Positions 1-64,000 of a stretch of DNA of 64,000 nucleotides are shown here, piece by piece. The DNA comes from Pocillopora damicornis. Its lineage: Eukaryota. A program made the translations under genes and the position numbers. The DNA lies in contig NW_020845647.1 of the NCBI RefSeq assembly GCF_003704095.1, positions 434,001 through 498,000 on the forward strand, in the 5' to 3' direction. The notes beneath the pieces were generated by a model. The model searched no databases and had not been told where the DNA came from. It worked only from the letters and a program-made list of their open reading frames with translations. Each line of letters begins with the position of its first letter. The first letter of the stretch is position 1.

Positions 1-12904: not shown

Positions 12905-13843
12905 TCAAAGTTGTTCCTGGTCCCTCTCAAGTGGAGCTTCTTCGCGAAGAAGACTTCGTTTTCCGTTTGCCATGTTACACGGACGGACTTTGTCACAGTA
13001 TGCCTTTATAAAATCCTCCTGGTTAAAACAATAATTGATGTAAGTATATATACCACATAGATATTTAATGCTTTTAGAGGGCACTGATTGGCTAGCTAGC
13101 TCGGAGGTTCGGATCCAAGCCGGCGAGATATTCGTCAGTTTCGTTTTTGTCCATATGTGCGAATTTGCCAGAAATAAAGTAAATTTTAGTCCGTTGTTTA
13201 TTCAGGGGAATCTGACAGAAAACTATACCTCTTCACTTTGGCGAACAATTTCCTAACTAAAAAATATGAGAAGAAAAAATTCGATGAATCTCGACAACGG
13301 TCAGGATGTTGATCGACATTATTTAATCAGAGATTTTAAAGTTCTTATAATTTTCCAAGCCATGGGAATGCTTATATTCTTTTTTATCGAATGGGCAGGA
13401 ACTATTTCATTCTGTAAAAAACCTGAATGAACTCTTTGTCCACAAGCGTTTTCTACGACCCATGAGCCATGATAAAATGATAATTTTCAATAAAAATATG
13501 CATCCAGCTAAATTGAAACTCGCGGCTTCCTAATGTCTCCCAAGTTACCCAAAAGGTTAAAAATGGTGCGCGTTCAACTTAGCAATTCCTCTTTGCTTGC
13601 ATAAAATGCAATAAATGCTTCATATGTTTGCTCGCAAAGACGAAACAAGCGAAATAGAATGAGTACTGCGCTGTTGAAGATAAAAGTTTAACGTCTTACC
13701 TGTTGATCACTGAATTTTCGCGCCAGTTTTCGTCTTGGGCACACGTGTGCAGGACAATTCATGTTGGGTGTGAATGTTCTTCCCCAGCTTACAAAAGACA
13801 ATAAAACTAGCGCTAGAAACATCAAGGAAAATGTGCTATTCAT
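12905..13843 (-). CDS. Secreted peptide precursor C (exons 13843-13700, 13018-12905; 85 aa)
   Basis: MNSTFSLMFLALVLLSFVSWGRT/FTPNMNCPAHVCP-RRK-LARKFSDQQ|EDFIKAYCDKVRPCNMAN-GKR-SLLREEAPLERDQEQL*. Donor CAG|GTAAGA, acceptor TTTTAACCAG, phase 0. TATAAA at 13935-13930. Not in the ORF track. Confidence 0.88.
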
Positions 13844-15401
13844 ATTTCCAAATCAAAAGGAGATTCCAATCGAGCAGTAACTGAGAACAGTTGGTTTGTG
13901 TTGCATTCTCTTTGACGAGAACACGATCATTTATATCTGCGATTTTCAGGAGAATCATGACTTAATGAGCGTCTTTGTATAAGTGCGTGGCGTCGGGCAG
14001 TGAGATAAAATGCTGCTCTAATGGATGAATTGCGATAGGATCAATTAGTGAACAAAAGACAAATGAAAAGTTCCTTAGTACTGTAATCATCCTGTAGTTT
14101 TTTCCCACTCCTAGCATTACTCAGCAGAAAAATAATATCACTTCCTTTACACTGGCACGTGCATCGATCAGGGAAGTGTCCTCGAGGTTTCTTTACGATT
14201 TTTGTCCATTATGAGTGTAATTATGACAGTCAAGAGGAAAATTGTTCTTTATCTAAATTATGCAATAGAACAGATGGCTTGTCAGATCAGAGACTCAGCT
14301 GTGATTTAAGAATTCAGATTTACTCGTAGGTGTAGTGAGTGGACACATTCTCCTGACTTCCGGCGTTGCGCAGATTTCTTCATCAAATAATGACCTTTTT
14401 AGTCATTAAGCTATCAAATAACACCTTAGTATGAAAACGCTTATCACTGATTGCAACAGCACTCAATTTTAATCACAATGTCTACAACTATTGGTATATC
14501 TGTATTACTGGCGATCGAGATAAGGCCACTATAAAATTTTATTTGATCAGATGAAACTGCGCTGACTATAGTGAAACTAAAATAGGAGTTTTGAATGAAA
14601 GACAACTGTTTGGCTGCTTGTGTAGAGATTATTTGCAAGGTAATCCTCATTAGATCGCGTGGTAACTTAATCCTCTCTTGGTTTTCAGCCACCTCATCGA
14701 AGAAAAATTTTATGATTACTGTGAAAGAGCACTTTGGTACTCCAGTAAGTTTATAAACATTCCACTCAAATGGACTGCACGTAACAGGATTAAAAGGTTA
14801 AACCGGCCGGGAGGAGGAAAAAACTGAATAAGCAGTTAGGGTGGAACGCAAGCACTGGAAAAAAACAAAATAAAATATTTGAAAAATGTATGATCTATAA
14901 AAAGGCTCTTAAACAATAGATATGAAAACCATTTTGAGAAATAGAACTGCATTTTTATTCGATACTATGTTAATGAAGTCTACACAATTCAGTATCTCGG
15001 ATTTAAGATTGAAGACCCAAATATACACGTAATATTTTAATTTAATCTTATATCTAAATTTAGTTGGAATACATATTTATGTTCCTCTAGCTAATATCGT
15101 AATAATCTTTGCAAGTGGCTAAGGTGGCGAGCGAGCTCTGATAAAAAGAGGTAAAATATTTAAAAATGTTTAATCCATGTAAGGCTTTGATAAACTTATT
15201 TTCGTGAATGGAATTGATATTTTACGCGATACTATGTTGATGAAGTCCTAAAAATAATTCCAAGTCTTCACAATTTATTATCTAAGGTTTATAATTACAG
15301 AAATATATATTCATATAATCTTTCCATGGGTTACGGAAAATATGCGGTCGTCTAAACAATTTTTTTTAAATTACTCTGGCTATGTCATATTGGCTTCCAA
15401 G

Positions 15402-16267
15402 TCAGAAACGTTCCTGGTCCCTCTCCAGTACAGCTTCCTGCCGTGGAAGAGTTCGTTTTCCGTTTACCCCAGGACATGGACGAACTTTGTCACAATATGC
15501 CTTTATAAAATCCTGCTGGTTAAAACATTATCGAAATGAGTCTAAACCATATGGAGAATAGTACTTTTAGAGCGTGCTGATTGGTCAGCCAGTTCGGAGG
15601 CTCCAAGCGGCTGATGAATTACTTACTACTTATTTAGGTACGCTCGTTATTCAGCGTGCCTGATTTTTGACACAACAGTCATTTACCTCCCCTTCGGTGA
15701 ATAATTTCTCAACTAAGCAAGGAAAAAAAGTTCGATAAACCACGGGTTCGGTAAAGATCTTGATCGATACACTGTTATCAGCCGTGAAAGAGATTTTAGA
15801 GAGCTGTTTGACAAGCTATGGGTACTGGGTTCTAGTTGGCATAAATATTTATCAAATGGACAAGAACTACACATTTCACTCTGTAAAAAAATTAATGTAC
15901 TCTCTGTCAGCATGGACGGGTGTTTTCCACCGCGTATGAGTGATGAAGGAATGATAAAATTGAGTTCATGATCTTCATTCAGCCAAATTGAAACTGACTG
16001 TTACTAAATTGGATAAGAAAAATTTCCATTGATCAAAACAGAAAACAATGAACTTAGCACATCCTCTTGGGTTACATAAAAACATATTTTTGGACTGCTG
16101 AGGATGCATTACTAATGAATTACCTGTTGATCGCTGTATTTTCGTACCACCTGACGTTTCTTGCACTCAGCTATATGACATCCCGCACCGGGTGTGAATG
16201 TGCTTCCCAGGCATACAAAAGATAATAAAACTAGAGCTAAAAGCATCCAAAGAAATGTGCTATTCAT
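15402..16267 (-). CDS. Secreted peptide precursor D (exons 16267-16124, 15515-15402; 85 aa)
   Basis: MNSTFLWMLLALVLLSFVCLGST/FTPGAGCHIAEC-KKR-QVVRKYSDQQ|QDFIKAYCDKVRPCPGVN-GKR-TLPRQEAVLERDQERF*. Same exon lengths as C (144+114 nt). TATAAA at 16367-16362. Confidence 0.88.
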
Positions 16268-19200
16268 ATTTCCAAATCAAAAAGAGATTTAAATCGAGCC
16301 CTAACTGAGAACAATCGGTTTGCTGGAGTGAGTTGTGTTTACTTGTAAAAGAACACGGTCCTTTATACCTGCGATTGTCAGGATGAGCGTCTCTGTACAA
16401 ATGCCTGGCGTCGGACGTTGAGATAAAATTCTGCACTAATGGTGAATGGCGATAGGATCAATTAGAGAACAAAAGGCAAATGAAAATTTTTAGTATTGCA
16501 GACTTCCTGTAGTTGTTTTATGCCCACTCCTGAATATTGCTTAACAGAATAATAATATCACTTCCTTTACGTCGGTACGTGCATCCCCCCAAAAATATTA
16601 ACATGACGATAACTTCGTTCAGATAAATGCTTCAGATAAGTTAGTTTCAAAGAGAACAAAATCATAAAAACTAGCAGTCTTCGCAGAATAATTTACTAAC
16701 TGTGCAGTGTTTTATTTTTACCATAACTGAAAAACTCTTTTGCTATCAAAGCTAAGATGCAATTTTTTTCTAGCACCCTGGGGTTGAGAGACGTATTTCA
16801 CTGGCGTTCTCTTTTAAAAGTTTCCCTCAGGATTTTACAACTTTATTTAATATCAACACGTTTCTGCCGTAAAAAGCTCAACAAACTCTTCATGAATTCT
16901 TGATAGCGTAAGTTCTTAATCGCAATGAAGAAAGAAAAACCGAGAATTCATACAAACGGAATTTTATCGCACACGAACCGCGTTAAGGACTGTGAATTAA
17001 AGAAAGTTGACCGAAGTTATCAAGAGTGAGACTAAATTAGCGAAATGGAAAGTAACAGTGAACAAATGAAATTTTAAAATGAACACAAATTTACCTAAAC
17101 GCATGAAAAAAACAGTACAAATCTCCAAAAGCTCTAAAACACCATTTTCATTTATTTTCCATTAAGTTGGTGCAAACTTGTACCTTGATAATTAATCATG
17201 AAAACGTCTGAGAAAATTTGGTTTGTTCGTTGTTCGCTGAGAAAAAAATGTAGAATCACATCGAACCAGCTAAAAGTTCAGTGTTTGTCAACTGGAGAAT
17301 TAGTTGACTTAAAAGGGAAACCCAAAACATCAAAACAATTTTCAAGACCTCAATAACTTTGAAGATATATTTTTTGCAGGTCTGACCGAAAAGTTATTGA
17401 TACTGAGAATAGTTGAAAACGTACTGCAGAGAACACAGGAACAAAGTTCAGGTGCTTAAAATAACCGAGGTCACTCTTTAAATCTCTCGAAAAATGCTTT
17501 CCCTTTCCTTAATTCGAAAGGAAATAAATTCAGGAAGACATTAATTTATCGCACAAGCCGAAGGGAAGCGACAGGAACTAAGGATTTTAATTCGCGTTAG
17601 TACTTGTTTGATCAAGATAAATACTTGAAAACTGAGCGCGACACTTTGTCAAAGGACGTGGGATTGACCTTCAGATGATGGATATTGGTTCGTAAAATTG
17701 ATTTCTTTTTCCTTCTTATTTTGAACATGAAGATAGACATCATTTCCTTCTTTTCCAGTGCAATATGCTCCATATCCAACAGCAACAGCCAAAATAACTA
17801 TCGGCCTTTTTAATCGCTGTAAATTGAACAACAGTCTGGGAACCGTGAGCTCTTGAACAAAACTTGGTCACACGCAGTGCCGTTTGAATCAACGTGCTCC
17901 CTATAAACCATATATTCTTTAAGCCGCTTTTTACCTTCAAAGCGAAACAGAATGACCTATTCCTTCTGTCGATAAAGTCATCCTAATGAAAGCACAATGA
18001 ACGTATACAACTTCGCTTCCACGTGCTTATTGTCACTCTCGATGCCTACATTTGCTATTTCAGAGTGACATCCACTCACATATCATGTGTTTACAATAAT
18101 CACTCTTAACCCTAATTCTTTGTCATGTTTAATTTAGCATATCATGAGTGCCTCACGTTATTTTGCGTCTTGTCATACTTCATTTATTATCGCTTCTAAG
18201 GTGTATTTCATCTTTGGTTGCATCCTTCTTTTTTATCCCATGAGGTTAGAGTTCATTATAAGAAAAAATTTAACCGCACAGATAGAAAAAGCACATGTCC
18301 GAGGTTACATCTAATTCCTATGGAATATACCCCCTGGAATTTCATCAAATTTGAAGTTAATTTTTCTTGGCTGAAAAAAAAAACACCTGGAAAAACGTAT
18401 CTTTAATACACTATGAAATTAAGGTTCTAGTGCACATTCACGTGTTGGGAAGCTTTTGGTTATGTTGCGTAACACAGGAGTCAATAATTCCTTCCTTTTT
18501 CTTTTAAATTTGGTGATACGGCCAACCTGTTAATGAGACTGAACAATCAGAAACACAAACGAAGGAATTTTTTGTAAAAGTTGTTGTCTTGTTGATACAA
18601 AGCGATGACAATTCAATTTAGTTATTAAGTGAGCGGGCACTAGGTGACATTTGTGTTGATGCTGGTATATTTGCCTTTAGTAAAAGTATACATTCACCCT
18701 TGACCTTATTCTAGTGGATTTCTCGTCAATCCTGAGCAAGGCTTTCCCAAAAAAATTTTCCTTCAAAAGGAAACTGTATTGAGCTCGCATGAAAGCTGTG
18801 ACAAGACGCAAAATTATCTGTCTCGTTCATAGATTATTCATTCCATGTCAGGCACGTCAGTGCGTGAGATTATCCGCCTGTCGAGCAGCTCAAACCATAT
18901 CTGTCCCACTCAAGCGGGTAACTTCTTTGTTCTTCGCAGCCAAGGTTTATTCATTTATACCTCTTTATAGGAATATTTATTTCTGTAATTACTTATTTTG
19001 GCATGTGGGGATTTTTTTATCTCAAACAGGGTAAGTGTATGGCTACAAGACCGCACTCTGCTAAATAGACGTTGTTCTGAAGTGGGTATATTTCAGTTCG
19101 GTTTAAGAAACACCAAGCTCAGTTAGGTCTATGAAAATTCATAGGACAAAACATAATAATTTAAATTCAATTGAAAATTATGATTAAGTGTAGACATGAA

Positions 19201-22200
19201 GTTGAATGAAATAAATTTCGTCGCGACCTTGCTAATGATCATGTCGGGTAGTAAATTAGTTAGGAATTTGTGTAATCTAGACGCAAACCTTGGAGTGTTT
19301 TGGACAGTTTTCATACACATGTTAAGAGAAAATTTCATTTGTTTGTAAATTTTTTCATGTCAAAGGAATTTGAAAAGCACGTTGAAATTGTTATATTGAT
19401 GCCCACATTTGAAAAAATTTCCATTCTCGCTATCACCTTAGAGCCTGACAGAAAAATATGCCTCCTGAGGTAGGAAATTTGAATTGAACACGATCCGTGG
19501 TTGCATCGGTGCTATACAAATAACCTTTGAAAATAAAGGGAATCAGTTTTTTTTTCGGTTCTTGTCCAACATTCAGACAGCCAAGACACAACAGGTGATG
19601 CTCTGATCAATTTTAATTTCAACTCATAATGCGATTGGATACTACGATTTATGAGCTCGGGGAAACGACAAGGGAATAGGGTTGGGGGCAAATTTATCTG
19701 ATTCAGCTGATTTTAATTGAAAGAGGAATACTGGCCACTGTTTGAGGACTGGCAACTAAGCTCAGGTTACAAGAAAAACATTGCATTTTTCCCAGCTATC
19801 TGTCGATAGATATGTAGGCACGGTATATTTCAATGCAAGGAGTTAAAGGATTCAACGCCTACCACAGGAATTTCTTCTAACGACAATGTTTGGATCTTTA
19901 ACAGGTTGTCACCGTTTTTTCAAATTAAAACAAATTTTCATAACTTGTTCAAGTTTGGAACTCTCCATCCCGGTTAATTCTCTCGTTTACAGTTTTATAT
20001 TCAATTTTGATCGTTATCGATCTGCAAGCAACAGCTTAACTAAAAGTTGTGGCTTCCGTCAATTTTGGGGGAATTTTTTCGTATCTCAAGCAAAGAACAA
20101 TTTTAAATGAACGAAGACACTTCGGGAAGTTTCCGTTATGGCTGCAACCATGACTTGGGGACTTAACATGTCAATTTTTGCAGGGGAGAAAAGAATAAAA
20201 TCCTGTCACATGATCCGCAGTCGTCTTCCTCGAGATCTTCTCTTTCTCCTTATCATCGTATTTTCTAAAACTTGCTTTTTTTACAGTAAGCTAAGACTTT
20301 GCCATAGGTAAAATCAAGAGATTAAACAAAATTTTTAAAAAGTTCTCAATGTTCTAGTTTTTTTGTGTTTTTTTTTTTTTAAACTGGTGAAAAGTGTGAC
20401 TCTGTGTTTATCTTTATGAGAATCTAAACGACAGTTTTTCGAGAAATAGCCGGGAAAAGCTTTGTGACTAGCATAACACCGTTTAATCATAACCTCGCCA
20501 AGTACAATATAACTAGACTGTGATCATATATTAACGGTGGAACATGCGACAAGTCGCGTACATACCTCAAGGCTAGTTTCCATTAGGTGTAACTAGTGCG
20601 TTATTTTCCGGAAAATACTGCCTCAGACAAATGGTCTTACCGATTTAAATTCACTTTACATATCTATTTCCGCAAAGCTAAGCAGAAAGATTTACTTCAT
20701 ATTTCCAAAGTTTTAGGAGGTGCAGGAGATAAATGATCGCGTAGTTTTCGCAAATCCCTTGTGGCCTCAGTAAAAGGTTCTATTTCCTGCAGCATATTCC
20801 CTCTTTGTTCAATTAGATGATAAACACATTATAAATATCCTTTGCATTTAAGGTACAATTGCGTAATAAGCTCTCTTATCCCCTTGGAGTCTCCAAAAAA
20901 AAAATTAAGCACATGTTCATCTTTTTTTTTAAAAAAAACCCCTCCCGCTGATCTCACAAATAATTTCGCTGAAACGTGTCATATTTCACAATTTTACGCT
21001 AAGTATGGAAACTCGATAACGCTAGCCTTTCAAAATACATAGACTTAAAAAACACAGCACAAAGCTTTCATTAAGAGATAAGGGCGCTTTTTTTAGCTTT
21101 ACTTTTGCCGGATCTGAACGAAATTAGAAAATTCAGCGACCGGAGATACGTGTGTGCTTAAATACAACGGTTGATGTTGTTTTTCAAAATTTGAAAAACA
21201 TATTTAATGTGCGGTAAACCAATATGAGACTATGACAAAGAAGAACATGGGTTTTTCGCTTGAGCGCTCGGGATGTAAAATAATCATTGAATTAAAGCCT
21301 TCCTTACACTGGCCCCAACATCTTTTTTTCTTTTACCACGAAAGCCTCTTTCCGTACCAGTGATTTTTTCGCCGAAGAATCTTTATTTTTACAACTGAGG
21401 ACTGAACCAACTAGAAATATCGCCAGTGATTGTAAATTTGTCTTACATTGAACTTATTTCGTGTTAAATTTTCGGAGAACGTTTTCTTCTATTGCTCTCA
21501 AACGGTGCAAGGCATCTTAAAAATGAAATGATTTATAATTGGTGTTCAGTTGATAGCTTTGCACCGTAACTTTCTCCTTGAAGTGATGTTTTAAATAATC
21601 GTCGTTGGGGAAAGCTTAATTTCTTGTTTGGGTCGGATGAATAAGCCGGTGAATCAGAAGATAAACAACATTAATACTTCGAAACGCACATCACAAAAAC
21701 AACACAGGATAACTGATTAACAGAAAAAAAAAAAAAAAACCTGTCTTGCAAATTTGCCGATTTTCTTGATATCGTTCTGTTGGCCATTCAGTGCCTTATA
21801 GAGTCTATCGGCTGCACAGAACTTGTTTTACCAGGCATTGCTACGTTTCGTGAAACACAACGAGATAAAAGCCTTAATCTGGCTGATTCGTTTTCTAATT
21901 AATGTTTTCATCGCCTAAGTTCCTTTCCTTCTTAAAGGAAGCGTTGCAATATTAACAGCAGGAAGAAAACAACAGGAAGAACCGGCCATGATGAATCTTG
22001 AACAGAGCGCGGAGACTCTTAGCGAGATAAAACGCTTCCTTAACAAGAATTAAGTTCAGCTGTAATCACCTGTTCATTTATGATTTAAATTTTGGAATCA
22101 AGTGAATAAAAGGCGGTCATTCAGTGCAATGAAGACATCAAAGACCATAAAATAACCTCTGATCAGACTTCTCGGTACGATCGGTTGGCTAAGGCAGAAT

Positions 22201-24769
22201 GAACACCAAATTTTCGTGGATTCTTGTGGCTCTTCTTTTAAGTTCGTTTGTATGTTGGAGTAGCACATTTGCGCCGGGCCAGCATAACCCAAAGATGCGT
22301 TATGGAAAACGACATTTTGTCCCACAATCCAACCGTGCAAATGTAAGTTGATTAATAGCAATGCATGTCGAATCATTTCTTCCAGGACTGTTTTTCACTT
22401 TCAAAATAATTTTTTTTCCCTCTGATTTACATGGAAAGGTCCGCTCTCTTTAGTTTTTTTTTTTTCCTTGCTTGTTTTCAGTTTCCATATTTGTTTGCAT
22501 TACAGGAATACCTCCCTCGAGCATGGCTGAAAAAGTCCGTTGAAGATACTGCAAAAAAGCAGTTCAAGGCACGGCTTGAATGAGGCACGTCATCGGGCGG
22601 AGTTCAGCAATCAGTTATCGAGTTTAAAAAATTGGGTGAACGATTTAGGTCTTACATATTTCTTTTAGAGTTATTTTAACGAATTTATTGCGTAAGGTAT
22701 GAATTATTTTTGTAATCAAACAGTTATAATTAAAAGATAAACCCTGTAAGGCTGACATGGATCTGATGACATAATCATTCACTCATATCTCTATTTCAAG
22801 TGACATCGTCATTAGATTTAATTAGCTTTGATGTAAAAGAAGCAAGAACTTAACGGAATGTTACCTCCGTAAACTAAAAGTATGATTATTGTAATTCTGA
22901 AAAATGACTTTCTCAAATATTAAAGGTCATGTTAAAAAAAATACTCTTTAATAGACACAGTTAGAGCTTAACTCAACAGGGTGATTTTGTTTTACGACTA
23001 GACTCTCACTCAACAAAACGAGTACTGTGATTGGTCGATTCGTCTCGGGAAACACCAGGACTCGAGGGAAAACAAGTGTGCCCTCCCTTAAGTACTTTGT
23101 TATATATTTAGGGACCATACATTAAGTGAATATTGGTTCGACTGTACAAAGTACAGAAAGTTTAACACCAAGCTATTACGCTCCCTATACAACTTGTTGC
23201 CCAATTGAGCGGCGGTTTTGTTTTAAGAATGATTCCGTTTGGACTGCACCGTGATTGGGAGAAAAGTATTCATCCTTACAATAAAAATAACATTATTTAC
23301 AATAACAAATCATTATGATGAAAACAATAATAATGATAAAGTTAAAATTTGACTGAAAAATTATGTTATTAGGACTGAATCAAGAATAAGATCAAAAAGT
23401 AATTTGGCGAATAAATTGAAATTACGAAGACAACCTAACTTAAATTGCACGTAATTAACGGAATGAGGTTGATTACATTTCGTTCATTTACCAATTAATC
23501 ATGTCAATTCCAGAATTCAAGTTAAACTTATCAAAACGATATTCGATGTAGGTACACAATTTTTGTGTTGTGACGTTCGTGAATAGATCGCACCAATAAG
23601 AGCCAATCAGATTGCATCGTCATTTGCTCTGACGAAGGGTTAACGTTCTAAGCGTCCGCTTTGAAACACTTGGCCAATTTACGTCATTAACTCAGTTAGT
23701 AATACCAAATTACCCTGCTATACTCTCTCACCGACGAAGCACCACTGACAGTTTCTTTAGAATCTGAATTACCCCCTCTAACCTCTTGTGTTATAAGTTT
23801 ATTGTTTAATCTTATTTATTGGTACACTTCAGCTGTCCGACTGTTTCTGTTGTGTATCTAATTTACTAGATCCAGAAAACAGTAGAAACTTAATTAAGAC
23901 ACAAGATAGCAGTACACATTTGTAAACTCAAACCTGAAGCACAAACAAAATATGGAAACCGATCAAGTAGCATTCGTCTACAAGAAACCCAAACGGGAAA
24001 ATTTGACAATTTCCTTTCGTTTTAAATCAGTAGTTCCAAACAGCATGTTAAAAGGGCAGGAAAACAGCAGATTTTTACCAGTTTATTCTATCATTCTGGT
24101 TTTAAACCCGAAGATTGATAATTATTGGTTAGCATGAAATAGATAATTGCTAGGAAGATTTCCTTCTTTGTCACATCGATTTTGAAATATCTGCTGATCC
24201 TTGCAATCTGATTGGCCCTCGTCGATGCGATTTATTCACGAATCGCGCCATTTTTTGCTATAAATCTCATCTTATTCCCAGGCAATGAAAAAACTTTACA
24301 AAGCACAGCAACCAATCATTTCAAAGCTTGTGTAAAGAAACTAATCAAATTGCAGGAAAATCAGACACAACTTTTGCAACATTTTAACAACCAGCTTAGT
24401 AATGGCTTAATAAAGTATAGATATCTATAGACATAAGATACTGTTTTTGACCGACTGTGTTTTTTCCATTTCAAATGGATCATGGTAATAGAGTGGCAAT
24501 TGATCTTCGTATCAAACTCGAGCTCTTAGACCTTATTGCACTCCATTCAGTTCAGTTATTATCATTGATTTCTATTCGCTTTTTAACCTTCCGATTTGGC
24601 ATGTCTTGTTACAAGCAGATACAAAATTCATTCACCGTGAAAGGTGAGTGACGCAAAAAAACACCCAAAAAAGTTATCATGATTTTACAAGTAGACTGTT
24701 AGGGCTTTTCTCAGGGCTAGATATCCTCGTAAAACATCGCAGTTTACATAATAAGTATAGGTAAACAAC

Positions 24770-25215
24770 GTGATTTCGAGTACAAATTTGTGTTAATTAG
24801 TACGGGTAAATTTTTCAAAGACAACAAAATTGCACGAGCCCGTGAGGCGAATGCAATTTGTAGTCTAAGAAAAATTTACAAATGCTTGTATACACCAAAT
24901 TGCACGAGAAATCATATAGCTACTTGTTAATAATTACAAGAAAAACACATCACAGAAAGTCTAGACGGATGAAATTTTGGCATCGTGCGCGCCATTTGTA
25001 ACTTGCACTCGTGTTGCAACTTTGCACTCATGTTTCATAAAAAATGCACTCGTTTTCAGCCAATCATGTATATTTTTAAAGCATTAATACATACGCGAGT
25101 AGATATGGAATTTCTCTCCGAGTGTTCACTCACTCGATCGCTGCGCTCAATCTTCAGAAATGTGGAGTTGCACCTTTAAAGAGAAATATCTACGAACGCC
25201 CATGTATAATTCAAT
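24770..25215. repeat. Palindromic interspersed repeat fragments
   Basis: Nested inverted repeats (GTGATTTCGAGTACAAATTTG vs CAAATTGCACGAGAAATCAT; AAATTTTTCAAAGACAACAAAATTGCA vs TGCAATTTGTAGTCTAAGAAAAATTT). Confidence 0.6.
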
Positions 25216-26149
25216 ATCAATTACATCTGGCACTGAGCGCAGCTTGACACCACAACTAGTGACGCTTAACAGAAGACCCCACTTCATTCAAAACCAATGA
25301 CTGAATTGAATATTTCAGTCATTTCGCATTGAAATCACCTAGAGCACTTTCATTCATTTGTTCATGTTTGCGTGTAAGCTATCTTCACTCTCGTCAGTTG
25401 CTAGGTGTAAGGATTGATAGGGCAAAAATATTAACGACTTCCAACAACATTGTTTCCTATCACGCAGATTATCGAATCTATAATAAAAAGCTTAAAGTAA
25501 TTAAATATCACAGTCCTAATATTTCATTGCAAGCGCTGAAAATGTCAAAGACTCTTTTTAAGATGGTAAATCGCTCATTTCATTGGTATTGTGAATGCTG
25601 TTGGTGTGGTCAAGAAACAGAAATCGGTTGAAAAGACTCGGTGTTTTTGCTTAGACTTTTAATTATCCCTAGGCCGTTTGCAAAACAAATACATCCCCTC
25701 CAGCAAAGATTATATTCAAACATTTGTAAGAAGATTTCCAAACGTAACAAAGTGCCATGATGATGATGCCTTGAGTAGGTAAGGATTCGGGATTTCATCT
25801 CGCTACTTTTCGATCGGAGAAGGTTTGGACAAGGATTTTATTAGCGTGTAGATCAAACGGTATGTAATTTACAAAGGAAAATAAGAAATTATCTGAGTTG
25901 AGGGTTCAGTTCATTAGAAACATAAACATCATTGAGAGAATAAAGCAAAGATAACGGTTTGACCGTTAAAGAGATGAAAAACGCTTCACAGCAAAAACAT
26001 ATCACTAAGCGGAGAGAATTATCCTTAAATTCACATTTGCCATGAATCATTTGACGAGGTAAAACGGAGAGTAAAAATTTTTTTACAGTGATTCAAACTG
26101 AAACAACAGTTTTAATGAAAGGATGTTGGGCGACATGCAGCCCACAATT

Positions 26150-26270
26150 TTCGGAAGCGGAAAAACTTTTTCTTTGTCTCATAAAAGTCACAACAACAAC
26201 TGCAGAAGCGATAAAGGTAATTTGAAATTCACCTATTGAAAACCACTGTTCTTCTGAGCATAAAGGGCGA
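26150..26270 (+). promoter_or_regulatory. Conserved proximal promoter of E
   Basis: Blocks CGGAAGCGGAAA, AAAAGTCACAAC, TTTGAAATTCA and GCATAAA are shared in the same order with 30388-30525. Confidence 0.7.
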
Positions 26271-26365
26271 AGTTTAATTGAGCTGTATTCTGTACTAAAC
26301 TGGATCAGTGCATCATCTCAGAGACAACCTCTGATTCGTGAACTCTAACTCAAACGATAAACGAC

Positions 26366-26482
26366 ATGAATTCAAAAATGGCTGTCTTGATTTTAGTCAT
26401 TATATCAGCTGCCTTTTTATGCCAGAAAAGTGATGCTTTCGCCGCTGGCTTAGGGAACATGAAAAAAAGAGAATCGAGGGAG
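26366..26482 (+). CDS. Secreted peptide precursor E, first coding exon (second exon unresolved)
   Basis: MNSKMAVLILVIISAAFLCQKSDA/FAAGLGNM-KKR-ESRE, then a perfect donor GAG|GTAAGT, phase 0. Upstream region is homologous to that of F. No private Cys exon was found. Options are the shared exon at 33976-34125 or a short exon at 27158-27178 (VFLDEF*). Confidence 0.85.
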
Positions 26483-27782
26483 GTAAGTAACCTTCCTCTA
26501 GAGTTCAAGATGCTTGTAAAAGCTGTTTAACCAAGCACCATGTATTGAACGGCATTTCGTATAGTTGTAGAAAAATCCGGTACAGTCAATTTTACAGTTT
26601 TGTCTTTCAATTTTCAAGACCTTCATTGCATGAGGTCCAGGCTGAATTGTACTTGGTGATTTGCATGGCAATTGAATTTAAATAAACCTCCGATATCATG
26701 AAGAACGGCTTTTAAGCCTGAATCGTTTAAAAACACTTTAATGAAATATTTAACGAATATAAAAAGTATAACCGATCTGTACTTCTCTCCCTCTGAAGTA
26801 GATATAAGCTGTATCTCTAGGATTAAAAGTGATCTACTGCTTAAGTACAAACAGCTATGACAATCGTCTTTTAATGACTGGTAGCCGCACCCACGCTGAA
26901 AGTTAAGGAAAATACTCCGACGAGCTAAATCATCTTAAGTTTTAACACGAGTTTAACAAGACATTACATGGAATATAATTTATTTATCGAAATTAAATAT
27001 TTTCTTTATTTCTCGTTTGGCTCGAGATTCAAATCGGAATCGCAAGGTAATGGTCATATAAATCTGAGAACTATAATATCACTGCTAAACCATTTTCTTT
27101 GTTTACTTTGCTTGTAGCCATATTTCTGCGGAATTCACTTTCTCTTCCATTTTTCAGGTTTTTTTAGATGAATTTTAAGTCCCAAAAATGTCATAAATCA
27201 TGGTTTAAGTTGAGAACATTACTCGAAGCAGATAAAAATATTCAGTATAAACTTACTACACTCGAAAATGAACATTAAACAGAAGACCTATTCAAAGGAA
27301 CAAATCTGGTGTTTAGGAGCGCATGAAAAACCATGTAAGATTCGGTTATGCACGGCAAGAGCTGGGGAGAGAGAGAGAAAGAGAGAAGAGAAAGGTACCT
27401 CTTCAAGATATATGAGCCAGCGATGCTATAAAGGTTGCTAAGCTATAGCTAAGAGTCTTGACTTATCACTGATTCTGACACTGGTCTCACTTCTTATTTT
27501 GAATGCTGCTTTATCAATTTCGTATTGAAAGGGCGAGAACAAAACCCAGCTCTAGATAAAGAATAAAATTATCTTTAAAAAAAAGTTCCAATAAAAAAAA
27601 TGTAGATTTTCACGGGTAGGCGTCAAAGAAATTCAAAGTTAATCTTCCTTGAAATCAAAACAAAGTTTGTCTAGGATTTCATTTTGCTTTTGATTGAATG
27701 TATTCAAAGAAAAGGTGCTTTCTCTTCCTTAGAAACTTTTTGCATTCATTTGAAATATAATAAGAACAAAGAGCAAAAGTGA

Positions 27783-27998
27783 GAGGGTTTCAGTGGGGTT
27801 AACCGCTGGCCGTATAACAGCGACACAATTTATCAGCCGTTAGGAGTAAAAATTGACAAAATTTAACCGTAAGTCATAAAACAAATTAATTGTTACAATT
27901 TTTCTGGTGACAACAATGGAGAGATATTAAGCGTTAACAGTAAAGTGGCCAAAAGTTTAACCGTTAGCCGAAAAAGCCATCACCCCATTGAGACCCTT
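27783..27998. mobile_element. MITE with GAGGGT-type TIRs and 6-bp TSD AAGTGA
   Basis: Left GAGGGTTTCAGTGGGGT, right ACCCCATTGAGACCCTT, AAGTGA on both flanks. Internal AACCGT(T/A)A repeats. Confidence 0.8.
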
Positions 27999-30387
27999 AA
28001 GTGAAGATGTCACATACTGTCTGATCAAAGCGGCACCCAGTCCCCCCATTTCAACTTGACACGTCTAAAAAATTTTCAAAATCAAAGATCTCCAAAAGAG
28101 ATTTGACTTCAAACTGTGAGAGACTAGATTTGCGCGGGTATATTTTACTAACGAAGAGAGAACCCTTTGTATTCGTAATCAAAAGAAAAAATACTTGGTT
28201 TTTATGTTTATTGCCGAATTCCATACTTTTGAAAGACATGGCATGCTGCGGGAAAAAAGTAAAGTTAAACATAACATGTCCTTCTTAGGCAGAGAACTCA
28301 AAATGATAAATTATAAGTATGAGCCGCCATTTAGAAAACGTTTTATCCTCAAGGTGGGAAAAATGGGAAATAGTCCTTAGACTTAACAATATACATAGTT
28401 TTGAGAATTTAATGGCGAAAAAAACCTGTATATGTAGTTACACATTGATAAGACATATAACGGGTAGCTGATGTACAGCCATTATCATTGTATTGTGTAG
28501 ATACCCGAGTAAATTCCAAAACCCTGCCCGGGAAAATATGAAAATATCTTATGGACAAAAAGATATTTAAACTTAATTTAAGCTATGAAAATGAGAGAGG
28601 TTCTTTTGCTTCTAACCAGTTAAGAGCAATTTTAGCCTTTAATTATACAAAAGTGGAAAAAAGGATGTCAAATCGTAAAGGAAGAAAATGATGATTTTAC
28701 AGCAATATCACATCATTAAAATGTTAGTAGCTGCTTCTAACACTCCTACGATTCACTTATTTGATTGAAATACACCTCTCACTTTTCTAAAGATTCATAT
28801 GGTGGGCGAAAATGCGCGGGCACTCTGGAACTTCTTAGCCTTGTTGAGTGATTTTTACGAAAGTTCTTGAACTAGATCACCCTGGGGAAAATGAGGAAAT
28901 ACTCACCTAGTCTAGTCGATACTCTGCAAGGCATTTTGATTTTCATTAGCATGTCGGCTCGCCTTGCACGCAATGTGGCCTTGTATCAAAAATATGCTGA
29001 ATCATTTCCTAAAAGGCAACAGCATAATAGCAACCACAGGGAAACAAAGGAAAGAGAGTCCCTTTGGAAAAAACTCTTTCCGTGATACTTGCCGCATACT
29101 TACCCTGTGTGGTAGATATACCAGAACTGCCACCTGATATCGAGGAAGCTGTTTTGACTTTTCGTTATCAGTTCATACGGTAAATTTGCTACCACCAACA
29201 GTACGTTGTCTGCCTAAAGAGATGTCAGTTCTTCCATTACTGCACTTTCCAGCACTTTTTGACCAATAACTCAAACAAGCCAGCTCTAACTCATTGATTT
29301 ATAAATTGTGAATCAATGGAATGAAATCTAATCTGTGATAAACTATTAGCCAAAAAAGAATGCACGAGTAATGGTATCTACTCGATTTAAAACTGTCAAT
29401 GTAATTATAATTATAGCTTACATTTACTGCAACTCCAAAACCCTTTTCCACAGCAAGAAATTAACATTTCAGAGCATCATCTGACGCAAACATCACAATT
29501 TAATTGTGATTTAAATAGACCTCTCTTCATGCTGATTTTCAAACAACACAAGCTAATTACGAGCGTAGTTTCGCGGCGGGATCATTTGTCTTGATCCGTT
29601 CAATTATTTCAAAGTTTTCTAAACAGATTCATTACCGCCACACAAGCAGTCATTCACTTTGCAAAGCAGGTGTTCCTGTTTACATTATTATTTCGTTCAT
29701 TACAGCTACAGATATTTCTTACCACATACTCGGGTGATGCAGTAAGTTGAACGGTCAAAATGATTTTTGAAGATGAAAACTTTCCTTAGTTTATGTGAAG
29801 TTAATAGAAAACGATAAGATGGCAGTTTGCGTTTAAATCTCCAAGATCAGTGGGCAACCTGCAGGATGTATAATTTTGAGGATGAGACAAATAAAATTGA
29901 AGACCCAATTTCTTTTTTCGGCAGACCACGAGATACAATAATACAAGTGAGAATGTGGGAAAAGTGAAATATATTTTCCCGGGGGGCTTCTAGATGATGT
30001 GACGGGATTGTTCGTTCAAAATTTTTGAATGTAATTTTTAATTGACATCAATCTTAGGGTCAAGCTGTCTTTGACCCCTACTCTACTGACTATCTGACGG
30101 CTCAATTTTTATGATGTCGCAGTCTTTAATGTTACTTAGTATGAATTCTTTGTCATAGACTTCTATCTAAACAGTATAACGAGGCATGCTTGTCACCCTA
30201 AAAGACGCAGTGATAGCTCATAATATAAACGAAACTAGCGCAAAGCTAACATCGGTGATTTGCACTTAGCTTTTAAGCGACCTACACAACTAATATCCAG
30301 GTCATTGTTGTGACATATCCCCAGGGAATGGCACAACTGGAACAAAAGTGGCCTTTAATGGCGTTGACGCGCTGACTTCCCATAGGA

Positions 30388-30525
30388 CACGGAAGCGGAA
30401 AGTTTATTTTCGTCAGACAAAAGTCACAACAGCAGTTGTGATAGCTATTAAGCAGATTTGAAATTCATCGATTAAAAAACACCGTTTTTAAAGGACTTCC
30501 CACACACGACGAAGCATAAAAGGCG
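30388..30525 (+). promoter_or_regulatory. Conserved proximal promoter of F
   Basis: Homologous to 26150-26270. CATAAAA TATA-like box at 30515. Confidence 0.7.
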
Positions 30526-30619
30526 ACATTTAAGTACAAAGTGGTTCACATTATTCTGATTTGTGCACCCAAGTCAGTAAACCTGCACTGTGAATCTAGA
30601 AACATACGACATAACCAAC

Positions 30620-33600
30620 ATGAATTCAGGAGTTCCCATTCTTCTTGTGGTCTTCGTTTTAGTGGCCGTTTTTTGTCACAAGTGTGACGCTTTTACGGCA
30701 GGAGCAGGAATTTTCAACAAAGGCAGGGACAAGGGAACAATAAGTGAGGTACATAAATGTACAGTTTAGAAAAGCTGATGTAAATGACAATAATTAATGC
30801 TTTTGTCGCTTTTAGTTGGAAGTCTGCTTTGAGCATTGGATCCTTCTTAGATTTAAACGTTTTTCACCTATAAGGTTGAGGAATTCGACTGTTGAGTCAG
30901 TATCGTTTTAAGCAGAATAATGATATTAAAATGTTTGTCACAGAGCTATGCCAAAAGGAATTGCTCGTTTTGCTAATGGCCGCGCCCATTCTTATGTTAG
31001 AAGTTAGCAGGAATAATATGAATTTAAATATTCAAAGATGTTTTCAATCTGTCCTTTAGCCCTGGAGTATGGTTTGAATGGAAAAATAACAAGTCCCGAT
31101 TATGATTCACTTTAAACACCGTTACATTTTTTCAATAATTAGAAATACATTGAACCCTGACCGTTAAACATGCGACGATTGCAAGTAATGATTAGAAATA
31201 AGTTTTACGAAGCATCTCCGTCGAGCCCAAACTGACTGAGACAGTTGATACAACCTACGATTGAACTGAAAACGAAACCTTATATTTTTTGACATCATAT
31301 AAGAAAGAGATTATTCAGTCATCAAAACTATTATTTAAAATTAAAGGGAAGATTCCCACTAAGTTTACTCACAAATTGACTTCAAGTTTAACGCTCCATA
31401 AACAAGGCAATTGAGACTCGATCTCGAAAGCCCTCCTTGAATAGAAAGAATGGGTGTTCAGATCTGTGATACTTTTGTAGCCCCCTTCAGAACCTAAGGA
31501 GCATTATTCGGTTGGATGGAGTTTGGTTAAGCTGAAGCAAACATTACATTTCTGAACCTCTTGAAAACTTTTCAAAAACCCTTTCAGTACAGGAAGTTAT
31601 TACATTTAGTACTTTATCACCATCGAACTCTTCTTTTTATCGTTTACATCACCTTTATAAGGTTGAATAGTGCATTTCTCCAAGCCTACAATATTAAATT
31701 TGATCTTGGAGATCTCAAAAAAAAAACGAAAACCAAAAACATTGACAATTCTCGTCAACAATTCTCTGAGTTGGCACAAAAATGATAAATTGGTATCATT
31801 CAACCAATTTTTTTTTACTTTTTTTTAAAGGAAGAACAACCTAATCACTTGCGTTGTTTCTTTTTAAAATGCAAACATCATATTTACAAGTACAATGTAT
31901 TTATATTTCGGTGTCTCTAAACTTTTTCAAGCAGTAATCAATTTAGTGATTTTAGGCAAAACAGTAGACGTGATTGGGCTTTTGCTGAAATATAAAATCT
32001 ATGAAAGAATAGTTGATAGAAATCCACACAGTATGGAACAATTCAAACTGTCTGTTTTTTCACATTTTGTTTATCTAAACATAAGGAAATGTTGCTCATT
32101 TTACAATAACATAAATATTTAAACATTGAAGATGATGAAACATGTGTTTTCCTAATTCCAAGTAATTAGAAGTTAAATCTGGGTGCTATTGGTGGAGCGG
32201 AGACCAGAATCCGGACGTTAAAAATACTTTTCTTCCATCATTTCCTTGATGTGTATTTCGCCGACGCATTCCTTTCTTAAAGAGACTGTCAGCAAAGCCT
32301 GAGGCTTCTTCTTATTGCAATTGAATTCGTGCAAAGAAGCAATAATTCTCAGATTTGATGGATAAGTTATCTGACAAATCACAACTTCAATATGACGGAT
32401 ATTCCTAAGATTATTCCCTTGCACGACAATTTCCATATGAAGCAGGTGAATCTGAAAAAACTCATTGTCACAGCCAAGTAGTGGGAATAAGAAAATAATT
32501 TTTCCTTCTTCTTGAGTCAGATTATTGTCACAAAGAACTATATTGCACGCATCACTTTTCTCCGGACATACTTTGAAATGATTAAAAAATAAAGTAGTCA
32601 ATTTTATCTCGTTTGTGGCTTAAGGTTTTTCGGCAATCCAATCCTTAAAAACTATTTTGTAACATTTTTTGATAGACATTACATAGACCTAAAATAACTG
32701 CTAATAAGGTTGAAAAACGCGACTCCTGAAAGTCACAGCTTAAGGTCACTGCACGGAAAAGATCAGGCATTAATTCAGGTGTATACTTGTTATTCTTCTG
32801 TTTTTGAGTTCTTTACTTTTCATCATGACACTGATATCGCATCAAATCAAACACTGAACAAACAATTTGTGAAACTGACAGTAACACATATATTTCAGAA
32901 TTAGTTCTAAGAAAGTTAGATTTTTACTTTCTCTACTGGTCTGTTTTATTCACCCTTGGGTAACTGACTTGAAGCGCGTTTGTCAAGAACGATAACAGAT
33001 GTTGCAAAAACAAATTTGAATATAGAAAAAGTTTAGTGGCTTTAACGATAATTTTTTCAAATGCAAGTGGTGAGGGAGGAAGGTCAACCAAGTACGTAAT
33101 TGGTCATAAACTGAGATATTTCTCTCTCAGCAGGAGAACATGATTTATGTTCCCTCAAGAGGATTTAGAGACATGAATCATGAACATGATATGTACTTGA
33201 AACCGTATTTATTTCCTCCATAACAGCTTTCCTTCTGTGACATTACTCTACAACAGATATCTACTTTTTTGGTTCGGCAAAAAAAAAACAGTCATTATCG
33301 GCAAAAGTATGGATTTAAGTTAAAAATATGCATCAGTATTCAGGCAGGAACTGGGGTAATTTTGATTGCTTTAATGCATTCTTTCGGCAACTTGAGTCAG
33401 GCTAGTTATTCAACATTTGAGAGCAAAAAATTTCAGTCCTCTCATTACGAGCAGAGATCAAGTGACTCAGTATTACATGAGTGCCATATGACAATAAGAA
33501 TTTCCCATTGGCCATTGTTTTGATCTATGGACAGCTATCTCTTCAATCCAAAAAGAATTGTAACGAAAAATTGTTTCAGGAAAAAAAAACCAACTCATAA

Positions 33601-34125
33601 AATTAGTCTAATCGATCCACAAATCAATTTCTTTACTATGAAACGTTCTGCACTTGGTTGTATTCGGGTGTAATGGTTCCCATCTTCCCAAGAGGCAAAG
33701 AAATTGGATATTTTTTATATGGGAATCGTTGGGACTAGTTGTGAGGTCAGTCCATTGGACAAAACCCCCTGGCACTTTTTCAGACCTCCCCAACAGTTTG
33801 CACGCGATCCGTGGTACATCTTGGGTGGAGAGGGAAACCTTTCCATTTTTTATGTGAACTGCCGGCCGCGTTTCCCACCCTCTAATATCAGTTTAATGTA
33901 AGCTTGTATAAGTGATAGGGAAAAGTAACAGGGTCATTGGATTGTTCATGTAGTGGTTTTTTGTTATAATTTCAGTCCACCTGGCATCTAAAGCAGCTAA
34001 AGTACATCTGTGAAGCTGCCAAGGTGAGCTGTTCTGAGGTAAACGTGAGAAAGACTACAGAGACCAGGAGTGAGACGAAGGGAGGTGTACCAGACCATGG
34101 CGGACAGGGGATTGGAGACCAGTGA
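30620..34125 (+). CDS. Secreted peptide precursor F (exons 30620-30748, 33976-34125; 92 aa)
   Basis: MNSGVPILLVVFVLVAVFCHKCDA/FTAGAGIFNKG-R-DKGTISE|STWHLKQLKYICEAAKVSCSEVNVRKTTETRSETKGGVPDHGGQGIGDQ*. Donor GAG|GTACAT, phase 0 (a competing A|GTGAGG lies 5 nt upstream). Acceptor AATTTCAG. AATAAA at 34236 and 34271. Exon 2 C-x6-C matches that of H. Confidence 0.8.
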
Positions 34126-34589
34126 CGCAATGGTTTAGGAACTTAACGAACCACTCACTCTCAATTGAAGTGAATATGATCTTCTGAGATCTAGTGGAAC
34201 ATTGAGAGTAACAACATTAAAAGTACGATATGTACAATAAATATGGATAGTAGGTGTAATTTGAGGAGTAAATAAAGCGATTTATGAGCAAGAAATATTT
34301 CATTTATTCTGAGTTAAAGACATTAATTAATGGGGCGCACACGGTTTACGTGACTCCTTGAACAAGAAAAGGTACCAGAAGAATGATAGACAAAAGTATC
34401 AATAGGCGATTTGCTTAGGGTTAGTTAAAACAGAAGTCGCGATCTGTGAAAAAATATCATGGGCCAATTTTTGTGACAAGCAAAAGAAAAATCAAGAAGC
34501 GTGAAAAGAAGCGAAGAAGATCACGTGTGTACACAAACATTTGTATAATGACGTGTGCAACTATGACAACTGTAATCCCTCTGGCTTGC

Positions 34590-34822
34590 CGCCTGGTTGT
34601 TCGAAGGCCGATTAACGCTGAATCATTTAATCCAAGTTTCTATATTTCTCTGTTCAAAAGACGATTAGGGATAATTTTCTATATTCTTTTAAGAGCATCT
34701 AATTATCAAATTGTAGACAAAACAAATTTATACTGAGATTTCTTTTAAAAGCTTTCAGATCTGCAGTACAATTTTACACTAAGCCTGGGTTATCTTAAAC
34801 CTACTTTGAAAAACCTGGCTGG
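34590..34822. mobile_element. MITE-like element
   Basis: Imperfect inverted ends GCCTGGTTGTTCGAAG and CTTTGAAAAACCTGGC. Confidence 0.5.
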
Positions 34823-35599
34823 CTGCTGGTTTTGCTTTATTGTCAGAATTAGGATATTAGTTAATGAAACGTAAGTGGATTAGTTCATTTCATTCAAAAG
34901 GGAGAACAAGCCAAATTCTGGAAGCTTTAGTGAAACACAGTCGATGCCCGTAAGAAATGATCAATCTGTGGTTACGAGTTATTTTACGTGTAATCTAAGG
35001 AAAGTGTTGAGTGCAAACAAAACTCGAAATTGTACCTGGGTTAAGCTTGGGTGTGGACCCTGGTGTGCCTGTGATCGCCACCCCCTCCACCCACTGAGGG
35101 ATGATTTTTTTGTTTTTTCTGTAGATACGAGCCCACTGATATACGCGCGTAATGATTCGTGTTATTATATCGCTTGTAGCAATACGATGCGAAACCGGTA
35201 AGATGGGCCCATACCACCCGCTCGGGATTGCCTGCTTTGATTCCGCGCCAGAAAAAAATTGAGTCAGTACCAAGTTCGTAATTCGTGGACAATGTCGGTG
35301 ATGGAGACACACGAAGTGGCGGAAGACAATCAAAGTAAACAAAACATAAACGATTCCTATAACTTTATTTTGCTACAAACACAGTTGGCTTTCTTCCACG
35401 GCTGTCGAAGTAAACAAGCCATTCTTAATTCTTATTAAAGCGAAATCTTTTTGCCATACAATAAATCCTTAATTACCAAGCTTGTTCAATCAAGATGTCA
35501 GGACATTGGCTGGACATTGTCTCTGTCGTGAAGCATGACTTCCGCTGTGGAAGCCTTTGTTTTTATAGTGGATATTTAGATCGACGCCAGTATCTGAGT

Positions 35600-35693
35600 A
35601 ATTATGTACCTACCTCTCCCCTAACCCAAGCACGGTCAACTGATGACAATTAAAGGCTAATATTGAGCTAGGGGAGGGGTAGGTGTACAGTTG
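35600..35693. mobile_element. Short palindromic MITE-like element
   Basis: Inverted pair TGTACCTACCTCTCCCCTAACCCAA and TTGAGCTAGGGGAGGGGTAGGTGTACA. Confidence 0.7.
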
Positions 35694-36009
35694 TTCAGAT
35701 GCCGACATTTCAATACCTGAATGACTATGTGAGTACCGTGGGATATTTTGTTTGTGCCATGAGTTTCTCTCAGGCACAGGAAAATACCATTTGTAAGTAT
35801 TTATCCTTGCGGCGGTGCTTTATACTCGTAATTCTTGAACATAAGCATGCGTAGCATGAAATAGTTATTTTTGTTTTAGCTGGGCAGGTCGAGATGGGAC
35901 ACTTTGTGATCCTCGTGTTCTCATAACTTTCAAGAGAACGAAAATATCACATTACTTCGCTTTAAGAGAAAGAGAAAAAGCCTAATTTATCTAAACCCAC
36001 ACAGTTCAG

Positions 36010-36995
36010 CAGAAATTCAGTAGGGTGAACCGGTCAGCCTCGAACGCTCTGACCTCGAGGAGCAGCAGGAAAAGACGAGGAGGAAGATATGATGTTTAAG
36101 TACGATTCCCCAAGCAGTGATGAAGAATCGGCCAACGACGAGACCGCGTGTGGCGTTGGCGAGATTCCATCTTTACAACGAAGGCGAATTTTCTCCTCGG
36201 AAGAGTTTCTCGCTTCGGAAGAAGTATTCGCTCCAACAGCAGAATTTTGTTCAGTTAATTTTTCTTTATTTTCCTTGTTATGAAACTATGGATTGCCGTC
36301 ATCTTTTGTTTTTTTTTATACTTTTGTTGACATTGCTGTTCGTTTCTTTGATACTGACCTGTCTCTACTAATACGCTTTTCCATGATCGAAGTTAGACAG
36401 AAGGAAGTCGTGACTGCGACTAGCGTAAGTTATTCGTGCAAAACTTCGAAAACTTCTAAAATGAACAACGTCTGATCAATCCTGGTTGAGAAAAGGCCCC
36501 TTTAACGACTGCAAATATATGAAAATCATATATATGTAAACTGCGGTTGAAGAAATGATTATGAAAGCGATCCTCGCAGTTATGAACACTACTTAACTAG
36601 TAGTAAAAATGAGACCTGAAAAAAATTCAGGCCCGTACGGGATTTGAACCCATCACCTCTGTGATACCGGTGGAGTGCTCTATAAACTGAGCTAACAAGC
36701 CAACTGAGAGCTGGTCATTATGTTTGTTTTAAATAAACCCCCCCAAGTGATGAATAAATGACTGCATATGAAAATCATATAAATTTGAACTGCGGTTGAA
36801 GAAACGAATATGAAAGCGATCCTCGCAGTTAAGAATGCTACTTCACTAATAGGCCCTTTTAAATTGAGGTATTGGGCTAAGAAAAAAATTTATGAACGGA
36901 ATCGGGATTCGCCGGTATAAACCATCGGGAAGACGGGATTAAGAGAAAATTTTAGTGAGGATCACGGGATTGAAGAACCTTATTGAAGACCCTCA
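36010..36995. mobile_element. 5'-truncated second copy of the GAGGG TIR element, interrupted by a tRNA-derived repeat
   Basis: Matches 11650-12246 (ACCGGTCAGCCTCGAA, GGATTGCCGT, GTTATTCGTGCAA, GGGATTGAAGAACC..GACCCTC). Confidence 0.85.
36506..36850 (-). repeat. tRNA-Thr-derived repeat (tRNA-like part 36701-36629, GGT)
   Basis: A/B-box tRNA-like sequence flanked by directly repeated ATGAAAATCATAT..AACTGCGGTTGAAGAAA..GCGATCCTCGCAGTTA. Same family as 41400-41845. Confidence 0.8.
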
Positions 36996-37257
36996 AAGTA
37001 CGTGATGAAATGTAAGTTGTTTTACATGTACATCATGGGAAAAGAGGCGGAAAAACACGTTTTGTCTTAAAAATGATACCGAATAAAAAAAAAATGCGCA
37101 CCTTAGATATCCCGATAAATCTCGACCGATCTCTGCAAAGGCCACAACCACTCATATGAACCCAAAATAAGCCCAAAATTTCTGGTTAACGTCATTCTTT
37201 GTGCACAGCCCCCAAATTCTATGACTTCATTTACAAGAAACTGAACAATATCCAAAC

Positions 37258-37412
37258 GCTGTGATTGGTGCAAGATATCCAATTACGGCGATATGATTGG
37301 TGCGAGATACATAACATAATGCAACAATCTGATTGGTGCGAGATACATACTTTAATGCGGCAATCTGATTGATGCAAGATACATACCCTAGTGCGGCGAT
37401 ATGATTGGTACG
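37258..37412. repeat. 36-bp minisatellite, ~5 units, 4 with an intact ATTGG (CCAAT) box
   Basis: GATTG(G/A)T at 37263, 37295, 37331, 37367 and 37403. Confidence 0.9.
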
Positions 37413-38184
37413 AGCACCATACCACTCTACACGCTAACATAGGGTTATGTTTTCCCTAAAAAAATATTCAAAAACGCACACCCTTCAGGGGGTCCTTGCC
37501 GGTATCATTTTTAGAACACGTTATCAAACCCCTGCGGACTTTTGTTTCTATATGTTTGCTGACCATTGAGATCCACACAAGTGGAATTTTGCCAGGATCG
37601 AAGAGAACTGAGTGATACGGTACGAAATCTTGATGTGTGCAAAATAAATAAAATCTGCTAATTGTTGAATGTTTCTCAAACTTTTGGCGCGCGAGACTAC
37701 ACCGTCTGTTTGTTTTCAAGTTAAAGCGTGCGTATCCCTAAACCAGCCTTTTTGATTGATGTTTCACAATCGTGATATTCATTCCTTGTTATCATCACAA
37801 AGACTAGCTATCTACGCAATATTAAAGTATGATAATGGTTTTTAAAAATTTGCTTCGAAAAAATTCAATTGGCATCGGTTACACATATAAAGTGAACCAT
37901 CTATCAGACTTCTGTCCGTTCAAGTCGCGACTCAAGTAAGCTACGTTCGTTTAAATAGAGCAAGTCGCGCGTTATGTAATCATGTGCCGAAACTCCTACT
38001 CGTCTGTAGAATGTCCCCTGTTGTGTGATAACGGATGCACAATTTGGTGGATTTACGAGCGTAGAATAGAATGGACACAATTGTGAACAGCTTTCGTGTA
38101 CATGTCTTCATTGTTCCAACATCATTGTTATGTGAATGTAAAGGTAGTAAAATGGGCAATCTTCTTCGAAAAGGAAATTTATCT

Positions 38185-38497
38185 GGAGCTGGACAGAGCT
38201 CTTATCATTATCTTCTCGCGCAAACCTATCATAAAAAAACTGAAATATTCACTTCAAGTCTAAGTGAGAGTGATTGAAACGCGGCAGGGCAGTGAAAATA
38301 GCGGAGGTACAGACACAGAAGAAACAAGTTGAAGCTGGAAAGAGCCGTTATCATTATCTTCTCGCGCAAAATCGAATAAACCTATCATGAAAAACTGACA
38401 TATTCTCTTCAAGTCTAAGCGAGAGTGATTGAAAAGCGGCAGGTTAGTGAAAATAGCGGAAATGTGGACACAGAGGAAACAAGTTGAATTTGGAAAG
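38185..38497. repeat. ~150-bp direct tandem duplication
   Basis: TTATCATTATCTTCTCGCGCAAA..TTCAAGTCTAAG..GTGAAAATAGCGGA..GAAACAAGTTGAA occurs twice. Confidence 0.9.
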
Positions 38498-41399
38498 AAA
38501 TTTACATCACTACAGTTATTTAATTAAGACGTGTATTTATTGAAAAAATCTACGTGTGTAGCTTCTAATATGGTCTATTCTGTGTTTATTTTGGCAACTT
38601 AATGCACGAAACATCGCCTGATTAAACAAAATGGTTTTAAGTTGTATTAAAATGAAATAAGTATGAGAAGAGTCGTAGAGAAAATTAAGTATCCGGTCAA
38701 TAAAGGGCATTTGGCACAACACGGCGGCAAAACAGAAACAGACTGTTTAATATTAACCACCACGAAAATCGCCTTGTTTTGTTACGGAATAGTTTTCGGT
38801 ATTTTCAGTTTTCAAAGATAATCTTTAATCATTTTTTGAACATAGAAATTCTCACTCTTCTCAGAAATTAAAAAAGGGGATACGAGAAACTATTGTCAGA
38901 TTCCTCGATTGAATAAAACGCGTCGTTTCAAAACTGACGACGTAGATAAACTTAAGAAACAAAACGAATTTTTTAAATTAACTTGATTTTGGCCTGGACT
39001 CAGGTATATATATCTGTTGCTGAAAAGGGTTTAACCTTGGCGGAAATTTTTACTTTTCTGCATTGCAAGTTCAGTTTAAGATATGAACTTAGAAGTAACA
39101 CAATGATTTTATCCAATTTAATTAAAATTTTAATCTTTCTATTTACTAGAGGGATAAAGTCATTGAATGTTCCTTAAACATTGATAACAGGAAAAAGTTT
39201 GATGACTGAACAATATTTTGCAGCACACCCCAAACCCGACGTAAAAATTTTTTCAAACTGCATTAAAATAACGTTTTAGTCTTTGTTACTCCTTTACGAG
39301 TCTCGAGTAATGTTTTTTTTATTCGCCCCAAGCAACGATTTCGCTTCACGTTGTCGCTAACCCGTACTCGTTGATGTACCAAATCTCGATTGCTTTTCCT
39401 GATTTACAAGTATTCTGTCTGGTCTCTAGCCCACTCGCGCAGTTTATGATGTCAGTATGACAGCTTGAGGTTTTGATACAATTTCTTTGAGCACCTTGGC
39501 CTTCGATAGTCTTTTCATCGAAAAATTCAGGAAACATTGCCTTTGCAAGATGTATTTCCCCGTTAAGACAGTCCACCTTAGCTGATGAAAGTAATTCCAA
39601 TGAACCTGAACTAGAACTTGAAGAATCGTCACTGTGTTTGTATAAAACAAACCCTTGCTGAAATGTTTTGACAAGACTTTCGCTGATGCTCTGTCGACAA
39701 GCCATTTTTGTTCCCATGAAGGAAAAAATTTAAGGAACTATTTGTTTGGGCTGTCACCCCAAGTAGGCAGAAAGCTCGACTGATATTCGGTTTGACAAAC
39801 ATCTCATAAAACTACAATGGTAAGTGAAGTTACGTAATGAACATTGAGCTGTCTGCACGAGGCGAGGCACGTGAAACTGTGTGCGCGTGATGTGACTTAG
39901 ATTAAGGTTTTAAATTAGCGGTGCCACAGAGATCTTAGTGCAAAGTCTCAAAATTTTTTAAAAAAATCTTAAAGATTAAGAAATTGAGATATGATGATAC
40001 AAAGCTCTGAAAATGGCATTGCAAATGAACTTTATTCTGCTTAAGAATAAAACTCGATGAAATCATATCACACATCTTGTATGACTATGAATTACCTTCC
40101 CCACAAGAATTTGTTTGAAATTTATTTCTCATTTTGTACTCAATCCATTTTTTAAGTAAACTACAAACAATAATACAAAGAGTTTCTTTCAAATTAGTTT
40201 TTTTTCATAATTTTAATTTCAAGCTGGAATGAAAATTTCAAAGAGATCAGTTGATCCATGGCAAATTGTTTGAAAAATGATGTTAATGTGATTTCCATTG
40301 ATCAAGTCAAGGTCAGCTTCTGCGCGCATCAAAGTAATTATTCTTTTATGTCGGAAGGTGATGTCTGGTCTCATTATAGTGATCATGAGAATTCAAGCGA
40401 TGCTGGATATAGATGTGTCAGCGTGCTTTCTTGTTTTGTATCAGTATTAGTTTGAATAAGTATTAAAACAGTTTATGCCAAAAACCAACTTTGATTGCGA
40501 TTTGAGGGATTTTGCCAACAGAAGCTTAAGTGCCAACAGATTCGTTCGTTTAATTGATGCTATTATTAATTTGACTACTGGGATCATGGTGGGCCAAGCT
40601 AATGGAAGGAGACAAAGAATTATTATTTTTCTCTCTAATTAGCATTCTTGAAGTATAAACTGGGCTCGATTCAAGACCCAGATCACATGTATCGTGTTTG
40701 AGGGATAATTAGCTTAGCTTTCGCTCGTCCAATTTCTGCTTCTTACTCAACTTATGGCACAACCGGGAAATAAGAAATGCAAACTCAGGATCGACGTTGG
40801 CGACTTTATGTCATCATGACGCACAAGTTCTAGAGAATAACAAGAATGGATCTATTGCTTCCTATTTCTAAAGGTGACATCACATAGTGTAGTAACAGTC
40901 TAAATAAAAAAAAAGCTATTTAATAATAAATGTCGAATGAGTTCGTTTCTCCACAATATCCAACGTAAATGCCTGCAAAAATAGCTCTGTAATCCTAAAA
41001 AACTTACCTTAAAGCAGATTCCTTCTCTGAGTGAAAGTCAAAATTGGATTTTTCCTCCTTAAAGCACTTCCATGTTCAACGGAAACTTTAATGACTTTGA
41101 TATAGTCCTTAAAAATTTATAATCCGTCGTTTTCCAGTGAGACAGCCACAAAAGTCTCAAGAACTCCACTCTCAGTTCATTTTCAATACGAGCCACTCTA
41201 ACGATTTCGATTTTTTTAACATCCAAGTTAATCGTTATGTTCTTCCTCGCAAAGTAACACTATTGATTCTCGGAAATAAAAGAGGATACTTTTTTGAAAG
41301 GATTATGTAACTCAGAGTCTTGGAAAAACACGTGCAAAGGCAATTGAAGACAACATGGTGTGAAAAGAATTTTTCTTCGATATAAATTAACATTAAATG

Positions 41400-41845
41400 A
41401 ATGTAAATATCATATACATGAACTGCGGTTGAAGAAACGAATATGGAAGCGATCCTCGCAGTTATGGACACTACTTAAGTAGCAGTGAAAATAACGTCTG
41501 AAAAATTCAGGTCTGTAAGGGATTTGTACCCATGACTATTTCACTGCTTCTTGAGTAGTGTTTATAAATGTGAGGATCGCTTCCGTATTCGTTTCTTCAA
41601 CCACAGTTTACATATATGATTTCCATATATTTACAGTCATTTATTCACCACTTTGAGGGTTTATTTGGAACCAACATAATAACCAATTCCCAGTTGGCTT
41701 GTCAGCTCAGTTGGTAGAGCGCTGCACTAGTAACGCAGAGGTCATGGGTTCAAATCCCGAACGGGCCTGAATCTTTTTCAGGCTTTATATTCACTACTAC
41801 TTAAGTAGTATTCATAACTACGAGGATCGCTTCCATATTCGTAAA
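41400..41845. repeat. tRNA-derived repeat units in head-to-head (inverted) arrangement
   Basis: 41405-41535 is in one orientation and 41540-41845 in the opposite, forming a long imperfect palindrome. Confidence 0.8.
41696..41768 (+). tRNA. tRNA-Thr(AGT)-like sequence, probably a repeat-borne pseudogene
   Basis: Cloverleaf GGCTTGT-CA-GCTC AGTTGGTA GAGC-G-CTGCA CTAGTAA CGCAG-AGGTC-ATGGG TTCAAAT CCCGA-ACGGGCC, with stem mismatches and C at position 8. Confidence 0.5.
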
Positions 41846-44800
41846 TTAGCATTGTTCGATTTGCAGAAAATCGCACTTCATGGTGTTATGCTGATCAATT
41901 ATCGGTGGAATCGACTCGGAACATAATAGCTCATTCTTGGTTTGTTTTACAGTAATCTAGACTTTTAAGAAAGCTCATTGAAGTGATATTTTTAAAGTCG
42001 CTCCATGTCGCTTTTTTCAAAGAGGACTTATTTTCAATCAGAGTGGTAAGGTCTAATTCGATATCGCCGCCAAGAACTGATTTCTACGAATTTTTAATCG
42101 AAAGTTTGTCCGGTCTTTGTCGATATTTGGGTGTTCCGCTGCCCAGATATGAGTCATGAAAGACTTTTTCAATTCTTTTGACGAACATGAGCACGATTTT
42201 TAAATTCAGGTGGGTGAATTTGAGTGATTTCCATCGTAATATTCTGTTTACATTCCCTTCAACATCCACCCTTGAATCCGAAAGAAGAACATTATAACTT
42301 GCGGAATATTTATTCTGCCCTGCCCATTAATGTTTTCCTTTGCTTCTTTTGTCACAAAAAGAATATCCGGTTCCAATCATATCTATCAATAATCCTCCTC
42401 AGACAGACCAAATAATGTCTGCGGTGCACTTTATATCTTGCTGAAGCTCATTACGTAATCCCCTGAAGCGAATATTTAACGTATAGACGCACTACCCTGT
42501 TAGAAATGAATCTCCGTATGTCACTGCCCGGTTTCTCTGATCATCGTTGAGAATAACCTCGCGTTCCCAAATGTTCCGCTCCTCTTATCCCTTGCGAGCG
42601 GGAAACGAGGACCAAATTAAATCGTGCAGTATGTGTCCCATTCTTCCCCACTATCTACTTATTTTGACCTTTTATGATGAAACTAGAGATTATTTCGCAA
42701 TAAAAGAGAAAAAAAACGTAGCAAGAATAATAAAACATAACTCTTCGCTAAGATACATATGTTGTCTGTGATCTGCTGCATTCTCAATTGGTATGGAATA
42801 AAATTGAATAAAACATGAACATCCAAATACGGCAGAGATGAAAGCAGAGAAACTGCGTTGCCGCTGGCTAAAAAAATAACCGTCGCTCTCTAGTAGAGTT
42901 GAATAACGAAATACTATGTCAGAGGCTCAAGCGCACGAGGCTTAAAATTCAGGGAAATTTGAGAAAAACAAATGGGCTGGCATTTAAAACCAAGGCATAT
43001 CGTTGTCGATGAAGGCAATTTCCTATTTGTAGTATTTCTAGGAAGAAAATTAATGTTTGAAAATATTTAGACGATTCGTAAAATCTGCTTGAATTCAAAA
43101 CCGCAAAATGTCCATGCAATATATGAACGAATTATGTAATATAGAAAAAAACTAGTAAAGTAAGAACTGACTTAAAATCATAACATGAATATCTGTTGAT
43201 TGTTATGGGCACTACTGCCATGGATGACTAGTGAAGGGATGTTTCATATGAGTACCACTACGTTAAGATATGGAGGGAAATCTGACTCACATACGGGGTC
43301 ATTCATTAGAATTGGAATAAGAAATTTCTTTGGTGTTTTCATTTAACAGGACATTTCGTCTTTTGTCTCTTTTCGCGGATTGAGGAAAAATCCGCAAAAG
43401 TTTGTTATGTCAAAAATTCTCATGCCATAATGAATAGCCACTGATTGTACGAAGCCAATGACATAAGATATCAGCCAAGAATACACTTTATAAGTGCGTT
43501 TTATTACAACATTTTAATAGCCAGTGAAGCAATCGAGTCTGTCTCGAGTTCCTAAAATTCAATGTGCTAACACGAGTTCACCTTTGGATTCATTTCTAGC
43601 AGATCTATGTAAAGTTCCTCTTTTTCGACGCGCAGTAAGCTTCTACTGCCCTGCAAAACTCGATTTCTTCTGAAGATAGGGCAAGATTCTGAAATGAAAT
43701 TTAAATCCGTTTAGAGCAAGAAACTTAAAATTTATCGAAAAATTCTAAGAACAGTCCTCAGGACTGTTAATAATCTTCACTGCAATTTACGTCTGAGTTT
43801 ATCTCGATGAATAACAATCATAACAATCTGACATCCAACATCTAATGGACAGCTTTAAGAATAGTAATCAGACCAGATTTATAAATAATCCATGAAAGGG
43901 GAACTGGAAAAATGGCTTCTAAGTAAATCAAGAATCTTTGGTTTGTATAATTGGACGAAGACACTTCACAGATGGAATTACTCTTTGTTCAGGGAGTTTT
44001 TATAAAGTGAGCATATTCCTAAAAAAAAACTGTCCAGTAAATTTTGCAAACTGCGTCAACTAAGTAAGCTTAGAATTAAAAAAAAAAAAAATGTACAATT
44101 ATCCCATCAACCCACTCATTAGGAAAGCTCGGGCTCCATTGATTTTCTGAAACCACGCAGGGCCTACGTTACACTTTGCCTAAGTAACCAGCGTTATGAT
44201 TGTATAACGTTCTATCACGTTGCATGAAAATGATTTTATTTATATTTTGCGTCCATTGTCTTTGAAGGGAACTAGTAATTTATGTATTGACGAAACTTCT
44301 CACACTCCCTAACTGAATGGAAATGTTCACGAAAAAACAGCTCGATGGATAAACATCTGCCAAGCGATCGAAAAGAGTCTAAAGAGAGATTGAAACAGTT
44401 CCCCGCTATACTAATTTGCTTTCTTGTGCTTTGGCACCAACTTAGTTGTTTCTTTCAAGAATCTAATGAACAAAATTTGAATCTAACCAAAGCAAAAATT
44501 TCAAAAAATCTTTTTATCAACCACTCTTGTATGAAATCTGTAGAAAAAACATGAGTTTAGTTGGTAAAGCAGGTTGGCTGCGAAATCAGAAAATGATTCT
44601 GTGGTTGGAGTTTTAACGAAGGGCTCAGATGTTTTCAACGAACAACTAAGAAATATTTTTCTTTTTGTTCTGCTCTTGTGTCAAATTTTTAACAATTTTC
44701 TTTCTTTCGTTCTTTAACGTATCGTGTTGTTAATATCAAGTGGTTACGAAAACCGCAAACCTCCGCTGTTCTTTGAACTGTGGTGACTGAGAAGGTCGCG

Positions 44801-47371
44801 TTTTGAGCGAGACACTCGTCTAAAGTATGAGGAATTTCAGCTTATCGTATAACATACATAAAAGGTGGCGTATCACCGACCTGCTGCCGTTTTCCTGCTT
44901 TTGGTCTTTTTCCCTTTGGGAGTCCACCTGCCCCAGCTGTAAATGAATCTCCCTCAGGAATACAAACGATAAATACTATCGCCATTGCAACTGTGAAGAC
45001 TTTGATGTTCATTTTTAGAGCAGCTTACTGATCCCAGTGTATATTTGCCTTCCTGTTCAAACAAAACGGATAGGTTACTCAAACTGGCTGTTAAACTGTC
45101 CCTTAGCTGACTCTTATAAGCCCAAGGAATTTTCATGACAAAGAAATTCTCTTAAAGAAGCTTCCTTACTTTGATATTTTCAAACAAAAGCTTATTTGAA
45201 AATCTAATTTTGCCGGACACAACTATTTATCACCATTTAGGCCAGTTCTTGACACAATGTCTGCTGAGTTAATCAAGTTAATTTGTATCTCGTTTATCTC
45301 TATTGTTTCGTCTAAGTGAAAAACGATTTCACCAGACAACGAAGATGCTTTTGATCATTAGTGTTCTCTTTCATGAGAAATTAAGCCAATTTAAGTTTTC
45401 CCATAACAAGCGTGGCTTTCATGAAAACTTTTAAACCGGGATCAAAAAATTAACAAAGATTGCCCACAAAATTAGAAAACAGTTTTTTGTCCTCAAATCA
45501 ACTTCCAGTTCCAATGTCTGGATCCGGCTTTTGTGTTTGCATCATCCAGCAGAGTAAGTGGTTTGAGAACGCAATTACAGATAAATCAATCATCAAAGTT
45601 TATCATTTATAACTTAAATTAAGTCACTTTGTATAGTTAACCAATATCATATCGGTGTGAAAGTTTAATTTACTCATTTGATCGCTTTGCCGGATTTTGT
45701 TAGTGATATTGTCACCACTGAGAAATTAAATCTTGATCAAAAACTGTACTACTCTAAAAGTTGTCGGAAAAAGGTTAAGTAGAGGTATTCACTGATCTGA
45801 TTTACTACCAAATGCAATTGCCTATAGCAAATCATACTACAGAAGAAAAAAAAACAGTTTAAAATATCCATGTTTGTACAGACCAGATGTAAAGAATATC
45901 ACACCTTAAGAGTCCGGGGAAAAATTGGCGTCGTCTATGACACTTCCCCCGAAAGTCATATCGAAATTATTTCATCACACCGTTCACTGAAAATGACATG
46001 AAATATGAAACGTGTGTGTTAGCAAGACTTTGGACTCCTTATTTTCATTTTGTTTTTTTCTTTGCGATGGAAAAACTACTAATCTTGAAATAACACCCCT
46101 TTTTCCTCAATTTAATTCTGCCTACGATTTGGTTACAAAAAGGGAGAATTTTCCGTCACAGTGTTGTGCGTTTTAAAAGGTGTTTTCCCCAAGGACCAGA
46201 AAGCATGAAAAGGTTAACAGCGGTTAAAGAAAAATTATCTTTTAACAAATTTTAGATACTTGAGATTGATAAATTTGGATTCTGCCTAAGGTTTGGTTAG
46301 AAACTTCAAATAAGTTTCGAAAAAACAAACTTCGTGTTCATTTGTGATGCAAAAAGAAGATATTTTACACCTTTTTTCACGATGGCCGAGTAGATCAGAA
46401 GTTCAAAAATTCCAATTGGTTTATCAGAGTACAATGAAACTTACTGAGGACGTATGTCTCATGGTATTATCTTCCTTGAAGGCCATTAGCAAAACACTGA
46501 AGTTAATAAACAAATGTTTCATCGAGGTAAGATAATATTAATATATCAATATCTGTAGTGAATGAATCATTTGTCAACACCAGAAATTTGTAAAGCTTCC
46601 GACAGAGCAATCAACTCATCCACACCTATATCAGAACCAAAACATATTACATTTCGCCCCAAAAAGATGAAATGAACCTGGCGCAGACACAGAGTTGGAA
46701 AAAATTTTCAAAAACTCTGATGCAGTAGAGTAAGACATGTCAATAAAAGAGGCTAAGCTTCTAAAGAAATTGTGGTGCTGCGTCTGTGTGTGTAGGGGGG
46801 GGGGTGTGGTGCTGCGTCTGTGTGGGGGGGGGGGTTGGGGATATTACAAGATAATTTAGTTTCATCAACTGAGATAATAACATAAATTGACCACCGTACT
46901 TTCTAAAGCTGACGTGTCGAGCGTTAACCCGTCGTCAAACCGACTAAGACACAGATGTACACGACCCTATCTAATCATCATCAGAAAATATCATGTCAAA
47001 ATCATGAGCCGAACACTTTTCTAAATGTCTATGCGACACCCTCCTTTTTGGTCAAAGAACTCCAAGACTCCAGCTTAATTACTGAAGCGATAGACCACAG
47101 TTTTATTCGGTTAAACTACACGATGAAAACTTATTTTAAGTCAGTTGTCATCGGGTGGTGATTTACAAACTTCTGACTTTTCCTCTACGCCACTATGCCG
47201 ATAAAAAGTTCGGTGTATGGTGTAAAGATATTGATTTTGATAAATCAACCTTACGCTATTCTTTAGGAAGCGGCACAACAACAGAAAGACTATTGGCCAA
47301 TCAGAGCTTGCGTTGTGTCAGTTTGCCATTGTACTAGATCTGCAACAATCAGTTTGATTATAAAACGCTGC

Positions 47372-48653
47372 AAGAAAAACTTACGTTTACTCTTTTGCCT
47401 CCTTTCGTGAGCGAGATTTTTTAGTCAATAATCTTCATTCCTTCACGTCTTCTGACCACTTCACCGTCAAGAGATTACAAACATAATCTCTGGTTATGGT
47501 ATATATTTCCTAAATCCACTGTTTTGATATAGCTGATGAAACAACGAAAAATTGAATAACAATGAAGAATAACTGAACGTCAGTCTAAAGGATTTTTTTC
47601 ATCAGAAAAAGCTTTTTTTTCTTTCCTTTTTGCCGTTTTTCCCTCCACTATCACTTAGAGAAATGCAGAGGCCACCATCTCAGAACACATGCCTACCAAC
47701 GATGTTATATGTATATGCAGATTAACCGTCTCATCATAGGTGTCCCTCCATCATCATTACGTATCAATGGCGTCAATAACCAGAGTGGCCTGTTCTTCGC
47801 ATCGACTTGTCTCAGAAACGCGCTCGAGAAGAAACAAAATCCTGAAACGAACACTAAACAGGATTATACTTGCTTTGAACTTTGGGTGCCAATATACAAA
47901 ACACAGAAAACTCAAACACAGATCAGCGGCAAGCTTCAGAGGAAGCTCAGTGTTTCATTATTAAGCATGCACTTTAGATGCTAAAGAGAATTCTCTACCA
48001 CAAAGTTCATGAATTATTTGAAGGTTGCCTATTAGACGTTTTCATGCCATTTTACCCAACTAGCGCCATTTTAGCGGTGGTAATCAAGCATTTATTCACA
48101 TAATTGTCACCAAAAGAGAAACCTGCTATTTATTGTGTTGATCATCCAATTTATTGAGAAAATTTTCAACGAGACAATCAATATAATGTATGAGTGGAAT
48201 TTACAGAATACATTACGCAACAGCATAGTAAAATATCTATCAAAACCGACCTTTATATGTACTTAAGGAGCATTAATTAAGCAAGCGTTAACTAAATCTC
48301 CAAACTAAATGATGAAAAACTGCAATATTTATTTACGACCTCACTCCCGGTTCAACTGAAAGTCCGAGCACTTTTAATTGACTGTATGGAAGTGTTTGGC
48401 GACTGTATGAAATGTTTTTCCTATCTCATCTGGCAGAAAAGACGGTTTTTTCATATATTTATTTTATTTTGGGTTCTATCAGAGAGTAGAAAATAAAAGC
48501 CTCCAGCGAAGCGCTTCGAAAACTTTATTGTCAGTGTTATTAACTTGCGATTATATTTTTCTCCAGATAGCAGCAAAGGCTCTGAGACACGTCAGCATGA
48601 ATTAATGATCTAAATGCAGCCTGGCAATTGTGATAGAAATGGAAAAGATTTAA
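47372..48653 (+). pseudogene. Possible decayed ninth family member
   Basis: 47372-47498 reads (K for M)KNLRLLFCLLFVSEIFLVNNLHS/FTSSDHFTV-KR-LQT*SLVM|GT if two 1-nt deletions in T runs are repaired. At 48567, after a strong acceptor, it reads IAAKALRHVSMN**SKC, resembling LRRVC-x6-C. Several repairs are needed. Confidence 0.3.
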
Positions 48654-50794
48654 AAGCGTCATAGAAGCAACATACATTCCCTCAGTACTTCTGTGCTTTT
48701 ATTATCTGATTACAGTGAAGTTCACGGGAAAAGATGTAGTCGCAAGTCCACAATTTATTTACAAACTCCGGCAATCGAGAACAGGTCAGATCCACATACA
48801 CTTCTTAACCTTTGCGCGATACACTGAATTTTTCTTTTTTTCCGACTAAAGAAATAAAGCACAACAAACATGGCGACTCATTCTCCTCGTGTTCGCTCTT
48901 AGACTTCTATGCCTTAAGGGAGGCACAGGCATCCCAACACTAGAATAAGAAATCGTTTTACGAGTGAAAATATTCAATAAAAAAGGTAACGACAAAAGGG
49001 ATGGAAAATTTACCCTCAAACTTAAATACAACCCGTTGGGTTTGTGTCACAGACGCAAACCAAAGTGGCAAAGAACGTTACTGGCAGGTGACAGAGAAAT
49101 GTCTTGGATTTATTGCAGTTAACTGATTCCAGATTTAGAAATGAAACCTCCAGTCCCCAACGAACAGGCATGTATGTGTCTGGGTAACAAGCCTGTGAAG
49201 TCTTAGAAACTCAGTTTCACCAGCTGGGTTTTAAAACACTCAAAAGCATTAACTTGGTGCATTTCAAATAGTTTGGTTCATTTATCTACGATATGAGCTA
49301 AAGATCACTTTCATTTGTTTAACTAACAGGAAAACCAGGATTTTTTCTTCTTTCGACATTTTTCAAGAGCAAGCCTTTAGCAGAATTTTATGGACAGATT
49401 TATTCATGCAACTTGAGTGTTCTTCAATAATCCATTTTCGTGATCATCAGTTGTTTGAAAATACCTAAAAAGAATGTCACAATTACTAAAACATACTTTT
49501 TGTTAAGTCACATTTTTAAATTACAAACAAACTTCATGTTCCCCCGAAGTCTTCTGTTCAAGGATTTTTCCACGATCAAACACTAACTCACAGCGAACTC
49601 AGTTGCGCAAGCTGGCGGAAATTCAGAAGAAAGCAAGCCCATTATAATACAAAAGAACCATTTCGTGTTTATACTTGAATTATAGTTTATAATGATAAAA
49701 TTAATTGCTTGAAAAATTTGCGCAATTGCTGTTGTCTTAATGGACCCCTCATATAATTAAAACCTCCATAAATACCAAAATTAGTAACACAGTTTTCGCT
49801 TGAGCCAGAAAAATACTGCGCAAAACATACAGTCAGCGGATTGGTTTTTGTCGGAGTGGTATTTGTCGGTAAATGTAGCTATTTAATGCAGTAAGTTTGA
49901 TTAAATATAATTTCTTGTAGGTGTTGAGATATGAATTCTAGTCAAGATGAGTTTCTTTTTATTTTTGGATCATTTAAGATTTGATAAAGAGAGTTTTGTA
50001 TTTAAGGTTGAATCGCAGTCTTTCGCCTTATGATTGAACATATCTAAATACTTCTGGAATGACATGAAAATTTGTTTCAATTTCGTTTTAATTTCGAAAA
50101 GCATTGTGTCAAACTGATCGATGACACGGTTTTCGGGGGTATACAATTGTATGAAGTCTCATTTTGTCGCTTTTTATTGATTTATAATGTTTAATTCGAT
50201 TTGCGGCTTCTATACAGTATTTCCTTTGATTTGCACCTCGCCTAAATCATGTTCATAAAAAGCCAGCTAAATTCAAGTTTATTGAAATTAACTTATTAAA
50301 AGGTTAGAGAAGCATTAATTTTAAATAGAGCAAATTGCATAAAGAAAGGAGAGGAAACTTGGAAGAACTCGTCAACAAACAGGAGACGCAAATTGAATAA
50401 AAACGTATTTCCTCTTTGACGGATGTCCAAGGAATACGTGAGCATCAGCGCTTTAGTGGCAAAACTCTGCTTTTGACATTGTTCAACGAAACTATACTTC
50501 CAAGTATAAGTTTTGTCAAAAACCCTTTTAGCTGTAAATCACAACTGAAGGTTTTTAGACTGCAAATCAGACTACGAATTTTTTTACATATTGCAACTTT
50601 TAAAGGGAGAACGTGTTTTGAATGAGTTATTTATGTCTGAAAGGACGGTAACAAATAAACACATTAGGGGCTACTATCAAAGCTTACTTTGAAAATACCG
50701 CCTAATCGCCAGTAAGGTTCCAATCAATTATACCATCGCCAAGAGACTGTTTTCATAAGCTTCACCCCTTTGCATTAAATGAAATAACGTACAT

Positions 50795-51035
50795 TATTTC
50801 CTCGATGTGGGTTTATTAACCTGCAGGTTGTCCATTTTCTAATTGATTCAGCTTCCTTTCGCTGACAGAAGACAACATCACCATCATTACGGAAAATAAA
50901 AGAGAAGGCCACTCTATTCTTTTGAAGTAAGCCATCTCGTTAGCAGTGTTATTAACTTAACGCCTTGTTCGGTTGTCATTTGGCATCGTTTTGTTATTGA
51001 CGCAACACAGGTGGTTTAGCAAACCATTTAAAGGT
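50795..51035 (+). promoter_or_regulatory. Proximal promoter of G, homologous to that of H (53730-53985)
   Basis: Shared GTGGG..GGTTG..ATTTT..TTGA(A)TTCA(G)CTTCCTTT blocks and ATTTAAA boxes at 51025 and 53975. Confidence 0.55.
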
Positions 51036-51117
51036 GCTGCACTATCATGCAGTACTCACAAGAAAATTTGGTTAGATTCAAGCACGCCTTTTTGCCTTAG
51101 GCTAAATTCATCTTAAG

Positions 51118-51240
51118 ATGTGTCCAAGACTCACTGTCGTGTTTTTGCTCGTTCTTGTTGCCGTCTCCATGTTCCCACAGACGTACGCCTTCACTGCTGG
51201 AGCAGGGAATATTGGTAAACGAGGCGAGAATTATTTCCAG
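51118..51240 (+). CDS. Secreted peptide precursor G, first coding exon (predicted FTAGAGNI-amide)
   Basis: MCPRLTVVFLLVLVAVSMFPQTYA/FTAGAGNI-GKR-GENYFQ, then CAG|GTAAAT, phase 0. No private Cys exon found between 51241 and 54000; may splice to 55330. Confidence 0.88.
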
Positions 51241-54069
51241 GTAAATTAAACCACTTAAGATATTTCTTTTCTGGCACCTACCACGTTTTCTTCTTCTTGA
51301 AAATAATTATTTTATCACACATAACACTTTATCATCTTCATCTGACTTACGGCAGGCTCACTCGATCAAACATTTAAGCGAAATAACTGATAACGTATGG
51401 TCACAATTTAACCCTGATCATTAATAGACAAATATCTCCGACAGTCAGGCAGCTAACTTTCACCGTTTAGATTGTCCAAGGCATTACAAATTAACAAAAA
51501 TCCCAGGCCAATTTTTTTTCAGTACTCAAGAGACCTACATGAGGCAAATGTTTATGATCGTCACTTATTTTCTCTGAGTCACATCTGTGATAGACAAATA
51601 ATTTTCATTTCACATATTTGCCATTGTTTTATGTATTTTTAAAAAAATTCTAATTTTCCGCTTAGTGCTTTTTCACAAATTAAATGTTTAATCCTTTTTA
51701 AGTTACATCAGTAAGCTAATATATGTTAACCAACAGACTGCCAATATTAGCCAATCACATCGCCATGTGCTCTTTTCAATTGAGACATAAAGTTAAAATT
51801 CCATAGTCATAAAGCGAGCGAAATGCTTCGAGCCATCCATTTCTGACTTCGCTTTCAGAGATAAAAGAAAGAATTCTCATTTTTTTAGTTTTGTCTTTTA
51901 TCAAAGAACGAAGAAATTAGAGCCACGACAAATTGACGTTTCAAACATCTCCCCTGTATTGTTTCATTAAATAAGTAAATTTGATTACTATTTCCTTCCA
52001 TACGTGTCGGTCAGTTTGGCTGACTGAAAATTATACAATTTGCCCCTAACGAGATAAACCATCTGGAAAACTCGCTGGTCGTTGAGACCACGGTAACATT
52101 CATTAACTTGCTCTGTTTCCAGTGAACGGATAAATTACTGAAACTAGCTTTCACTGATGTCAAAATTTAATTGTCACAAAGAAGTGTTAAAAAAGATTGC
52201 TTGATATGGTAATGAAAGTCATACATACGTAAACCGCCGCCTTCTTCGTGTGCAGGAAATGCATCATGCTCTAAGCAATAACTCAGTATTGAACATCGGT
52301 GACGGAAAGCGGAAAGTCACAAGATATCTAACCATTCAACCAAATTTTGGCTATTAAAGCAATACTCAATTAGCTGATTGATAAGTTGTTGATGAATTTT
52401 ACATGCCTCCGTCTTATTCTTCTGCTGACAGCTAGGCAGTTTTGCTTACTCTCCAAGAGGAAACTGGGCACGAGCTTGCGTTACCAAGATTTCTTAACCA
52501 GAACTATATTAGGAAGTGTATTTGTATGGGAAGGGTTCCATCGAAAAATAGCAAGAAAACAAAATCGTAATTAACCCTGTCGGTTTTTTTACTTTCTTTA
52601 AGAAAATCTTGGCCGCTACCGTTATTTGCATTTTTGGAAATGGAAAAGAGGTCGATTTAAGGGCGAATAATTTCAAAAATTGAAAGAGCGTCTCAGAGGT
52701 TGTAGCATCGTATGAAATTCGGTGCTTCATGGGATAAAACTCACTGAGATATTCACCATTGCATACGGCCAATTTCGTGGCTGGCAAAAGCGCTAGTGAG
52801 CCCTTACATTCTTTGTAAAATTTTTGATTTTTAATATCGTGTGTTTCCGAGAATTTTACCACTATCGGGCTAAATCTTTGAGAGAAAGATAGGGTACGAC
52901 CTATATTTCGATAACTCAGCACCAAAATGTTTTCAGTTTCCTGTAACCAATAATTAGTTCGTCAGTTTTTCGATTCGAACAACATCAGCCTCAGGCGTCA
53001 AAAGTCATTAAAGTCTCTGCATTTGTCTTGAACGAAGTTGTTGTCGACAAATCATGATATTTCAGCAATAAAAAATATTTGAAAGCTGAAAAATACGCCC
53101 GGAAAAACCATCGGCATCGTCTTTAAAAGAAAAGTGTTAATTCGCAAAAAAAATTAGCTCATTTTTCTGGTGTAACAGATGTTTTTTAAGATTTGTTTAT
53201 TCAAATAAAATGTTCGTTTTGTATCTAAATTGATCAAATTCATATCTCAATTTGTGATAAGTTGAAAACTGAAAAGTTTTGAATTAAATAATGTCACTAG
53301 TGATGTCTAAGCGATGCGTGGGGGACATTTATCACAACCTTGAGAGCAGAAAACGTAAGCAATATTACAATATGTTAACAGTAATTGACGAAAACACGTT
53401 GACTTAATTAATATTTAGACGTATTGAAAATTTAGAGTTACATCTGAAGAATTTCTCTTCAAAGAAAATGTGGCAGAGATTTATTAAGGAAGTCATACAT
53501 ACTTTTCACATATTGGAAATCTGTTTTGAAAAGTTTTCTAAGACGTTAGCTGAAATACTTCCCCATAAAATTCACACACTAGAAAGAATGCTCCCTGTCT
53601 AAAAACAGATAATTCTATTTGGTGTATTTACAAACGTTTACAATTAAATTACTGCTGATATTGTCACGATTCCTTATTCAATTAAACAAAATTATACAAA
53701 CGGCTCTGGAAATAAGTGAATTAACAGCGCATATCTACTTTACGTGGGATAATTTACAGATGGGTTGCATATTTTGTTAGTTGAATTCACTTCCTTTTTC
53801 CTTTTCTTTCTGTTGCTTAAAGAAGAAAACAGGATCATTTTATCGAGACTGGGGACAATAATAATCTCGTCAAATGTCGGTTATGTTTAATTACCGGTTT
53901 TAATGTGTTATCATTTAGCGTCACTTACTTTCGCCCGCGCGTTACTATCGGCCGGAAAAATACTAATCACCAAATATTTAAAAGCGGTATGACTAAGAGA
54001 GAACCTCAAAGTAGAATTGGATTAAGATACGACAACTCTGTTCTCACTACACCAGCTTTTCAGTCGAAA

Positions 54070-55437
54070 ATGATCTCAAAAGTGCGCGTTTTTTTCTTGC
54101 TGGTTCTAATTGCCGTATCTATGTATCCTCGAACGCTCGCATTCACAGCCGGAGCGGGCAATATCCGGGGTAAACGAGGTGCCAATAACATTCAGGTAAA
54201 ATGTTCCCAGTATTTCCCTTCAGCATGCCAACCTTCTTTATCCACTAGGTCACTTAGCCTCATCACGCTGAAGATGTATCGATGTGCAAACTTTTAATTG
54301 TTCGTGGTTTTGACACTACGCTCAGCAAAAGTGAGATTCGCACTTTTCCTATTAAAAAGTCCGAAAAACTTTCTTTTTCAATCATTATTATATTTTTAGA
54401 TTTATTTTGAATTTAATTACTGTGTGGAAAATATCTATTTTTTTTTTTCGGCTACAATGAAATTGAATTATTTCGCTGATCTCTAGCGATTCCGATGCTC
54501 AATTGCAACTTTTGAGTACAGGTTATCAAAATATTACAATCCACAGAATAGCCGGTTTTGAGTTGAATTTGATGCAGATATTCAGTGTCGGAGCAGTCCA
54601 CAGATGTACTTTAAAATAATTTCCCATGAGAATAAACATTTCTTTGTCTAATTTTGAGCATGCGGTTAAAACATCTTCTCATTCCTTTAGCGGGAAATGT
54701 CCCTTTCCCGACCCCTTAATCATAAATTGAGCATGTTATAGACTTCATGATAGATGTCGTATTTTGAAATATTTCTCGATATATCTACATGAAGTTGACA
54801 TTAAATTTAGATGCACTTATGTCTATCAGCACTGCAGGCGAATTCGATAACATCTTAAACACATTTTATCGCAATTATGAGAAACAGTACTTTCACCATT
54901 TGTATTTGTCTTTCTTCTGTTTGAAGTTGAACGAACCGACGGATAAATACTGACCGGGTACAACTGATTTAAGGTACTCGAGTCCTACAGCCAATGACAT
55001 TACGTAAGAAACTAACCTATCAGTTTTCACGATATTAAACTTACAACGCTCGACTGAGAAATTAACAGCACTTCACTTGACTCCAATCATTACTTTTAAT
55101 CAGGCTGTCGAAACGTCAGTCACTTTTATGTCGACAGTTCCTCCTGGACGAGCGGACCACTCAACCAACTACAACTCCTTGGTTAAAATGTTTATTGAAC
55201 CATTCTAATTCAAAACAATTTACCATTATTATCAACTTTTCAGTGTAGATGATAACTTCCGCTCAGAAGCTTCAAAACATTTACTAAGTATTCGCTGCGG
55301 TTCAAGTTCAATTATTTCATTTTTCACAGGCTACCTATCACCTCCGCCGAGTTTGCGCGACAGCGCAGTCCGCCTGCCAATCCTTGAGAAAAAAAGATAC
55401 AGCTTTTCACCAGATGGACCAGTCTAACGAACAGTAG
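54070..55437 (+). CDS. Secreted peptide precursor H (exons 54070-54195, 55330-55437; 77 aa; predicted FTAGAGNIR-amide)
   Basis: MISKVRVFFLLVLIAVSMYPRTLA/FTAGAGNIR-GKR-GANNIQ|ATYHLRRVCATAQSACQSLRKKDTAFHQMDQSNEQ*. Donor CAG|GTAAAA, strong acceptor TTTCATTTTTCACAG. TATTTAAA at 53975 and AATAAA at 55608. Confidence 0.88.
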
Positions 55438-58400
55438 AAAGTCACAGGAGCTTCAATTTGCCTTCTGAGCGAATTTTGTAGAAGACGGCGATAAAACCAG
55501 GATCATGAATACTCACCTTTACCGTAATTGTAGTGTTGTAGAAAGCAAGGACTCTAGATCAGTAACTAATAGATAATTTATTTCACAAACTGTAAAAAGA
55601 ATACTGAAATAAACATTATGTGCACCCGAAAGTTATTCAGTTTGTGCGAGGAATTTAAATAACAATTTTTGCAGGCAAAAATATAACTATCTGAGAATAT
55701 TCCTGTTCAGTGCTGGTTCGATTCTCATCGTCTCACAATGTTAAAAAAAATGAAATTATGACCAGGAGTATTGCTAATCCTCCCGAATTGAAAAATATAT
55801 CAAGGTAGATAACAAAATCTTCCTTTCCAAGAACACAACAGAATGACTCGGCCAGGAGAATAGAATCAACCATACAAAAAATGTTCTGAAGGAAAACTGG
55901 GACCGCGATTTTTACGCGGTGGTTGAAATACATACATGTATGGGTTCTAATCAACACAGCGGTCAAAGGTTTGCGCATGCGAAAATGTTGTAAAGATTAG
56001 GTGCCTTTAGGCTGTCGGAACAAAGTTAGCTCAGACGAGTTAAAAACCACCACATAAACCAGTAAGTTACGTTGTTTTAAAACCGTGTAAAGTTTTCGTG
56101 AAAGCTCAAAACAGAATAGCAAAACAGAACACCCGCAATTGAATAGGTTTTGTGTTCAATAAGTTTCCGTTGCTTTTCCGTGTCCCTACTTTTGTTCCCT
56201 TTCATTTATTCTAGGAACGTTTCAACTTTCTTTCGCTCGTTTCGCAAGACAGAAGTGGTCTCTTATGTTTTCCATTCAAATTCAAAGCTGAAAATTGGCG
56301 AGCAGCCGCCCAGAATTGATCCCCTCGCGCAAGCTCGATGTTTGATTGCTGTGTTGTTCTGATCACGGTTTCGGAGGCAGAGAGAAGCATTATGGGCGAA
56401 ATGCGCCCAGATTTCTAAATTTGATAGAGTCGTATTTCATCGATTGTTCGTTTTTCAAGGATCATGTCATAAACAAAATTGATTTTTTTTATTTCTTTTG
56501 TTCTTTGTTTCTTTCGCCGGTTCCTCTTACAAGTACCGACGTCTCTAGCTCAATTCATGTCAGAAACATCTCACTTGTGAAGTCAATAAAAAACAGACGA
56601 AGCGAAGCTTCATGATTAATTTTGTGGCTGATATTTCCACCACATTGTTTCAGCGACAGTTTTTAGTCAAAATAGCTATCAATACCCATTGATGGTGAAT
56701 CCAGCTTAACTCTTTAAGGTACACTTTTGTTCAATTGATTAATGCAGAAAATTTGAAGCAATTTTTTAAAGAGTTTTTCGTTTTTGAATCGTCGAAAATA
56801 TTGGCAAACTTGAGGTGACATCTTTAGGTAACATGAACGCAAAAAACTGACAACTTTAAAAACAACTTGGCACCCTTTGCAAAATGAAACCTTTGGTTAT
56901 TAAATTATTAATTTTCTTTCCGGATCTTAGTAAATTGGTTATAATGAAAAACAATTTTTTGACGCAATTATTAGGTGTAAAGCGCCATATTTATGAGAAA
57001 TATTTAAAAAACAAAGCGAAAAAAAAAACCATGGTTGTTTTATATGGCTTTCGGGTCGTAGGAGGGTAAACAGGCAGACATACATAAATCGGTATTCACT
57101 CATTATAAAAGGAATGTTTACTTCACCAGGTTAATAAATCCAGAATTGTGCATCTGTTTGCTTTCCAAGCTATAGTCACATAAAAACCAGAAAGATCCCT
57201 TAAAAAAAAAAAGCCATTGGATGTACATTTCCTTCTTCGGAACATTAGCACCTTAACGTGAGAAAATTACTGGTTCTTGAGAATGGTAATTTATCTGAAT
57301 ACGAAACACGCGATCAAAGCACAAATCTCAAGCAACAACACGGCATCTTTATTTATTGCCCAATGTCACCTCACTTACATGTTTGTTACATGTACAATTA
57401 GAATTTTGGTGGAAAAATTAAGAAAAGCTCTGTAAAATCTCTGACTTATTTGAAAATATCGCCAGTTAATGCACGCTCGCAACAACAAAAACCCCTTTCC
57501 TTTACCTTCCGACAAATTACGAAAGAAAAAACGACAAGTGTCGGCAATGCTTGTTACGATGTTTACAGTGCGGAGAAAACTCAAGTGTTTTAGGAGGGCG
57601 CCGCCCGAGATATTTGTATCTAAACATCTGCTTCTTTTAAAGTGGAAAACGTTTCGGTTTGTTTCGCCAAACAAAAATACGCCCTTGGAAACCACGAAAG
57701 AAAAGGTAAGTTGAATGGATAACAATTACATTTCAATGAAATTCAAGACAAAATGTCAGATACAGAAAATTCATTTTAATACATCAAGAACCGGCGAGCT
57801 GAATTAAGTAAATACCATAATGATAATGAAGAAAAAGATTTATCAATATCTTTAGGCGGCCGAACGTATATTACCTTAACCAGATTCAGATTGGAAAACT
57901 AGTTAAGGCTGTCAATGAAGTTGTTAACGAAGGGCGGACTAATGTTATTTTCCCGGTAACTCCAGCACAATAATTCAGGTATATCATTGTATCACATTGA
58001 AACACGCGAACTGGACAAAGTTACGAATATGAATGCCAAAGCGATAAGGAAAGTATTCACAGCTGTTTGCCGCTTTCATCTTCTACCTTGTCCGATCCGC
58101 ACAGATATTTGCAATTCCTAATGAGGCTCGGTGAAAGACGCAATTACCTTCGAATGTTTTCACTATGAAAGACAAAAACTATTACTAATCGCTTTAGTCA
58201 CATCGAGGATTAAACCACAACTCCGCTTACAGCAGAGATCAACGACGGCTAAACTGAAATAAAAGCCGAAACAGACTTGACTTGGTTGAAAGTGCGATCG
58301 CCATTTGCCTACGTTACCAAAGAAAGGTGAGGTAGGATTCGATACTTAGCTTGTTTTGCTCCTGACTTTCTCTCCAACTGTGATCGCCGAGATCCAATTT

Positions 58401-60910
58401 AACTTATTGCTTAAAAGAAACCAGCGTCCAATCCAAACCTCAGAAGCTTGAAACACTCACACGGTGGGGCGAGTTCCATAAAAATGAAAATTTGTAGTAA
58501 CGGAAAGTGCATCACGCAACTTCACAGCTAGCTTCCACAATAAGAAGGTTTGGTCGCTGTGATAAATGGCAGGTTCAATTTAAGGCAACATTATAGACGT
58601 TTTACCCAGGAGAGATTATCCTCGAATTCAATTTGAAGAATTGCAAAGGAGATAAATAAGTCTAATAACCGTCCCTAGCGCACCGAGAAAGGGAAATTGT
58701 TTTTTCGACTTTTACTGGCCCTTGCTAAATCCTTAGGGAAATGCTGACCGCCAAAAATCAAGGTTTGTCCTTTGCCCGTTGGTAAAATCTAAAAGATCAA
58801 CTGATATTCTTCAATAGCCTGTGAGCGACTTGTCCAGCGTATAAACGGTAGAAGTTATTTGTCCCAAGAACGACAGATTCACATGGGTGAGGTCAATTTT
58901 TCAGCATTGTAAACCAAATTTTTCTGCTTATCCGATGGATTTCCTCATCTAACTTCGCCACAGGCATCAGTGACCATTTCGGTTGCTTTTAAAGACCAAA
59001 CTGAGCGTAAAAAATTTAATTTACACAAAAGTCCAACTGGGAATGGTATCACACTGGTAACAGGAGTGAAAGAAATATTTCACGGCTTTGATTTGATTTG
59101 AGGTAAGACGCAGAGGAGAGTTGAATAGTAGGTCACTTTTGATCGAGAGTTTGACTCAGGTTGGGAAAGGATTTTGTAATCTAGATCGTTTAAATGAAGG
59201 AAGACTTCTATAGATATAGAAAACAAACGGCTTAGAGTTAAGTATGTTTTGTTTTGTCTTGCGGTTTTTTATATTATTTTTACCGATACTTGTGTCGTTA
59301 AACAGATCAACACTTTCTTATTTATCTTCATCACAACAACTACATCACTCTCCGGCAAAAAAAAATTCGGGTCTGGATGGGGTCTTTCTTTCAGGCGAAA
59401 CTGATAGATCTCAGTTTTATTAGAAACCGTTCGTAATGTAAACCGTTCTTTGCTTGAAAAAGATTCAATAACAAGAGGAAATCTGCATGAAAAGAAATAC
59501 GCTGACGATTATATTTGCGGACTAAATTTTCAAAACAACCAATCGATTTAAGGAAAGTGTGTAATTGCAACGAGAAACAAATCGTGTTCACCGGAAGATG
59601 TCCATCACTTTGATAAATTTTAATGAAATCAAAGGATTTGGCTGTAATGAAAAACACTTATCAAAATTTCTAACGCACCTTGATGTCTCCTGGCTGTAGG
59701 TCATAGTTTTAGTGGTTTGTGTTGCCAGTTTTTCTATACTGGAATTGAAAAAGAATGAAGTTGACGTTAAGGTACAAATGAATGTATCAGACATGGATTA
59801 AGTTGTGGGAGAAAAAATTATATTAATCGTGGAAACGCAAAAATTTTTGGCCTAAATGATTTTGCCTTCATCAAGTTTGTACAGGATAGCGCGAGAACGT
59901 CTTCAGTAAACTGTCATCTGAACGGCGCACTCCTCCAATTAAGCTCCACAAGTTATCATTCGCCATGTGCCTTGAAGAGGACTTTTTTAATTTTAATCAG
60001 AAGTCATCTCAGCCAAGCTGAAAAGCGGCTGATATGTGCATGGATTAAAAATGTGTTTGCAAAGGATTCTAACCACACACCAAATGATTTGAGCTCATTA
60101 GCTCTGTAGGGGGCACTGGTACTGAGCTGGCGTGGTTTTTCAATCAAAGTTGACACCATTCTGTGTTGCATGTAAATTTAGGCTAGAATGTTCGAAATCA
60201 GCATACAGTAAATAGCCTCACGGAAACTTGTGAGAAATTTTCATCTACTTCCATGTGACATCATTGACGAGGAAGATAACTGAGGGTAATTTTAATTTTG
60301 TTAGCATTTAAAAGGAAAGAAGTTGATAATATTTATCATCTCAAAATTTCATTTGTTGCCAAATGTACACACCTTTAAAAAGATCGCACTGAATAGACAG
60401 ATCTAAGAAATTGTTTAATTTTTGTTATTATATTACTATGGTTGCAATGCATACAATGTAATTGCTTTTTACTCTCCTCTTTCTAATTACCAAACATGAT
60501 AATTGTTGGTTAGAATTAATAATGAACAGACGTATTCAGATATTCCATGAATTTCTCGGCCAGCAAATATTCACTTATTTGAGACTCAAAATTAACTGAT
60601 TTCCACTGCGATAGGTTAGTCTTTCTACAGACTTGTTTACAAAGTGTGTCTTTGTGGTATTATGGAACATTCAGAGCCTCTGGAGAAGGATAAAACTGAG
60701 AATCAAACGCATGCTGTTCAGCTATTTACCGTCAGAAAGCTCGTGTTGTTTCGTTGTGATTAATATTGCATTCTATTCAATTCCCGAAAAAAAATTGCAG
60801 AAAGGCTCTCTAAGATAACTAAAACAACTTCAAACAACGTAATCGTAAATTTTCTTTTAATTGCAGGAAAATTTATAGAATCTGGAAGACTTGTACAAGG
60901 TTTAGAAGCA

Positions 60911-64000: not shown

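What the first reader, a model, noticed from the sequence alone, without database searches (positions are those of the whole stretch)
26366..34125. Two promoters/first exons (E, F) with only one Cys exon: variable-exon/constant-exon architecture?
E and F each have their own conserved promoter, signal peptide, mature peptide and phase-0 donor. Reading acceptors between 26483 and 30300, I found no C-x5/6-C exon for E. Splicing E across F to 33976 is in frame. This would let promoter choice select the peptide while the C-terminal domain is shared, analogous to clustered protocadherin or UGT1A loci.
Basis: partly seen in the sequence, partly recalled or inferred. Interest (0 to 1): 0.75.

Follow-up and report, generated by a model that had tools for sequence, protein, structure and literature searches.

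The report
Two-promoter coral peptide gene
A small, unannotated coral gene for secreted, hormone-like peptides has two alternative first exons, each with its own promoter and peptide, and RNA shows that both are spliced to one shared last exon, a real example of a well-known type of gene layout.

Summary
E (CDS 26366-26482) and F (CDS 30620-30748) are diverged paralogous first exons. Each has a homologous upstream block, a signal peptide, an N-terminal Phe peptide (F-x-A-G-x-G...) and a phase-0 GT donor. Only one Cys exon exists (33976-34125, C-x6-C) and it is single-copy in the 234-Mb genome. No family-like Cys exon lies between E and F. In public RNA contigs, an E contig runs from 26482 straight into 27 letters identical to 33976-34002, a string unique in the genome. 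F contigs do the same from 30748 in 3 of 4 runs. No joint to 27158 or any other private exon was seen. E was found in 2 of 4 runs, at lower contig depth than F.

The genome is Pocillopora damicornis by the name NCBI gives a neighbouring gene. Neither form of the E/F product is in the protein libraries searched. At least ten such first exons exist. Four have a private Cys exon. G/H (already noted by this scan on this window) and a pair on another contig repeat the 2:1 layout, by sequence only. This is an alternative-first-exon gene. The protocadherin analogy fits the wiring only. The peptide function is inferred.

The parts
26096..26254 (+). E promoter-proximal block, homologous to the block in front of F
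   Evidence: blastn 26096-26481 against 30335-30736. Core 26152-26253 is 73.5% identical to 30390-30489. Motifs are unique to E and F. Alignment A1.
26255..26482 (+). E first exon. The 5' UTR starts at or before 26255. The CDS is 26366-26482: a 24-aa signal peptide, then FAAGLGNM, KKR and a spacer, ending in a phase-0 donor.
   Evidence: RNA contigs lie on 26259-26482 (X7, depth 59.6) and 26255-26482 (X15, depth 5.69). Sequence. The left end is only the end of the contigs, not a mapped start.
26483..33975 (+). Intron removed from E transcripts (7,493 nt). It contains the F promoter and F first exon.
   Evidence: The X7 contig passes from 26482 directly into the first 27 letters of 33976... The 27-mer is unique in the genome.
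30335..30499 (+). F promoter-proximal block
   Evidence: Homology to the E block. The F RNA contig begins at 30500.
30500..30748 (+). F first exon. The CDS is 30620-30748: a 24-aa signal peptide, then FTAGAGIFNK, G-R and a spacer, ending in a phase-0 donor.
   Evidence: X1 contig on 30500-30748 (depth 678), X15 on 30632-30748 (depth 110), X7 on 30578-30732 (depth 473). Sequence.
30749..33975 (+). Intron removed from F transcripts (3,227 nt)
   Evidence: Loose ends behind 30748 in X1, X2 and X15 (206-255 letters) begin with the first 30 letters of 33976.. (one differing letter in X15).
33976..34265 (+). Shared last exon. The CDS is 33976-34125 (49 aa plus stop). The C-x6-C loop is at 34009-34032 and an RK site follows it. 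The 3' UTR has AATAAA at 34236-34241 and 34271-34276.
   Evidence: Translation. Acceptor context. Single copy in the genome. The right end is inferred from 290 letters of the X15 contig lying beyond the F donor; only the first 30 of them were shown.
51118..51240 (+). G first exon (family member, distal exon of the sibling 2:1 locus)
   Evidence: Sequence. Profile hit E 6.8e-25. No RNA test was done here.
54070..54195 (+). H first exon (proximal exon of the sibling locus)
   Evidence: (68% identical to G).
55330..55437 (+). Cys exon downstream of G and H (C-x6-C), single copy in the genome
44881..45012 (-). I first exon (family member that has its own Cys exon)
   Evidence: Profile hit E 0.0022. 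ORF and phase-0 donor.
43605..43688 (-). Private Cys exon of I (C-x6-C)
   Evidence: Acceptor scan. Profile hit E 7.5e-9.

Best explanation
E, F and the exon at 33976 form one transcription unit with two promoters. Shown: transcripts that carry E exon 1 and transcripts that carry F exon 1 are both joined to the same last exon. E transcripts skip F exon 1, which has no acceptor in use. Both joins keep the reading frame (phase 0 to phase 0), which would give precursors of 88 and 92 residues. Inferred: each first exon has its own start site just downstream of a conserved block of about 100 bp. The products are secreted prepropeptides. After signal-peptide removal each exposes a different N-terminal Phe peptide, FAAGLGNM from E and FTAGAGIFNK-amide from F, released at basic sites. 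The shared exon supplies the same disulfide-looped (C-x6-C) C-terminal peptide, ending at an RK site. Use of one promoter or the other would therefore change the first peptide and keep the second. The layout most likely arose by duplication of a two-exon family gene. Either only the promoter and exon 1 were copied, or the upstream copy later lost its last exon. Family members I, J, K and one on contig C3284 still have one first exon and one Cys exon each.
For:: X7 (oligo-dT RNA-seq) has a 251-nt contig of depth 59.6 on 26259-26482, followed by 27 letters identical to 33976-34002. X15 has an E contig on 26255-26482. F loose ends behind 30748 in X1, X2 and X15 begin with the same letters. No joint from 26482 was listed within 26483-32199; the 27-mer has 1 match in the 234-Mb genome with up to 2 mismatches, and the control has 0; the Cys exon is single-copy; there is no family-like Cys exon between E and F; homology covers the promoter and exon 1 and stops at the donor; the E open frame is intact (53 of 54 residues identical) in ORF calls from two other assemblies; seven first exons in 63 kb share the signal peptide followed by F-x-A-G-x-G, and I, J and K have private C-x6-C exons. 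NCBI annotates K (LOC113674054) as exactly this two-exon product, and Stylophora pistillata has an orthologue.
Against: The E junction rests on one contig in 1 of 4 runs, and its 27 letters fall below the tool's 31-letter rule for bridging. E contigs were absent from X1 and X2. E contig depth was about 8-fold (X7) and 19-fold (X15) below F, and contig depth is a poor measure of expression. Contigs cannot show transcription starts, so the existence of two separate promoters is inferred from homology and from where contigs begin. E lacks the glycine that F, G, H, I, J and K have before the basic site, so its peptide may be unamidated or decaying. No peptide, cell type or receptor is known. Signal-peptide cleavage was judged from the alignment, not by a prediction program. 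No E/F product was found in any protein library searched.
Confidence: 0.8

Rival explanations
1. E is a decaying duplicate. Its promoter still fires, and because its own last exon is gone the transcripts simply find the next usable acceptor, which is F's last exon. On this view the E form is a tolerated by-product with no role of its own.
For: E contigs appeared in only 2 of 4 runs, at lower depth than F. E lacks the amidation glycine kept by the six other clustered members. E and F share only 42% of residues. There is no annotated or assembled E product in the libraries.
Against: The frame is open and in phase with the shared exon. The upstream block is better conserved (73.5%) than the unit as a whole (60%). 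The E frame is intact in two other assemblies, and the three amino-acid differences seen all lie in the signal peptide. Contig depth in X7 is about 60. The same layout recurs at G/H and probably on contig C192.
Confidence: 0.25
2. E mainly uses a private downstream exon, such as the reader's 27158-27178 or the short C-x6-C frame at 28950, and the join to 33976 is a rare side product.
For: Contigs drop rare or low-depth variants, and 100 pieces and 30 loose ends were not shown. Frames with two Cys exist at 27229-27298 (C-x7-C) and at 28950 (C-x6-C then stop).
Against: No joint from 26482 to any place within 26483-32199 was listed in 4 runs. The only low-depth contigs over 27083-27356 and 28763-29004 are unspliced. 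Those acceptors have weak pyrimidine tracts (5-12 of 20), and the frames score nothing against the family profile.
Confidence: 0.05
3. The E-to-33976 contig is an assembly chimera, or comes from DNA that lacks the interval, and is not a spliced RNA.
For: It is a single contig with only 27 letters beyond the junction. The tool notes that DNA can be present in RNA libraries, and table 5b (the joined form in DNA runs) was not given.
Against: The break falls exactly after the last exon base before gtaagt and resumes exactly after ttataatttcag. The contig's depth (59.6) is tenfold that of the surrounding intron-like contigs (2-6). F joins the same acceptor in three other runs. As recalled, a 31-word graph needs reads that span the junction in order to build such a path.
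Confidence: 0.03

Closest known systems
Variable-first-exon / constant-exon loci (clustered protocadherins, UGT1A); recalled, not tested here
   Same: Each variable first exon sits behind its own promoter, which carries a conserved element. It has a donor but no acceptor. It is spliced in cis, across any downstream variable exons, to the first constant exon. The variable exon encodes the N-terminal part of a secreted or membrane product, including its signal peptide.
   Different: There are only two variable exons, and one constant exon that is also the last. The variable part is a signal peptide plus a peptide of 8-10 residues, not a whole domain. Nothing is known about how a promoter is chosen. 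With two exons this is simply an alternative-promoter / alternative-first-exon gene, a very common class.
Single-copy hexacoral neuropeptide preprohormones with the peptide directly after the signal sequence, including the N-phenyllactyl peptides of sea anemones (Koch & Grimmelikhuijzen 2020, PMC7523074, sections 7 and 9 read)
   Same: There is one short peptide placed immediately after the signal sequence. It has an N-terminal Phe, which in sea anemones is the precursor of the L-3-phenyllactyl cap. It is followed by Gly and basic residues, except in E.
   Different: The anemone peptides are 3-4 residues long (LRN, YRI, FKA) and unrelated in sequence. That paper states that no such peptides were found in Scleractinia.
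LOC113674054 of Pocillopora damicornis (gene K, 9 kb upstream of the window) and SpisGene18771 of Stylophora pistillata
   Same: They belong to the same family and have the same two-exon build: signal peptide, then FTAG(S/A)GGY.. and GKR, joined to a C-x6-C exon. Both are annotated from this genome and from a sister genus.
   Different: They have one first exon per Cys exon. Both are named only 'uncharacterized' or 'hypothetical'.
Neuropeptide genes diversified by alternative splicing (calcitonin/CGRP, Lymnaea FMRFamide gene); recalled, not tested here
   Same: One gene yields precursors that share one peptide-coding part and differ in another.
   Different: In those genes the shared part is at the 5' end (signal peptide) and the choice is among downstream exons from a single promoter. 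Here the geometry is mirrored and the choice is made at transcription initiation.

Membership tests
Alternative-first-exon (variable/constant) transcription unit | Two or more first exons are spliced to the same downstream acceptor | tested here: met
   E: the X7 contig runs from 26482 into 27 letters of 33976... F: X1, X2 and X15 run from 30748 into the same letters. The 27-mer is unique in the genome.
Alternative-first-exon (variable/constant) transcription unit | The downstream first exon is skipped in transcripts from the upstream one (mutually exclusive first exons) | tested here: met
   The E contig goes directly to the shared exon. No joint from E into 30500-30748 was listed. This rests on one contig.
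Alternative-first-exon (variable/constant) transcription unit | Each first exon has its own promoter and start site | tested here: inconclusive
   Homologous upstream blocks. Contigs begin at 26255/26259 and at 30500, which are equivalent places in the alignment. Contigs cannot show a start.
Alternative-first-exon (variable/constant) transcription unit | The reading frame is kept in every combination | tested here: met
   Both donors and the acceptor are phase 0.
Protocadherin/UGT1A-type variable-exon array | A large tandem array of variable exons, with regulated or stochastic choice of one promoter | tested here: not met
   Two first exons per constant exon here and at G/H. The array criterion is not met. 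Promoter choice cannot be tested with these tools.
Cnidarian single-copy neuropeptide preprohormone (peptide directly after the signal sequence) | A signal peptide immediately followed by the peptide, with an N-terminal Phe | tested here: inconclusive
   Alignment A2 has an invariant Phe after a hydrophobic stretch, with Ala or Ser at -1 and a small residue at -3 in 7 of 7 members. The cleavage site was judged by eye against the recalled -3/-1 rule; no predictor was run.
Cnidarian single-copy neuropeptide preprohormone (peptide directly after the signal sequence) | Gly plus basic residues after the peptide (amidation and cleavage signal) | tested here: met
   Present in F, G, H, I, J and K (6 of 7). 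E has KKR without Gly.
Cnidarian single-copy neuropeptide preprohormone (peptide directly after the signal sequence) | The mature peptide is detected, and expression is in neurons | not testable with these tools
   No peptidomic or cell-level data could be reached.
Sea-anemone phenyllactyl peptide families (LRN-, YRI-, FKA-amide) | Sequence of the short peptide | tested here: not met
   The peptides here are 8-10 residues of the form F-x-A-G-x-G..., against 3-4 residues in PMC7523074 section 7. This is not a member of those families. The resemblance is in precursor design only.
Any Pfam family | A match above the curated cut-off | tested here: not met
   Six exons were scanned one by one. 0 were above the cut-off. 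The best was E 0.033, 15 bits against a cut-off of 30.

The most novel reading that the evidence does not exclude
The F-x-A-G-x-G genes are an undescribed stony-coral neuropeptide family, possibly the scleractinian counterpart of the N-phenyllactyl peptides reported as not found there. In this family the two-promoter layout has been fixed repeatedly. E/F is shown by RNA. G/H and a pair on contig C192 are seen by sequence only, which makes 3 of 7 loci examined. The layout would let different cells or stages pair a different amidated N-terminal peptide with one constant cyclic peptide, as a small combinatorial peptide code set at transcription initiation.
Probability: 0.2. Interest if true: 0.65.

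Novelty: new member of a known kind. Interest (0 to 1): 0.42.

Why it matters
The gene gives abundant contigs in poly-A and oligo-dT coral RNA (F contig depths 110-678 in four runs), yet neither product is in the protein libraries searched. Small-peptide genes of this kind are therefore being missed in coral annotation. The family places a Phe-initiated, mostly amidated peptide directly after the signal peptide. That is the design behind sea-anemone phenyllactyl neuropeptides, which a dedicated survey could not find in stony corals. The family offers concrete candidates for coral peptidomics and receptor work. The two-promoter wiring is not new in principle. It is a clean, compact case in which the alternative first exon swaps a whole signal peptide and bioactive-type peptide, and it seems to recur within one small family. 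That makes it a usable model for how partial gene duplication creates alternative promoters.

Tried and rejected
I rejected all of them. No joint from 26482 to any of them was listed, low-depth contigs cross two of them unspliced, and none scores against the family profile.

Relic of a duplicated intron or last exon downstream of E. A lenient blastn of 25000-30300 against 30301-35500 found nothing beyond the donor better than E 0.23. At 60% identity a neutral relic would no longer be visible, so this does not decide between partial duplication and later loss.

Annotated or assembled spliced products. The E read-through frame found only two 54-aa ORF calls (2 of 2 candidates). The Cys-exon frame had no candidate in the 28-89 aa range. 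A full HMMER search with the 49-aa Cys exon against 1.84 billion representatives gave 0 hits at E <= 0.001. The profile of seven first exons gave 12 proteins among 938 candidates, none of them an E/F product. Length limits apply: a 92-aa F product was outside the range.

Pfam gave nothing above cut-off. A scan of metagenome contigs with the Cys exon matched 581 pattern stretches, and none was confirmed.

In one search my E and F tblastn queries were one base out of frame and are void. Only the Cys-exon query and the ATG listing of that call are usable, and the frames were corrected from then on. The regular expression found nothing and was uninformative.

Supplements that may hold related precursors (Additional files 7-10 of PMC7523074, Supplementary file 2 of PMC11087051) are closed and were not seen.


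Full report
WHAT IS THERE. The window has about 36% G+C and no N. It is contig C2282:434001-498000 of a 234.35-Mb assembly. A neighbouring gene translated from this contig is identical, over its first exon, to NCBI's 'uncharacterized protein LOC113674054 isoform X2 [Pocillopora damicornis]', whose contig length (1,027,489) equals that of C2282. I therefore take the genome to be Pocillopora damicornis, a stony coral. The RNA runs that hold the stretch are labelled coral or marine metagenome.

THE OBSERVATION. E has its ATG at 26366 and 39 codons to 26482, followed by gtaagt. F has its ATG at 30620 and 43 codons to 30748, followed by gtacat. Both donors are phase 0. Each exon encodes a hydrophobic leader of 24 residues. 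Then comes Phe and a short peptide, FAAGLGNM-KKR in E and FTAGAGIFNK-G-R in F, and a few spacer residues.
- The two units are homologous from about 270 nt upstream of the ATG to the donor (26096-26481 against 30335-30736, 60% over 412 columns, E 5e-19).
- The best-kept part lies upstream of the transcripts (26152-26253 against 30390-30489, 73.5% over 102 nt; alignment A1).
- Two motifs from that block occur only at E and F in the window.
- Homology stops at the donor.
- The exon at 33976 follows ttataatttcag and reads 49 codons to a stop ending at 34125, with a C-x6-C loop.
- That exon is single-copy in the genome.

Between E and F I read all 240 AG dinucleotides in phase 0. Nine rows (four distinct frames) contain C-x4-8-C, none of them family-like. 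A profile of five family Cys exons finds only three Cys exons in the window and none in the E-F interval.

THE TEST. The locus (7,760 nt) is longer than the 6,000 letters allowed for read laying, so I laid 26200-32199. That stretch holds E, every possible private exon up to F, and F itself. Joins to the Cys exon then appear as loose ends whose letters are printed. Four runs from four studies were used (X1, X2, X7, X15), all Logan contigs.

Results for E:
- In X7 (oligo-dT RNA-seq) a 251-nt contig of depth 59.6 lies on 26259-26482 and continues with 27 letters.
- Those letters are identical to 33976-34002, and the 27-mer has one match in the whole genome with up to two mismatches allowed.
- In X15 a 231-nt contig (depth 5.69) lies on 26255-26482, with only 3 letters beyond.
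- X1 and X2 show no E contig.

Results for F:
- Loose ends behind 30748 in X1, X2 and X15 (206-255 letters) begin with the first 30 letters of the same exon, with one differing letter in X15.
- In X7 the listed F contig (30578-30732) stops before the donor.

No joint from 26482 to 27158 or to any place inside 26483-32199 was listed. No joint leads from E into F's exon.

Limits:
- The E junction rests on one contig in one of four runs.
- Its 27 letters are fewer than the 31 the tool asks for a bridging record. As I recall, an overhang of under 31 letters is what a 31-word assembly graph leaves where two paths merge, which fits two first exons feeding one exon.
- 30 loose ends and 100 pieces were not shown.
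- Contigs show presence, not absence, and they show neither starts nor expression levels.
- The join falls exactly at the donor and the acceptor, so I regard it as a true splice.

WHAT IT IS. E and F are alternative first exons of one gene, and both products keep the frame.
- The E read-through frame finds only two ORF calls from other assemblies, each 53 of 54 residues identical.
- The Cys exon finds nothing by word search and nothing in 1.84 billion representatives.
- Pfam gives nothing.
The gene product therefore seems absent from these protein sets, although the F contigs have depths of 110-678.

THE FAMILY. A profile of E, F, G and H, run over 124 kb around the window, finds three more first exons: I (window 45012-44881, minus strand), and J and K (2.8 and 8.9 kb upstream of the window, minus strand). 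All seven share Met, a hydrophobic leader, Ala or Ser at -1, and then an invariant F-x-A-G-x-G (alignment A2). Six of the seven have Gly plus basic residues after 8-10 residues; E does not.

I, J and K each have a private C-x6-C exon 0.85-1.3 kb downstream, behind a good acceptor. For K this two-exon product is what NCBI annotates, and Stylophora pistillata has an orthologue of 79 aa.

Genome-wide, the profile gives 14 matches at E <= 1 among 19 candidates. Seven are the clustered members, all within 63 kb. Of three further hits that I fetched:
- The one on C3284 has its own Cys exon.
- The two on C192 lie 5.9 kb apart on one strand, with a single family-like Cys exon behind the second and none between them. 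358 AG sites were scanned there, with one unrelated hit.

Of the ten first exons examined, four are 1:1 with a Cys exon. Six form three 2:1 loci (E/F, G/H and the C192 pair). Only E/F is backed by RNA here.

By eye in alignment A2, E, F and J share the MNS start and a Cys-x-x-x-x-Ala end of the leader, while G and H share another leader. G and H are 68% identical and E and F 42%. This suggests that the E/F and G/H pairs arose separately.

HOW IT PROBABLY WORKS.
Shown: there are two classes of transcript, they share an acceptor, F's exon is skipped in the E transcript, and the frames are open.
Inferred:
- Transcription starts just downstream of each conserved block. Contigs begin at 26255/26259 and at 30500, which are equivalent places in A1.
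- Transcripts from the E promoter run through F's promoter and exon, which has a donor but no used acceptor. The E donor therefore pairs with the first strong acceptor, 7.5 kb away.
- After signal-peptide removal the N-terminal Phe peptide is released at the basic site and amidated where Gly is present. The shared exon gives a disulfide-looped peptide ending before RK.

The closest described design is the hexacoral single-copy preprohormone, in which the peptide sits directly after the signal sequence. In that design an N-terminal Phe becomes the L-3-phenyllactyl cap of sea-anemone neuropeptides. The same paper says such peptides were not found in Scleractinia (PMC7523074: abstract and sections 7 and 9 read in full, plus passages). 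The peptides here differ in length and sequence, so this is a resemblance of design, not membership. In PMC11087051 I saw only the search listing and passages. These describe dibasic and some monobasic cleavage and amidation in Nematostella, and nothing on this family.

IS IT KNOWN?
- Full-text searches for the six-residue motif found 0 papers.
- Searches for coral + neuropeptide + 'alternative first exon' found 0.
- Searches for the gene identifiers of K and its Stylophora orthologue found 0.
- Two broader searches found no description of the family.
- Sequences hidden in supplements could not be seen.
The wiring itself, alternative promoters with alternative first exons joined to common downstream exons, is a standard metazoan arrangement. 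With two first exons, the protocadherin/UGT1A comparison is an analogy of topology only. Earlier notes of this scan report other alternative first-exon and last-exon layouts elsewhere in this genome, and the same layout at G/H on this window.

VERDICT. This is a real, unannotated gene whose architecture is a new member of a known kind, inside a probably undescribed coral peptide family. Interest is moderate. Its value lies in the peptide family and in the recurrence of the layout more than in the layout itself.

Noticed in passing
window 51118-54198: A Pocillopora meandrina gene model (P0003, 98 aa, 'unnamed protein product, partial') joins the first 32 residues of G's exon to a frame that starts about 66 nt upstream of H's ATG. 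It uses an internal GT in G's exon and then reads through H's exon. This gives G a possible alternative route that differs from the shared-last-exon reading. It may also be a prediction artefact, since it puts a second signal peptide inside the protein.
   Followed up: partly
G000:C192:87375-94900 (loci L015, L016), minus strand: Two further F-T-A-G-I-G first exons lie 5.9 kb apart. One family-like C-x6-C exon sits behind the second and none lies between them. This is a possible third two-first-exon, one-last-exon locus. The evidence is sequence only.
   Followed up: partly
window 28245-29103: In run X2, two low-depth joints (28245 to 28907 and 29007 to 29103) have CT..AC ends, which is GT..AG on the minus strand. 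This hints at a spliced antisense transcript inside E's long intron. Only one contig supports each joint, with 30 letters on the short side, so the evidence is weak.
   Followed up: no
window 27785-28005: A short element with inverted ends, judged by eye to look like a MITE. RNA contig depth there is 92-1352, against 0-6 around it, with many different loose ends. This marks a dispersed, transcribed repeat family.
   Followed up: no
window 60911-63571 (+): An uninterrupted 886-aa open frame. By eye it has the look of a class C receptor, with a Venus-flytrap-like N-terminal half, a Cys-rich linker and seven hydrophobic segments. It lies 5.5 kb from the G/H gene. No family scan was run.
   Followed up: no
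They have different N-terminal peptides and a C-x5-C last exon, one first exon per last exon. The whole 64 kb is a cluster of small secreted-peptide genes.
   Followed up: partly
window 52296-52330: Between G and H there is a stretch that resembles, by eye, the GGAA-rich and 'gtcacaa' motifs of the E/F upstream block, followed by a short ATG-led hydrophobic frame. It may be a relic of another first exon. It was not found by the motif searches at 1 mismatch or fewer.
   Followed up: no
window 26335, 26378: Both E contigs (X7 and X15) differ from the window at the same two places. The second difference changes codon 5 of the signal peptide (Met to Val). This points to a different strain or species in those runs, with the rest of E's exon unchanged.
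   Followed up: no
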